The position numbers and the translations under genes are program-made. From the sequence record AP019418.1: a DNA stretch of 64,000 nt, one strand, 5' to 3'. Positions 1 to 64,000 of the stretch are shown here, piece after piece (positions within the stretch are counted from its first letter, which is position 1; the number at the start of each line of letters is the position of its first letter). A model generated the notes under the pieces. That model saw only the letters and a program-made list of their open reading frames with translations. It was not told where the DNA came from and made no database searches.

Positions 1-149
1 TCTTGTAACTCAACTAGTGTTCTGTTTAATAAACTAATTTGTTTCTGTTGTTCACATACAAGTTCACTTAACGTATTAATCTGTGCCTGTAGTTCTTTAG
101 TATTAGTATCAATAACATCAAGAATATATTCTTTATTTTTCTTAGGCAT
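1..149 (-). CDS. Small coiled-coil protein, runs off the left edge (MPKKNKEYILDVIDTNTKELQAQINTLSELVCEQQKQISLLNRTLVELQ...)
   Basis: Read by hand: ATG at 149 with GAGGA upstream, open frame to the window edge, heptad pattern; not in the ORF track. Confidence 0.55.
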   Translation of the reverse strand, partial: MPKKNKEYILDVIDTNTKELQAQINTLSELVCEQQKQISLLNRTLVELQ

Positions 150-192
150 TCTTTGCTTCCTCAACGTTAATTCACCAAACGGCAGAAAAGAT

Positions 193-235
193 GACTGGGC
201 AGCCAACACTCTTTTAGAATGTCTTTTGCCCAGTC
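193..235 (-). terminator. Long interrupted hairpin (terminator or processing site)
   Basis: GACTGGGCA/TGCCCAGTC 9-bp arms plus an inner 7-bp stem with G-U pairs on the minus strand, followed by AUCUUUU. Confidence 0.5.
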
Positions 236-271
236 TTTTAAATGTCTTACGAAGTTTAATTGGTATAAGCA

Positions 272-706
272 TTAAATAATATCTCTTGATGCCCATGTAC
301 CATCTACAGAGTCATTTACAAATGGTGCACGGTCACCAGGTATTACTTGAGCCCATAAATCCACTTCAAGTAATATCCGACGACATGCATAAAAAGGCTC
401 TACTTCTACCCTGTATGAATTATCTTTAGGATCAATATACACAGTAGCAACTAGCTTAGGCTGGGCTCTTCGCCATTTATCCCATACTTTAAGAATTACT
501 TCGCCTTCCATTCTGGCTATACGTGGAGTTATCTTTACCTCACTAATGATTAGCCCATCTGGACCTACCACTCGTTTAGGGGATAGCCATTTATGATAAC
601 CAATATCATTAATCCCATTCTTTGAAAATACCGAATCTTCAAGATATCCTCTCACACCAGGGTATAACGGAACCATTGTAAGCATATGACACCTATAGTG
701 ATCCAT
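272..706 (-). CDS. Hypothetical phage protein (144 aa)
   Basis: ORF within a tightly packed minus-strand run. Confidence 0.75.
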   Translation of the reverse strand: MDHYRCHMLTMVPLYPGVRGYLEDSVFSKNGINDIGYHKWLSPKRVVGPDGLIISEVKITPRIARMEGEVILKVWDKWRRAQPKLVATVYIDPKDNSYRVEVEPFYACRRILLEVDLWAQVIPGDRAPFVNDSVDGTWASRDII

Positions 707-1091
707 TGGATGCCCATAAAACTGAATAAGGATTTTGAGTTAATTGGAATCTAATTGCAAAGTTTTCGATTTCCCAAAAACGATCAGTCTTATTCCACTC
801 TAATTCCTTTTTCGCCAGATCAACATTAATTGTTGATATAATACGATTACGCTCTTCTTCAAATACAGTAAACCTGACGATTGCTGGAAATAAGCAATCT
901 CTTTCTTTATAAAAGTTTAGAGTATTCTTATCGATATAACCTGGTCCTGGAATAATTTCAAGGATATTAAAATCAGTCCATCCTAAGTCTGGTGTACCTA
1001 GATCAGGTAAATGTTTTAAAACCCCATTGCGTATAAAGGGTTTTCCATATTCTAGTGTGACCTCATGAAAAGAAGAACCATAGATTTTCAT
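693..1091 (-). CDS. Hypothetical phage protein (132 aa)
   Basis: ORF overlapping its neighbour by 14 nt, operon-like packing. Confidence 0.75.
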   Translation of the reverse strand: MKIYGSSFHEVTLEYGKPFIRNGVLKHLPDLGTPDLGWTDFNILEIIPGPGYIDKNTLNFYKERDCLFPAIVRFTVFEEERNRIISTINVDLAKKELEWNKTDRFWEIENFAIRFQLTQNPYSVLWASNGSL

Positions 1092-1251
1092 ACAACCACC
1101 GTGCGTTTTAATTCATAGGGTTAGTATGTTTAGTACCGTTTGAATTTTATTTCATTACAGATGATCGCTTTGTTATATTTGGTGTTTGAATATTTTAGAC
1201 TAGTTTCAATAAATGCTTTCTTTTTCATATATACACTTACGCAAAATAAAT

Positions 1252-1274
1252 AGGGACTCTCATTAAGAGTCCCT
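1252..1274 (-). terminator. Intrinsic terminator
   Basis: AGGGACTCT-CATTA-AGAGTCCCT, with a T-rich tail on the minus strand, just after the 1280 stop. Confidence 0.75.
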
Positions 1275-1279
1275 TAATA

Positions 1280-1612
1280 TTAAACGAATAATAACTCCAG
1301 TACTAATACTGGAAATTTATGCCGATATTGTGGATGTACATACGTATGAAATTTATGTGTGCCTAAATGGAATTCAACGTACAGTACAATAAAATCTTTA
1401 GCTACATTTCGATCATGTACGTAAATAGTGAGTATTTCACCATCATCATCTTTCTTACGTCCATAATCAAAATAGTAATTTTTGTTATCAGCTATCCCTT
1501 CAGCATTTAATTGAATGCCCCTTACATCAACAACATTTAAACTAGAATCTTCATTAAATAAAGATCTAGTGCTACCATGGTAAACCATTAATGGATCTAA
1601 TTGAATCTGCAT
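1280..1612 (-). CDS. Hypothetical phage protein (110 aa)
   Basis: ORF with GAGGA RBS, followed by a terminator. Confidence 0.8.
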   Translation of the reverse strand: MQIQLDPLMVYHGSTRSLFNEDSSLNVVDVRGIQLNAEGIADNKNYYFDYGRKKDDDGEILTIYVHDRNVAKDFIVLYVEFHLGTHKFHTYVHPQYRHKFPVLVLELLFV

Positions 1613-1680
1613 GTGTTAGTCCTCTACTATGTAGTGAGGCACATGCCTCACTTATATTGTTTTAATTTTCATATTAATGA

Positions 1681-2028
1681 TCAATTAAAGTTAACAGTGC
1701 TATAAGCTTTGCCTAAAGCTGTAAATAGTTCTTCATTAAGTTCATCAAATTCTAACCAACCATTCATTTCACCTAAGATAGTTTTAACAATCGTAAGATT
1801 AACAATCTCAGAGCTAGGAATGATATCTCGAATTCGCTCATGGAAATTAACTACTTGTTGAATACTTACTTTAGTATCATTGACTGAGATATCATCATCA
1901 GTTAACTTATTAATAGCCATCATCGCTATACGTGAGAATAGATCAGTATGTTCTTCCTTAACAATTTCCCATGCTGCATTAAAGGAGTCAAGAACATCTA
2001 GATCATCAGAATTTAGTTGCTTTTGCAT
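1681..2028 (-). CDS. Hypothetical helical protein (115 aa)
   Basis: ORF with GAGG RBS. Confidence 0.8.
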   Translation of the reverse strand: MQKQLNSDDLDVLDSFNAAWEIVKEEHTDLFSRIAMMAINKLTDDDISVNDTKVSIQQVVNFHERIRDIIPSSEIVNLTIVKTILGEMNGWLEFDELNEELFTALGKAYSTVNFN

Positions 2029-2130
2029 TTTAACCTCTTAAACATTATAACACATATACCCCACAACATAAGTCATGGAGTATATGCCTCGAAAGGTACG
2101 TAATAGAAATACTACTACATAGTATTGTAT

Positions 2131-2601
2131 TTACTCATTAATAACAGATACTTTGTTATTCTCAGCTTTACTTTTAGCCGATAGCGCTAAATAGAGACAA
2201 CTATACCAAGTGAAGTAGTCTCTTGGGAAATAGCCCTTTAAAAAAGTAGCCATATTTTTAGCACACGCTTTATTAATATTCTTATTAATGATTTTCCTCT
2301 CATTCATTATTTTACAAGCTAACAATGAATAATGTAGTTGATTATTAGTACTTAGGTCTTCAAGGAATAGTTCTTTCACTGCTTGTGGCTTAGAACTTAG
2401 ACACATTATAATTTCTTGAACAATATAGTCATTCGTCACTGAATGAATGAGTTCAAGATAGAGTGAAAGATTAATTGAATACAGGTCTTGTTTATTATTG
2501 AAAATGTACCCATTTCTATCTAATGTAACTAATTTCTTATAGGTGGGTGACATCTTTTCATTAACTATTTTATAAAAAAGACTAATCACTAATTTAATCA
2601 T
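2131..2601 (-). CDS. Hypothetical protein (156 aa)
   Basis: ORF overlapping the upstream gene by 4 nt (ATGA-type coupling). Confidence 0.75.
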   Translation of the reverse strand: MIKLVISLFYKIVNEKMSPTYKKLVTLDRNGYIFNNKQDLYSINLSLYLELIHSVTNDYIVQEIIMCLSSKPQAVKELFLEDLSTNNQLHYSLLACKIMNERKIINKNINKACAKNMATFLKGYFPRDYFTWYSCLYLALSAKSKAENNKVSVINE

Positions 2602-3731
2602 TTTAATAAACTTCCATCTACCCTATAAAAACCATGGACATCACGTTTACCATTTAGACTAGGTATCTCATATGGATCAGTTGATGGATTTATCAGTTTG
2701 ATTTTGCATTTATCTAAACGATCACGCAAGCTGATATTACCAGATAATGTTAAACCACGATACTGAATATCGACATTATCTAAATCAACAATGAGCGTAC
2801 TAAGCTCCCCATTTGTTAAGTATGGTACCACAACCGAGTCAATTACTTTTGCAATTGTTTTAGCTTCAATATGTATCCAGTTTCCAATATGATTAACAAT
2901 CTCTGGAAACTTATCTAGATTTAATGTGATGCTATAGTCACACCTAATTTTGATAATTCCATTACTTGACCAATAATGCATTGCACTATTGATGCCACCT
3001 AGATGATTCTCCATAGGTGTGAACTTTAGCCGTCCATTGAAATCTATAAGCACTTTTGAGTTATTACATGTATCAACTATTCTTGACTGATACATAAACA
3101 TATTAAGTAGTTTTCTATTGATGGCCACAGTTGTACCATTAGTTAGTTCAACTACGACGATATCACCATCTGCTTCATAAGACTCTACAATTAGAGTTAT
3201 TGGGTTACTATCAAATTTGGAATTATCAGATAACCCATCCATCACAATCTTGTAATTACTATTAACTGATTTAACTTGATCTATTAAAGATGGATCAATG
3301 AAATCCTTAGTGAGTGATTTTGATGTGAAAATTACAGCCACATTTAGATCACTATTGATTGGTGTATTTAAAGGTAAGTATTGTTCATTAGAAAAATAGA
3401 ATAATTTAAGATCTTCTATATCAGTTAGATTAATAATATCTAATGAATTATTAGTTACTTTATACATGAATGAATCAAAATTTTGTTCAACAAAATAAAT
3501 CATCCATGTCTTAGTTTCTTTGGTATAATAACCCCATGCTAAACTTCGATCATGTAATTTACCAGATAGCATTCCTGTGAAGTAACCTGACAAAATATCA
3601 ATTTTATCAACATCTACATTTTCTCTGATGTATTTATCATTTAGATCAGCTATCTTTTGTTCTAATGTATCTACCTTTTTTGGTTTGTTAAAACTATCAA
3701 TAACATTTTTTAAGTACTTAAACATAATCAT
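2598..3731 (-). CDS. Hypothetical protein (377 aa)
   Basis: Long ORF with AAGG RBS; no motif recognised. Confidence 0.85.
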   Translation of the reverse strand: MIMFKYLKNVIDSFNKPKKVDTLEQKIADLNDKYIRENVDVDKIDILSGYFTGMLSGKLHDRSLAWGYYTKETKTWMIYFVEQNFDSFMYKVTNNSLDIINLTDIEDLKLFYFSNEQYLPLNTPINSDLNVAVIFTSKSLTKDFIDPSLIDQVKSVNSNYKIVMDGLSDNSKFDSNPITLIVESYEADGDIVVVELTNGTTVAINRKLLNMFMYQSRIVDTCNNSKVLIDFNGRLKFTPMENHLGGINSAMHYWSSNGIIKIRCDYSITLNLDKFPEIVNHIGNWIHIEAKTIAKVIDSVVVPYLTNGELSTLIVDLDNVDIQYRGLTLSGNISLRDRLDKCKIKLINPSTDPYEIPSLNGKRDVHGFYRVDGSLLK

Positions 3732-3780
3732 AAATTACCTTTTGAGTATAAACACGGAATAAAAGCGGTGTACACACCGC

Positions 3781-4080
3781 TTATTGTTCAAATTTGATTT
3801 TGATATATCCACCACCAACATTAGGCTGCTTAGGTCTTAGCCATCCTAGATTAAGATCCATATTCAAAACAAACGTATACGCTGTTACTCCATTTTCATC
3901 ATCAACACTAATGGAGTGCCATCCATCATGATTTTGATCTTTAAGAGAATGGATTTTGGGATATAGTTGATTATGATTCAAATCAAATACTGTAACATCT
4001 CCAATTGATCTAATTGGATAACCGCGAGATCCTAAATGATGGGCTCCTCTGCGGTCCAGTGAAATAATAGCTTCGTTCAC
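3781..4080 (-). CDS. Hypothetical early protein (99 aa)
   Basis: ORF with GAGG RBS downstream of an early-promoter-like motif. Confidence 0.7.
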   Translation of the reverse strand: MNEAIISLDRRGAHHLGSRGYPIRSIGDVTVFDLNHNQLYPKIHSLKDQNHDGWHSISVDDENGVTAYTFVLNMDLNLGWLRPKQPNVGGGYIKIKFEQ

Positions 4081-4124
4081 GATAATTACCTCATGTAGAT
4101 GTTTCCATTAGTATATGCTAATCT

Positions 4125-4140
4125 ATAATGTAGATCTCAA
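4125..4140 (-). promoter_or_regulatory. Early promoter variant (TTGAGATCTACATTAT)
   Basis: Resembles the phiKZ early consensus TATATTAC with the same upstream AGATC and A-tract seen at other sites here. Confidence 0.45.
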
Positions 4141-4157
4141 ATAAAATTTAGTGCAAT

Positions 4158-4179
4158 AGCCCTCCCCGAAGGGAGGGCT
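4158..4179 (-). terminator. Intrinsic terminator with UUCG tetraloop
   Basis: Minus strand AGCCCTCCC-TTCG-GGGAGGGCT. Confidence 0.85.
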
Positions 4180-4190
4180 TTATGACAACA

Positions 4191-4421
4191 TTACCGCTTA
4201 CTCATTATCGCAACTAGTTCAACTTTAAATAATGCTTCTTCGACTTTACGAGAAATAGCATTTATTTGAACACGTTTATTATTTTCACGATCTAATGCAA
4301 TTGTATTTTTTCGTGTACAATAATCGTGTAAACCCAGTTGTCGCCTAACATAGAAAATAACAATTAATTTCAAAACACGAATATATCTCATAACGCGCTT
4401 GAACATTTTATAAATCCTCAA
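4191..4421 (-). CDS. Small basic hypothetical protein (76 aa)
   Basis: ORF with GAGGA RBS. Confidence 0.7.
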   Translation of the reverse strand: MRIYKMFKRVMRYIRVLKLIVIFYVRRQLGLHDYCTRKNTIALDRENNKRVQINAISRKVEEALFKVELVAIMSKR

Positions 4422-4425
4422 TAAT

Positions 4426-4617
4426 TTAAGGAATTGCTTTTAAAGCTTCTTCGCGTTCAGCTAAAAGCTTATCATATTGTATTTGTAATCGGTTAATTTC
4501 CGCACGAGTTAATTTTGTCTTAGCATTAGGTTTCAACTTATGGTTAATATCAACGGTAATACCATGGTACCTAAATAGAGCTTCCATTTTGGCTATTTTC
4601 TTTTCAATATCATCCAT
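4426..4617 (-). CDS. Small hypothetical protein (63 aa)
   Basis: ORF packed between neighbours. Confidence 0.7.
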   Translation of the reverse strand: MDDIEKKIAKMEALFRYHGITVDINHKLKPNAKTKLTRAEINRLQIQYDKLLAEREEALKAIP

Positions 4618-4648
4618 AGCTAAAATCCAAAAAAAATAATAATGACTA

Positions 4649-4668
4649 AGGGGACCAGAAGGTCCCCT
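4649..4668 (-). terminator. Intrinsic terminator
   Basis: AGGGGACC-AGAA-GGTCCCCT with a T-rich tail on the minus strand. Confidence 0.7.
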
Positions 4669-4674
4669 ATATCG

Positions 4675-5151
4675 TTAGGCAGTAATAGCGCGGCGGAAGA
4701 CTGAATCAAACTCTTCCTGGTATGCTTTAATCAGCTTTGCAGTTTCTTCACAAATGGTATTATTACCATAAAATGCATCTGCAAAAGATTCTTGCTTACG
4801 TACTTCACAACCGAATAGCTCAAGACCATTTTTTGCTAGCTCAACTTTGAACTTAGCTAATTCGGTCATACCAATTGGTTTGGCCCGCCCTTCTTCGATA
4901 CCATTTTCTTTTAGTTTAATATTATCACATACACTGCAATGACGAACATCTTTTTGTTTGTTCTTACGGAAGTTAGGACTTGATTTAGTTTGTTTTGCAG
5001 CAATGTCCATAAAGGTTTCCCTAGAATTTTTACGAACCGCAGCTTCATGATTCTTTTTAGCTCGATTTTTCTGTTTCTTTTGAACCGGCTTCGGCTGTAC
5101 ACCCAGCATTGAACCAAGTTCACTCCAGGAAGAAATAGTATTGCGTGACAT
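4675..5151 (-). CDS. Basic hypothetical early protein (158 aa) with one CxxC
   Basis: ORF with GGAG RBS, Lys/Arg-rich N-terminus, CSVC. Confidence 0.8.
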   Translation of the reverse strand: MSRNTISSWSELGSMLGVQPKPVQKKQKNRAKKNHEAAVRKNSRETFMDIAAKQTKSSPNFRKNKQKDVRHCSVCDNIKLKENGIEEGRAKPIGMTELAKFKVELAKNGLELFGCEVRKQESFADAFYGNNTICEETAKLIKAYQEEFDSVFRRAITA

Positions 5152-5178
5152 GTATTAGAATCTCCTATATATGTTGAT

Positions 5179-5198
5179 TATATCACATTTGTGATATA
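5179..5198. promoter_or_regulatory. Palindromic early-promoter-like site TATATCAC-ATTT-GTGATATA
   Basis: Perfect 8-bp inverted repeat; each arm is one mismatch from TATATTAC; lies just upstream of the 5151 start. Confidence 0.45.
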
Positions 5199-5241
5199 CT
5201 GTTTAAAATGCTTTGAATGTATAAACCACTATGTTGGTCAA

Positions 5242-5478
5242 TCATAGATAGAATGGTTCATGAATAACAACCCGATAACGAGTGTTATATTGGTTAATTG
5301 GAAACATATGAACAATCTTAAAATGCAGTTCAGCAACCAAATTAAAGAATTCAGCATGCATGTTATCAGTTGAAATATCAAATGAGATTGTATCATTAAC
5401 TGCACAAAGTTCTGAATCAGATGCCTTTGTAATTTCAGTTAGCCGACTGACAAACTTTTCTTGGTTAGGACTAAGCAT
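5242..5478 (-). CDS. Hypothetical protein (78 aa)
   Basis: ORF starting 2 nt after the dcd stop. Confidence 0.7.
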   Translation of the reverse strand: MLSPNQEKFVSRLTEITKASDSELCAVNDTISFDISTDNMHAEFFNLVAELHFKIVHMFPINQYNTRYRVVIHEPFYL

Positions 5479-5480
5479 TA

Positions 5481-6050
5481 TTAAAGTCTCGCTGTTGTGA
5501 TACCAATTTGATTTTGATATTTACCATTACGTTTTGCATAACTAACTTCACATGGGGCATCACCTCTAAAGAACATAAACTGAGCAATACCCATATCAGC
5601 ATAAATTTTTAGAGGTAGTGTAGTGCAGTTTGCAATCTCAATAACGACTTGTCCTTTGAAACCTGGTTCAATAGGAGTGACATTAACAATTGCACCTAGT
5701 CGTGCATAGGTTGATTTACCTGTGCAAATAGCTAGGACATCATCTGGAATATTAAACGATTCTACAGTATGACCAAGAATATAACTGTTAGGTGGAATAA
5801 TACAATAATCACCAGTCCAATCTACTAAGAATCCATCACTAGGGTCTAATGGGTCAATAACTGCACTTGTTACATTAGAAAAGATCTTAAAATTACGGGC
5901 TAGCCTTACATCGTACCCATATGAACTAAGCCCATAACTAATAATCTTTTTACCATCTTTTTCACGGACCTGGTGACCAATGAAATCCGTAATCATTGGT
6001 TCACGACCTTTAGATAAGTCAGTGATTGTTTTATCAGATAGAATAGCCAT
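5481..6050 (-). CDS. dcd: dCTP deaminase
   Basis: Motifs SSYGYDVRL, GKSTYARLG, PIEPGFKGQ, GIAQFMF, GKYQNQ. Confidence 0.96.
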   Translation of the reverse strand: MAILSDKTITDLSKGREPMITDFIGHQVREKDGKKIISYGLSSYGYDVRLARNFKIFSNVTSAVIDPLDPSDGFLVDWTGDYCIIPPNSYILGHTVESFNIPDDVLAICTGKSTYARLGAIVNVTPIEPGFKGQVVIEIANCTTLPLKIYADMGIAQFMFFRGDAPCEVSYAKRNGKYQNQIGITTARL

Positions 6051-6073
6051 TTTTAACTTTTCCTGTTAAGTAA

Positions 6074-6622
6074 TCATCCCCAGAATCGGGCGATGAAGTG
6101 AACACACTCCATCTTTTTAGTTTCTTCCAGGAACTTGAAATAACCATCATCCACACCATTGCTCAAAAATAGCTGGCGATAGGTTTTTTCCGAAATGACT
6201 TCACCATTAACATCTTGATCGAACATCGTTGGCTTCTGATCATAATCGAAGTTCCAGAGGTCTTCCATATTGAAGATCATTGTAAGTGGGTACCAACCAT
6301 CTTCACTATAATAGGCGTACGGTGTTAGATTGTCCTGTTTGGAATTGACAATTTGTGAAAGGCGACCTTCAAAGTTGTTCCATACTGGATGCGAGTCATC
6401 ACTGACGAGTGTACCAAATCCACAGCCTTTAAGAGTCGGTCGACAGAATCGGTTGGTATACTCATTATTATCGGTTAACCAATCCCAAAGATAATAGCAA
6501 CGGCTAAAGTTAAGAGCCTCGCATGTATGCATGTCAATGAATTTAAGTACACGTGCACCATCTGAAGAACGTGTGGAACGTTTGGTAACTACAGGGAAAA
6601 CATCAATACCCATTTTAATCAT
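6074..6622 (-). CDS. Hypothetical phage protein (182 aa)
   Basis: ORF in operon. Confidence 0.8.
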   Translation of the reverse strand: MIKMGIDVFPVVTKRSTRSSDGARVLKFIDMHTCEALNFSRCYYLWDWLTDNNEYTNRFCRPTLKGCGFGTLVSDDSHPVWNNFEGRLSQIVNSKQDNLTPYAYYSEDGWYPLTMIFNMEDLWNFDYDQKPTMFDQDVNGEVISEKTYRQLFLSNGVDDGYFKFLEETKKMECVHFIARFWG

Positions 6623-6626
6623 CCAT

Positions 6627-6971
6627 TTAACAGAATTTTTCTTGACCAGGGATTTTACCGTCCATAACCTCTAGTACCCAACGACCAGTCATCAACTCAC
6701 GTGCAACCTCACATGCCACCCCGCCAATCTTCTCAGCTACTTTGTCCAGCAGAATTGGATGATAGTTGTGATCACCCATTACTGAGAACTTGCTTTCCCG
6801 TTCTATTTCAGCAAGTAAATCAGTGTCAACCCATTCAACACGCCCATCTGGATAGACAATATTAAGACCATACCACTTACAATAGTTTTCGATGGTTACA
6901 ACTGGAATGTCATAAACACCTTTAAAACACAGCGGTAACTTACGATCTGAGTAATGAATACGTTCAGTCAT
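6627..6971 (-). CDS. Hypothetical phage protein (114 aa)
   Basis: ORF, ATGA-coupled to the upstream gene. Confidence 0.8.
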   Translation of the reverse strand: MTERIHYSDRKLPLCFKGVYDIPVVTIENYCKWYGLNIVYPDGRVEWVDTDLLAEIERESKFSVMGDHNYHPILLDKVAEKIGGVACEVARELMTGRWVLEVMDGKIPGQEKFC

Positions 6972-7387
6972 TTGCCATTCACCAATTCAAAATAATTTTT
7001 TAGTAGATCTTCAGTTATTGGACGAGTATGTTCTTTAATCGATAATTCCTTACTGTCCATTTCAATTTCATATTCAGAAATTTGAAATTGCTTATGTGGC
7101 ACTGAACCATCTAACATAACGATCACATCTGCTAAGACTTGATCCACTGCACATTGCAACAAATTATTAACTTGTTGATTATCAGTAAGTGAGTAATCAT
7201 TGATGGCTTTATTACGAATGTCATATAGCCTTTTACTTAAAGGAGTATTACGTTCAATATGTTCTGTTCGCCACTCTTCTAAAATCTGTTCTGTACTTAG
7301 TTTGGATAATGACGATCCGCCAAGTTTCTTCCTAACTTCATTTTCTGAAAATGGTTTATCATGCCAGAATTGATGATCTTGTTTCAT
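6968..7387 (-). CDS. Hypothetical phage protein (139 aa)
   Basis: ORF with AAGGA RBS. Confidence 0.8.
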   Translation of the reverse strand: MKQDHQFWHDKPFSENEVRKKLGGSSLSKLSTEQILEEWRTEHIERNTPLSKRLYDIRNKAINDYSLTDNQQVNNLLQCAVDQVLADVIVMLDGSVPHKQFQISEYEIEMDSKELSIKEHTRPITEDLLKNYFELVNGK

Positions 7388-7399
7388 AGTAAATCCTTT

Positions 7400-7567
7400 T
7401 TATAATTTAGAAATAGGTTTTAATACCGTATCTTTTTCATTGAATGGATTATAAACTTTATGCGGATTAATCATCTTTAGTTGCTCATTCTTTCTTTCTA
7501 AATAAGCATCTGATGGTTTAATTGTTTTAGTTTTCCAAAAGTCATCGATTGGTTTTAACTTATCCAT
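7400..7567 (-). CDS. Small hypothetical protein (MDKLKPIDDFW..., 55 aa); may be the 3' half of a frameshifted gene
   Basis: The track ORF extends to 7657, but that part overlaps the 7584-7748 ORF; internal ATG at 7567. Confidence 0.5.
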   Translation of the reverse strand: MDKLKPIDDFWKTKTIKPSDAYLERKNEQLKMINPHKVYNPFNEKDTVLKPISKL

Positions 7568-7583
7568 TTCTGACTGTTCGTTA

Positions 7584-7748
7584 TCAAAAGGAGTTTCCCG
7601 ATTTCTTAGTCGGGTCGAATTGAATAGGAGTCGTAAACTCCCGTCGTAATTCCTCATCTAAATTCTTCTCTTGAATTAATTTAGGAAAATGTTTTCTAAC
7701 TGTTTTAATTGAAGCTATTAAATTGGAATAGGCTTTTTCTATGGACAT
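7584..7748 (-). CDS. Small hypothetical protein (MSIEKAYSNLIASIKTVRKHFPKLIQEKNLDEELRREFTTPIQFDPTKKSGNSF, 54 aa)
   Basis: Translated by hand; GAG RBS; below the track length cutoff. Confidence 0.55.
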   Translation of the reverse strand: MSIEKAYSNLIASIKTVRKHFPKLIQEKNLDEELRREFTTPIQFDPTKKSGNSF

Positions 7749-7773
7749 TTTTATAACTCAAAATACATTATAA

Positions 7774-7797
7774 AGACAGTGGCTAAAACCACTGTCT
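7774..7797 (-). terminator. Terminator hairpin overlapping a stop codon
   Basis: AGACAGTGG-CTAAAA-CCACTGTCT; the TAG of the 7783-7908 ORF lies in the loop. Confidence 0.6.
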
Positions 7798-7908
7798 AAT
7801 TATTTCCCATAATGATCCACCTATAACTGCACTTAGAAAAAGCATTTTGAATATGGGTGGTTCTTCTTGTTCATGTTGCATGTCTGATTTATTATTTTCG
7901 CTAGCCAT
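7783..7908 (-). CDS. Small membrane peptide (MASENNKSDMQHEQEEPPIFKMLFLSAVIGGSLWEIIRQWF, 41 aa)
   Basis: Translated by hand; acidic N-terminus plus C-terminal hydrophobic helix; GAG RBS; starts right after the 7920 stop. Confidence 0.55.
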   Translation of the reverse strand: MASENNKSDMQHEQEEPPIFKMLFLSAVIGGSLWEIIRQWF

Positions 7909-7919
7909 TTTCTTTTACT

Positions 7920-8288
7920 CTAATGCCCACCATATTCTCTAATTTTCTCACCATCCCAAAACTCATAACCAGTCATATTGTGATTAAATGGCTTTATTTT
8001 AGTAAACCCACTACGATAGATCCAGAAATGACCAGTGCCTCTTTTTAAGCGGCACTTATACATTGCTTTTTTCTCATATTCCGTGGGAGGGCTAATTTCT
8101 AGAACTTCAAGTTCATCACCCCGTATACAGAATAGCGCTGGTGGATGCTCACAGGATGCTTTCATACCGAGAACACCTGTTGACCAAACTGTATCACCTG
8201 GCTTAATAACAGTGATGTCATTTGATACAGGTATTACAGGAATTGCACACATATTAGATGCTCCAGAGTAATTACCTCCAAAGAGCAA
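7920..8288 (-). CDS. Hypothetical protein (about 110-122 aa, SH3-like beta pattern); true start probably MCAIP
   Basis: ORF; GGAG lies upstream of the internal ATG. Confidence 0.7.
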   Translation of the reverse strand: MLFGGNYSGASNMCAIPVIPVSNDITVIKPGDTVWSTGVLGMKASCEHPPALFCIRGDELEVLEISPPTEYEKKAMYKCRLKRGTGHFWIYRSGFTKIKPFNHNMTGYEFWDGEKIREYGGH

Positions 8289-8379
8289 ACACTGATATAT
8301 TCATAGTCTGCTCTTTAGTAATATTTAAGAAGTTGGAATACTCATACTGGAGATAAACTAATGTCCATTTATACTAATC

Positions 8380-8982
8380 TCATTGTGTATAATAATTCTT
8401 TTTGAGATTATCCATATCGTAAGAATCATGTTTGAACTCAAACTTCTTAGCTATCTCACTCGAAAAAGCTTGTTTACGTTTTTCTTCTTGTTCACGGATA
8501 TCGTAAGGACCATTCTCTTTAACAAGATATTTTTTATACGGCCCAGTTCCTTGGATATATCCATCAGGAATAATGGTTGTGAGATATTTAGCCTCTACCA
8601 ACCGGATGCACCGTCCATAACCAACTTCATTGGCATGACGAACTTGGATTAGTTGTCTATTCTTGGCAATACGTTCAGATATGCATGGGAAGTAAACCGG
8701 ATCATCTCCTTTTTTACAGTTACCCATATCAACCTTTGCGTACAGAATTTTTCTATGATTGGCTTCGAAGAAAGCCCGAGCTTCACGAATACGTTGGGAC
8801 CGAATAGCTTCCTTAGTTCTGACATTCTTTAGATGTGCAGGTTGTAAAAAAGGATTCATCTTTCGCACGTGACGTTGGATAAGTTTTGTCGTGTAATGAG
8901 GTGAATCATTAGCCATAGCCAGTAGGCTATTGTACATCTCAATCGACATGATTACTTGCTGCGGGTCATTATTGCGCTGCAT
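8380..8982 (-). CDS. Basic hypothetical protein (200 aa)
   Basis: ORF with GGAG RBS. Confidence 0.8.
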   Translation of the reverse strand: MQRNNDPQQVIMSIEMYNSLLAMANDSPHYTTKLIQRHVRKMNPFLQPAHLKNVRTKEAIRSQRIREARAFFEANHRKILYAKVDMGNCKKGDDPVYFPCISERIAKNRQLIQVRHANEVGYGRCIRLVEAKYLTTIIPDGYIQGTGPYKKYLVKENGPYDIREQEEKRKQAFSSEIAKKFEFKHDSYDMDNLKKNYYTQ

Positions 8983-9089
8983 GCTGATCTCCGTATGTGA
9001 AATAATGCTTTACTTTAAGGTCATCAGGATTATAAATAACACGTTGGAATTCATGTTTCTTCGCTAGTTTAAAAGCAGCTTACTTTTCC

Positions 9090-10190
9090 TTAGAAACCTA
9101 CACGACTTGCTTTGCGTGGGCTACTGCAAGAACTAGTATTCAATGCTTCAGCTAAAGTAAGATTATTACCGACAAACTCAACTGGATCTAGACCATTAGC
9201 TAAACGAGCTGCAATCGCTTGTTCAGCAGTAAGTGTTTTGAAGGTAAGAATATCGAAAGCACGGCCAGGTCGAACTAAAGCTTCATCAACATCACGAAGA
9301 GTCGGAAGATTAGTAGAAATGATAATCTTGGTCTTAGTAGATACTAGACCAGCTGTAGCATTTAATAGCCCTGACATATTACTATTACCATCTACACGTT
9401 TAGCCACCATTTTATCAGAGTCTTCTGTAATAATGAGTGAATTATCCTCAACACCACGAATAAAATTAGTCAAACCGGCGTGGCCAAGTACATCATCTTG
9501 ATCAGCTAGATACACATTACGATCATTATAACCACGAGCCCGAATAATCTCATTGATATAATTAGACTTACCAGTGCCAGGAGGACCAATCAATAGTAGA
9601 ACATTAGATTCAGATGCAGCGAATTCAGTCCAGATTTCAGCTGGAGATCGATCTAGGAATGGATACATTTCCATCATATTTGGATTGTAGTTACGAACAG
9701 AAATAACTTCACTAAAGCTATATAGTTCATTATTTTGATAGTTAACCCGAATTCTTTTAATACTAGGTGGACGAGTCTGATCAAATACTTCTTCAAAACG
9801 TAATTTAAATACTTTGATCAGTTCTTCATTGGAGTATAATCTAAAGTTCTGACTAGTGGTACCTTCCATTCCATTCATTAGGAAACCAATGATTCCTTCA
9901 TCATCTAGTAATGCAAAACCACCACTAATTCTGAATGCTTTCAGATTTAAAGGGCTTATAACTTCATCACATAGTTTGTAAATTTGTTCTTTGATGAATT
10001 CTTTTCTATCAACTCCAAAAGGATAGTGAATACGTAGATCTTCACTATCTGAACTAATTCCCTGTTCATTAAGAGTATAGCGATATGCATTGGAAATTGC
10101 ACGGCCATTATCAACCTCCATAGCAATGGAGATAAAACGATCAATCCACTTCTGCTGGACTAACGTAAGTTTGCTATTACGATAATTCAT
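9090..10190 (-). CDS. AAA+ ATPase (phiKZ gp208-like)
   Basis: Walker A GPPGTGKS, Walker B IITEDSD, STN sensor, DEALVRPGR arginine finger. Confidence 0.92.
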   Translation of the reverse strand: MNYRNSKLTLVQQKWIDRFISIAMEVDNGRAISNAYRYTLNEQGISSDSEDLRIHYPFGVDRKEFIKEQIYKLCDEVISPLNLKAFRISGGFALLDDEGIIGFLMNGMEGTTSQNFRLYSNEELIKVFKLRFEEVFDQTRPPSIKRIRVNYQNNELYSFSEVISVRNYNPNMMEMYPFLDRSPAEIWTEFAASESNVLLLIGPPGTGKSNYINEIIRARGYNDRNVYLADQDDVLGHAGLTNFIRGVEDNSLIITEDSDKMVAKRVDGNSNMSGLLNATAGLVSTKTKIIISTNLPTLRDVDEALVRPGRAFDILTFKTLTAEQAIAARLANGLDPVEFVGNNLTLAEALNTSSCSSPRKASRVGF

Positions 10191-10232
10191 TTGATGTTCC
10201 TTTTCTAATTGATAATCTAATTTGAGACGATA

Positions 10233-10260
10233 TAAACCCTCCTACTAAGAGGAGGGTTTA
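10233..10260 (-). terminator. Intrinsic terminator
   Basis: TAAACCCTCCT-ACTAAG-AGGAGGGTTTA. Confidence 0.8.
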
Positions 10261-10293
10261 TTTTGGCTATTATAACTAATTCATTTGAGAAAA

Positions 10294-10947
10294 TTAATTA
10301 TTATATTCATCCATCAATTCAGGTAGACGGCTATCTCTAGGATCTAAGATTTCAGACCAATCAATTGGCATATATGGCTCATCAGATTCATTTTTATTTA
10401 ACCATTCTTCTAGTCTCTTTACATCATCGGACCAGTATAGGTTATACATAGTTGGCACATTTGCATCTAATGCCAACTGCCACGCTGTATTAGTACCACC
10501 ACTAATTACAGAGGTTGGTGTCTTTTGTTCACCGTATGCAATAATAGTTGAAACAGGTTCACGTAAAGTATGGCCATGAATTTGAAATACATTACGAGTA
10601 TGTAGTTCAATACCTGTTCTACCTAAACCATTGAAACTTCCCCGAGCTGCACAGGCCATTGCCATAGCTGTGGGAATGGTATCAGTATATACGGAGGCAT
10701 CATGAAACCACGCTAGATTCTCAATTCGTCTTCCAAGAAATCCATTTCGAATAATGTAAATACGACTTTCTACTGTATCCCATTTATCAGACTGAATTGC
10801 ACCATACCAACCAGCTCTATCTGATCCATATGCATCGCCTGATGAAATACCTATACCTAGATCAACAAATGTTCTTCCTGCGCGTATCATCAATTCTAGG
10901 GCCCATGTAGGGGCATAGCGACTACCGACAATAGCTGTCATTGCCAT
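10294..10947 (-). CDS. SLOG-superfamily (DprA/Smf/YspA-like) nucleotide-binding protein
   Basis: IVGSR at the N-terminus, ISSGDAYGSD (SGxAxGxD), SGGTNTA. Confidence 0.75.
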   Translation of the reverse strand: MAMTAIVGSRYAPTWALELMIRAGRTFVDLGIGISSGDAYGSDRAGWYGAIQSDKWDTVESRIYIIRNGFLGRRIENLAWFHDASVYTDTIPTAMAMACAARGSFNGLGRTGIELHTRNVFQIHGHTLREPVSTIIAYGEQKTPTSVISGGTNTAWQLALDANVPTMYNLYWSDDVKRLEEWLNKNESDEPYMPIDWSEILDPRDSRLPELMDEYNN

Positions 10948-11657
10948 TATCTAACCCTCATTAGAAGACGGATATCACCGTACTTAAGAACGGCATTTCG
11001 GACTTGATAAATAAAAGGTTTAAATTCTTTTCGCTGTTGATCAGCCGTGAGTGTATAAGTTACTTTGATAGGTTCATTAGGAACATTGCAGAAAGATAGA
11101 TAACGCGATACTCGACGTAGATTACGTAGGTGATTCTTACCACATTTAGGCCCGACTCGTTGTAACCGACCGTCGATAACCTTCCAATCATAATTAGCTT
11201 TAAGGTTTAGAGAATAAAAACTTTCAGTTAAATTCTTATAATACTGTAATTGTTTTTGAGAGATTTTATTAATTTTTGGTTCATCTGTTACAAGACGTGG
11301 GCTATACCGTGAATAGCAATCTGGTTCTGACATACGATCCCAGGACATATAAGTATATAGACTCATATATACTGTTTTAGTAACTGGTTTAAGCTCACTC
11401 ATACCTTTTAGAATAGCTTCACCACTAATCCATGCATCACAGCGTGGATCATCATCATAACTACTCCACCATTCTGGTTTCTTTTTCAGATCATCAGGAA
11501 CACCATTATGGTAAGCAAATGGTTTTACATCCCAATAATTGCGAATATCAAGTAGATATGCATAAAGATCATAATTCTGTGTTAGTTCAATATCTTCGAT
11601 ACCAATCCATTCATTATTTACTTTAGCTTGAGTTTCTAAATATACATAATCACCCAT
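10947..11657 (-). CDS. Hypothetical phage protein (236 aa)
   Basis: ORF coupled to the SLOG gene by a 1-nt overlap. Confidence 0.85.
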   Translation of the reverse strand: MGDYVYLETQAKVNNEWIGIEDIELTQNYDLYAYLLDIRNYWDVKPFAYHNGVPDDLKKKPEWWSSYDDDPRCDAWISGEAILKGMSELKPVTKTVYMSLYTYMSWDRMSEPDCYSRYSPRLVTDEPKINKISQKQLQYYKNLTESFYSLNLKANYDWKVIDGRLQRVGPKCGKNHLRNLRRVSRYLSFCNVPNEPIKVTYTLTADQQRKEFKPFIYQVRNAVLKYGDIRLLMRVR

Positions 11658-11861
11658 TTTCTTTATTTCCTGTATTAGATTAATATAAATGTTTTATAAC
11701 AACTATTTCAATATTGAATAACGTATTATTGGTTGTTTTAATTTACTACTCAACCTGATAATGTGTAATACGTCTATCTATATATCTCTTTTCTCTGGTG
11801 AAGAGCATTAGCATTATTCCAAGGTAGAGTCCTTATTCTATTAAACATATAAGTAAATAAT

Positions 11862-11883
11862 CCCTCCCCAATAAAGGGGAGGG
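11862..11883 (-). terminator. Intrinsic terminator
   Basis: CCCTCCCC-AATAAA-GGGGAGGG after the 11900 stop. Confidence 0.8.
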
Positions 11884-11899
11884 TATATGTTATCTTAAT

Positions 11900-12301
11900 T
11901 CATGCTTTTGAAAGATCATATTTAATAGCTTCATCTTTCATAGGAGTTAATACAATAGTCACTTTTTCAAAACCATGTATATCCCTACCATTATAAGAAA
12001 TATCAATACTCTCCCAATCCTGGTTAACTACTTCAGCATGAAGAATATTTTTAATATTGATAGCATCTGTTTTATCAAACCATTTAAAAACCTTTGGGTT
12101 AAATACAAGTTCGAAAGTAGTTTGATATGGATAGCTTTTCTGTTTAACAAGCCTACTAGATGCTAGTGATGTATTCTCAATGTTTCGAATAACATCAATC
12201 ATTGCTTTACGGATAGTAAGTAATTTACTTTTCAGAACCAAATCAATAAATGCTGGATCAGTTGTCATTACTTCTTTTACAGATGGAAATGTGATTTCCA
12301 T
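11900..12301 (-). CDS. Hypothetical protein (133 aa), probable paralog of 12466-12861
   Basis: GAGGA RBS; shares FPSxxxxT/S and AIxxxxxxxxxx(G/D)(Y/W) patterns. Confidence 0.8.
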   Translation of the reverse strand: MEITFPSVKEVMTTDPAFIDLVLKSKLLTIRKAMIDVIRNIENTSLASSRLVKQKSYPYQTTFELVFNPKVFKWFDKTDAINIKNILHAEVVNQDWESIDISYNGRDIHGFEKVTIVLTPMKDEAIKYDLSKA

Positions 12302-12317
12302 AGCATCCTCTTATAGG

Positions 12318-12494
12318 TTAATTATTAAAAGATAAATCATAATCACTTTGTCTGCGATTCGGATTAACAGGATCAGGATATTTTCCAGTTTTGATAACTT
12401 CTTTTATAGCTCTAAAATCACGTTCTAGAAAATCTAGTTTTTTAACTAACTCTTTTTCTAATTCTTTATTGAGTAGTCTTCTTAATTTGCTCAT
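12318..12494 (-). CDS. Small coiled-coil protein (MSKLRRLLNKELEKELVKKLDFLERDFRAIKEVIKTGKYPDPVNPNRRQSDYDLSFNN, 58 aa)
   Basis: Translated by hand; fills the apparent 165-bp gap and overlaps the upstream gene by 29 nt. Confidence 0.6.
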   Translation of the reverse strand: MSKLRRLLNKELEKELVKKLDFLERDFRAIKEVIKTGKYPDPVNPNRRQSDYDLSFNN

Positions 12495-12861
12495 CTACGT
12501 ATACTCTTACAATGAACCAATTGATTAGGCCAAAACCTTTTGGTGTGATGGTAATGTCATCTTTATATCCATTTTTAGTGATTACATTACGTAATACTTT
12601 AATTGCTTCAGGTGGAATAAGATTAGCATTACCGGTAACACTATACTCGAAATAATAACCTACACCTGGTAAATAACCTGATGCAATCTGGTTAGTACCT
12701 GTGATATTACTAACGTGTTGGAAGTCACTAAAAGCATTCTTGTAGAATAACAAAATATTAGGAATTACTTCATCCCTAATAGTAGAACTAGTAATGGCAT
12801 CCGCCGATGGAAAATAAGGTACTAATTCATCTGTTACATTGGTGCTATTAATATCGGACAT
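12466..12861 (-). CDS. Hypothetical early protein (131 aa)
   Basis: GAGGA RBS, early promoter directly upstream. Confidence 0.85.
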   Translation of the reverse strand: MSDINSTNVTDELVPYFPSADAITSSTIRDEVIPNILLFYKNAFSDFQHVSNITGTNQIASGYLPGVGYYFEYSVTGNANLIPPEAIKVLRNVITKNGYKDDITITPKGFGLINWFIVRVYVDEQIKKTTQ

Positions 12862-12907
12862 AATCTTTTCCTCATTATAAAAGGATAAATATCTTTATGG
12901 TAATCCT

Positions 12908-12925
12908 GTAATATAGATTTAAATT
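12908..12925 (-). promoter_or_regulatory. Early promoter (TATATTAC)
   Basis: GTAATATA at 12908-12915 on plus; minus strand reads TTTAAATCTATATTAC, matching the phiKZ early consensus. Confidence 0.75.
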
Positions 12926-12943
12926 AATTTATAATGAATGACA

Positions 12944-12970
12944 TAAAGGAGCCCCTGGTGGGCTCCTTTA
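12944..12970 (-). terminator. Intrinsic terminator closing a minus-strand non-coding transcript
   Basis: TAAAGGAGCCC-CTGGT-GGGCTCCTTTA; no protein gene ends here on either strand. Confidence 0.8.
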
Positions 12971-13145
12971 ATGTAATAGGTCCGACCCCTATCTAGAGGT
13001 CGGTGAGTAGCAAGGCACCGTAGTTGGGGTTCGTGTCGTTCCTGACGATACTTTAGTACCCCGGTTTATTTACGACTGGATCACCCCCTTAAAGTGCAGT
13101 GCGTTTTACGCAAACTGCCTTGCTCTATATCATTGCACTGTGCGT
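12971..13145 (-). ncRNA. Candidate structured ncRNA complementary to the host 16S rRNA 3' end (strand uncertain)
   Basis: Locally GC-rich, ORF-less, several stems; 13071-13091 and 13007-13023 match 16S nt 1522-1542 and 1497-1514 (E. coli numbering, 16S sequence from memory). Confidence 0.65.
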
Positions 13146-13211
13146 ATTTTTATTCGTTAGCTAATCTTATGACTTAGAGTTATATTTACATACCCCTTAA
13201 GGAAAAATGCA

Positions 13212-15323
13212 ATGATAGACTCATTTAGGAAGCTAATGGGCTCGCTATCAATTACTGAAACTGATCAAGAAATTATCATCAGTGGTTTTGATGGTGCTGC
13301 ATTCATTAGAGATATTAACAAGTATTGGCGAACCACTAAATTAGCTACGCAGTTATTTAACACGGTTAGTCGTCGTAGTATTTCATTTTATAAATTCTTT
13401 GCTCCTGAAATATATTACATGCTAGAAGCAGTAAAGAATTATAGAAGTAGATACATCTCTATTAAAACTGTTAATGCCATCCGTGAAGCAATGCTTCAAT
13501 ATACCTGGTTAAAAAATACTCGTCCTGTAGATACCAACTCTGTACCAGGTAGACTCAATTTCAAGATGTTAGACAAATTGACATTTACACCAGATGAGTC
13601 TCAAAAAGCTTATTTTGAAAATTATAATTATCGAATTGACCAGTATGGTTTACGTGGTGATATTGTTGCAGGTAAACCTGGTACTGGTAAGACATTCATG
13701 ACGATGGCTATTGCTGAAATGGTTGAGTCGGATATCATTATAGTTGTTTGTGAAAAGAAGTCTATTGATCTAATATGGAAGCCATCTATTATTGAGATGT
13801 ATAAGGAAAGACAAAAAGTATGGTCGACCATTGATGATAAAGCCTACAACGGTCAAAGAATACTTATATCCCATTACCAGGCGCAAGATAAAATAATTGA
13901 TCTATTAAGAAGCGGTATATTCAAAGGTAAGAGCATTACGGTGATTCTGGATGAATCACACAATATGAACGATCCTAATTCTGCACAATCTCTTAAGTTC
14001 CAGCAAATATGTTTTATGTCTAACTCTAATAACAGATTATTAGCGTCAGGTACCCCTGTTAAAGCACTTGGTTCTGAATTAGTAAGTGCATTAAGAGTAT
14101 TAGACGATCTCTTCACCAATGAGGTTGAAGAACGTTTTAAGAAAGCATTTGGAAAAGAGACACAGAAAGGATTAGATATTGTCCAACATCGCTTTGGGTT
14201 AATTGCGTACGTCATTGAAAAGAAAGATACTGAGGTTTTACCACCGAGGATAAAAGCGTATCGTATCAAGATACCAAATGGATCACAGTATACTCTTAAT
14301 GCCATTAAACGTGATTGTGAAGCTTTTATTAGAGAACGTGTAAAGTTCTATGCTGCGCGCCGACCAGAAGATGAGAAGTATTGGGCTAAACTAATGGCGA
14401 TACACGAGAACTCTCTTAAGACCCAGGCGCAGAAAGATGGTTTCGCTCGCTATAAGAATTTGATTAAAATAATTCAGAAGAATCAAGACCCGCGATACAT
14501 TGGTGAAGAAATTAAAGAATCTAACCAATATGAAAAAATGTTTATAGAGCCAACTTTACCTCGTAATGAAATAGCTGCTTTTAGAGATATTAAATCAGTT
14601 ATAAAATACGTTATGCTAAAGATACAAGGTGAATGTTTGGGAAGGGTTTTAGGTGCTAAACGCATTCAGTGCCATGTGGACATGGTACCGTATATTGACT
14701 GGGTTGGTATCACTGAATCAACTATGAAGAAAACGATTGCATTTACATCGTTTGTTGAGGTTGTTGATACTGTTGATAAGTACACCAATAAATTAGGTAT
14801 GCATCCGGCGGTGGTGTATGGTAAAACCAATGACAATTTACCTCAAATAATCAGTAGATTTGAGAAAGACCCTAAATTAAATCCATTGGTAGCTACATAT
14901 GCTTCCCTTTCAACAGCGGTCCGTATGACGATGGCTGATACTATGGTGACAATTAATTCACCGTTTAGGCATTACATTCTAGAACAAGCTATTGCTCGAA
15001 TTTACCGTAAAGGTCAGGATTCACAAACAGTCGTATATCAATGTACTCTCGATACAGAAGATGAACCGAATATCTCAACAAGGTCAGATGACATTCTAAA
15101 ATGGAGTCAGGCAATGGTTGAAGCTATTATGGGTATTAAATCTCCATTTGAGATCACAGAGTCATTAGAAAGTTATGTTGATAAAAATAATAATTTTGAT
15201 GAAAATAAAATCATTTATCAGATGCTAAAAGAATCATTTGAGAAGTATGATATCGCAATTGATTTTAATGACTTTGATACACGTATGTATAAACCATATC
15301 AGCCCGCATATATGCGGTTTTAA
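13212..15323 (+). CDS. SF2 (SNF2/DEXH-like) helicase, phiKZ gp203-like
   Basis: GKPGTGKT, ILDESH, ASGTP, EQAIARIYRKGQ motifs. Confidence 0.92.
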   Translation: MIDSFRKLMGSLSITETDQEIIISGFDGAAFIRDINKYWRTTKLATQLFNTVSRRSISFYKFFAPEIYYMLEAVKNYRSRYISIKTVNAIREAMLQYTWLKNTRPVDTNSVPGRLNFKMLDKLTFTPDESQKAYFENYNYRIDQYGLRGDIVAGKPGTGKTFMTMAIAEMVESDIIIVVCEKKSIDLIWKPSIIEMYKERQKVWSTIDDKAYNGQRILISHYQAQDKIIDLLRSGIFKGKSITVILDESHNMNDPNSAQSLKFQQICFMSNSNNRLLASGTPVKALGSELVSALRVLDDLFTNEVEERFKKAFGKETQKGLDIVQHRFGLIAYVIEKKDTEVLPPRIKAYRIKIPNGSQYTLNAIKRDCEAFIRERVKFYAARRPEDEKYWAKLMAIHENSLKTQAQKDGFARYKNLIKIIQKNQDPRYIGEEIKESNQYEKMFIEPTLPRNEIAAFRDIKSVIKYVMLKIQGECLGRVLGAKRIQCHVDMVPYIDWVGITESTMKKTIAFTSFVEVVDTVDKYTNKLGMHPAVVYGKTNDNLPQIISRFEKDPKLNPLVATYASLSTAVRMTMADTMVTINSPFRHYILEQAIARIYRKGQDSQTVVYQCTLDTEDEPNISTRSDDILKWSQAMVEAIMGIKSPFEITESLESYVDKNNNFDENKIIYQMLKESFEKYDIAIDFNDFDTRMYKPYQPAYMRF

Positions 15324-15334
15324 AGGAGACAGAA

Positions 15335-15805
15335 ATGTCTGATCCACATTCATCTAATACTGGTGAAGATCTTATTCTTGGGCCTGAAGCCACCAGTGAA
15401 GAAATGTATAATGCGATTTTAAGGTGGGTTGACAAAGTAACAACCATCCTAGAATCTGGTGGTGGCCCTGGTCCAGGTCCTAGTACTGGTTTAAAACCAA
15501 TTCTATTTCAAACTGGTACATTAAACCCAGGAGATGTAGTTACTTATGATCTTTCCAAAGTTATTACTTCTATGGGTGATTATACTCTGGCTACAGCCAT
15601 CGTTGATCTCAAGATTATCGACCCTGAAACTACTAGTCCTACTAGTGGTAAGCTTATTAGCGCTTCTGCTAGTATTGGTTGGGATCTCGATTCATCTACA
15701 GGGATTTTAAATATCCGTGGGTATAGCCTGTCTGTACCAATCACTTATTATATTCGAGTTGACTCACCTATTAAGACGGCTGATATTCCCGTGTATACCC
15801 CGTAA
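15335..15805 (+). CDS. Probable virion structural protein (gp202-like, 156 aa)
   Basis: GGAG RBS; GGGPGPGP linker followed by a beta-rich domain; co-transcribed with the next gene. Confidence 0.7.
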   Translation: MSDPHSSNTGEDLILGPEATSEEMYNAILRWVDKVTTILESGGGPGPGPSTGLKPILFQTGTLNPGDVVTYDLSKVITSMGDYTLATAIVDLKIIDPETTSPTSGKLISASASIGWDLDSSTGILNIRGYSLSVPITYYIRVDSPIKTADIPVYTP

Positions 15806-15815
15806 GGAGTGAGAA

Positions 15816-17765
15816 ATGCCTTCTATTGTCCCGTCGCAAGTGCCGGGTCCTGTGGCACTAAACTCTAAAGTTAAATTTAACTTTAGTTCAGATATTCAGA
15901 AGGTGTATTATACAGTGAGCCCGGAGTTACCTCCGGTGCTCTCTGAATACATTGCTTATGATGGTGACCCTGCAACAGGTGGTAGTCCATTTATTGCTGT
16001 TGTGCAAGATGGCACTGGTAATGTTCTTTATGATTGTAGTTTTCCAAAATTCTATAATTTAAACTATGATACTTACCAAATTCCGGCTAATACAACAAAC
16101 CCTCAAGATCTATGGGGATGGGTAAGATATTTTTATAATGCTATTGGGTTTATTAGGAATGGTAGTAAGTACGAATCAACTGGAAAGAAATTCTTAGTAA
16201 TCACAGATAGTAATCCTAGTGAACCTTATTCAGTCCTCAATACGTCAGGTAATGGTTTTAAAAAGATACTAGATACGGCTGCTCGTGTACAAGATTCTAC
16301 CTATGATGTTTATTACCCAGAAATGATGGGTGGCACAGTAGACCTTACTTTAACAGATCTTAATAAGTATTATGCATGTATTCTATTCTCTACTAAAGAT
16401 CATAATACTGGTGCATTAACTCCTGAAAGAGTGAGTCAGGCGACTATTGATAATCTAGCTACTTGGCGTAAATCGGGTAATGGTATCTTTGTTATAACTG
16501 ATTCTGCTTCAAGAGATTACACTAATATTGAAGATGCTAAAGAAAATAATGGTAGTTTTGCATTTACCGCTAATAGACTAGCCTTTAATTTTGGTTCTTA
16601 TTTCTCTGGTGTTGTTGATAGGTCAGATGTTCAATATACTGTAAATCAGATGCTAAGCTGGTCACCAAAAGCTGCATCATCTGGTTTGTTTACAGGTATG
16701 AATAAATCTATTGGTAATGGTCAAGTAACTGACTTTGTTATCAAAGGTGATTCAAGTGAAAGTGAGATTAAGCTTGTTACTTTCCCAGCGTATAACAAAG
16801 AAGATATTCCTGAATTTACCTTCGATCATACTGGCGAGTACATTTACAATTTTCTTTGTACGACATCTGAAAATCCTAATAAACCGTATGCTATTTCATT
16901 TAGATTCCAAGTTGGTGTAGATGATGGTATCTTTGTTGCACGTGATAATGGCCAAGCTATTGATACTACTCAGATACTAACAGCTAAGCGTTATTTTGAT
17001 CTTAATCTAGGTTACTCAAATGGCACTGACCATCAGGACTATTTAGGTGATATTCAAATAAATGGCTATTTAGTTGGATCATTCTTATTTAGTCAGGGCA
17101 TTACTCAGTGGGATCTGATAACTCATGGATCAACTCTTTTAATCCATGATAATGATCAGATACGTATTAACGTACGTGTACCTTATACTTACACAATGCA
17201 GCATCAAGTGGTACTTAGTTCAAAACCTGCTTCTCTTTATAATGAAGCATCCCTTATAGGTACAATGGCATGGGATGATTATAAAGGGATAAGTAAAGCT
17301 AAAATTTATGAATATATTAATCTTAGCATGACCAAGTATATGTATCGTGTAGCGAATGCATATAAGAATAACATTAATATAAAACCAATAGTATTGACTG
17401 CATTACGTCGTACATTCCTTGGTGAGACATTGAATACAGCTAATGTATATGTTTATGATAATAACTCCACATGGGGTAAACTATCACAACGTGTCCAGAA
17501 CGGACGACATGGTGATATTGTTATCTTTGCAGATACTTCTAAAGTTGTCCAGTATGATGAACTGGCTTCAACACCTGGCTGGTATGTAATGAAAGATCCA
17601 GGATTAGCTGATGTAACAGTAGCTAAACTAGTTCCATTCTTTGGAAATAACCGAGCTATTAAAAATAGGTTAAAGACTGGTGACATTCTTGATGAGACCA
17701 CTGGTCAACCAATTTCTTTCCATGCTAATTGGAAAATAGAAAATGATAAACTTGTAAAAGTTTAA
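15816..17765 (+). CDS. Probable virion structural protein (gp201-like, 649 aa), multi-domain
   Basis: GGAG RBS; central alpha/beta region (FLVITD...CILFST...GNGIFVITD) resembles class I glutamine-amidotransferase-like folds. Confidence 0.7.
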   Translation: MPSIVPSQVPGPVALNSKVKFNFSSDIQKVYYTVSPELPPVLSEYIAYDGDPATGGSPFIAVVQDGTGNVLYDCSFPKFYNLNYDTYQIPANTTNPQDLWGWVRYFYNAIGFIRNGSKYESTGKKFLVITDSNPSEPYSVLNTSGNGFKKILDTAARVQDSTYDVYYPEMMGGTVDLTLTDLNKYYACILFSTKDHNTGALTPERVSQATIDNLATWRKSGNGIFVITDSASRDYTNIEDAKENNGSFAFTANRLAFNFGSYFSGVVDRSDVQYTVNQMLSWSPKAASSGLFTGMNKSIGNGQVTDFVIKGDSSESEIKLVTFPAYNKEDIPEFTFDHTGEYIYNFLCTTSENPNKPYAISFRFQVGVDDGIFVARDNGQAIDTTQILTAKRYFDLNLGYSNGTDHQDYLGDIQINGYLVGSFLFSQGITQWDLITHGSTLLIHDNDQIRINVRVPYTYTMQHQVVLSSKPASLYNEASLIGTMAWDDYKGISKAKIYEYINLSMTKYMYRVANAYKNNINIKPIVLTALRRTFLGETLNTANVYVYDNNSTWGKLSQRVQNGRHGDIVIFADTSKVVQYDELASTPGWYVMKDPGLADVTVAKLVPFFGNNRAIKNRLKTGDILDETTGQPISFHANWKIENDKLVKV

Positions 17766-17768
17766 CGG

Positions 17769-17800
17769 CATAAGCCCTCCCGCAATGGGAGGGCATTATG
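17769..17800. terminator. Bidirectional terminator, conserved palindrome family
   Basis: CATAAGCCCTCCC-GCAAT-GGGAGGGCATTATG between convergent genes. Confidence 0.85.
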
Positions 17801-17805
17801 TTGTT

Positions 17806-18465
17806 TTAACCACGCGTTATATTAAATAACCGTCTTTTCTGATCAAGTAATAAAATAGCGCTTGTGGTAATTTTAATGTTAAACCTACGTTTAGCTAAAC
17901 TCTGAGCTACTAGTTCAATAGCATCAACTAGATCGATTGATTCTATATCACCTGTATTTTTAGATTTACTAATTGGTTTACTAAGAATTTTCCATCCCTT
18001 AGTAAAATTACTAGCTGACGGCTTTTGACCTATCTTGCTACGAAAAAATAGTCCAACTAATTTACTAGCTAGTTCACGTGGATCATTAAAATCTGTTTCT
18101 GGTGAATGTAAGGTAATATTACTGTTTGCCAGGAATTCATGGTTCTCCGCACGATCCTCGATGGTTTTAGCACGTGGATCAAAATCCCAACAATTAACAG
18201 TTATATTTACGTCATTACCATTACGACGTAGATCAATACATCTAATGAAATCAGTCATATCAAACTTACGTTCAACATCACGCATGTCATTAGCAATCTT
18301 CTCTAATTCATCGTTATCAGTAATACCAACTTGCTTAGTAATATCAAAAGTCAAATCGGCTAAAACGGATTGAGGAAAACTGGTTGCGATCAGCAAACGC
18401 AGTACGATTTCTGGACGACTTTTTCTATCTTTGTCGCCTGACATCTTCTCAAAGGTATTAGTCAT
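17806..18465 (-). CDS. Hypothetical protein (219 aa)
   Basis: ORF with GGGA RBS. Confidence 0.8.
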   Translation of the reverse strand: MTNTFEKMSGDKDRKSRPEIVLRLLIATSFPQSVLADLTFDITKQVGITDNDELEKIANDMRDVERKFDMTDFIRCIDLRRNGNDVNITVNCWDFDPRAKTIEDRAENHEFLANSNITLHSPETDFNDPRELASKLVGLFFRSKIGQKPSASNFTKGWKILSKPISKSKNTGDIESIDLVDAIELVAQSLAKRRFNIKITTSAILLLDQKRRLFNITRG

Positions 18466-18484
18466 GATGGCTATCCCAAAAAGG

Positions 18485-18916
18485 TTAGTTCACACCATTT
18501 AAACGCTCCCAGTCATCTAGGGTTGCACGAGCATCAAATAGTGCGTTGTGAAGCATTTTAGAACCTTTTCCACTTAGCTCATGATTTAATTCAAATATAG
18601 TTGGTAACTCAACAACTTGTTTACCTTTACCCATATCCATAGCTTTACCAGTGTAAACCATATCGTTAACATGATTAGCTATAAAATGTAATCGAGCAAA
18701 CTGACCAAGAAACTTGGCTAGTCTATCATGGAATTCTTCTAAAGAGATTGGTTCTTTTTGAAGAATAGGAATAACGTTTTCTTTAACCCATTCATCTTCA
18801 ATATTGTCATATGGTAGAACTTCGTAGAATTCACAACGTCGATCTTCACTAACAATACCGAGTGAAATAAGAGTACCAGTAGGCGTATCAAATTCTGTAT
18901 CAACAAAAAGTAACAT
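18485..18916 (-). CDS. DEDDh 3'-5' exonuclease (Rv2179c/RNase AS-like small family)
   Basis: FVDTEF (ExoI D-x-E), central D in HVNDM, HNALFDA (ExoIII H-x4-D). Confidence 0.85.
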   Translation of the reverse strand: MLLFVDTEFDTPTGTLISLGIVSEDRRCEFYEVLPYDNIEDEWVKENVIPILQKEPISLEEFHDRLAKFLGQFARLHFIANHVNDMVYTGKAMDMGKGKQVVELPTIFELNHELSGKGSKMLHNALFDARATLDDWERLNGVN

Positions 18917-18972
18917 AGTAGTTTTCCTTATACGAAAGTCTTATCATAACAATAATGCACTTACGTCAAAAA

Positions 18973-18995
18973 GAGAGAACCATGGCGGTTCTCTC
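18973..18995 (-). terminator. Intrinsic terminator
   Basis: GAGAGAACC-ATGGC-GGTTCTCTC with TTTT tail on the minus strand. Confidence 0.75.
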
Positions 18996-19006
18996 CTATA
19001 AAAGTA

Positions 19007-19495
19007 TTAGACTTTTAGTCCACGAATATTGAAGATTATTTGACAAGCTGCAATTATTCTATTTCTAGAAATCTTTACAGGAATTTTGTAGTGGTTGAGT
19101 ACAGCTTTAGGATTCTCAACACTCATCAATTCTTTAAGTAATTCGTCGCTAATTTTATTATGTGTCAGGACAAAGGTTGCGACATCGTGGTCCCAGCATC
19201 GTTTTATTGCACTACAAGCACGAATATACTTCTCGGCTAATTCGGGGCTAAAATCTAATGCTTCTAGCCATCTTTTGCGACCAGCAGTGTAAATCACTCG
19301 TGTACGAGTATTCGATGGGACAGCTACAATGTAGCCTGTACCTGGTGTCCTACGCTCTTCAATAGGTCTGATATTCCAATCACCAATCGTCCTAATTAGT
19401 GTAGATAAATCATCATTAGCACCATAGTAGCCAATAGGTAAACCTAAACTTACTTGTGTATCTATTTGGTCTACAGTTTGATGTGTAATAACCAT
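19007..19495 (-). CDS. Hypothetical protein (162 aa)
   Basis: ORF flanked by terminators. Confidence 0.8.
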   Translation of the reverse strand: MVITHQTVDQIDTQVSLGLPIGYYGANDDLSTLIRTIGDWNIRPIEERRTPGTGYIVAVPSNTRTRVIYTAGRKRWLEALDFSPELAEKYIRACSAIKRCWDHDVATFVLTHNKISDELLKELMSVENPKAVLNHYKIPVKISRNRIIAACQIIFNIRGLKV

Positions 19496-19604
19496 TGTAG
19501 TTCTCTTCCCAATAGGGTTTTATAAACTTCCACAAGACTAAACTCCATTATAGCCCTATCAGATTGGGTAATAAAACTTAATAAAAAAAAATATTAAACA
19601 TAAA

Positions 19605-19626
19605 ACCCTCTCCCGAAGGAGAGGGT
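19605..19626 (-). terminator. Intrinsic terminator with UUCG tetraloop
   Basis: Minus strand ACCCTCTCC-TTCG-GGAGAGGGT-TTTATG. Confidence 0.85.
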
Positions 19627-19637
19627 AATATATAACT

Positions 19638-20000
19638 TTATCCATACATCACGAAAGGTACTTCGTAAACAATTAGATAAGTATACATTAGTTTAAAACC
19701 AATGTGTAACCACTGATCTTGATTAAATGTAATTTTATTATCACATTTTAAATAATCAATAATGCAGTGAGAAATTGTTTCAATAAGTCCTAAAACTAAT
19801 GAACCAGTAATGAAATAAACTGCGCCACCATGCATGAAGCTGTGTGCAGGTAATACCCATTTCCAATATAGTGAACCTAGTTCAGTAGTATGATTTTTAG
19901 CCTTTGCAATGAAATCATTTTGCAATGAAAAATCAAAGATGAAGTGCGCTACAATTAAACCAAAGAATAATGCCATTGAGTTGACACTGATTAATTCCAT
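19638..20000 (-). CDS. DUF3307-family membrane protein
   Basis: HFIFDF, HSFMHG, HCIIDYLK and DQWLH motifs on hydrophobic helices. Confidence 0.85.
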   Translation of the reverse strand: MELISVNSMALFFGLIVAHFIFDFSLQNDFIAKAKNHTTELGSLYWKWVLPAHSFMHGGAVYFITGSLVLGLIETISHCIIDYLKCDNKITFNQDQWLHIGFKLMYTYLIVYEVPFVMYG

Positions 20001-20011
20001 TTTATTTCCGC

Positions 20012-20374
20012 CTAGAAAGGTATTTCATCTTCAACAATGTGTGAATAGTCGATATTATGTTTTTCACATAATTCTTTAAATTTATCTATTTTGGTCATAG
20101 CCTCTAATAAATCATTATGTAATTTATTTTTATAATTCTTACCAAAATCAGCAGGGTCAAATACAGATTTATAATAGGCATATATTTCAGAATATTCTTT
20201 CTTTAAAATATCAATAACTACTGGATCATTACCATCACCAAGATAACTAATCAGATGACATAAATCATAGTTTTGACGACGAGCTGCTTTTAAGATAAGT
20301 TCATTAATTTCAATTAATTCAGACTTATTACATCGCCTTCTTTTTATAGATCGAGTGATTTTATTAAATATCAT
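20012..20374 (-). CDS. Hypothetical protein (120 aa)
   Basis: ORF starting 1 nt after the upstream stop. Confidence 0.7.
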   Translation of the reverse strand: MIFNKITRSIKRRRCNKSELIEINELILKAARRQNYDLCHLISYLGDGNDPVVIDILKKEYSEIYAYYKSVFDPADFGKNYKNKLHNDLLEAMTKIDKFKELCEKHNIDYSHIVEDEIPF

Positions 20375-20375
20375 A

Positions 20376-20676
20376 TTAAGTTATCCCTAACCATTGTAGA
20401 TAACCACTATCACTTAATCCACGATAATAATCATCTTTATTTTTACGTAAATAACAATAAACTATTTTACCCATTAATTGATAGTTAGCTTCATTATCAA
20501 AGGTAAATTCTTTTTNNNNNNNNNNCATGAAAGATATAAGTCAACCCATAATTCAACTCATTATTTAATACTTGAATACTAGTAGATCTATTAGATTTAA
20601 TCTGAAGTGGATGCTCAACAATCGCCTTGAATGCTTTATTGCATAAGAGAATATTTTGTATTTTTAATGAATCCAT
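20376..20676 (-). CDS. Hypothetical protein spanning the scaffold gap (MDSLKIQNILLCNKAF...N-gap...KEFTFDNEANYQLMGKIVYCYLRKNKDDYYRGLSDSGYLQWLGIT)
   Basis: Open frames on both sides of the Ns; missed by the ORF track; true length unknown. Confidence 0.6.
20516..20525. other. Assembly gap (10 N)
   Basis: nnnnnnnnnn in the sequence. Confidence 1.
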
Positions 20677-20738
20677 GACATTACCTGACTTTGTATTTAT
20701 AATTTACCTATATCAAATTAGAAGTAGGTAATAATGAG

Positions 20739-20796
20739 CTGACCCAGTAGTCTTCAATCTCAGCCTAATTGGATCAGTGTTTAGACTGAGATTGAA
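20739..20796 (-). ncRNA. Structured intercistronic RNA: 16-bp hairpin with a loop complementary to a downstream 8-mer (pseudoknot)
   Basis: Minus-strand stem UUCAAUCUCAGUCUAA/UUAGGCUGAGAUUGAA; loop CUGAUCCA pairs with UGGGUCAG. Confidence 0.5.
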
Positions 20797-20831
20797 TATT
20801 AAGCTGTAGTGGTACTTTAATCAATGATGTA

Positions 20832-21188
20832 TTATGGATTTCCGGCAAGCCAGCTTACTGCACATATTGCTGCCTCATCAAATTGATTCAATGAGAATTT
20901 GGTTATCCGAACAGCCTGTGCCATATTAAGAACTTTAAATTCACTATCACCAGACTCAATATGAGATATCATGCCAAGATGATCATTGCTGGTATCATAA
21001 ACTGCAATGCGGATATCCTTGCCTCTCTCAACCACATATGCAATAGATCGTTTTGTTACAGGGTTATCGATGACATTAACTGTTTCACGCAATGTAGCGT
21101 CGAGCCGGGATGCATTAATATGAATGCTAATTGCATTCAGCAAATGATGCTCAATCTGTCGCCCTGTTTCAAGAGTTAGAGAACCCAT
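20832..21188 (-). CDS. Hypothetical protein (118 aa)
   Basis: GGAG RBS. Confidence 0.8.
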   Translation of the reverse strand: MGSLTLETGRQIEHHLLNAISIHINASRLDATLRETVNVIDNPVTKRSIAYVVERGKDIRIAVYDTSNDHLGMISHIESGDSEFKVLNMAQAVRITKFSLNQFDEAAICAVSWLAGNP

Positions 21189-21200
21189 TATAATCTCCTT

Positions 21201-21563
21201 TTAGAATCCAAGATAATCAAAGAATCCATGGTAATCGAATGTGCGTGTTGGGATACTTGTATCCGAAAAGAACGTATTTATTTGTTTGGCTAATTCAGTG
21301 TAGTAATGTGAATTATATTTGTTGATCTTAGTAACCATCTTCTCATCAAAGAGATAGGTTACACGCATATTCAGTGGTTTAACTACATTGATCTCAATAA
21401 CTACCTTACGAACCATATCCTCAGATAAGAGTATACACTTAGCGTCACATGGTGAAACCTCTATTTTAATACCTACACAAGGCTTGAGGTTATCGTGATA
21501 TTTCGTGAGTTCCTCTAATACAGCATCCATAGTTTGGATGAGCTTTATATTGGTAATGTTCAT
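21201..21563 (-). CDS. Hypothetical protein (120 aa)
   Basis: 1-nt stop/start overlap with the upstream gene. Confidence 0.8.
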   Translation of the reverse strand: MNITNIKLIQTMDAVLEELTKYHDNLKPCVGIKIEVSPCDAKCILLSEDMVRKVVIEINVVKPLNMRVTYLFDEKMVTKINKYNSHYYTELAKQINTFFSDTSIPTRTFDYHGFFDYLGF

Positions 21564-22300
21564 TACAGCCCCTCGTAAATATCCTTTCGTTTTGGATTGA
21601 TGCCTGCAACCTTACCTTTATCATTATTGATGTAACAAAGGAATTCATCGCAAGTGGTGGTCTTTACAAATGGGATAATTTGATTGAGTTCTAGTAAAGT
21701 ATATTCTTTACCAAAGTATTTACACATTTGTGTAAGTTGACTACACACTACATTATAAAAGCCCCTAGTATTTTGTAGTGTAAGATACTCACCATCAATC
21801 ACTCTATCATTATTTACCATGTATACATCACGAATAGGATAAGTGTCTTTTAAGGGACCATTGCCAAATTTGACACCATGTACCCCATTAGGCCCATTTA
21901 GTAAATAGTATCCAGTTGGTACTGACCAATAAGTAGTTCCTTTAAATCCCAATAGATACCCATATGGTTCATGATAATCAGATGTATAGCACTGATCATT
22001 CTCACAAATAACCTCTTGATACATCGAGTATTCAACAGGTAGTTGTTTAGTTGGATCACTAGGGTGAACCACCAATATTATTGAATTTTCTGGATAACTG
22101 GTCCAACCGCAACTACCCAGTTTGGATTGCTTATTGAAATTACATGGAGCAATTCGCGGAGTATGATTAGAGTAGAATAATGGTACTCCATAAAAAGCAA
22201 GTGGTTCGTAATTAACACTAGCTTTAGTATACATGCCAATACTAATCAGAAATACTGCACAGAATATACGCATCGATAATTTAAACATCAGTGCATCCAC
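21563..22300 (-). CDS. Predicted secreted Cys-rich protein (245 aa)
   Basis: N-terminal signal peptide (MRIFCAVFLISIGMYTKA) and paired cysteines in the mature part. Confidence 0.7.
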   Translation of the reverse strand: MDALMFKLSMRIFCAVFLISIGMYTKASVNYEPLAFYGVPLFYSNHTPRIAPCNFNKQSKLGSCGWTSYPENSIILVVHPSDPTKQLPVEYSMYQEVICENDQCYTSDYHEPYGYLLGFKGTTYWSVPTGYYLLNGPNGVHGVKFGNGPLKDTYPIRDVYMVNNDRVIDGEYLTLQNTRGFYNVVCSQLTQMCKYFGKEYTLLELNQIIPFVKTTTCDEFLCYINNDKGKVAGINPKRKDIYEGL

Positions 22301-23072
22301 CCTCGGTTTCCTTAATTGCTAATTTTACTAATACACTTACCCATGCGCCTTCATCGAGTAGCCAACCAGCTGCACCCGTGCCATGCTCGGCAAATCCAAG
22401 ACTATCTAAATAATGTAGCATGAATGTAGTCGGACCAAATCCATATTTCTTATCACATTCATTACGTTTAGAAATATTCCACCCTTGGCGATATATATCC
22501 AATACATCATCAATATACTGCAATTCTGCTTCTGGATGGCCACAACCACACAGGTTTAATAATTTGCGTGTAATGGTATTGCATGTATCACTATATTCTT
22601 TTTCATTATAATCAATGAAAGTGCCTTCCCGTTTGAATAGTTGCTTATCGGATGTTAAATCATTAAAATGACCAGGATAATCTTGAGATGGAAGTGCACC
22701 TAGTGCCATTAGTATAATAACACGCGGATCTTTACGCTCAACTGATTCAATGAGTACTTTAAAGTTGAGTTCTCGTTGTACCACATTGTTATCAATGTTG
22801 ATATTATTCAGAAGAATGTCCATAGCTTCTTGACCATGCCAACTACGGAGGTTAGGTTGATTATTAGTATAACCAGTGATGGTCAATTGGTTAGCTGTGT
22901 TTGATTTACCAACAGTAACATGTAAGTAATAAGGGCATTGTTCTAATTTATCAGCAATACCAGTTGAAGATTTGTTACCCTCAAGTAGTCCAACATCGCC
23001 ATGACCGATATACAAACAGATACCTTCTGTAGAAGGTTGAGTAGTATAGTTAAAGTTCAAGGATTTAAACAT
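22281..23072 (-). CDS. Hypothetical two-domain protein (263 aa)
   Basis: GAGGA RBS; C-terminal LCGCGHPE and EHGTG motifs. Confidence 0.8.
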   Translation of the reverse strand: MFKSLNFNYTTQPSTEGICLYIGHGDVGLLEGNKSSTGIADKLEQCPYYLHVTVGKSNTANQLTITGYTNNQPNLRSWHGQEAMDILLNNINIDNNVVQRELNFKVLIESVERKDPRVIILMALGALPSQDYPGHFNDLTSDKQLFKREGTFIDYNEKEYSDTCNTITRKLLNLCGCGHPEAELQYIDDVLDIYRQGWNISKRNECDKKYGFGPTTFMLHYLDSLGFAEHGTGAAGWLLDEGAWVSVLVKLAIKETEGGCTDV

Positions 23073-23099
23073 ACTCTTTCCTCTATTATAAATGATTAG

Positions 23100-23540
23100 T
23101 TATTTACCGTTTATATAAAGATTAAATGGACATTGACACATGAATTCCGCATTTAGAATACTTTCAATATTGTAACTAATTGATTTATCAGTGATGATGT
23201 TGATATCTAAATACCACGTTTTAGTATTTTGAGTAACTAGTCTGTATTCAATGTCAATACTAAAGCCAGGTGCATCGACTGGGTCATTATCACCTTCATG
23301 CTGATAAATAAAGTGTGAACATAAAGTATACCTAGCTTTAATATATTCATCTGGTTTTATAACTTTTAAAGGGGCATTGATACGTGACATAAAACCATGA
23401 TAATTAAATTCTTTATCCCTAATGTCGATAATTTTAGGAGTAACCGATACATAGGCTGGCCATTGTGGTAAATCTAGTTCACCATGTTTAGATTGGTCTT
23501 TATCAACGATATGAAAAGCCCTAACAATTCTATTAAACAT
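23100..23540 (-). CDS. Hypothetical protein (146 aa)
   Basis: AAGG RBS. Confidence 0.8.
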   Translation of the reverse strand: MFNRIVRAFHIVDKDQSKHGELDLPQWPAYVSVTPKIIDIRDKEFNYHGFMSRINAPLKVIKPDEYIKARYTLCSHFIYQHEGDNDPVDAPGFSIDIEYRLVTQNTKTWYLDINIITDKSISYNIESILNAEFMCQCPFNLYINGK

Positions 23541-23573
23541 TTGATATACCTTTTAACAAAAAAATTATAAAGA

Positions 23574-23596
23574 AGAGTCCCCGTAATGGGGACTCT
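23574..23596 (-). terminator. Intrinsic terminator
   Basis: AGAGTCCCC-GTAAT-GGGGACTCT. Confidence 0.8.
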
Positions 23597-23609
23597 ATTA
23601 TATCGTGTT

Positions 23610-23861
23610 TTATTTTTTATCGCGACTAGATGGAGCTAGCTTATAGAACTTCCGAAACTTATTAATAGACAATGTAAATGAATCTTCCCTACCATCTGGA
23701 TAACCGAGATAAACATCACGTCGAGATAGTTTAATTAGCTTATGTGCAGTTGATACGCCATTTCGCTCAACTAAAAAAGTGCGACCAATATAAGCTTCTA
23801 GATTATCAAGCTCAGTTGCAGGAATATATTTAGATTCTTTCAGAGTCAGGGTAGTGCTCAT
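23610..23861 (-). CDS. Small hypothetical protein (83 aa, SH3-like pattern)
   Basis: ORF in operon. Confidence 0.7.
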   Translation of the reverse strand: MSTTLTLKESKYIPATELDNLEAYIGRTFLVERNGVSTAHKLIKLSRRDVYLGYPDGREDSFTLSINKFRKFYKLAPSSRDKK

Positions 23862-23898
23862 TTAATTTCTTCACCAGTTACGAAGTAATAAATTAATT

Positions 23899-24960
23899 TT
23901 ATTTCCAGAGTGTTTTACCAATTAGATCATTTTCCGCAATGAATGCATCTAATTGATGTCCATAGTAAAGTAAACTATGAATTTGTTGATTTAGTCGTTC
24001 TTTATTTGAACCTAAGAACATCTTGTGCTTCTCACCATCAGGTAGTTGATCGTAAACTCGTTGGCAGTACTTCTGTGCCACAACCTTACCAGATGCAAGG
24101 AAACGCTCATCACCTTCGAATAACTGAGGGATAATATTTTCATCAAGATACTTACTGATTTCAGTATCTAGATCAAAATGTAAATCACAGTCAGATACTT
24201 CTACAGGATTTTCCTGCTGTGCATCATTCCATGGGATGTCCGAACTTTCACTATTGCTATCATATTCACTATTACTTGAGGATGTGTCAGATAGCTGCTC
24301 ATCAAAAGATGATTGTTTATTCTTTTGTTTTTCACGCAAGAAGATAATCGATTCAACAATTTCATTAACAATGACATCTAGACCACGATTAGCATCGACC
24401 GTAATAGAACTAGGTTGATTGATGAGTCGTTCAAAACCTTTATCAACCTTATCGAAGTAATCAGATCCTTTAGATTCATAATAATCAAGACGCCTATTAC
24501 TTCTCTTAATTCGTTCTTCACGTACCTCTTTAGGTGCAGTCAGGAAGAAGGTAGCTGGCTCTGGGATAGAGTGTAAGGTTCCTTGAAGGATATCCATAAA
24601 CAATTTTGATAGATATGGATTAGTTTCTTCGAAAGGATACACATTTAGAGCATATGTCGATGCAATGAATCGCTCGGTAATAACAATCTTATCTTCTTTA
24701 AGAGCAGGTAAGATGATATTCTCTACATTCATCACTCTATATGCACTATGCATCAGTACATCAAATTCCGGTGGTCGAACATCATTGTGTTTAGGCCAAA
24801 TCAGCATTTGTCGGATTTCTTCTGATGTATTTGTACCGCCAGGTTCACGTAGTGTTACGACATCATATCCACGTTTAAAAAGCTCCGCAACAACCATTTT
24901 TGTAACGGTCGTTTTACCGACACCTTCATTCCCTTCAATACTTACAAATAAACCATTCAT
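23899..24960 (-). CDS. tmk: Thymidylate kinase with C-terminal extension (gp188-like)
   Basis: SIEGNEGVGKTT P-loop, LREPGGT, TERFIAS; about 140 extra residues after a Ser/Asp-rich linker. Confidence 0.93.
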   Translation of the reverse strand: MNGLFVSIEGNEGVGKTTVTKMVVAELFKRGYDVVTLREPGGTNTSEEIRQMLIWPKHNDVRPPEFDVLMHSAYRVMNVENIILPALKEDKIVITERFIASTYALNVYPFEETNPYLSKLFMDILQGTLHSIPEPATFFLTAPKEVREERIKRSNRRLDYYESKGSDYFDKVDKGFERLINQPSSITVDANRGLDVIVNEIVESIIFLREKQKNKQSSFDEQLSDTSSSNSEYDSNSESSDIPWNDAQQENPVEVSDCDLHFDLDTEISKYLDENIIPQLFEGDERFLASGKVVAQKYCQRVYDQLPDGEKHKMFLGSNKERLNQQIHSLLYYGHQLDAFIAENDLIGKTLWK

Positions 24961-25292
24961 TACTGATCCTTCATCTTAAATTCAATTACTGCTTCAACGT
25001 TATCTTTTAAATCTTGTTGCGATAATTTTAATGAAGCCCTATAACCTAAGCTATATAGAACGTCAACTAATGCATCAATGCTTAGAGCTGGTAAATTACA
25101 CATTTTAATATTTTCACTAAGTTCATCAGAGATACCTAGTTTAGTGAAAACATCGTCAATCAATACTTTTTGAGAAATGGCTTTTTGTCGAACAGTTTGT
25201 ACAATTACAATAACTAGATTAGATTTGATATCGTTAGAATGTGATTTTTTATTATCACCATAAACTTCTTTAAATAAATTCTGATCCGCCAT
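24960..25292 (-). CDS. Possible XRE/HigA2-like helix-turn-helix protein (110 aa)
   Basis: Pattern KLGIS...LSIDALVDVLYSLGY resembles XRE-type HTH C-termini. Confidence 0.45.
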   Translation of the reverse strand: MADQNLFKEVYGDNKKSHSNDIKSNLVIVIVQTVRQKAISQKVLIDDVFTKLGISDELSENIKMCNLPALSIDALVDVLYSLGYRASLKLSQQDLKDNVEAVIEFKMKDQ

Positions 25293-25358
25293 GATACCTA
25301 ATTCCTTAAATTATTAAAATGTATTATTTAACCATTAAACTTTTTAATATAAAATGAC

Positions 25359-25379
25359 CAGTGGGTACATTACCCACTG
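25359..25379 (-). terminator. Intrinsic terminator
   Basis: CAGTGGGTA-CAT-TACCCACTG. Confidence 0.7.
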
Positions 25380-25409
25380 ATCTTATTATATTGACATAGC
25401 TAGTATATA

Positions 25410-25814
25410 TTAGCTATTGACATCTTCAAAGAAGCTGGCTACACTTTCAACAACATCATTCATAGCGCTGCTCTTATATTTGGTATCTACCACCGTAACA
25501 AGCTCGCCTTTACGATCGATAATACCAGAAACAGTTGCACCACCTGCATTATAGGAATAACCCAGTTCAGCAATGTTTTCATTTTCTTTCATGTACGGTG
25601 CAGCTTTTTCAGCAAATACATAACTTACAGCTGCTGCCAGTTGCCCTGCACCTTCATGTACCTGAGCATACTGCTCGGCGGTCACGCCTGCCGGTTGTAG
25701 AACAACTTCTTCAAATAGACCATCCGGGATTTCGAATACCCCGGCATCGGACATGCTTACTTTTTCATTTAGGTTGTGAGTTTCGATAAACTTCTTGGTG
25801 GTTTCGATGGACAT
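25410..25814 (-). CDS. Conserved jumbo-phage acidic protein (134 aa)
   Basis: GAGAG RBS; codon choice (GGC, GCC, ACC, GAG) unlike its neighbours, suggesting high expression. Confidence 0.8.
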   Translation of the reverse strand: MSIETTKKFIETHNLNEKVSMSDAGVFEIPDGLFEEVVLQPAGVTAEQYAQVHEGAGQLAAAVSYVFAEKAAPYMKENENIAELGYSYNAGGATVSGIIDRKGELVTVVDTKYKSSAMNDVVESVASFFEDVNS

Positions 25815-25844
25815 TTTAGTACTCTCTCTATTTAGGGTGGTGGT

Positions 25845-26087
25845 TTAATTTACATCTTTCATTACAAAGCAACTACCATCATTAAAGACAATCTTAATTA
25901 GATTGTCAGTTAATGGTCGTTTATATACAACACATTTTACATCGGGGAGTTTAACTACTTCTTTTAAAGCATCTGGCATACCAATTAGATTAATGGTAGC
26001 TGCTACTTTATTTAGTGTGTCAAGATGTGAAATCAGCTCATGTGCTGACTTAACCAAATCTACCATTGTTTTGTCTTTATCTACCAT
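25845..26087 (-). CDS. Hypothetical protein (about 80 aa; start re-set to MVDKDK)
   Basis: ATG at 26087 directly follows the upstream stop; the track start overlaps the upstream gene. Confidence 0.65.
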   Translation of the reverse strand: MVDKDKTMVDLVKSAHELISHLDTLNKVAATINLIGMPDALKEVVKLPDVKCVVYKRPLTDNLIKIVFNDGSCFVMKDVN

Positions 26088-26088
26088 G

Positions 26089-26583
26089 CTAGTTACTCGA
26101 TTTGATATATGAGGTACATACATCGCCAAAGTCTTCACCACTAGTATCAGCTACAATTGCAACTGGCGACCATCGAGCGGCAACAGCCTCACATACACCG
26201 ATCGAATTCACTCGACGAATCGCATGAGCACCAGTATCAATTACACTGAAACTGAGTTCACTAATGATTTCCACTCCTTTTAGTTCAGCGCTACTATCAA
26301 TAACCTGGGTACTAATTAGATAGTTAGCTGTATCATTATTATACGCAAGTACTAGTCTAAAAACCATGAGGGAGTTATCATTATCGGTGATGCCAGCGAC
26401 TAGCTCATGATTCGAAGTGAGTGTATAGATACAACTACTTTCTTGAGTGGTAATTGGTAATCCTGGTGAAGAACTATATACACTAGGTGCATTAGCTGTA
26501 TGTAGTTCAAACTTATTTACAGCGGAGTTAGGACCAGGAACTTTATAACCAATAGGTCGGGCAGTGAAGATTACAACGTTCAT
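26089..26583 (-). CDS. Hypothetical early protein (164 aa)
   Basis: GAGGA RBS, TATATTAC upstream. Confidence 0.8.
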   Translation of the reverse strand: MNVVIFTARPIGYKVPGPNSAVNKFELHTANAPSVYSSSPGLPITTQESSCIYTLTSNHELVAGITDNDNSLMVFRLVLAYNNDTANYLISTQVIDSSAELKGVEIISELSFSVIDTGAHAIRRVNSIGVCEAVAARWSPVAIVADTSGEDFGDVCTSYIKSSN

Positions 26584-26628
26584 TATGATTCCTCTTTACT
26601 AGATAGTTATTTTCCTAATTGCGTATTA

Positions 26629-26650
26629 GTAATATAAATCTCAAATTTTT
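26629..26650 (-). promoter_or_regulatory. Early promoter (TATATTAC)
   Basis: Minus strand AAAATTTGAGATTTATATTAC. Confidence 0.8.
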
Positions 26651-26666
26651 TTCATTACGATATAAA

Positions 26667-26684
26667 GCCTCCCCGAAGGGAGGC
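26667..26684 (-). terminator. Intrinsic terminator with UUCG tetraloop
   Basis: Minus strand GCCTCCC-TTCG-GGGAGGC-TTTAT. Confidence 0.8.
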
Positions 26685-26690
26685 AATATG

Positions 26691-27383
26691 TTAATTACCA
26701 CTATAAGTACCTTCAGTACCCTGTTCTTTACGTCGTACGAAGCGTTGATGAATTGCACTAAGAGCACGGTCCATTGAATTAATCACTACCTGATTCTCTT
26801 CACATGCAAATGGGCCTGCTTGGTAACCTTCAAATAAATCTTTAACGATTTTAATTAGACAGTCAGCAGTTAGGCCATTTACACCAACTTCTGGAACAAG
26901 TCCATTCTGCATTAGGATAACGCATTCAGTCAGGTTATCACCAGGCATAGCAGCTGGGTTAGTCTGAGCATTATAACCAGTTACCACATAACGTTTAGTT
27001 GCACCTGATTTCTGGTCAATGCCACTTGCTTCAATATTTAGACCATTTTCATCAAAATGTTCATGGCCATAAATACCTTGCATAGTTACCCATCCACCAT
27101 CTTCTTGATAAATCCAATCTACCCCATTTACATGATAAGTATCGCCTGGTTCAGGGTCAGCTGGAAGATCTTTAGTAGTGGTTAATGCACGGATACGCGC
27201 ATATTCTTCAATTGCAATTTGTATATCAGTTGCAGTTATATTCTTCTCAGTTTCAGAAGCTTCGTCATGTTGTGATTTATCACTACCTTCCTTTTGGTCA
27301 TTATCCATATCAGAAGCATCTACTGTACTTTTAGCTTCTTTACTTTCTAAGGAAGCTAACCACTCAAGATTAGGTTTAGACAT
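26691..27383 (-). CDS. Probable head-associated protein with acidic propeptide (start MSKPNLEW)
   Basis: GAGG RBS before 27383; ASLES motif (S-x-E prohead-protease site) and acidic N-terminal segment. Confidence 0.7.
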   Translation of the reverse strand: MSKPNLEWLASLESKEAKSTVDASDMDNDQKEGSDKSQHDEASETEKNITATDIQIAIEEYARIRALTTTKDLPADPEPGDTYHVNGVDWIYQEDGGWVTMQGIYGHEHFDENGLNIEASGIDQKSGATKRYVVTGYNAQTNPAAMPGDNLTECVILMQNGLVPEVGVNGLTADCLIKIVKDLFEGYQAGPFACEENQVVINSMDRALSAIHQRFVRRKEQGTEGTYSGN

Positions 27384-27390
27384 ACTTACC

Positions 27391-27696
27391 TCAATAAATG
27401 AAACCACCAATGTAAAGTGACACTACAACATCGGCAACCCGAGGGTCTTGTGAATATTTAGATTTGACTAGTTTAATAAGTTCGGCTCGATTTTTAATGA
27501 AGCCTAGTTTCTTATTATCAATTTCTTCAGCTTCAATTAGGAAGTCATTTAACTTCTTCTTACTACCCAGTACATTAATCACCATTTGATCAATAACTGC
27601 ATTAGTATTTGATAGTTTAGTTAACTCTTGTTCAAAAACTTCCTTACGTCCTTCTGATCCAATTAGAGCTAGACCGATCTTTTTAAGTAGAGACAT
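27391..27696 (-). CDS. Hypothetical protein (101 aa)
   Basis: AGG RBS, in the tail gene run. Confidence 0.75.
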   Translation of the reverse strand: MSLLKKIGLALIGSEGRKEVFEQELTKLSNTNAVIDQMVINVLGSKKKLNDFLIEAEEIDNKKLGFIKNRAELIKLVKSKYSQDPRVADVVVSLYIGGFIY

Positions 27697-27754
27697 GTTA
27701 ATTACCTATTACATTGGTTTAAGAATGGTTACAATAAATAACTATTCCAAGTAT

Positions 27755-36530
<8,776 letters not shown>

Positions 36531-36593
36531 TGACGATTAGTAAAGTATCATATCGTTGTTTAACTTAGTATTACCAAAATAGGAAAATAGAAA

Positions 36594-38246
36594 ATGAAGA
36601 AGGCATTAGTTCCTTTTAATTGTTCTTTACTTATTCCTACTAAAGAACAATTAAAGTTCTTAGGTCAAGTAAAGAGTCATGAGATATTTGAAGGTTTAGG
36701 TGGTAACTTTCATGAAGATGGTTTGTTCTCTGTTTCCATTTTTGGAAGAGTTGGATCAACTGATCGTGAGAGTTTATTTGGATATATTCATTTAGGTTTA
36801 GAACTTATCCATCCAGCTGTATATCGAAACTTAATTAAATTAAAAGCTTTCTATGAAGAAATTATTCTTGGTAAGGCATTTGCAGTATTTGACGAATCTA
36901 TTAAAGATTTTATCCGCGCCGATGAACTAACTGGTAAAACTGGTTATACATTCTTTTTTGATAACTGGAAACGAATTGACTTTGGGTCCACTAAGTCAGG
37001 GGTTCGGCTATCAAGGTTACAATTAATCGAAAAATATAAAGATAACTGTATTTTTAAAGACATGCTTGTAACACCAGCCGCTTATCGTGATGCAGAGATT
37101 GATGAGAATAATCGTGTTGAGATGGATGAGATCAATGAACATTATAGATATCTATTAAATCAGTCGTTTGGTGTACCTGATAGCTTTGGACCAAATGATG
37201 ACTTGAGTATCTATGATCGCAAACGAGTAGCAATGCAAAACACCGTATTAGCTATTTATGAACATTATGAACGACTGCTATCCGGTAAACGTGGATACAT
37301 TCAATCTAAATGGGCATCCCGTCGTATTGCCAATGGTACACGTAACGTCATTAGTTCGCTAGATACTAATGCTGCTGATCTTGATTCACCTAATCGACCA
37401 ACATTCAAAGATGCCGTAGTTGGCTTACATCAAGCAGCTCGTTCAGTTGCACCGCGTACAATCTTTGCACTAAGGCAAGGTGTAGTTGGTGAAGTGTTTG
37501 ATACAGTTACTAACACTGTACAGCTCATCAATAAGAAAACACTACGTTTAGAATGGGTTGATATCTCTAACGAAGATATGGATCTATGGGGAACTCCTGA
37601 AGGGCAAGAACAAATCATCAATGAGCTAGATGTCATTGAAAAACGCTCACGTGCAATTGAAATTGCTGATCATTATCTAGCCCTTATTTACGTTGATGAT
37701 AAACAGAATTTTAAAATATTCCGCAACATCGATGAGTTACCTACTAATCTAAATAAGAAATTTGTTAGACCTATTACTTATGCCGAATTAGTTTACCTTA
37801 GTGGATTAAGTATGTGGCGAACAAACTCAGCGTTTGTTACACGATATCCTGTAGAAAACTACAATAGCTCTATCCCCTGTAAGATGTATGTTAAAACAAC
37901 CGTAGTGGGTGAATTACGTTATCCGTTAAATGATCAATGGGAACGTGATGATACGTTGGAACCAGCCTTAGAATTCCCTGTGTTTGAATTAAATAAACCA
38001 GCCCAGTGGCATGACTCAGTATCCATCTCTCCTTCTATTCTCGCGCCATTGGGGGCGGATTTCGACGGGGACACTGTATCATTTAACGCAGTTTATTCAG
38101 AGGAAGCTATCGCTGAAACAGATGCTTTCTTTAAGAAACGTATTGCATATATACATGCCGATGGTCGACTGGCATTTAGTGTTGGTGTCCATACACTCAA
38201 TTTAACTCTTCGGTACATGACTGGGGAACCCAAACAAAGGGATTAA
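36594..38246 (+). CDS. Virion RNA polymerase beta' subunit, N-terminal part with catalytic motif (gp180-like), uninterrupted
   Basis: GLFSVSIFG, GKRGYI, RYP, LGADFDGD Mg-binding motif. Confidence 0.95.
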   Translation: MKKALVPFNCSLLIPTKEQLKFLGQVKSHEIFEGLGGNFHEDGLFSVSIFGRVGSTDRESLFGYIHLGLELIHPAVYRNLIKLKAFYEEIILGKAFAVFDESIKDFIRADELTGKTGYTFFFDNWKRIDFGSTKSGVRLSRLQLIEKYKDNCIFKDMLVTPAAYRDAEIDENNRVEMDEINEHYRYLLNQSFGVPDSFGPNDDLSIYDRKRVAMQNTVLAIYEHYERLLSGKRGYIQSKWASRRIANGTRNVISSLDTNAADLDSPNRPTFKDAVVGLHQAARSVAPRTIFALRQGVVGEVFDTVTNTVQLINKKTLRLEWVDISNEDMDLWGTPEGQEQIINELDVIEKRSRAIEIADHYLALIYVDDKQNFKIFRNIDELPTNLNKKFVRPITYAELVYLSGLSMWRTNSAFVTRYPVENYNSSIPCKMYVKTTVVGELRYPLNDQWERDDTLEPALEFPVFELNKPAQWHDSVSISPSILAPLGADFDGDTVSFNAVYSEEAIAETDAFFKKRIAYIHADGRLAFSVGVHTLNLTLRYMTGEPKQRD

Positions 38247-38248
38247 TC

Positions 38249-41200
38249 ATGCGCTTAAATATTACACAGTTTCTGAAAAATTATAGTGTACGCGAATATG
38301 CTAAACTTCAGTCACCTAAGTTGCATGCTCTAAATAAACTTGATCTACCTTTCGAATCCATTTATCAGTTCTTCGATGGTAATAATGCAGTAATGGGTCC
38401 TAGTCAAACAGACCCATTATTCTCCAAACATCAAGGTAAAGTATATATTGAGCATGTTACTGATATGCTTACATTTGAAGGTAATCCACGTAGGACTTCA
38501 AATATCCCAGCAACAATGATTCAAGAGTTTCGCCGCCAGAACCGTTTCTTTAAACCTTTACGCAGTGATACCGGTTTTAAATTATCAAACCAGAACATTC
38601 TGGTAATGAATTATAATTTAATTAACCCTCAATGGAATTATATGGCTTCTTATAAAGCTACATGGTTCCGTTGGTCAAATGACATGCGTACATTCTGGAG
38701 TGGCGTAGCGGCTGCATGTGAACGTTTTCCTGGTTGGAACCAGTTCATTGATGTACACTTACCTGAGTTAGTTCCACCTCCTTCTTCTTTTAATAAACTA
38801 CGAGGGGGTTTGACTCAAGATCTAGCTAATCAATTCAATACACCTGATATTCTAAATATATTTGATTTAGTTCGCTGGGTTTCTGATGATCGTGAAAGTT
38901 CTTTCATGAATGTCATCGATGCTAAGTATTACGGTAACATTAATCTTTTATTCCGTGTACAAAGTTCATTCTTTGTTATTAACTTAGGGATGCTTGATCA
39001 ATGGCGTCGTGATCCAGAAATTAAAGATGATAAAGGTTATGATACCCAGCAAATAGCTAGGCGCCTTATTTCACTAGTATCAGCGATGGTTGAATATAAC
39101 CAAGGTAATACTTCATTAATTAAAGAAGATATGCCTATCTTTAATGAAGATATTATTGTTGATGAAGAAACTCCGGTTAGTTATGAAGAAGGTGAAGCAG
39201 AAGAGGTTGAGGATGTTGAGTCTAATAACGTTGAAGAAGAAGTAACTGAAGTTGATGTTATTGATGATGTTCAATTTGACCCAACCAACTTAACTAACTT
39301 AATTGATATTGGCGCAATTGAGGTAACATATACCCCACCACCAGAAAGTGATCTTGAGGTAACAAAGCTTATCATTGAAAAAGATCCACTGGAATCTTCA
39401 CCTTCTCGCCAAATTAAAGAAGAGAAGGAACTCATTGTAACAGATGTACCAGAAGATGAGTTATTCATCAATACTGAAGTTGATGAAGAAGATAAACTAA
39501 TCGATGCCATTAGAGCTAAAGCATACGACATGTATCGCGTGAATATGATTTCTGCGAATACATTCGAGCAAGCTCAAGAAGATTCGATTATGTATCGTCG
39601 TCTACCTGATCCATTTACCGATCCTAATGATGAATCAGTAGAACCTATGACGATCGCTGAGGCGATGGAATATCATCCAGATGATCTTAAGATTCCAGAA
39701 GACACCACTTTTGAAGATAAGCCAACCATTGTTGATAAATCAATGTTGGGTAGTAAGTTAAAAGCCATCCAACGCAAATACAACAAGGTCTTATTAAAGA
39801 AAGATATTTTAAACAGTGTGTTATCTGTTCAGAAACAAGGCGTATCAGTAACTAATTACAAAATTGAAACTGTACGCGATTCTGGTAACCATTACCAAAT
39901 CCACAAAGTTACATTAAAGCCTATTCGTGGTAGAAGTTCACAAGTAATGTTCCGTATCCCTGTCATTGATAATGACGGTAGGTTCATGTCTAATGGGGTA
40001 ACATATCGCCAACGTTTACAACGTGCTGATATTCCAATTCGTAAAGTTAATCCACGTAAAGTTGCATTGACCTCTTATTATAATAAGACCTTTGTGACCA
40101 GATCTGAACGTGCTGAAAACAACTTTGATAATTGGTTAATCAGAGCGATTACCAACCGTGCATTAGATGGAAGTGATATGTCTGTACATTCAGTTACCTA
40201 TGCTGAATTAGATCAATCCAACTATGTTCTACCAAGGGTGTACACTACTTTAGGAACAGCTTTTAAAGGCTTCCATAATCACCGTAATGTGTTCTATTTT
40301 AATTTCAAAGATCGTAATGAATTCTTTGCAAAACAAGGATTACATATCGAAGATTATGAAACTGATGATTTGATAATGGTGGGGTTCAATGGCACTGATG
40401 CTATCTTGTTAGATAAGAATTCCATCTTTTACATGAAAACAGGTAATGAGCTAGAACCTATTGGTACCATTACAGATATACTTGGCTTAGATCTAACCAA
40501 AGCGCCGCTAGAAGCTATTCTAATGTCAATTGGTGGTAAAGAGCTACCATTAGGTTTCATTTTAGCATATCACCATGGCTTAAACAATCTACTTAAGAAG
40601 TTGAATGTTAATTATCAGCGTCATCAGCGTGGCACCAGGATTGTTGTCAATAGTACGGATTATACATTAGCGTTCGCTGATGAGATCCTAGTATTTGATC
40701 GAGCTGATTATAAAGCAATGCTTGTATTAAGTGGACTCAAGCGTTATCATAAATCACTGCGGCGTTATTCTGTTTATGATTTCAATAAACGAGATGTTTA
40801 CTTCAGGGTTCTTGAAGAAGCTGGATTAAGTAATAAATTTACACGTGATATTGATACACTCTTCTCAGCATGGGTCGATCCAATCACTGAGGGTCTACTC
40901 AAGGAGATGGGTGAACCAACTACTTTTGAAGGATTGCTTTATCGGTCTGTCGAGTTATTAACGAACGACTGGAGTCCAGCAGAAGTAGATGGTGCATATA
41001 TGCGCTATCGTGGTTATGAGCGCATGGCAGGGGCTATTTTTAATGAACTCAATAGAGCGGTACGTGTATTTAATATGCGTAATGGTGGGTCAGTGCAAAC
41101 TGTCGAGTTAGATCCACACGTGATCTGGCGCAAGATTGTACAAGATCCGACAGTAGCCACTATTGAAGATTCTAACCCCATTGCAAATATCCGTGAACAA

Positions 41201-42604
41201 GAAGCGATGACTTATCGTGGAGATGGTGGATGCGGTCCAACTTCAATGGTTGCACGTACACGTATTTACGGTGAAGCGGATGTTGGTGTGGTTAGTGAAT
41301 CAACTGTGGACTCAGGTGACGTTGGTGTTATTGCTTACTTAGTACCTGATGCTAACTTTGTAAACATGCGTGGTGTTACGCGTATGTTTGATCCAAAGAC
41401 AGATGGGCCAGCTAGACTACTCTCAACTAGTGCACTGCTTGGTGTTGCAACCGAACATGATGACCCTAAGCGAATTAACTTTATCTCAATTCAGCAGCAG
41501 CAAGGTATTTATGCTGATGGGTATACAGTTACACCAGTTCGTACAGGCTATGAACAAATCATAGCCCAAAGGACTAGTTCTATCTTTGCTGTAGCAGCAG
41601 AACAAGATGGTGAGGTTGTAGCTATTGATGAATATGGTATCCAAGTTAAATATGCCGATGGTAATGTATTTGGATATCAATTAGGTACAGTTCATGGCAC
41701 AGCAGCTGGTGTTAACTATCCACACATTCTTGTTACCTCATTAAAGAAAGGTGATAAGTTTAAACGTGGAGATACTATCACATATAACAAACGTTATTTC
41801 TCTGAAGATAGGTATACGCCTGGGCAAGTATTATGGAAAGCCGGTTGTATGGCTGTTGTAGCATTTGATGATAACCTTGACACTTTAGAAGACGGTTCAG
41901 TTATTTCTGAAGACCTAGCTAAAAGGTTAAATACTCAAACAACTGCAATCAAGAATATCGATGTTAGGTTTGATCAGACTATTCGAGATATGGTGAAAGT
42001 TGGGGATCATGTCGACTTAAATTCAATTCTATGTATAATTGAAGATCCTGAAACAGCTGCTCACTCACTATATGACGAGGCATCTATTGAGACATTACGC
42101 AAACTATCAGCATATTCGCCACGTGCTAAGCTCGTAGGTACAGTATCAAAGATTGAATGCTTCTATCATGGTGAAATAGACGATATGACACCAAGTTTAC
42201 AAGCATTAGCTAATACGTCAGATAAACAACGCGCTGAACGAGCTAAATCATTGAAAGAACCTACTTTCACTGGACAAGTAGATGCTAACTATCGAGTGAA
42301 AGGACGAGCCTTAGAATATGACCACATGATTATTCGAGTGTATATCGATCATGATATCCCATGTGGTGTTGGAGATAAAGGCGTAGTAGCTAACCAGATG
42401 AAAACGGTATTCTCCCGTGTAATGACTGGACGTAATGAAACTGAAGATGGCCGTAATATTGATCTACTATTCGGTAATACATCGGTAGAAGAACGAATGG
42501 TTCTATCTCCTAAAATCATTGCTACAACAACTGGTATCTTGTGGGCAGCTGGAAAACATCTTGTAGCTGTATATAGAGGAAACACTAATGCAAAAGCTAA
42601 GTAA
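38249..42604 (+). CDS. Virion RNA polymerase beta subunit, N-terminal part (gp178-like)
   Basis: 1451 aa; ESTVDSGDVG, QQQQ region, DGSVISE, GVGDKGVVANQMK motifs of beta. Confidence 0.93.
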   Translation: MRLNITQFLKNYSVREYAKLQSPKLHALNKLDLPFESIYQFFDGNNAVMGPSQTDPLFSKHQGKVYIEHVTDMLTFEGNPRRTSNIPATMIQEFRRQNRFFKPLRSDTGFKLSNQNILVMNYNLINPQWNYMASYKATWFRWSNDMRTFWSGVAAACERFPGWNQFIDVHLPELVPPPSSFNKLRGGLTQDLANQFNTPDILNIFDLVRWVSDDRESSFMNVIDAKYYGNINLLFRVQSSFFVINLGMLDQWRRDPEIKDDKGYDTQQIARRLISLVSAMVEYNQGNTSLIKEDMPIFNEDIIVDEETPVSYEEGEAEEVEDVESNNVEEEVTEVDVIDDVQFDPTNLTNLIDIGAIEVTYTPPPESDLEVTKLIIEKDPLESSPSRQIKEEKELIVTDVPEDELFINTEVDEEDKLIDAIRAKAYDMYRVNMISANTFEQAQEDSIMYRRLPDPFTDPNDESVEPMTIAEAMEYHPDDLKIPEDTTFEDKPTIVDKSMLGSKLKAIQRKYNKVLLKKDILNSVLSVQKQGVSVTNYKIETVRDSGNHYQIHKVTLKPIRGRSSQVMFRIPVIDNDGRFMSNGVTYRQRLQRADIPIRKVNPRKVALTSYYNKTFVTRSERAENNFDNWLIRAITNRALDGSDMSVHSVTYAELDQSNYVLPRVYTTLGTAFKGFHNHRNVFYFNFKDRNEFFAKQGLHIEDYETDDLIMVGFNGTDAILLDKNSIFYMKTGNELEPIGTITDILGLDLTKAPLEAILMSIGGKELPLGFILAYHHGLNNLLKKLNVNYQRHQRGTRIVVNSTDYTLAFADEILVFDRADYKAMLVLSGLKRYHKSLRRYSVYDFNKRDVYFRVLEEAGLSNKFTRDIDTLFSAWVDPITEGLLKEMGEPTTFEGLLYRSVELLTNDWSPAEVDGAYMRYRGYERMAGAIFNELNRAVRVFNMRNGGSVQTVELDPHVIWRKIVQDPTVATIEDSNPIANIREQEAMTYRGDGGCGPTSMVARTRIYGEADVGVVSESTVDSGDVGVIAYLVPDANFVNMRGVTRMFDPKTDGPARLLSTSALLGVATEHDDPKRINFISIQQQQGIYADGYTVTPVRTGYEQIIAQRTSSIFAVAAEQDGEVVAIDEYGIQVKYADGNVFGYQLGTVHGTAAGVNYPHILVTSLKKGDKFKRGDTITYNKRYFSEDRYTPGQVLWKAGCMAVVAFDDNLDTLEDGSVISEDLAKRLNTQTTAIKNIDVRFDQTIRDMVKVGDHVDLNSILCIIEDPETAAHSLYDEASIETLRKLSAYSPRAKLVGTVSKIECFYHGEIDDMTPSLQALANTSDKQRAERAKSLKEPTFTGQVDANYRVKGRALEYDHMIIRVYIDHDIPCGVGDKGVVANQMKTVFSRVMTGRNETEDGRNIDLLFGNTSVEERMVLSPKIIATTTGILWAAGKHLVAVYRGNTNAKAK

Positions 42605-42785
42605 TAATGTAGCACATGGTCAGAACATTGCTGTTCTTCATGCTGCTGTTAAACTAGGTACTCAAGCAATTCTACAATCGCTTGGTGGCACCACCAGCTC
42701 CCCATCTCTGAATGGGGAGTTTTTAACTGAGGCTGATATTGCAGCAGCTTTAAACGCTCGCTTAATGAAGAACCTCAATATCTAA
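42588..42785 (+). CDS. Small hypothetical protein (65 aa) overlapping the beta stop
   Basis: GAGGA RBS inside the beta 3' end; ends 11 nt before the next start. Confidence 0.6.
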   Translation: MQKLSNNVAHGQNIAVLHAAVKLGTQAILQSLGGTTSSPSLNGEFLTEADIAAALNARLMKNLNI

Positions 42786-42796
42786 GGAGTGTTAAA

Positions 42797-44356
42797 ATGT
42801 TCTGTAAAGAAACCCAAGCTGCGATTGTTGGCTCAGCACGTAGTCTAACTGAGGATAACCTTGTTCTAGTTATCCCTAATGAAACATATCCCCTTGCGGT
42901 CTTTGCAGATGGTTTCAGTGTAGATGGCAACTCTAATAAAGTTGCCCTCTCTGAAGAGCTGGAAGCATCTGTAGAAGAGTTCTTCGAGGAAGCTAACCAA
43001 GAGCAACCTGTTAGTGTAGAAGAAGAGCAAGAAGCTCTGATTGCACATGTCTGCTCATCATTACAAAAGATCCAATTCAATACGCAGAATGTTATTTGCC
43101 CTGCAATTGAATATATGGTACGTGTTTTTAATGAGCGTCAAAGCATTAGTTGTCAACCAGATGTAAGCGCTACATTCTACCACTATAATGCAGTTCATAG
43201 TGATCCCCGCTTAACTGCACACGTTAGTACACGATACAATAATTTACAGCCGCTACCTGAGTATCGTACCTTTATTCTAGAATCAATTGATGCTAATGAA
43301 ATTATTCGGTTAGTGTCAATGGGTAATCCGCATCTAGATCAAACTGAAGTTGAAGAATGGCTACTATCTATTCCTAATAGTGCCGCTGTTATTGAAGGTG
43401 TGTGGAATTCTATCTTCAATGATGGTCGTCTTCTCATTCCAGGTGAACTTGAATATGTTGTGGGTAGGTCCTTCCCATTCACTGTTGATTCACTAGCTCT
43501 GGCTTACATGATTTGCGGTCACTACATCGATAACCCGGTTGAAGTTATTGGCGAGAGTGATGTTGACCTAGAAACATGGTCACTAACTATTCGTAAACTA
43601 CATGAGATGTTTGGATTCTATCTCAAGCGTGCTTATGAACGTCGTCAAGCTGATCGTGATGCAGGTCTACTCATCCTAGCCTCAGAAGCTAATAATGTAG
43701 TTGCTAATTCTCGTTGCAAAGTAATCATTAATGGTGATGTTGCACCTCAATTTGAATTAGCCGGTGGTGACATCCAAGCTATCCTTGGTGCAGCTGTAGC
43801 AGGTAGTAATAACATTTACCTAGAACAGATTCTTAATAACTCAGAACAGTTTATTCAACGTTGGCTATCAGTATATCCGCTGATTAAACAATCGGCTATG
43901 GATAAAGGTTTACGTAAACTACGCAATGACATTCATGAATCATTTATGGGTGGTGTCATTAATACTGAACTTAAAGATCGCCATGTTAATGAACTCGAAT
44001 ATCGTATTAAAGAAGCAATGAGTACGATGACGACTGAAGATCTTAAGAATCCTTATATCACCTTTGGTAAACTTATCTGTAAAACATTCTTTACAGAAAA
44101 TGTTTACTGGCAATATCTGCTAGCAGTTGATGAATTTAGTCAAATGTATCCTGAGGCCACTCTACGTGAACTCAATACACAATCACTAATTTCACTAATG
44201 GCAGCATGGCTGTCTCAACAGATTAAAGTTGAGCGGTTCACTGGTGTTGTTGATCCTTATGCAAAACTACCAGTAAAAGAAGTTATTGAAACTGTAGAAG
44301 ATGATAGCACTGAAACTTTAGATGATGTTGAAATCGAAGAAGAAGTTTCTAATTAA
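42797..44356 (+). CDS. Virion head-associated protein (gp177-like, 519 aa)
   Basis: AAGGAG RBS; acidic N- and C-terminal segments with S/A-x-E motifs; lies between vRNAP genes and the protease. Confidence 0.75.
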   Translation: MFCKETQAAIVGSARSLTEDNLVLVIPNETYPLAVFADGFSVDGNSNKVALSEELEASVEEFFEEANQEQPVSVEEEQEALIAHVCSSLQKIQFNTQNVICPAIEYMVRVFNERQSISCQPDVSATFYHYNAVHSDPRLTAHVSTRYNNLQPLPEYRTFILESIDANEIIRLVSMGNPHLDQTEVEEWLLSIPNSAAVIEGVWNSIFNDGRLLIPGELEYVVGRSFPFTVDSLALAYMICGHYIDNPVEVIGESDVDLETWSLTIRKLHEMFGFYLKRAYERRQADRDAGLLILASEANNVVANSRCKVIINGDVAPQFELAGGDIQAILGAAVAGSNNIYLEQILNNSEQFIQRWLSVYPLIKQSAMDKGLRKLRNDIHESFMGGVINTELKDRHVNELEYRIKEAMSTMTTEDLKNPYITFGKLICKTFFTENVYWQYLLAVDEFSQMYPEATLRELNTQSLISLMAAWLSQQIKVERFTGVVDPYAKLPVKEVIETVEDDSTETLDDVEIEEEVSN

Positions 44357-44401
44357 ATTATCTTAATGGTTAATAATCATTAAAACATGCAATCGATGAT
44401 A

Positions 44402-44431
44402 AACTCCGGTATTTGGAAGGATACCGGAGTA
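44402..44431. promoter_or_regulatory. Strong intergenic hairpin (stabiliser, processing site or terminator)
   Basis: ACTCCGGTAT-TTGGAAGG-ATACCGGAGT 10-bp stem without a plus-strand U-tract. Confidence 0.45.
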
Positions 44432-44503
44432 ATACAGCGAATATTTAAAGGTGCATGATTTTGATTAAGTATTTTAATCTTTACATAAATGAACAATTAG
44501 GAC

Positions 44504-45232
44504 ATGATAATGGACGTACGTTCTCTTCGACGGGATCCAGAACGGGTCCACAGTCATCTAACTGATTTAGAAGATAATTCAGTAGTAACTAATGCCCCAT
44601 GTAAAATACAGATTCCAGAAAGATTTACAGGAAGACATCTAGCTGTTATTGGTAGTGAAGTATTCACTATTGGTATATTTCCTATTATTTTTAATGATGA
44701 ATATTACGCAGTAAATAATACCATTGCAATGATGCGGATAAATCCAATCTCTACTGAACGCGTCCACATCAATGGTGAAGTTTATCTAGAATTTCATTTT
44801 GATAAAGGTAGTAAGATTTTCCAGAATACTTACTTAGTTGTTAATGATACATTAACTTACTATGTCTATGATGAGTTAATTAACAAAGGAAACTTCCCTT
44901 GGTATATTAACTATTATGACAAAGCCAAATTATTTGAGACAGCTAATTTACACGCTGGTGTTAACCTTGGTGGATGGCCTACATTACAACTTATTATTTC
45001 AACCACTCAGCGTGCCTCGGATGATATATCACAACTATATCGACATGTGTTAACTAGACACAGTGATATCGTGGATAATCCACCAGTCGACGTACCATTC
45101 CGTTCAGTTATCTGGAATACTTCAGACACAACATCAAAACTCAATGGGGCTTATTTTGATCAAGGTATCACATCAGCACTTGTTAACCCATCTGAGTCAG
45201 TAGAGCTTATTGAAGAACTCCTCAGGACCTAA
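44504..45232 (+). CDS. Conserved virion protein (gp176-like), probable small vRNAP-associated subunit (beta' C-terminal part)
   Basis: Position just before the protease; C-terminal SKLNGAYFDQGITSAL...ELIEELL resembles the beta' C-terminus; assignment from synteny recall. Confidence 0.6.
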   Translation: MIMDVRSLRRDPERVHSHLTDLEDNSVVTNAPCKIQIPERFTGRHLAVIGSEVFTIGIFPIIFNDEYYAVNNTIAMMRINPISTERVHINGEVYLEFHFDKGSKIFQNTYLVVNDTLTYYVYDELINKGNFPWYINYYDKAKLFETANLHAGVNLGGWPTLQLIISTTQRASDDISQLYRHVLTRHSDIVDNPPVDVPFRSVIWNTSDTTSKLNGAYFDQGITSALVNPSESVELIEELLRT

Positions 45233-45243
45233 GGAGTTGCGTT

Positions 45244-46056
45244 ATGCAACCATATTCTAATTTTTCTGGTTTGCAACAGCGTACTAATAACCAAGTAGTT
45301 ATCGGCAGTGATATGTTAGCCGGTACTAATAAAAAAGGTGTATTAGTACCTGATGCGGATGGTTACTATCTAACTCCACTAGGAGCTTATGGTACCCGAA
45401 ATTCAGCTGGTATGTTCTATGAAATGGCATCCGGCGTATCTATGTTTAATCCAGACTCACCTTTAATGCGCCGTGTTAAAAAGGGTGTTCTATTCATGGA
45501 ATACAAACACCCTGAACCCTATCGTAAAGATGGCACACGGATGAATGAACATGAGTACCTAATGCGAATTCGTCAAATCGATGATGATCGTGTGTGTGCG
45601 CATATTAAGGAACTTATTCTGGTTGATTCTACAGATGAGAAAGGTCTTCCTATTAAACTAGTACTTGGCAAATGCAAACCATACGGTCCTTTTGGTAAGT
45701 ACTTCGAAGCATCTATTACCAATCCTTCTCAGAATACTTATTGCTCGGTAAGGTCAATAACTCAAGATGATCCTATGCGCGGTATCAAATATACCCGTGA
45801 GATTTCAACTTGGGATATGGTTGGGGAAGGTGGTATTTACGGTGCTAATAAATGGAATTCCCCTGCATTAGAGAACTATGAAGATCAATTAATGGTTATC
45901 ACGCCTGATACTCTATATCAGGTACAGCGTGAACGTGAACGTCAAATTAACATGGGTTTTGAATGTTCTGATATCACCAATGTGACAGATCTAGCGAAAA
46001 GTCTTGGCTGGGATATTTCACCAGTTAAACATAGGCGCCCTGGCTTCATGCGTTAA
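45244..46056 (+). CDS. Prohead (head maturation) serine protease (gp175-like)
   Basis: EYKHP, RVCAHIKEL (His), CSVRSIT (Ser), TWDMVGEGGI. Confidence 0.88.
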   Translation: MQPYSNFSGLQQRTNNQVVIGSDMLAGTNKKGVLVPDADGYYLTPLGAYGTRNSAGMFYEMASGVSMFNPDSPLMRRVKKGVLFMEYKHPEPYRKDGTRMNEHEYLMRIRQIDDDRVCAHIKELILVDSTDEKGLPIKLVLGKCKPYGPFGKYFEASITNPSQNTYCSVRSITQDDPMRGIKYTREISTWDMVGEGGIYGANKWNSPALENYEDQLMVITPDTLYQVQRERERQINMGFECSDITNVTDLAKSLGWDISPVKHRRPGFMR

Positions 46057-46069
46057 AAATAAAAAAAGA

Positions 46070-46101
46070 CATAATGCCCTCCCGTAATGGGAGGGCTTAT
46101 G
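46070..46101. terminator. Bidirectional terminator, conserved palindrome family
   Basis: CATAATGCCCTCCC-GTAAT-GGGAGGGCTTATG between convergent genes. Confidence 0.85.
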
Positions 46102-46104
46102 CTG

Positions 46105-47242
<1,138 letters not shown>

Positions 47243-47251
47243 TAAAAACTA

Positions 47252-48226
47252 CTATTTTTTATAAGCAATAAATTTTCCAATATGCTTGAATCCCTTACAA
47301 CTAATAGTAACTTTAATCGGATATTTAGCCTTCATTACATAAATTAACCTGGACATATTAAACGGCGCATAAAGTATAAAATCATTATCTACCATTTCTT
47401 TATGGAATGCATTAATCTTATCTTGGACTAGTTTAATATAATCCTCATCATTAATAATACTTTGTTTATCTGAAATAACAATCTTATCTACAGTATCGCC
47501 TTCAGCACATAGTCTTTCATATACCTCAGTACGGATAAATGTATTAACTGCGATATATGTATTTTCTGTTACTTGTGTAGCTTGTGCACTATAAATATCA
47601 CTAATACAGTAATTAGGTTTATATGGACCAAATGGATCAATAATATCTTTAATAGATACACTCTTTTTTGGTAGAACATGGGGTGTTTCTAAAAATGAAA
47701 CACTGTCATGTGCATCAATATCTAAATACTTATTGACTAGTGGGGCAACGCGGTTGAATGCCTCTTCATAGATAGCATACATGTAGCCACGGTAATCTGG
47801 TAAAGACACATAATAATTACGCTGAACAACAGTCTCGCAACTACTAACATAATTATAAAAAATATCTGCGTGCCTTAAAACATTATTAAATTCATCTACG
47901 CCTAGAATTGAACTAATCCAACTAACATCATTATCGTGGATAAATATAGCTAAACGAAGGTTTTGCCGTTTTGGATTAGTTTCATCTTGGAATGGATATG
48001 TTGTATATAGCTCAGTGATAGCTTGTTTAACTACATCAGGTGATTCATTGAAAAATTCTTTTGAGAATTGATCAATTGACATATTTTGTCTTTGCTGATA
48101 TAGTTCATTAATACGTGCTTCTACTTGCACAAGGAAGTTAATCTTTTTACTGATTTTAAGGCTATGTTCAGTATGCATTAAGTTATCTCTGTTTGATTGA
48201 TTTAATAACATCACAAACAATTTCAA
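47252..48226 (-). CDS. Hypothetical protein (about 305-324 aa)
   Basis: Long ORF; start uncertain (MHTEH likely). Confidence 0.8.
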   Translation of the reverse strand: MKLFVMLLNQSNRDNLMHTEHSLKISKKINFLVQVEARINELYQQRQNMSIDQFSKEFFNESPDVVKQAITELYTTYPFQDETNPKRQNLRLAIFIHDNDVSWISSILGVDEFNNVLRHADIFYNYVSSCETVVQRNYYVSLPDYRGYMYAIYEEAFNRVAPLVNKYLDIDAHDSVSFLETPHVLPKKSVSIKDIIDPFGPYKPNYCISDIYSAQATQVTENTYIAVNTFIRTEVYERLCAEGDTVDKIVISDKQSIINDEDYIKLVQDKINAFHKEMVDNDFILYAPFNMSRLIYVMKAKYPIKVTISCKGFKHIGKFIAYKK

Positions 48227-48674
48227 ACCATTCTTTTTCTTGAATGGTTAGGTTTGCTCCTGATAAAACTAATGGACCAAAACTTTTTGCTTTAAATAAA
48301 ACGAATGGTCGACTATTAAGATTTAATAATAGGGTATCACGAAGGATATTGGTAAGTCCATCTACGTATTGATACTTTAAACCATAGTCTAATTTATAAT
48401 GGGAATTAACCTCTGGTTGAAGAAAAGCCTTTTCTTTTTTACCAGTGATGAGATACATCCGAAGACCTTTGAATGAAAAGAAATTCTCATTATCAAGTGT
48501 GGTCTTCTTCTCTTTTCCATTAAACTGAAATAGATCAGGGAGCGGTGTATTACCGCTCTGATCTACAATGATGCTATCTACAGGATAATTATTTTGTACC
48601 CATGGGGTTTCTGAATTATTCATTTGAATTAGGCTCCACCCAATGAGGATCAGGTACAGGAACAATATGCACAC
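48183..48674 (-). CDS. Hypothetical protein (about 146-163 aa)
   Basis: ORF; likely start MNNSETPW overlapping the upstream stop. Confidence 0.7.
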   Translation of the reverse strand: MCILFLYLILIGWSLIQMNNSETPWVQNNYPVDSIIVDQSGNTPLPDLFQFNGKEKKTTLDNENFFSFKGLRMYLITGKKEKAFLQPEVNSHYKLDYGLKYQYVDGLTNILRDTLLLNLNSRPFVLFKAKSFGPLVLSGANLTIQEKEWFEIVCDVIKSIKQR

Positions 48675-49377
48675 TGTCCTCTAGTTTATCTCGAAGATTA
48701 GGATCATCAGTCCATTGTAGAGAAAGAGTGTATCTCTCCTCTTTAGGCCGTAGTAGTAGGAATCCACGTCTTAATGTATTCCAAGACATATTGGGCGATA
48801 GTAAACCACGCCTTTGTGTATTAGCCAATGAGGTAAGTTTCTTTTTATCCAATCCTACAAGGTTGACTGGATTATTTAAAAACTCTTCCCATAGCTTATC
48901 CCACTTCTCCTGGTTAATTCCTTCTTTCCAGAGAATATGCCTATACAGATGGGCCATTGTAGTTGTAGCTGGTTTTTGATTCTTAAAAATTTCACATTCT
49001 TCATAGGGGAAATCATTTGCAGAGCAAGTTACCTCATCTTCAGTTGGATCGATATTGATCGTATAAACTGAATCAGGTTTTGATGTACCCCAAATCAGAC
49101 GTACCTCTAATGTTGCTTTAACAGGTGATAAGAAATCAATAGCTTTCTTAAAGCCATCCCAACTCATTGTATCAGCTTTAAGTGCTTTATTAAGATTACC
49201 TTTATCTGGGTTATTCTTGTTATGTGGTTTTTGAAAGTATGCATTCAAACGTTTATCCCAAGCAAACTGTGTCATATTACGCCACAGTAGTACTTCCCGG
49301 AAAACATAACACAAAACCCCTTCTGCCTGCCTTAATCCTTTTTGAGGATCGCTTAATAAGTCTTTTACAGATTCCAT
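48616..49377 (-). CDS. Conserved jumbo-phage protein built from two tandem homologous domains
   Basis: Two repeats of L/Mxx(V/L)(F/Y)Rx(V/I)L...WDK...MSW...L(x)P...L(x)W. Confidence 0.85.
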   Translation of the reverse strand: MESVKDLLSDPQKGLRQAEGVLCYVFREVLLWRNMTQFAWDKRLNAYFQKPHNKNNPDKGNLNKALKADTMSWDGFKKAIDFLSPVKATLEVRLIWGTSKPDSVYTINIDPTEDEVTCSANDFPYEECEIFKNQKPATTTMAHLYRHILWKEGINQEKWDKLWEEFLNNPVNLVGLDKKKLTSLANTQRRGLLSPNMSWNTLRRGFLLLRPKEERYTLSLQWTDDPNLRDKLEDSVHIVPVPDPHWVEPNSNE

Positions 49378-49447
49378 CTTTTTTACACCTACGGTGAATT
49401 GATAATAAACACACTTTATATTAATTTATACTTGTATAGTCTGCACC

Positions 49448-49972
49448 TCATAGTAACTTAATAATTGCTCTTGATAGTTCAATAATATCATAGTACATTC
49501 TATCCATCTGGCGCTGATATGCTTGATGGTTAATCTGTTCAAGATATTCAGTTTGTTGCCAAATTAAGTCACGCATAGTTTCAATAGATTTACATACATC
49601 AATAAAACTATCATTACTGTTTATAAAATATTCATCAAGGTCAATTGATTTCCTGTCGATAAACTCAGTACGACACATTTCACTAATCTTTAGATCATCT
49701 TCATTTGCAATATGATCATTTAACCTAGTTAGAGCATCTAATAAATAACCAATACTGTAATGTCTTAGATAGACAGGAACACCTATCATCTTCCTGATGG
49801 TCAGAGTTTTTAATTCATCCAGATTAATTAATTGCCAGAAATTATTAATAGCTTTTAATCGTTCCTCACCTGAAATAATATCTTTATCTATCCGTTCTAA
49901 TTCAGTTAGAAGTTGTTCTTTACCAACTTCCTTTTGGAAGCCCCGGAAATATTGAATAAGTTTCTTAAACAT
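49448..49972 (-). CDS. Conserved hypothetical protein (174 aa)
   Basis: AGG RBS; helical protein. Confidence 0.8.
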   Translation of the reverse strand: MFKKLIQYFRGFQKEVGKEQLLTELERIDKDIISGEERLKAINNFWQLINLDELKTLTIRKMIGVPVYLRHYSIGYLLDALTRLNDHIANEDDLKISEMCRTEFIDRKSIDLDEYFINSNDSFIDVCKSIETMRDLIWQQTEYLEQINHQAYQRQMDRMYYDIIELSRAIIKLL

Positions 49973-50051
49973 GATATAGGACCTATTTTTCAGATACTTA
50001 GCATATGGTAAGTATGTTAGGTATTACTATTACTAATTAGAGGATAATAAA

Positions 50052-50567
50052 ATGTTCCATGGTGCAGATTTATCTGATGAGCCTTTAGAAAAGAAATCAT
50101 CAACTACAGAAGAAAAGGTATATGCTGATCTAGAATATGAGCAGCAGATACGGTATACACAATCAGTTAAAGAGAAAGTACTAAAAGCTGTATTAGAAAA
50201 TACAACTGGTAAAGTACCTACTGATAAAGAATCAGTTGATATGATTCTTAAATTAACAGATTCAATGGATAAGACAACAATTGCTAACCGTCGTATTCAA
50301 GTTGATTCTGAGGGTGCACGCTCTAACCGTGAACTTGCTGAAGGCTTTGCTGAATTCGTTAAGATGCAAATGAACCGTAATCCATTAATACGTGATCCGA
50401 ATGATGTCCCTGCAACACCACGTGAGATTCCAGATATTCCTGATGAGGAATTTGAGAATTACACTATTGAAGAAGGTGAAACTGAAATCGGTATCATCAT
50501 GGAGGAATCCAATGCATTTATGGAGCGGATGGATGCTGCACGAGAAAAAGAATTAGAAAACGATTGA
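50052..50567 (+). CDS. Conserved acidic hypothetical protein (171 aa)
   Basis: GAGGA RBS; TATG late-promoter-like motifs upstream; ends at a palindromic terminator. Confidence 0.85.
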   Translation: MFHGADLSDEPLEKKSSTTEEKVYADLEYEQQIRYTQSVKEKVLKAVLENTTGKVPTDKESVDMILKLTDSMDKTTIANRRIQVDSEGARSNRELAEGFAEFVKMQMNRNPLIRDPNDVPATPREIPDIPDEEFENYTIEEGETEIGIIMEESNAFMERMDAAREKELEND

Positions 50568-50576
50568 TATTAACGA

Positions 50577-50609
50577 CATATAGCCCTCCCGTAATGGGAG
50601 GGCGTTATG
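50577..50609. terminator. Bidirectional terminator, conserved palindrome family
   Basis: CATATAGCCCTCCC-GTAAT-GGGAGGGCGTTATG. Confidence 0.85.
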
Positions 50610-50612
50610 CAC

Positions 50613-51311
50613 TTAATACAAATCGATATCTAATACATCACCAACTGTATTTACGATTACTTCAACAGGTGGTAGCTCAATATTACCAATTGATTTCTTA
50701 ATAACATTCATTTGGTTAATAACTTGATTATGATCAGATGTTACTTTAAGAGCTAATAGTCCAATAGCAGTTAAACTTACGATTGCAGTTGAGTTATCTG
50801 AAATAGTTTCATATGCAGCTTTACCTACTTTCTTAATAGTTTTAAATAGAGTAGGTTTATTTTGACGAATTAGTTTTCGTTCTTTTGCTTTAGCTAGCTC
50901 ATCATCAAATTCTTTATTAAAGCTACGGCGTTTACTCCAATCATAAACACCTGGTGAAACTTCTTCAAAATTGGAAGAGATTGCACCAAAATCACTAGCA
51001 TGGCTAAACATCCATTTAAAGATAAAGCGATTAGAAAGAACCCACGCCTGTAGATTAGTTTCTGCATCGTTGATTAGTTTAATAGCATCGCTTCCAGTAG
51101 CCACTTGGCCATTAGCTTTAACAAATAAAATCAGTCTTACAGTAGTACCATTGATTACTGTGTTATTCACATTTGCAATCCTGGTATAAATTTCTTTAAT
51201 AATTCGCTTTTGTTTATCTAAATCAGCACCATTTAAACGAATATTAAATTGACGGTCTAATACGGCCATTGCAGTTTCCTCTAGGGTTATTGTACCTAAA
51301 GTATACTGCAT
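50613..51311 (-). CDS. Early protein with a single C-proximal transmembrane helix (232 aa)
   Basis: AIVSLTAIGLLALKV hydrophobic stretch. Confidence 0.75.
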   Translation of the reverse strand: MQYTLGTITLEETAMAVLDRQFNIRLNGADLDKQKRIIKEIYTRIANVNNTVINGTTVRLILFVKANGQVATGSDAIKLINDAETNLQAWVLSNRFIFKWMFSHASDFGAISSNFEEVSPGVYDWSKRRSFNKEFDDELAKAKERKLIRQNKPTLFKTIKKVGKAAYETISDNSTAIVSLTAIGLLALKVTSDHNQVINQMNVIKKSIGNIELPPVEVIVNTVGDVLDIDLY

Positions 51312-51318
51312 GACCGTA

Positions 51319-51747
51319 TTATTTTAATTTTTTACATGCTTTATAAAACCGTGTACCAACGTACAAAATAAACCCGCCAATAACAGCAACTGATGTGATT
51401 GTTTCCAGCGGCATGCGCTTAGCGGGTTCTTCAATTGGTACTGTAACAGCTGGTAATTCAATTCTTTTCTCAATAACTTTTTTACCAGTTAACTTATAAT
51501 AAACATCTGGTTCTAATGTTATCGATTCAAGAATCTGATTACTACATGGATAGCGTGTGACGCCTCCATGTCCATCTGCAACATAGAAGCTGAATGTATC
51601 GCCTACACGATGTAAGTCAACCACACTACCCATATATGTCATATGAGCTGGATAGAGTTCTGCCTTGACCTTTCCATCGTTGAATAAGTCAATGACGGAA
51701 CTCTTCTTTAGCTCACCCATTAAGTTTGCTAAAGTGAATGCCGCCAT
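51319..51747 (-). CDS. Early tail-anchored membrane protein (142 aa)
   Basis: C-terminal SVAVIGGFILYVGTRFYKACKK. Confidence 0.75.
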   Translation of the reverse strand: MAAFTLANLMGELKKSSVIDLFNDGKVKAELYPAHMTYMGSVVDLHRVGDTFSFYVADGHGGVTRYPCSNQILESITLEPDVYYKLTGKKVIEKRIELPAVTVPIEEPAKRMPLETITSVAVIGGFILYVGTRFYKACKKLK

Positions 51748-51765
51748 TAGCGATAACCCTATTAT

Positions 51766-51972
51766 TTAATCGACTTGTTGAGCACTATCATCAATATCGA
51801 TTTTATCTAGCTCATCAGTTAGAATATCTACTTCACTGTCTAGTACCGTATCATCATCAGCTACGGTGTCATCAATAACGGTTGATTTAGAAACGGCCTT
51901 ATATAGATTAATAGCGGCAACAGCGAGGGCACCAGTTGAGATAATTGCAGCTGCGATCTTTAGTACTTTCAT
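51766..51972 (-). CDS. Small early membrane protein with acidic tail (68 aa)
   Basis: N-terminal IAAAIISTGALAVAAINLYKA, Asp-rich C-terminus. Confidence 0.75.
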   Translation of the reverse strand: MKVLKIAAAIISTGALAVAAINLYKAVSKSTVIDDTVADDDTVLDSEVDILTDELDKIDIDDSAQQVD

Positions 51973-52028
51973 TTTCTATTTTTCCTAATCATTAAGTTTT
52001 AATAAGTATCCAATATAGATACATGTCT

Positions 52029-52050
52029 GTAATATAGATCTTAAACTTTT
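52029..52050 (-). promoter_or_regulatory. Early promoter (TATATTAC)
   Basis: Minus strand AAAAGTTTAAGATCTATATTAC. Confidence 0.8.
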
Positions 52051-52082
52051 TTTAGTGTAATAAAAAAATTAATGCGATATAA

Positions 52083-52104
52083 ACCCCCTCCCGAAGGAGA
52101 GGGT
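52083..52104 (-). terminator. Intrinsic terminator with UUCG tetraloop
   Basis: Minus strand ACCCTCTCC-TTCG-GGAGGGGGT-TTATA. Confidence 0.8.
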
Positions 52105-52114
52105 AATATGTATA

Positions 52115-52510
52115 TCAGTATTCCATCGAAGTTAATACTCGATAATGATCTAATAGTAAATCAATAACAGAGTAAAAAGAATCACAGTTGAATTGCGTAT
52201 CTATATTTGCAGATACTCCAGTAATACGATTGATAATATGGAGACACTTAATATCTCCACCACGTTGTCTGATAAAAACAACTGCCCACACTGGCCACGT
52301 ACTATCTGGTGTGGTGTCTTGAATAACTAATCTGTAATACCCATCATTTACTGTTTCAATGGATGCTTGGATTGGATCATCTGTATAAGCCGATTCTACT
52401 TGAACATATTGATCATTATAATAAAACATTTCCTTAATAAGTTTAGCACAGGCATGTAATGTCTCCATTACCTTAGCTGAACTATTTGGATTATATTGTT
52501 GATTAAACAT
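52115..52510 (-). CDS. Hypothetical early protein (131 aa)
   Basis: GAGG RBS, TATATTAC upstream. Confidence 0.8.
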   Translation of the reverse strand: MFNQQYNPNSSAKVMETLHACAKLIKEMFYYNDQYVQVESAYTDDPIQASIETVNDGYYRLVIQDTTPDSTWPVWAVVFIRQRGGDIKCLHIINRITGVSANIDTQFNCDSFYSVIDLLLDHYRVLTSMEY

Positions 52511-52544
52511 GTCATTAACCTCTTAAGATATTGTATGCATAGTA

Positions 52545-52568
52545 GTAATATATATCTTAATTATTTTT
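52545..52568 (-). promoter_or_regulatory. Early promoter (TATATTAC)
   Basis: Minus strand AAAAATAATTAAGATATATATTAC. Confidence 0.8.
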
Positions 52569-52601
52569 TAGTGTAGTTGTGAAAACTTAGAGGAATATAC
52601 G

Positions 52602-52778
52602 ATGCCTAGTAAAAGTAAAAAACAACATAACTTCATGGCTGCTGTAGCCAATGATAAGAAGTTTGCTAAGAAAGTTGGTGTACCACAATCAGTTGGTAAA
52701 GACTTTGTTGAGGCTGATAAAAATAAAAAGAGTTTTGAAAGTGTTTCACTTAATAGCACTTATAAAGATAGTTACTAA
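52602..52778 (+). CDS. Small basic protein (MPSKSKKQHNFMAAVANDKKFAKKVGVPQSVGKDFVEADKNKKSFESVSLNSTYKDSY, 58 aa)
   Basis: Translated by hand; GAGGA RBS; stop abuts a bidirectional terminator; missed by the 60-aa cutoff. Confidence 0.8.
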   Translation: MPSKSKKQHNFMAAVANDKKFAKKVGVPQSVGKDFVEADKNKKSFESVSLNSTYKDSY

Positions 52779-52810
52779 TATAATGCCCTCCCATTGCGGG
52801 AGGGCTTATG
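52779..52810. terminator. Bidirectional terminator, conserved palindrome family
   Basis: TATAATGCCCTCCC-ATTGC-GGGAGGGCTTATG; reverse complement of the 17769 copy at 31 of 32 nt. Confidence 0.85.
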
Positions 52811-52820
52811 TTGCTTATAA

Positions 52821-55313
52821 TTATTTTAATACTAGATTTTTATTAAATACTTCTGGAGTACTAATATTAGCTGGATCAAGTACAATAAATTCAGCTTGGT
52901 TAAATGCACCGTGTGTTGATTCAAAGTGGCTGATGAAGAACACTTGATTAACAATGCCATTTTCAATTAACCTGTTAATGAATGGAATAGCATTGGCTCG
53001 ATGTTGTTCATCAAAAGTCCTGCTAAATTCATCTAAGAAAAGGGGCATGTCATCTAGATGTAAAAATTTCAAGATAGCCATTCTAAAAGCAAAATCAACA
53101 ATCTCTAATTGTGAGTCAGACCCGTATTCAATGTCCGGTGGCTGAACGTCACCACCTGCAATATGCATTGGGAACTTATAATCCATGCCATCTTTGTCAA
53201 CATTAGAAGGTAATACTTCTAACCTATAAGTCCAAATCTCATTGATGTATGCATTTACTAGTTTAACTACTCCTTGTAAGAAACCTAATAAATAGCGACC
53301 AAGAATACCACTTTTTGGTGATAATGCTTTTTCAAGAATAGCTAAATCAGTAGCCATTTGTTGTGCATGGTTAACTTCTGATTCTAAAACTTTAATACGT
53401 TCTTCATGACGTTCCATTTCACTTAAACGACTATGCACACTAGATAGTTCTAAGTTAACAGCATCAATCTCTGCTTGGTATGCCTTATCTACAAAGTTAT
53501 CAGCTGTATCCACTATCTTTTTAATAAACTGCTCCCATCGTTCAATAAAAGAATGATACTTATCTTCCCATTCACGAATAGCATTACCAGCTTTATTGAA
53601 ATGAGATGCTTTTCTTTGTAAGTCAGCTGCTACATGTGTTTTATTATTAATTTCAGTTTCTAGTGCAGTTGTACGTGCCTTAATGAACTCTAATGCATCT
53701 TGATCCATCTCAGCAATAACACGTAGTCGTTGAGCTAATAAAGTAGCTTCCGCATGAGCTTGCTTAGAGACAATGAGTTGCTGCATTGCATCTCGCCAGT
53801 CTAATGCATCATTTATATATTTTGCTGGTGTGCGATACATTACGACATGTTCAGCTACATAGTTCCATAATGTATCAAATTCGTTATACTCTTTCGTTAA
53901 TTGAACGTAGCCATGTACATAACTTACATATTCATTGAAGTCAGTCATGTACTGTTCAAGAACCTTGATCTCATTTGAACAGCTATCCATCGCTTCATCT
54001 AACTTAGCTTTGCGCTCTTCTGCTATTGTGATATCTTGTTCACTAACACCAGGTTTAAATGAATGAGTGCATGATGGGCAAGTAATAGATGCGCATTCCT
54101 TAAATGAATTTAGGCGTTGATTAATTTGTAAATACATGCCTTCCATGGTTGAGTATTTACTTTTTAATTCTTTTAGCCTTTCTGCATTTTTAATAGCAGT
54201 TTCTTTACTTAAGTAACCATTCTCATTATTAGGAAATGTAGTGAGAAGTTTGATCCAACGATCTGAGAGATCAGTAAGTTTACCAGATGGATCACCGTTA
54301 ACAGAAATGTCAACCAAAGGAAATCTACCGGTATACTTCTTATATTTACTAATAGCTTCTTCAGCAATGCGTGTATGATGTTCATGTCTGTCCTTAAGTT
54401 CTTGTATTTCTTCTGGAGACATACGTTCAGCTGTATTCGGATTAGAGCTTTTTAATTCTTCTAATTCTTCAACTAAACGTGCAATAACTGCTTGTATAGA
54501 TTTATATTCTTCAATCTTCTTATTATTTAGTTCTAAGAAAGATTCATACCCATCTACTTTAACTTGAATAGGTAACATTGGAAATGACATTAACAATGAA
54601 CGAGCTTCATCTAAGATAGAATCTAATTCTTTACGTGCAGTGGTTTCATCTCTAAAATGAAGGACACCTTTCTTATCACGTGTTTTATAAAGTAAATCAA
54701 TACGACTAACTAACCGTTGTTTCACTTCTTTCAACTGTGTCATTTCTGAATCATTCAATACCCCATGGTGTTCTGTGACCAATCGCTTATTAATTGTTTT
54801 AACAGTACCTTGCTGGTTAGATAATTCTTTACGTACTTTGTTATAAACATTAAATGCATAATCAAGGTTAACTACAGACATTCTAGTTAACCATGCTTTA
54901 CGTTCATTAGGTTTTAACTTTGTAAAACGCATCTTACCTGTCAACATTTCATGCAGTTCTCGGTTTAACCCGAAATGCGCCATTACAAGTTCTTCTTGTT
55001 CTTTAAAGGTATGACCACTATTTAATTCTTCATCATTACATAAAAAGGAATGATGTCCAGTGCCACGGTTATATTTAGAAATTAATTTATAGTCTTTACC
55101 ATTTGCATGACAATGGAAATGTTTCTCGCCACCTTGCTTGAAGTTTGAACTGCTAGATACAACAGGTGTCAGTTCACTAATAATAGATGATTTGCCAGAA
55201 CCATTACTACCAAGTATAACCATCATCTGTTTGCTTGGAGTCCATTCAAAATAATGTGTATTATTGGCCATCAACCTAGTATAGCCAATTAGCTTAAGTA
55301 GCTTGATCTGCAT
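52821..55313 (-). CDS. sbcC: SbcC/Rad50-like ATPase (gp165-like)
   Basis: GSNGSGKS Walker A, long coiled coil with CPSC zinc hook, LFLDEFSRTFD Walker B/D-loop, ISH. Confidence 0.93.
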   Translation of the reverse strand: MQIKLLKLIGYTRLMANNTHYFEWTPSKQMMVILGSNGSGKSSIISELTPVVSSSSNFKQGGEKHFHCHANGKDYKLISKYNRGTGHHSFLCNDEELNSGHTFKEQEELVMAHFGLNRELHEMLTGKMRFTKLKPNERKAWLTRMSVVNLDYAFNVYNKVRKELSNQQGTVKTINKRLVTEHHGVLNDSEMTQLKEVKQRLVSRIDLLYKTRDKKGVLHFRDETTARKELDSILDEARSLLMSFPMLPIQVKVDGYESFLELNNKKIEEYKSIQAVIARLVEELEELKSSNPNTAERMSPEEIQELKDRHEHHTRIAEEAISKYKKYTGRFPLVDISVNGDPSGKLTDLSDRWIKLLTTFPNNENGYLSKETAIKNAERLKELKSKYSTMEGMYLQINQRLNSFKECASITCPSCTHSFKPGVSEQDITIAEERKAKLDEAMDSCSNEIKVLEQYMTDFNEYVSYVHGYVQLTKEYNEFDTLWNYVAEHVVMYRTPAKYINDALDWRDAMQQLIVSKQAHAEATLLAQRLRVIAEMDQDALEFIKARTTALETEINNKTHVAADLQRKASHFNKAGNAIREWEDKYHSFIERWEQFIKKIVDTADNFVDKAYQAEIDAVNLELSSVHSRLSEMERHEERIKVLESEVNHAQQMATDLAILEKALSPKSGILGRYLLGFLQGVVKLVNAYINEIWTYRLEVLPSNVDKDGMDYKFPMHIAGGDVQPPDIEYGSDSQLEIVDFAFRMAILKFLHLDDMPLFLDEFSRTFDEQHRANAIPFINRLIENGIVNQVFFISHFESTHGAFNQAEFIVLDPANISTPEVFNKNLVLK

Positions 55314-55362
55314 GATTAACCCTTAATAATGTCTTACTCTATAGAGTTAATAACCCTAGTAA

Positions 55363-56535
<1,173 letters not shown>

Positions 56536-56539
56536 AGAA

Positions 56540-56571
56540 CATAATGCCCTCCCACTATGGGAGGGCTTATG
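56540..56571. terminator. Bidirectional terminator, conserved palindrome family
   Basis: CATAATGCCCTCCC-ACTAT-GGGAGGGCTTATG. Confidence 0.85.
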
Positions 56572-56574
56572 CTG

Positions 56575-57762
56575 TTAAATACCTTCATTCTCATAATGAG
56601 TAATGCAGTGACTAACAAATGTTAACCAGACTTTAAGAGTTACTGCTAACCAATGGGTGTAGTTACCAACAGGTTCTGCTAATTTTCGGGATATCTCAGC
56701 GAGCATATTAATTGCCTCGCCATTTGCCCTTCCCAATAACTCACTACGTTCAGCTAGCTGTCGAATTGAATCATCTACAACTACCTTAACTGTTTTATAT
56801 TCTACTTCGCCTTGTTTAGCACGTTCAGCGATCGTTAAAATATTAGCAATACCAGTTACAATATCACTTAGCGTAGTTACAGAAGGTACTTCTATATCTC
56901 GTTCAGTGCTATCAATTGCATTGATTTGTAACTCTGTAAATTCCATTGTAAATGTATTGCGAACCATTTCTAGTGCAGATTGTTTATTAGTAACTGATGT
57001 AGCTATATGGTCAGCATCAGTATAAACAAATGCACGATTAGCTGGTAAAATATAACTTCTATGGGTACCAGTAGAAGTAGTCTCACCTTTCTTTAATGGC
57101 TCATCCCCTGGCGGCGCTTTAAAATCACGACGCACTATATCGGCAAAAGATTGTAATAACTCATCAATGATTTCTGTAGTGGTATCTTCGCCTTGATTAT
57201 CTAAGATATTCAATGCTTGTCTACTAATATTTCGAGCAATATTAGAAGTCATTTTAGGATAAGTCATTAAAATATAATTAGTGACTTCTTTGATATCTAA
57301 AAGATTATCTGGTCGATCACCAATGAATTCACCGTTAATAGATAATCGCTGTAAACCAGAAACAGTCAATCGAGTATTAGTCGTACGATTACCTAGTTTT
57401 GCAAGTCGCCTAGATAATTTTTGCTGTGTTTTACGCACATGTGAAATACTGCCAGTAAACTTGACGTAGAATGCCGTGAGTGTTTCGATTACCATCCGCA
57501 CAATATCTCGTGCAGCCTTAGCAGCTCGAACTAATGCATCTTTTAAAGCACGTAGTGTAATTATACCGCCTTCTTTTATGGAGAAGGCGGGATCGATACT
57601 TTCTAAAGCAAATGACATCGCTTTAGACAGGTCTTCAGATGCTACGTCACGTCCATCTAGCAGATCTTGATAACGAGCTAATCGATGGCGATATGCTTCA
57701 ACAGAAACAATAGCCTCTTTGAGTTCATTATTGGTAATTAATAGTTCTGCATATGTGGACAT
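56575..57762 (-). CDS. Internal head (inner body/ejection) protein, gp163-like paralog
   Basis: FALES cleavage motif followed by LKDALVRAAKAARDIVRMVIE helix typical of this family. Confidence 0.8.
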   Translation of the reverse strand: MSTYAELLITNNELKEAIVSVEAYRHRLARYQDLLDGRDVASEDLSKAMSFALESIDPAFSIKEGGIITLRALKDALVRAAKAARDIVRMVIETLTAFYVKFTGSISHVRKTQQKLSRRLAKLGNRTTNTRLTVSGLQRLSINGEFIGDRPDNLLDIKEVTNYILMTYPKMTSNIARNISRQALNILDNQGEDTTTEIIDELLQSFADIVRRDFKAPPGDEPLKKGETTSTGTHRSYILPANRAFVYTDADHIATSVTNKQSALEMVRNTFTMEFTELQINAIDSTERDIEVPSVTTLSDIVTGIANILTIAERAKQGEVEYKTVKVVVDDSIRQLAERSELLGRANGEAINMLAEISRKLAEPVGNYTHWLAVTLKVWLTFVSHCITHYENEGI

Positions 57763-57771
57763 TATGTTTAC

Positions 57772-59340
57772 CTATTCAGTTTCCTTGATTTCACTATCAA
57801 CTAGTTTCTCAAGTACGGTGATCCAGATCATCACACATTTAAACAGATCATTACTAGCTTCAGTGGTGCCAGTTAGATAAGCCTTACCAACATTGGTTGC
57901 TTCTTTATCAGTCATCTGTGCAATGATTTCAGCAGTTGACTCTTTAGAGATACCGCGAATATTATTTAGATGATTTAGGAGGTTATGAACTGCTTTTAGC
58001 TGAGCCATAACAACATTCTTATCAACTAATAGTTCAACAGTAATTCCATAGTTGGGTTTACCCGGTGCATCAAGAATGGAGAAGTCTACCGCAGCTTTGT
58101 CTTTACCAAAGGTATAAACACGATTACCGGGCACAACCGGGCTAGCATATCGGACACCATTAGCATTAATTTTGGTAGCTGTTCCAAACATACCTTTAGC
58201 TAAAGCCAGTGCTTTATCATCAGTTGTTTTTCCAGCTAAGGCTGCTTTAAGAGCACGCAGTCCATTCTTTTCAATGCTGTCAAATAGATTACGGATTACA
58301 GTAACCCCCTGAACAGGGTCTACACCAACCCAACTCTCACCAGTGTCACCTAGAATCAGATCGCGTGGAATTGCGATAGTACGAACTTCATCGGGTAGTT
58401 CATTCTCTTTAACGCGTTTCATGATCTTATTAACGCGTTCTATTTGATTACTGACATTCTGGCGAATACGTTGATAAGTTTCTACAACAATGCGAATTAG
58501 CTTCTTAATGAAATCTAATGCAACAGTAGATACTTCTTTTGCTTTAGCTTGTAGATTATCTAATACTTCAATAGAAGCTTTAGGCCGAGTTAGCGGTGAT
58601 ATAAAGGATTCCATTGATGGCACAGTGTTATTAAAATATTTATAGTCAAATGACTCTAGCGCGATGCTAATAGCTTTAGCTAGATCATGATCGACATCAT
58701 GCCCGCGATGATGGCGGTTACTAACTAAACCAATATAGTTTTCTAATGCAGTTTGAACAGATTCTACTTTAGTCAGTTCATTTACAATTGTAAACATTTC
58801 AACTGATAATGATTCTAGATGATCATCTAGTTCACCAGTGATGATATCTTCAGTAGTTTCCAGTAGTGCGGTGGCATCATAGCCATGGTCTAGCTGCTCA
58901 GTCTCATTGGCTTCCATAATAGAAATGTCTTCATTCGATGGGACATCTGCAATTTGGTGTGGTTTTTTGGTACTAACATTAAGATCTTTAGTATCACTTA
59001 CTTTAGTGATCATTTCATCAGCTGTTTCAGTGATTTCGTTTTCAACACGATCACCTTTAGCTACTTGGAATTCTTTTAGCCCTTGACTAACATGAATCTT
59101 CTTATCATTGATCTTATCAGCAGTTCCATCAACATCTGGACCTTTGCATACGTCAATTGGGGTATTGGTAACGACATTGGTAACTTCATCACATGGATTT
59201 ACTTTACCATCTTCATCATCTTTTAATTGTTCTGGTAATTCTTTACCAACATCAAGATTGACATTCTTATCTTCAGCATCAGAAACGCGCTCAAGACTTG
59301 CAAAGAAATCCATTGCGGGAACTGTTTTTTTCTTAGCCAT
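57772..59340 (-). CDS. Internal head (inner body) protein, gp162-like, with a long acidic propeptide
   Basis: Multiple S/A-x-E sites (SLE, ALE, SME, SVE), then ALDFIKKLIRIVVE; paralog of the neighbour. Confidence 0.8.
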   Translation of the reverse strand: MAKKKTVPAMDFFASLERVSDAEDKNVNLDVGKELPEQLKDDEDGKVNPCDEVTNVVTNTPIDVCKGPDVDGTADKINDKKIHVSQGLKEFQVAKGDRVENEITETADEMITKVSDTKDLNVSTKKPHQIADVPSNEDISIMEANETEQLDHGYDATALLETTEDIITGELDDHLESLSVEMFTIVNELTKVESVQTALENYIGLVSNRHHRGHDVDHDLAKAISIALESFDYKYFNNTVPSMESFISPLTRPKASIEVLDNLQAKAKEVSTVALDFIKKLIRIVVETYQRIRQNVSNQIERVNKIMKRVKENELPDEVRTIAIPRDLILGDTGESWVGVDPVQGVTVIRNLFDSIEKNGLRALKAALAGKTTDDKALALAKGMFGTATKINANGVRYASPVVPGNRVYTFGKDKAAVDFSILDAPGKPNYGITVELLVDKNVVMAQLKAVHNLLNHLNNIRGISKESTAEIIAQMTDKEATNVGKAYLTGTTEASNDLFKCVMIWITVLEKLVDSEIKETE

Positions 59341-59375
59341 TTTAAAACTCCGGAGTATTAAAGTTCATAAGGTTG

Positions 59376-60035
<660 letters not shown>

Positions 60036-60109
60036 TCATTCAATTGAGCACTATAGTTACTTTAAGACGAAATAATAGCGGATCCACTTTAAAGCAGATC
60101 CGCTTTAAA

Positions 60110-60583
60110 TTAAAATGCTTGACCAGGACAAACCCAAATATAATCACCAGTTGTTTGGCCATTAGGTCTGACTAATATAAATCGTTGTCCAACCGTACCG
60201 CGCACAGAAGCATCTTCAAATGGAAAACCTCTAGGTATAACTAATTTACCATCTTTGTCTTGTGCCCAAAAACTTAATGAGTCCCTAGTCTCTTTGCCAT
60301 TAATAGGATCTTTTTCATAGAAACTCAATACGAAAGTAAATCCATTTGGCAATGATGTATTATATTTAATAACAGTGCCAATAAATGTAGGTGTTGTTGG
60401 TGATGATACATATCCATCTTCTTCTTTAAAGATAATGTTAGTATCAAAATAATCTTTAACATCTAACAGATTATAAATAACATCATCTCCATAAAGAGGG
60501 TGTTTCATTTTTAATGGATATTTATTTATTGTTGTGTAAAATGCACCAGGAATGAAATTATCACATTTTGATGTATCTACCAT
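60110..60583 (-). CDS. Probable structural protein (157 aa)
   Basis: GGAG RBS; operon with the two upstream genes. Confidence 0.7.
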   Translation of the reverse strand: MVDTSKCDNFIPGAFYTTINKYPLKMKHPLYGDDVIYNLLDVKDYFDTNIIFKEEDGYVSSPTTPTFIGTVIKYNTSLPNGFTFVLSFYEKDPINGKETRDSLSFWAQDKDGKLVIPRGFPFEDASVRGTVGQRFILVRPNGQTTGDYIWVCPGQAF

Positions 60584-60586
60584 GAT

Positions 60587-61006
60587 TTACTCCTGTACAT
60601 CCGTCATTACACGTCCTTCGATAGACCAGTATAATTCATTTTCTAATGAATCATAAACCGTTCTATATTCACATGCCTCACCTTTGTTTAATTGACAGTC
60701 AACTTTGAATACACGGTTACCAACTAAACGATTACCATAAGCACGAATCACCAATAATCCATTTGTCTTATTAGCAATAGTAAATACATATTTACCTTTT
60801 TTAGTATCATAGGCAGTAGCTGGTAAATTTACTATAAATGGACTATCTGAATTATCATTATCAGTATAATTAGGATCTTCAACGATAATGTGCGCATTAA
60901 GATAAGTTGAGTCAATATCAAACTTACGTCCAGTTGCTTTAGACGTGTCAATTACTTTCATAGGTGGGTAGATATAACAGAATTCGCTCATGATTGCATC
61001 CACCAT
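60587..61006 (-). CDS. Probable structural beta-sandwich protein (139 aa)
   Basis: NLPA...FTIANKTN...IRAY pattern shared with the C-terminal domain of 60988-61938. Confidence 0.7.
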   Translation of the reverse strand: MVDAIMSEFCYIYPPMKVIDTSKATGRKFDIDSTYLNAHIIVEDPNYTDNDNSDSPFIVNLPATAYDTKKGKYVFTIANKTNGLLVIRAYGNRLVGNRVFKVDCQLNKGEACEYRTVYDSLENELYWSIEGRVMTDVQE

Positions 61007-61938
61007 GACAGACCAAGTGTATACATCGCTTTAGTTGTTTCATTATAACAGATAAATCGAGTATAGCCATTATTAGGTAAGAAACCAGTACTTGTATACA
61101 TTGGCCTAATGATACTCTGTTGATAAGCAGTAGCTATATCAACATCTTCATTAGTTAAATTCAGTATTCGATATTCAGCACCAGCCTTAAGTTTCTCGCT
61201 ATTGCCAGAAGGTAGTATAACACCTTTAGGTGACTCTGCTATTTGAGCACCATCTGGTTTAGGCATTAGTACCAATAGCCTACCTATAGCTTGATCATAA
61301 GGCGGACAAATCCAATTACCAAATTTACCTGTTTCATTATCAACTGTAATTGTAAATGGTACAAGCAATTGCGGGAATATCTGATAGCCATCTGTTGGTT
61401 CTGGATCAGGATCTGGATCTGGGTCAGGCGGATCAGGGTCAACATCACCACCTGAATGTAACCATAGATTTAACCATCCTCTCCACCATAGTGATGAATC
61501 AATAGCTTTAAATAAAAAGTTTGGTTGTTTCTTACCACCGGTATACGTTATATTAGATATTTCTAACCATATGTCACTAGCAGTAAAATTTAATTTAGCT
61601 TTATTAGCAACATACGCACCTAAAGCTTCGCTATTTTTTAATCCTTGAACAACCGTTACTTCCGATGCTGTCCAATATGGATTTTTAATATAATCATTAA
61701 CATTAAAACGATTATAAAGAAAGTCGTAATAAACAGCACTATTAGTTGCATCTTTTTGAATACGAACAAATGCCCTATTAGGCTCATCGATAGTTGCACT
61801 ATCCATTACCATTACGATAATGGACTTATCTTCAGATAAACCTAAATCCGGATATGCTGTTGTAACTGCTTTGAAGAAACCTATTCGTGGATCTTGTCCA
61901 CGCGGGTTATCCGCCAGATTAAGAGTGAATCTACGCAT
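60988..61938 (-). CDS. Probable structural two-domain protein with an Asp-Pro linker (316 aa)
   Basis: DVDPDPPDPDPDPEP linker separating two domains. Confidence 0.75.
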   Translation of the reverse strand: MRRFTLNLADNPRGQDPRIGFFKAVTTAYPDLGLSEDKSIIVMVMDSATIDEPNRAFVRIQKDATNSAVYYDFLYNRFNVNDYIKNPYWTASEVTVVQGLKNSEALGAYVANKAKLNFTASDIWLEISNITYTGGKKQPNFLFKAIDSSLWWRGWLNLWLHSGGDVDPDPPDPDPDPDPEPTDGYQIFPQLLVPFTITVDNETGKFGNWICPPYDQAIGRLLVLMPKPDGAQIAESPKGVILPSGNSEKLKAGAEYRILNLTNEDVDIATAYQQSIIRPMYTSTGFLPNNGYTRFICYNETTKAMYTLGLSWWMQS

Positions 61939-61961
61939 TGCGCCACCTTTAGATTAATATA

Positions 61962-61983
61962 AGAGAGGGCCTTTGCCCTCTCT
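61962..61983 (-). terminator. Hairpin/terminator
   Basis: AGAGAGGGC-CTTT-GCCCTCTCT. Confidence 0.7.
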
Positions 61984-61993
61984 CATTTATGCA

Positions 61994-63334
<1,341 letters not shown>

Positions 63335-63509
63335 TTAATCCTCATAATTAGAGCGCGATGGGTTTCCATCTATAAAATCAGTCTGTTCTAGTTGTGTTAA
63401 AATAAAAAGTCTGGTATTATGAGCTTTACGTAATACCCTTGTAACAGTCTATTGATAGAAATGCCAATACTGGCTTTTATGGGTAGGCATAGTACTAACA
63501 GAGGTCATC

Positions 63510-63800
63510 ATGCTCGGTTTGACTATTAAAGCCTTGCTCTTCGTTTGGCCATTCCTTAAGAGGGCTATCTTTGGTGATAGAACAATTAAGGAAGTGTTGC
63601 TGGAAAACAAACATGTCACGGCAATGTTAATCCTAGTTGTAATATTACTAGGTACCTTATTCATAGTGACTAGTGAGTTGAAGTCAGTTAAAGCAAGCAA
63701 CTGGGCCGTTAAAGCCGAAATGGATCGACTCAAGAAAATGACGCCTGAGAAGGCTGAAATGCTTGAGCGCCGCCGTCGTTTAAATGACTTGCTAAAGTAA
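63510..63800 (+). CDS. Single-TM plus coiled-coil membrane protein, candidate i-spanin
   Basis: GAGG RBS; TM VTAMLILVVILLGTLFIVT followed by a charged helical tail. Confidence 0.6.
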   Translation: MLGLTIKALLFVWPFLKRAIFGDRTIKEVLLENKHVTAMLILVVILLGTLFIVTSELKSVKASNWAVKAEMDRLKKMTPEKAEMLERRRRLNDLLK

Positions 63801-63820
63801 GTACCAAATTGGTGGATCAC

Positions 63821-64000
63821 ATGTCAAGAAAGTTCTTTCTAATACTCCTACCACTTATCAGTGGCTGTGTTTATACGCCACATGAGTACCACACGCACAA
63901 CACGACTGTGGTCCAATATGAGCACTCCTCTTCTACAGATGATCATACATCTGTTGTTACAACTAAAGAAGAGGTAATACAAAAAGTTCTGCCTACACCT
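63821..64000 (+). CDS. Lipoprotein, truncated by the window edge; candidate o-spanin (MSRKFFLILLPLISGCVYTPHEYH...)
   Basis: Translated by hand; basic N-region, hydrophobic core, lipobox ISG-C at Cys16; open to the window end. Confidence 0.65.
   Translation, partial: MSRKFFLILLPLISGCVYTPHEYHTHNTTVVQYEHSSSTDDHTSVVTTKEEVIQKVLPTP

What the first reader, a model, noticed from the sequence alone, without database searches (positions are those of the whole stretch)
13002..13091. ORF-less RNA complementary to the 3' end of host 16S rRNA: candidate ribosome-targeting antisense RNA (or 16S mimic)
Seen: minus strand 13091->13071 reads UAAGGGGGUGAUCCAGUCGUA. Against the Pseudomonas 16S 3' end as I recall it (UGCGGCUGGAUCACCUCCUUA, nt 1522-1542) this gives 21 contiguous pairs, and all three non-Watson-Crick positions are G-U wobbles. 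A second colinear block, CUACGGUGCCUUGCUAC (13023->13007), pairs with 16S 1497-1514 with one bulge and one mismatch. UCACC (13006->13002) can pair with GGUGA next to the decoding site. The 7 rRNA nt left unpaired (1515-1521) are bridged by a 47-nt stem-loop. Established: those 7 nt contain the KsgA-dimethylated A1518/A1519, which pair poorly. No AUG/GUG/UUG lies at SD spacing downstream, so this is not an ordinary RBS, and the match runs far beyond the anti-SD. The terminator at 12944-12970 has no protein gene to terminate, which fits a minus-strand transcript. Inference: a phage RNA that unzips helix 45 and occupies the anti-SD, acting as a 30S sponge, blocking host SD-led initiation or disturbing 30S maturation. 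Counter-evidence: several internal stems fold with G-U on the plus strand, so a sense-strand decoy of the 16S 3' end (for example against rRNA-cleaving defence nucleases) remains possible. I do not know of a description of this element.
Basis: partly seen in the sequence, partly recalled or inferred. Interest (0 to 1): 0.92.

Follow-up and report, generated by a model that had tools for sequence, protein, structure and literature searches.

The report
Phage RNA complementary to 16S tail
Giant phiKZ-like Pseudomonas phages carry a small, conserved, structured non-coding RNA gene. Its one invariant stretch is a 14-21 base complement to the very 3' end of host 16S ribosomal RNA, the anti-Shine-Dalgarno tail, so the RNA probably base-pairs with the ribosome itself, although binding and its effect are untested.

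Summary
Window 13091->13071 (minus strand) pairs with Pseudomonas 16S nt 1522-1542 over 21 contiguous positions, three of them G-U. I checked the 16S sequence against real genomes. This is by far the best 16S-tail complement in the 64-kb window (-38 kcal/mol; next -26.6; mean -8.4, sd 3.2).

The window is phage phiKZ. The site lies in the gene-free gap between PHIKZ203 and PHIKZ204 and belongs to an undescribed ncRNA family. I found 17 distinct members, in seven or more genera of Pseudomonas chimalliviruses and in metagenomic relatives.

- **Anatomy:** middle-promoter-like motif, closing helix P1, hairpin H1, single-stranded AGGRGGUGAUCCAG(Y)C, long GNRA-capped hairpin H2, terminator.
- **Structure:** the helices covary (89% paired against 33-46% in slid controls).
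- **Conserved core:** the 13-nt core is the only long invariant block. Changes inside the complement are all wobble-compatible.
- **Strand:** published 3' ends in phiKZ and 201phi2-1 fall at the element's 3' end, on the antisense strand where the strand is given or can be inferred. No TSS has been mapped.
- **Coding:** no start codon follows the SD-like block.

Best reading: a trans-acting antisense RNA that pairs with the 16S 3' tail. Its downstream effect is unknown. It matches no Rfam family, and I found no paper describing it.

The parts
13125..13150 (-). Promoter-like motif AAAATACG-N9-ATGATATAG, with a predicted TSS near G13125. It resembles phiKZ middle (nvRNAP) promoters.
   Evidence: TAC lies 19 nt before the G of ATAG. 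This matches the TAC-to-TSS distance of 19-21 nt in mapped phiKZ middle promoters P082, P098 and P116. The TAC and (A)TGATATAG motifs are present at the same spacing in about 10 of 13 homologues. No TSS was called here by ONT-cappable-seq, so the TSS is inferred.
12942..13125 (-). Predicted ncRNA transcript: about 148 nt to the mapped 3' end at 12978, or about 184 nt to the end of the canonical terminator.
   Evidence: CM R1 gives a single hit in the 64-kb window, at 13004-13133 on the minus strand (119 bits, E = 2e-23). The phiKZ 3' end T095 at 213001(+) corresponds to window 12978 on the minus strand. RefSeq phiKZ annotates nothing in this gap.
13116..13124 (-). P1 5' strand, AGCAAGGCA.
   Evidence: It pairs with 13009-13017 over 9 WC pairs. 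P1 has a different sequence in distant members: GUGUUGGUAG/CUACCAACAC in L057 and UCGUAGGU/ACCUACGA in L103.
13096..13118 (-). Hairpin H1: GCAG-UU-UGCG-UAAAA-CGCA-CUGC. Its outer stem competes with the inner pairs of P1.
   Evidence: Three of the four pairs of the inner stem show compensatory changes in A2 (two of four in A3).
13071..13091 (-). Block 1, UAAGGGGGUGAUCCAGUCGUA: a 21-nt WC+GU complement to 16S 1522-1542. The invariant family core AGGRGGUGAUCCA is 13077-13089.
   Evidence: The core is identical in all 17 members and is the only long invariant block in the CM alignment. It is unpaired in the consensus structure.
13026..13062 (-). Hairpin H2. Base stem GGGGU/ACCCC (13058-13062 with 13026-13030). 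Tip GUAUCGU-CAGGA-ACGACAC (13033-13051).
   Evidence: All five base-stem pairs covary: GGGGU/ACCCC, GAUAC/GUAUC, GGUAC/GUACC and others. In most other members the tip loop is GNRA on this strand: GAGA, GGGA, GUGA or GCGA.
13018..13025 (-). Conserved single-stranded linker AACUACGG. It is complementary to 16S 1509-1514, the 5' strand of helix 45.
   Evidence: AACUACG(G/A/U) is present in phiKZ, SL2, PhiPA3, PA1C, 201phi2-1, Viktualia, L073, L293, L297 and L319 (Psa21 has GACUACG). In RNAcofold it is paired to 16S 1509-1516.
13009..13017 (-). P1 3' strand, UGCCUUGCU.
12982..13003 (-). Hairpin H3, CCGACCUC-UAGAUA-GGGGUCGG. The mapped RNA 3' end lies 4 nt after it.
   Evidence: Sequence. It has an interior U-G pair on the minus strand, which would be C-A on the plus strand. 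H3 is variable or absent in other members.
12942..12969 (-). Terminator AAAGGAGCCC-ACCAG-GGGCUCCUUU followed by AUG, the phiKZ-type 'hairpin + UUAUG' motif.
   Evidence: It fits the phiKZ terminator consensus ...GGGRRGGBYTTATKYYGT. The same motif follows the element on this strand in all members read. The homologous terminator of 201phi2-1 (TTS 229,201) was more than 99% efficient and validated in vivo.

Best explanation
The site is the functional core of an independent, structured non-coding RNA gene of phiKZ-like (Chimalliviridae) Pseudomonas phages.

**What is there.** The RNA is transcribed from the window's minus strand, inferred to start from a middle-type phage promoter near 13125. It ends at tandem hairpins at 12978 and ~12942, giving about 150-185 nt. 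A closing helix (P1), a short hairpin (H1) and a long GNRA-capped hairpin (H2) form a scaffold. Between H1 and H2 the scaffold holds out a single-stranded segment, AGGRGGUGAUCCAG(Y)C.

**How it most likely works.** That segment acts in trans by base-pairing with the 3' tail of host 16S rRNA, from nt 1540-1542 back to 1522-1528. This covers the anti-Shine-Dalgarno sequence, the GAUCA linker and the 3' strand of the lower stem of helix 45. It behaves like an over-long Shine-Dalgarno sequence with no start codon.

In the phiKZ lineage a second contact is possible. After the tail is captured, the linker CUACGG and the P1 3' strand could pair with 16S 1497-1514, which would open P1 and helix 45.

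**Consequence (inferred only).** The 16S 3' end would be occupied or remodelled. That would compete with mRNA SD sequences on 30S, or act on 16S that is not yet or no longer in a mature subunit.

**Status of each step.**
- Shown: the sequence, its conservation, the covarying scaffold, the absence of an ORF, and 3' ends in two phages that fit this strand.
- Inferred: the TSS, binding to 16S, and every downstream effect.
For: - **Independent gene.** The element sits in a 215-350 nt gene-free gap in every phage, whatever the orientation of the flanking genes. In phiKZ, PA1C, Psa21 and Noxifer, no gene upstream on that strand could use its terminator.
- **Family.** I found 17 distinct sequences: phiKZ plus at least 47 near-identical isolates, SL2, PhiPA3, PA1C-type, Phabio, 201phi2-1, Viktualia, Psa21, Noxifer and 8 metagenomic ones. 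A CM built from 9 members finds Psa21 (E = 1.6e-9), L057 (4.7e-4), and more weakly L103 (0.06) and Noxifer (0.32) out of sample, all on the same strand. Later it finds L250, L293, L297 and L319 at E = 1e-9 to 1e-13.
- **RNA structure.** 89.3% of cells are paired, against 33-46% when the partners are slid. Of 22 pairs, 11-17 show compensatory changes, and 0/500 shuffles reach the observed covariation.
- **Invariant core.** The 13-nt core is identical in all 17 members, while the flanks have diverged beyond blastn detection. The contiguous WC+GU complement to 16S was measured in 13 members and is 14-21 nt; the four later members read 18-19 nt by eye. It always starts at 1540-1542.
- **Wobble-compatible variation.** Inside the complement, variation is only A/G opposite U (1541, 1537, 1522) or C/U opposite G (1526, 1525, 1523). 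Incompatible changes occur only at its ends.
- **Dimer energy.** RNAcofold with the naked 16S 3' fragment gives a net -15.5 to -26.9 kcal/mol in all 13 members tested, against -5 to -6 (sd ~3; best -17) for shuffles.
- **Strand.** The phiKZ-type terminator motif is on this strand. The phiKZ 3' end T095 is listed on this strand, and the 201phi2-1 TTS 229,201 lies on the side of the hairpin expected for this strand. There is a promoter-like motif with middle-promoter geometry. GNRA loops occur on this strand only. P1 has six clean interior G-U pairs against one A-C. In A3 the count is G-U 27 against A-C 12.
- **Not a ribosome-binding site.** No start codon lies at SD spacing.
- **Not in the PHIKZ203 leader.** That gene's late promoter starts at 13171, downstream of the element.
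Against: - No TSS and no transcription unit were called for this RNA by ONT-cappable-seq in phiKZ. Neither dRNA-seq nor Grad-seq reported it. It may therefore be scarce, which argues against a stoichiometric sponge for tens of thousands of ribosomes.
- In a mature 30S, nt 1525-1529 are paired in helix 45. Only ~1530-1542 is expected to be free (established ribosome structure, not tested here). The conserved extension to 1525 is therefore not explained by simple SD-like binding.
- Single-sequence folding predicts that the core is partly occluded, with an opening cost of 3.6-8.8 kcal/mol.
- Thermodynamic z-scores do not separate the strands: mean about -1.3 for minus and -1.5 for plus.
- The H2 tip carries A-C oppositions on the minus strand that would be G-U on the plus strand.
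- Phage mRNAs here also use SD sequences, for example UAAGGA before PHIKZ203. Blanket blockade of the anti-SD would therefore hurt the phage too.
- Most members were found with search patterns or blastn hits that contain the core, so its invariance is partly ascertained. Psa21 and Noxifer were located by synteny.
Confidence: 0.55

Rival explanations
1. Plus-strand RNA that mimics the 16S 3' end (GGCUGGAUCACCYCCUUA). It would act as a decoy or competitor for something that recognises that end, such as an rRNA-cleaving toxin, Era/KsgA-type factors, bS21/S1, or mRNA SD sequences.
For: - The plus strand is 18/21 identical to 16S 1522-1542, and CAAGGCACCGUAG resembles 1501-1514.
- Folding z-scores are as good on the plus strand.
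- The H2 tip stems are fully paired, with G-U pairs, on the plus strand in several lineages.
- In PA1C both flanking genes are on the plus strand.
Against: - The hairpin + UUAUG terminator motif, the mapped 3' ends in phiKZ and 201phi2-1, and the conserved promoter-like motif all point to the minus strand.
- In phiKZ nothing upstream on the plus strand is known to drive it, and the PHIKZ203 promoter starts downstream.
- On the plus strand the loops would be UCUC/UCCC rather than GNRA.
- Interior P1 G-U pairs would become A-C mismatches.
- The observed substitutions (U->C at 1537 and 1541; G->A at 1523, 1525 and 1526) weaken identity to 16S. CCCCC would pair worse with GGAGG. All of them keep antisense pairing.
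- The helix 45 loop that KsgA and Era read is replaced by an unrelated 40-nt hairpin.
Confidence: 0.1
2. The SD-like block is a STAB-SD-type docking site. A 30S subunit sits on it without initiating, and this serves the RNA itself by protecting it from nucleases or placing it on or near ribosomes. The real function would lie in the scaffold (H1/H2, GNRA loop) or in a bound protein.
For: - There is a natural precedent. The cry3A STAB-SD is an SD-like sequence that does not direct initiation, pairs with the 16S 3' end and stabilises the RNA through 30S binding.
- Here too there is no start codon.
- The scaffold is itself conserved by covariation, with a conserved GNRA loop and a conserved A mismatch.
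Against: - STAB-SD works against the 5' exonuclease RNase J1 in Gram-positives and needs only ~9-12 nt. To my knowledge Pseudomonas has no RNase J (my own knowledge, not tested).
- This does not explain why complementarity is kept for 14-21 nt, through 1525 and up to the last 16S nucleotides.
- It does not explain the conserved CUACG(G) facing the other strand of helix 45.
Confidence: 0.15
3. The conserved block is read by a protein, either phage or host, or pairs with an RNA other than 16S. On this reading the likeness to the 16S complement is inherited from an ancestral captured rRNA fragment or is coincidental.
For: - No binding data exist.
- The core can form a small internal hairpin GGR-GGUGA-UCC, whose R-U pair also fits the A/G polymorphism.
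- The element is syntenic with the virion-associated SNF2 helicase gene in phiKZ, SL2, PA1C, PhiPA3, Psa21, Noxifer and L057.
Against: - A 13-nt block kept invariant across phages whose other sequence has diverged beyond blastn detection implies an equally invariant partner. Among candidate nucleic-acid partners, only rRNA is known to be that conserved.
- The complement stops at or within 2 nt of the mature 16S 3' terminus in every member.
- All interior substitutions are wobble-compatible with 16S.
Confidence: 0.12
4. It is a cis-acting leader or attenuator, or the ribosome-binding site of an unannotated small ORF, belonging to a neighbouring gene.
For: - Strong SD-like sequence.
- Many phiKZ 5'UTRs give short prematurely terminated RNAs.
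- In PhiPA3 the element is upstream of and co-oriented with the helicase gene.
Against: - The flanking gene on the RNA's strand differs between phages or is absent.
- A strong terminator follows the element, and in several phages an early-type promoter comes next.
- No start codon lies at SD spacing, and the downstream sequence evolves by compensatory base-pair changes, not as codons.
- According to the literature (abstracts), the phage nucleus separates transcription from translation in these phages. Ribosome-coupled attenuation is therefore unlikely.
Confidence: 0.04

Closest known systems
Shine-Dalgarno : anti-Shine-Dalgarno pairing of bacterial mRNAs
   Same: A purine-rich segment (UAAGGRGGUGAUC) complementary to the 16S 3' tail. 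It has the same register as an extended SD.
   Different: - It is 14-21 nt instead of 4-9.
- It reaches into the 3' strand of helix 45 (1522-1529).
- It has no start codon and no ORF.
- It sits in a junction of a structured, separately terminated ncRNA.
STAB-SD / polypurine 5' stabilisers (B. thuringiensis cry3A; Agaisse & Lereclus 1996, as reviewed in PMC4113751)
   Same: A natural SD-like sequence that does not initiate translation and is thought to bind the 16S 3' end on a 30S subunit.
   Different: - STAB-SD lies in the 5'UTR of the mRNA it protects, in Gram-positives, and acts against RNase J1.
- The element here is a free-standing phage ncRNA in a Gram-negative host.
- Its complement is longer and its scaffold is conserved.
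Synthetic oligonucleotides or PNAs complementary to the 16S 3' end (classical anti-anti-SD inhibitors; from my own knowledge, not retrieved here)
   Same: The same target segment. The expected effect is the same: block of SD-dependent initiation.
   Different: Those are man-made and short. This would be a natural, genetically encoded, structured version.
Ribosome-associated ncRNAs, e.g. the Haloferax tRNA-Val fragment that competes with mRNA on the small subunit (PMC5711459, seen)
   Same: A trans-acting small RNA proposed to act on the small ribosomal subunit rather than on an mRNA.
   Different: To my knowledge no defined base-pairing to the anti-SD has been shown for the tRNA fragment (the paper was not read here). 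It is host-encoded and stress-induced, not viral.
Phage/prophage base-pairing sRNAs and sponge RNAs, and the phiKZ / 201phi2-1 ncRNA candidates of Putzeys 2024 and PMC11512511
   Same: A small, phage-encoded, terminator-bounded RNA with a conserved single-stranded 'seed'.
   Different: - The seed matches rRNA, not an mRNA or sRNA.
- The element is not among the ncRNAs named in the text of those papers (5'UTR_p40, 3'UTR_PHIKZ298, upstream of gp182/221/302). Their full candidate tables were not readable here.
Protein-based control of the anti-SD: bS21/bS18/bS6 sequestration in Bacteroidetes (PMC7797042)
   Same: Regulation of translation by occluding the anti-SD.
   Different: That is protein-mediated and host-encoded. 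Here an RNA would do the occluding.

Membership tests
Ribosome-binding site of a protein-coding gene | Start codon 4-13 nt downstream of the SD, followed by an ORF | tested here: not met
   No ATG/GTG/TTG in that range in any of 13 homologues. The downstream sequence is a covarying hairpin.
Ribosome-binding site of a protein-coding gene | Purine-rich complement to the anti-SD | tested here: met
   14-21 nt complement in the 13 members measured.
STAB-SD-type 5' stabiliser | SD-like sequence that does not start translation | tested here: met
STAB-SD-type 5' stabiliser | Lies in the 5'UTR of the mRNA it stabilises | tested here: not met
   The element has its own terminator. The neighbouring genes vary in identity and orientation.
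STAB-SD-type 5' stabiliser | 30S binding that prolongs RNA half-life | not testable with these tools
   Needs toeprinting or filter binding, and decay assays.
Trans-acting base-pairing sRNA | Independent transcription unit with its own promoter and terminator | tested here: inconclusive
   The terminator fits the phage consensus, and 3' ends are mapped in two phages. The promoter is only a conserved motif. No TSS has been mapped.
Trans-acting base-pairing sRNA | Conserved single-stranded seed complementary to a target | tested here: met
   The invariant 13-nt core is unpaired in the consensus structure and complementary to 16S 1528-1540.
Trans-acting base-pairing sRNA | Demonstrated pairing with the target in vivo; chaperone dependence | not testable with these tools
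   Needs RIL-seq, CLASH or structure probing.
Cis-regulatory leader / riboswitch | Constant position upstream of, and co-oriented with, the regulated gene | tested here: not met
   It is divergent from the helicase gene in phiKZ, Psa21 and Noxifer, co-oriented with it in PhiPA3, and lies between unrelated genes in Phabio and 201phi2-1.
Any curated RNA family (Rfam 15), tRNA or tmRNA | Match to a covariance model, or an ARAGORN call | tested here: not met
   Nothing at the element down to E = 10 in the window and E = 1 in six homologous loci. No tRNA or tmRNA in the window.
16S rRNA gene fragment / pseudogene | Contiguous similarity to SSU rRNA recognisable by the SSU model | tested here: not met
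   The Rfam SSU models do not hit the region. Similarity is limited to 21 nt plus ~17 nt, and the helix 45 loop is replaced by a 47-nt insert.

The most novel reading that the evidence does not exclude
A virus-encoded RNA 'clamp' aimed at the ribosome itself.

- The single-stranded core captures the free 16S tail as a toehold.
- Pairing then extends into the 3' strand of helix 45.
- The linker CUACGG and the released P1 3' strand take the 5' strand (1497-1514).
- Helix 45 is pried open and the anti-SD is withdrawn.

This would be the first natural antisense RNA known to me that targets bacterial rRNA. It could switch off or re-programme 30S subunits or their late maturation in mid infection. 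The mirror-image possibility is that it caps the 16S 3' end against 3' exonucleases such as RNase R.
Probability: 0.22. Interest if true: 0.95.

Novelty: new variant of a known kind. Interest (0 to 1): 0.8.

Why it matters
- **A new kind of target.** Known phage and bacterial regulatory RNAs pair with mRNAs or other sRNAs. I found no natural one whose conserved seed is aimed at the anti-Shine-Dalgarno end of 16S rRNA.
- **How giant phages handle translation.** If the pairing is real, nucleus-forming jumbo phages have an RNA-based handle on the host translation machinery. This would stand next to the ribosome-binding proteins recently described for phiKZ, and would bear on how these phages favour their own translation.
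- **A natural design.** It would also be a natural blueprint for RNA inhibitors or tethers directed at the 30S platform.
- **Value even if the effect is modest.** The element is a previously unannotated, covariation-supported ncRNA family in model phages (phiKZ, PhiPA3, 201phi2-1). Transcriptome, Grad-seq and antisense-knockdown tools already exist for these phages, so the hypothesis can be tested directly.

Tried and rejected
- **Known RNA families.** Rfam at permissive thresholds on the window and six homologous loci, plus ARAGORN: nothing.
- **PHIKZ203 5'UTR or SD-sequestering leader.** Rejected, because the mapped late TSS (window 13171) lies downstream of the element.
- **Small ORF.** Rejected.
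- **Thermodynamic strand call.** MFE and z-scores on both strands were uninformative.
- **G-U versus A-C strand test.**
  - Automatic hairpin extension was too noisy.
  - The count on the first CM alignment was 18 against 12, which is inconclusive.
  - A P1-only count and the larger alignment A3 favour the minus strand.
- **RNAalifold on raw MAFFT or CM alignments.** It failed to recover the structure because of register shifts, so I specified the structure by hand and tested it with slid and shuffled controls.
- **Block 2 as a family-wide 16S complement.** RNAduplex against shuffles is significant only for phiKZ, SL2, PhiPA3 and PA1C, and marginally for L103. Only short pieces are shared more widely.
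- **UCACC/GGUGA pairing.** It is confined to the phiKZ/SL2 lineage.
- **Other chimalliviruses.** Nothing within 4-20 kb of the helicase gene in EL, OBP, RTH11, RP12, Ea35-70, Goslar, XC32 or Eowyn. Whole genomes were not scanned.
- **Convergent elements elsewhere.** An exact 19-mer AAGGAGGTGATCCARCCGC in IMG/VR gave only real 16S gene ends and one coding coincidence.
- **blastn with divergent members as query.** It found only shared terminator motifs.
- **Supplementary tables.** Those of the 201phi2-1, Wicke and microLife papers are not held as text, so sRNA and TSS tables for 201phi2-1 could not be checked.
Full report
**Where we are.** The window is Pseudomonas phage phiKZ. It is 100% identical to isolate PA02 at the same coordinates and 99.9% identical to the phiKZ reference. 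The strand is inverted, so phiKZ coordinate = 225979 - window coordinate. The finding lies in the 350-nt gap between two divergent genes:
- PHIKZ204 (12466-12861, minus strand);
- PHIKZ203, an SNF2/ResIII helicase (13212-15323, plus strand).

RefSeq annotates nothing in the gap.

**Check of the observation.** I did not rely on the recalled 16S sequence. An exact 78-nt pattern ending ...GTAACAAGGTAGCCGTAGGGGAACCTGCGGCTGGATCACCTCCTTA, plus 6 nt of spacer, is present in at least 120 stretches of Pseudomonas-group genomes. In P. paraeruginosa the Rfam SSU model ends exactly at ...CCTCCTTA.

- block 2, with a mismatch at 1500 and a bulge at 1508;
- the UCACC/GGUGA contact;
- the 47-nt spacer;
- the hairpin at 12942-12969.

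The match is not chance. Among 42,648 thirty-nt windows on both strands, this site gives -38.0 kcal/mol against the 16S tail. The next unrelated site gives -26.6, and the mean is -8.4 (sd 3.2). The longest WC+GU run is 21, against 12 elsewhere.

**It is a conserved gene-free element.** blastn finds the region in at least 47 near-identical phiKZ isolates, in SL2 (96%), and as a shorter conserved core in PA1C-type phages, PhiPA3, Phabio, 201phi2-1 and Viktualia. In each it lies in a 260-320 nt gap, and the flanking genes differ in identity and orientation.

Further members came from three routes:
- pattern scans of IMG/VR and JGI metagenomes;
- synteny, which located the element in the gap upstream of the helicase gene in Psa21 and Noxifer;
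- the contig of member L057, which carries a helicase 44% identical to PHIKZ203 about 800 nt away.

This gives 17 distinct sequences in all. I did not find the element within 4-20 kb of the helicase gene in EL, OBP, or Xanthomonas, Ralstonia, Erwinia, Escherichia, Vibrio and Klebsiella chimalliviruses. Rfam has no matching family. No paper I could search describes it.

**Anatomy (RNA sense = window minus strand).** From 5' to 3':
- a conserved upstream motif, AAAnTAC(U/G)-N9-(A)UGAUAUAG;
- helix P1, 5' strand;
- hairpin H1;
- a single-stranded segment, AGGRGGUGAUCCAG(Y)C;
- a long irregular hairpin H2, whose tip is usually a GNRA loop;
- a conserved linker, AACUACG(G);
- helix P1, 3' strand;
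- an optional hairpin H3;
- a GC hairpin followed by UUAUG.

P1 has a completely different sequence in distant members: AGCAAGGCA/UGCCUUGCU, GUGUUGGUAG/CUACCAACAC and UCGUAGGU/ACCUACGA. The H2 base stem changes at every position (GGGGU/ACCCC, GAUAC/GUAUC, GGUAC/GUACC and others).

I built a covariance model from nine members with a hand-specified structure. It recovers Psa21 and L057 out of sample, and more weakly L103 and Noxifer. Later it recovers L250, L293, L297 and L319, always on the same strand. It gives exactly one hit in the 64-kb window.

On the resulting alignments:
- 87.6-89.3% of cells form standard pairs, against 31-46% when the 3' partners are slid by 1-3 columns;
- 11-17 of 22 pairs show compensatory changes;
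- 0 of 500 shuffles reach the observed covariation.

These alignments are fitted to the model, so the figures lean towards the structure. Even so, the contrast with the controls is large.

**The 16S complement is the conserved heart.** AGGRGGUGAUCCA is identical in all 17 members. It is the only long invariant block, although the flanks have diverged so far that blastn no longer connects the subgroups. It is unpaired in the consensus structure.

The contiguous WC+GU complement to 16S was computed for the first 13 members and is 14-21 nt. The four later members read 18-19 nt by eye. It always begins at 1540-1542, the last three nucleotides of mature 16S, and ends at 1522-1528.

Inside that run, every polymorphism is one of two kinds:
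- A/G opposite a U (1541, 1537, 1522);
- C/U opposite a G (1526, 1525, 1523).

No change occurs opposite a C or an A. Pair-breaking changes occur only at the ends of the complement. That pattern is what selection for pairing predicts. It is not what selection for looking like 16S predicts.

RNAcofold with a naked 16S 3' fragment gives a net gain of -15.5 to -26.9 kcal/mol in all 13 members tested. Shuffles give about -5.5 (sd ~3; best -17). No start codon follows at SD spacing.

**Block 2.** Its complementarity to 16S 1485-1521 stands out against shuffles only in phiKZ, SL2, PhiPA3 and PA1C, and marginally in L103.

Two pieces nevertheless recur:
- the single-stranded linker CUACG(G), facing 16S 1509-1514, in the phiKZ-like supergroup;
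- (U)ACCUUG, or in the L057/L103 subgroup GGCUACC(U), facing 1500-1510.

A two-contact 'clamp' on both strands of the lower stem of helix 45 is therefore possible. It is best supported in the phiKZ lineage and is not proven as a family trait.

**Which strand.** Folding energies do not decide it. The H2 tip shows A-C oppositions on the minus strand that would be G-U on the plus strand. However, the 5' base at that spot is an A facing A, G or C and never U. That looks like a conserved mismatch rather than a wobble pair.

The other evidence favours the minus strand:
1. The hairpin + UUAUG motif matches the published phiKZ terminator consensus on that strand in every member.
2. ONT-cappable-seq mapped a 3' end, T095, at phiKZ 213001(+). 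That is window 12978 on the minus strand, 4 nt after H3.
3. In 201phi2-1 the terminator that follows the element (TTS 229,201) sits 8 nt past the hairpin on the same strand. It was more than 99% efficient and was validated in vivo.
4. The upstream motif has the TAC-to-start spacing of mapped phiKZ middle promoters.
5. The loops are GNRA only on this strand.
6. P1 has six clean interior G-U pairs against one A-C, and alignment A3 has 27 G-U against 12 A-C.
7. In phiKZ, PA1C, Psa21 and Noxifer, no gene upstream on this strand could use the terminator.

No TSS has been mapped. I put the minus strand at about 85%.

**What it is not.**
- It is not in the PHIKZ203 leader. That gene's late promoter starts at window 13171.
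- It is not a cis leader, because the neighbours vary.
- It is not a ribosome-binding site or a small ORF.
- It is not a 16S pseudogene.

**Mechanism.** The best-supported reading is a trans-acting antisense RNA whose scaffold presents a toehold for the 16S 3' tail. What follows from binding is inference. The options are:
- competition with mRNA SD sequences on 30S;
- interference with late 30S maturation or with 16S outside mature subunits, which would explain why pairing is conserved back to 1525, a region paired in helix 45 of mature subunits;
- capping of the 3' end against exonucleases. RNase R starts 30S degradation at the 16S 3' end (PMC10901742, abstract only), and the complement leaves at most 2 nt of 16S overhang;
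- STAB-SD-like docking of a 30S on the RNA for the RNA's own benefit.

Two points argue against a bulk sponge. No transcriptome or Grad-seq study noticed an abundant RNA here, and phage mRNAs also use SD sequences.

**Novelty and verdict.** This is a real, conserved, previously unannotated ncRNA family. Its defining feature is a complement to the anti-SD end of 16S rRNA, and I found no precedent for that among natural regulatory RNAs. The closest things known are ordinary SD sequences, STAB-SD stabilisers and synthetic anti-16S oligonucleotides.

I rate it a new variant of a known kind: an antisense small RNA with a new class of target. If helix-45 invasion or ribosome re-programming is shown, it would be categorically new.

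Noticed in passing
window 12908-12920 (minus strand): AAATCTATATTAC, a phiKZ early-promoter-type motif, lies just downstream of the element's terminator and upstream of PHIKZ204. A similar early-type motif (...CTATATTA.) follows the element in Phabio, L104, L250, L297 and L319. The ncRNA is therefore insulated from the next transcription unit.
   Followed up: partly
window 13096-13124 with 13009-13017 (minus strand): The inner pairs of P1 (GCA/UGC) and the outer stem of H1 (GCAG/CUGC) compete for the same bases. An equivalent overlap (GUAG) exists in the very different L057 sequence. This could be a conformational switch linked to target binding.
   Followed up: no
window 13033-13051 (minus strand) and homologues: The H2 tip hairpin carries a conserved A, 3-5 pairs below the loop, opposite A, G or C and never U. 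The loop is GNRA in most members (GAGA, GGGA, GUGA, GCGA), but CAGGA in phiKZ and SL2.
   Followed up: partly
L057 4344-4540 (+) and L103 ~9560-9760 (-): This divergent subgroup has two extra features. One is a hairpin with a second SD-like GGAGGA in its loop. The other is a hairpin UCACC-GNRA-GGUGA, whose arms copy the anti-SD and the SD-like core.
   Followed up: no
window 12978 vs 12942 (minus strand): The published phiKZ 3' end T095 maps after hairpin H3, not after the canonical terminator 35 nt further on. This suggests either tandem terminators or 3' trimming back to H3.
   Followed up: no
L001 (PhiPA3) vs window: The helicase gene (PHIKZ203 homologue) is on the opposite side of the element and inverted in PhiPA3. 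The element has therefore stayed next to the helicase gene through a local inversion. The same linkage holds in SL2, PA1C, Psa21, Noxifer and L057.
   Followed up: partly
metagenome loci L052, L080/L083, L049/L056/L066: These are unrelated to this family but odd.
- L052: tandem ~31-nt repeats, each containing CCGGATCACCTCCTTA.
- L080/L083: tandem repeats containing TGGATCACCTCCCATCTCCTATATCATCACTATCA.
- L049/L056/L066: palindromes TGGATCACCTCC...GGAGGTGATCC.
   Followed up: no
literature: PMC8244752, section 13: Wicke et al. discarded some predicted sORFs (one of the eight was intergenic) because they lacked a start codon despite a predicted ribosome-binding site. The intergenic one may be this element.
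   Followed up: no
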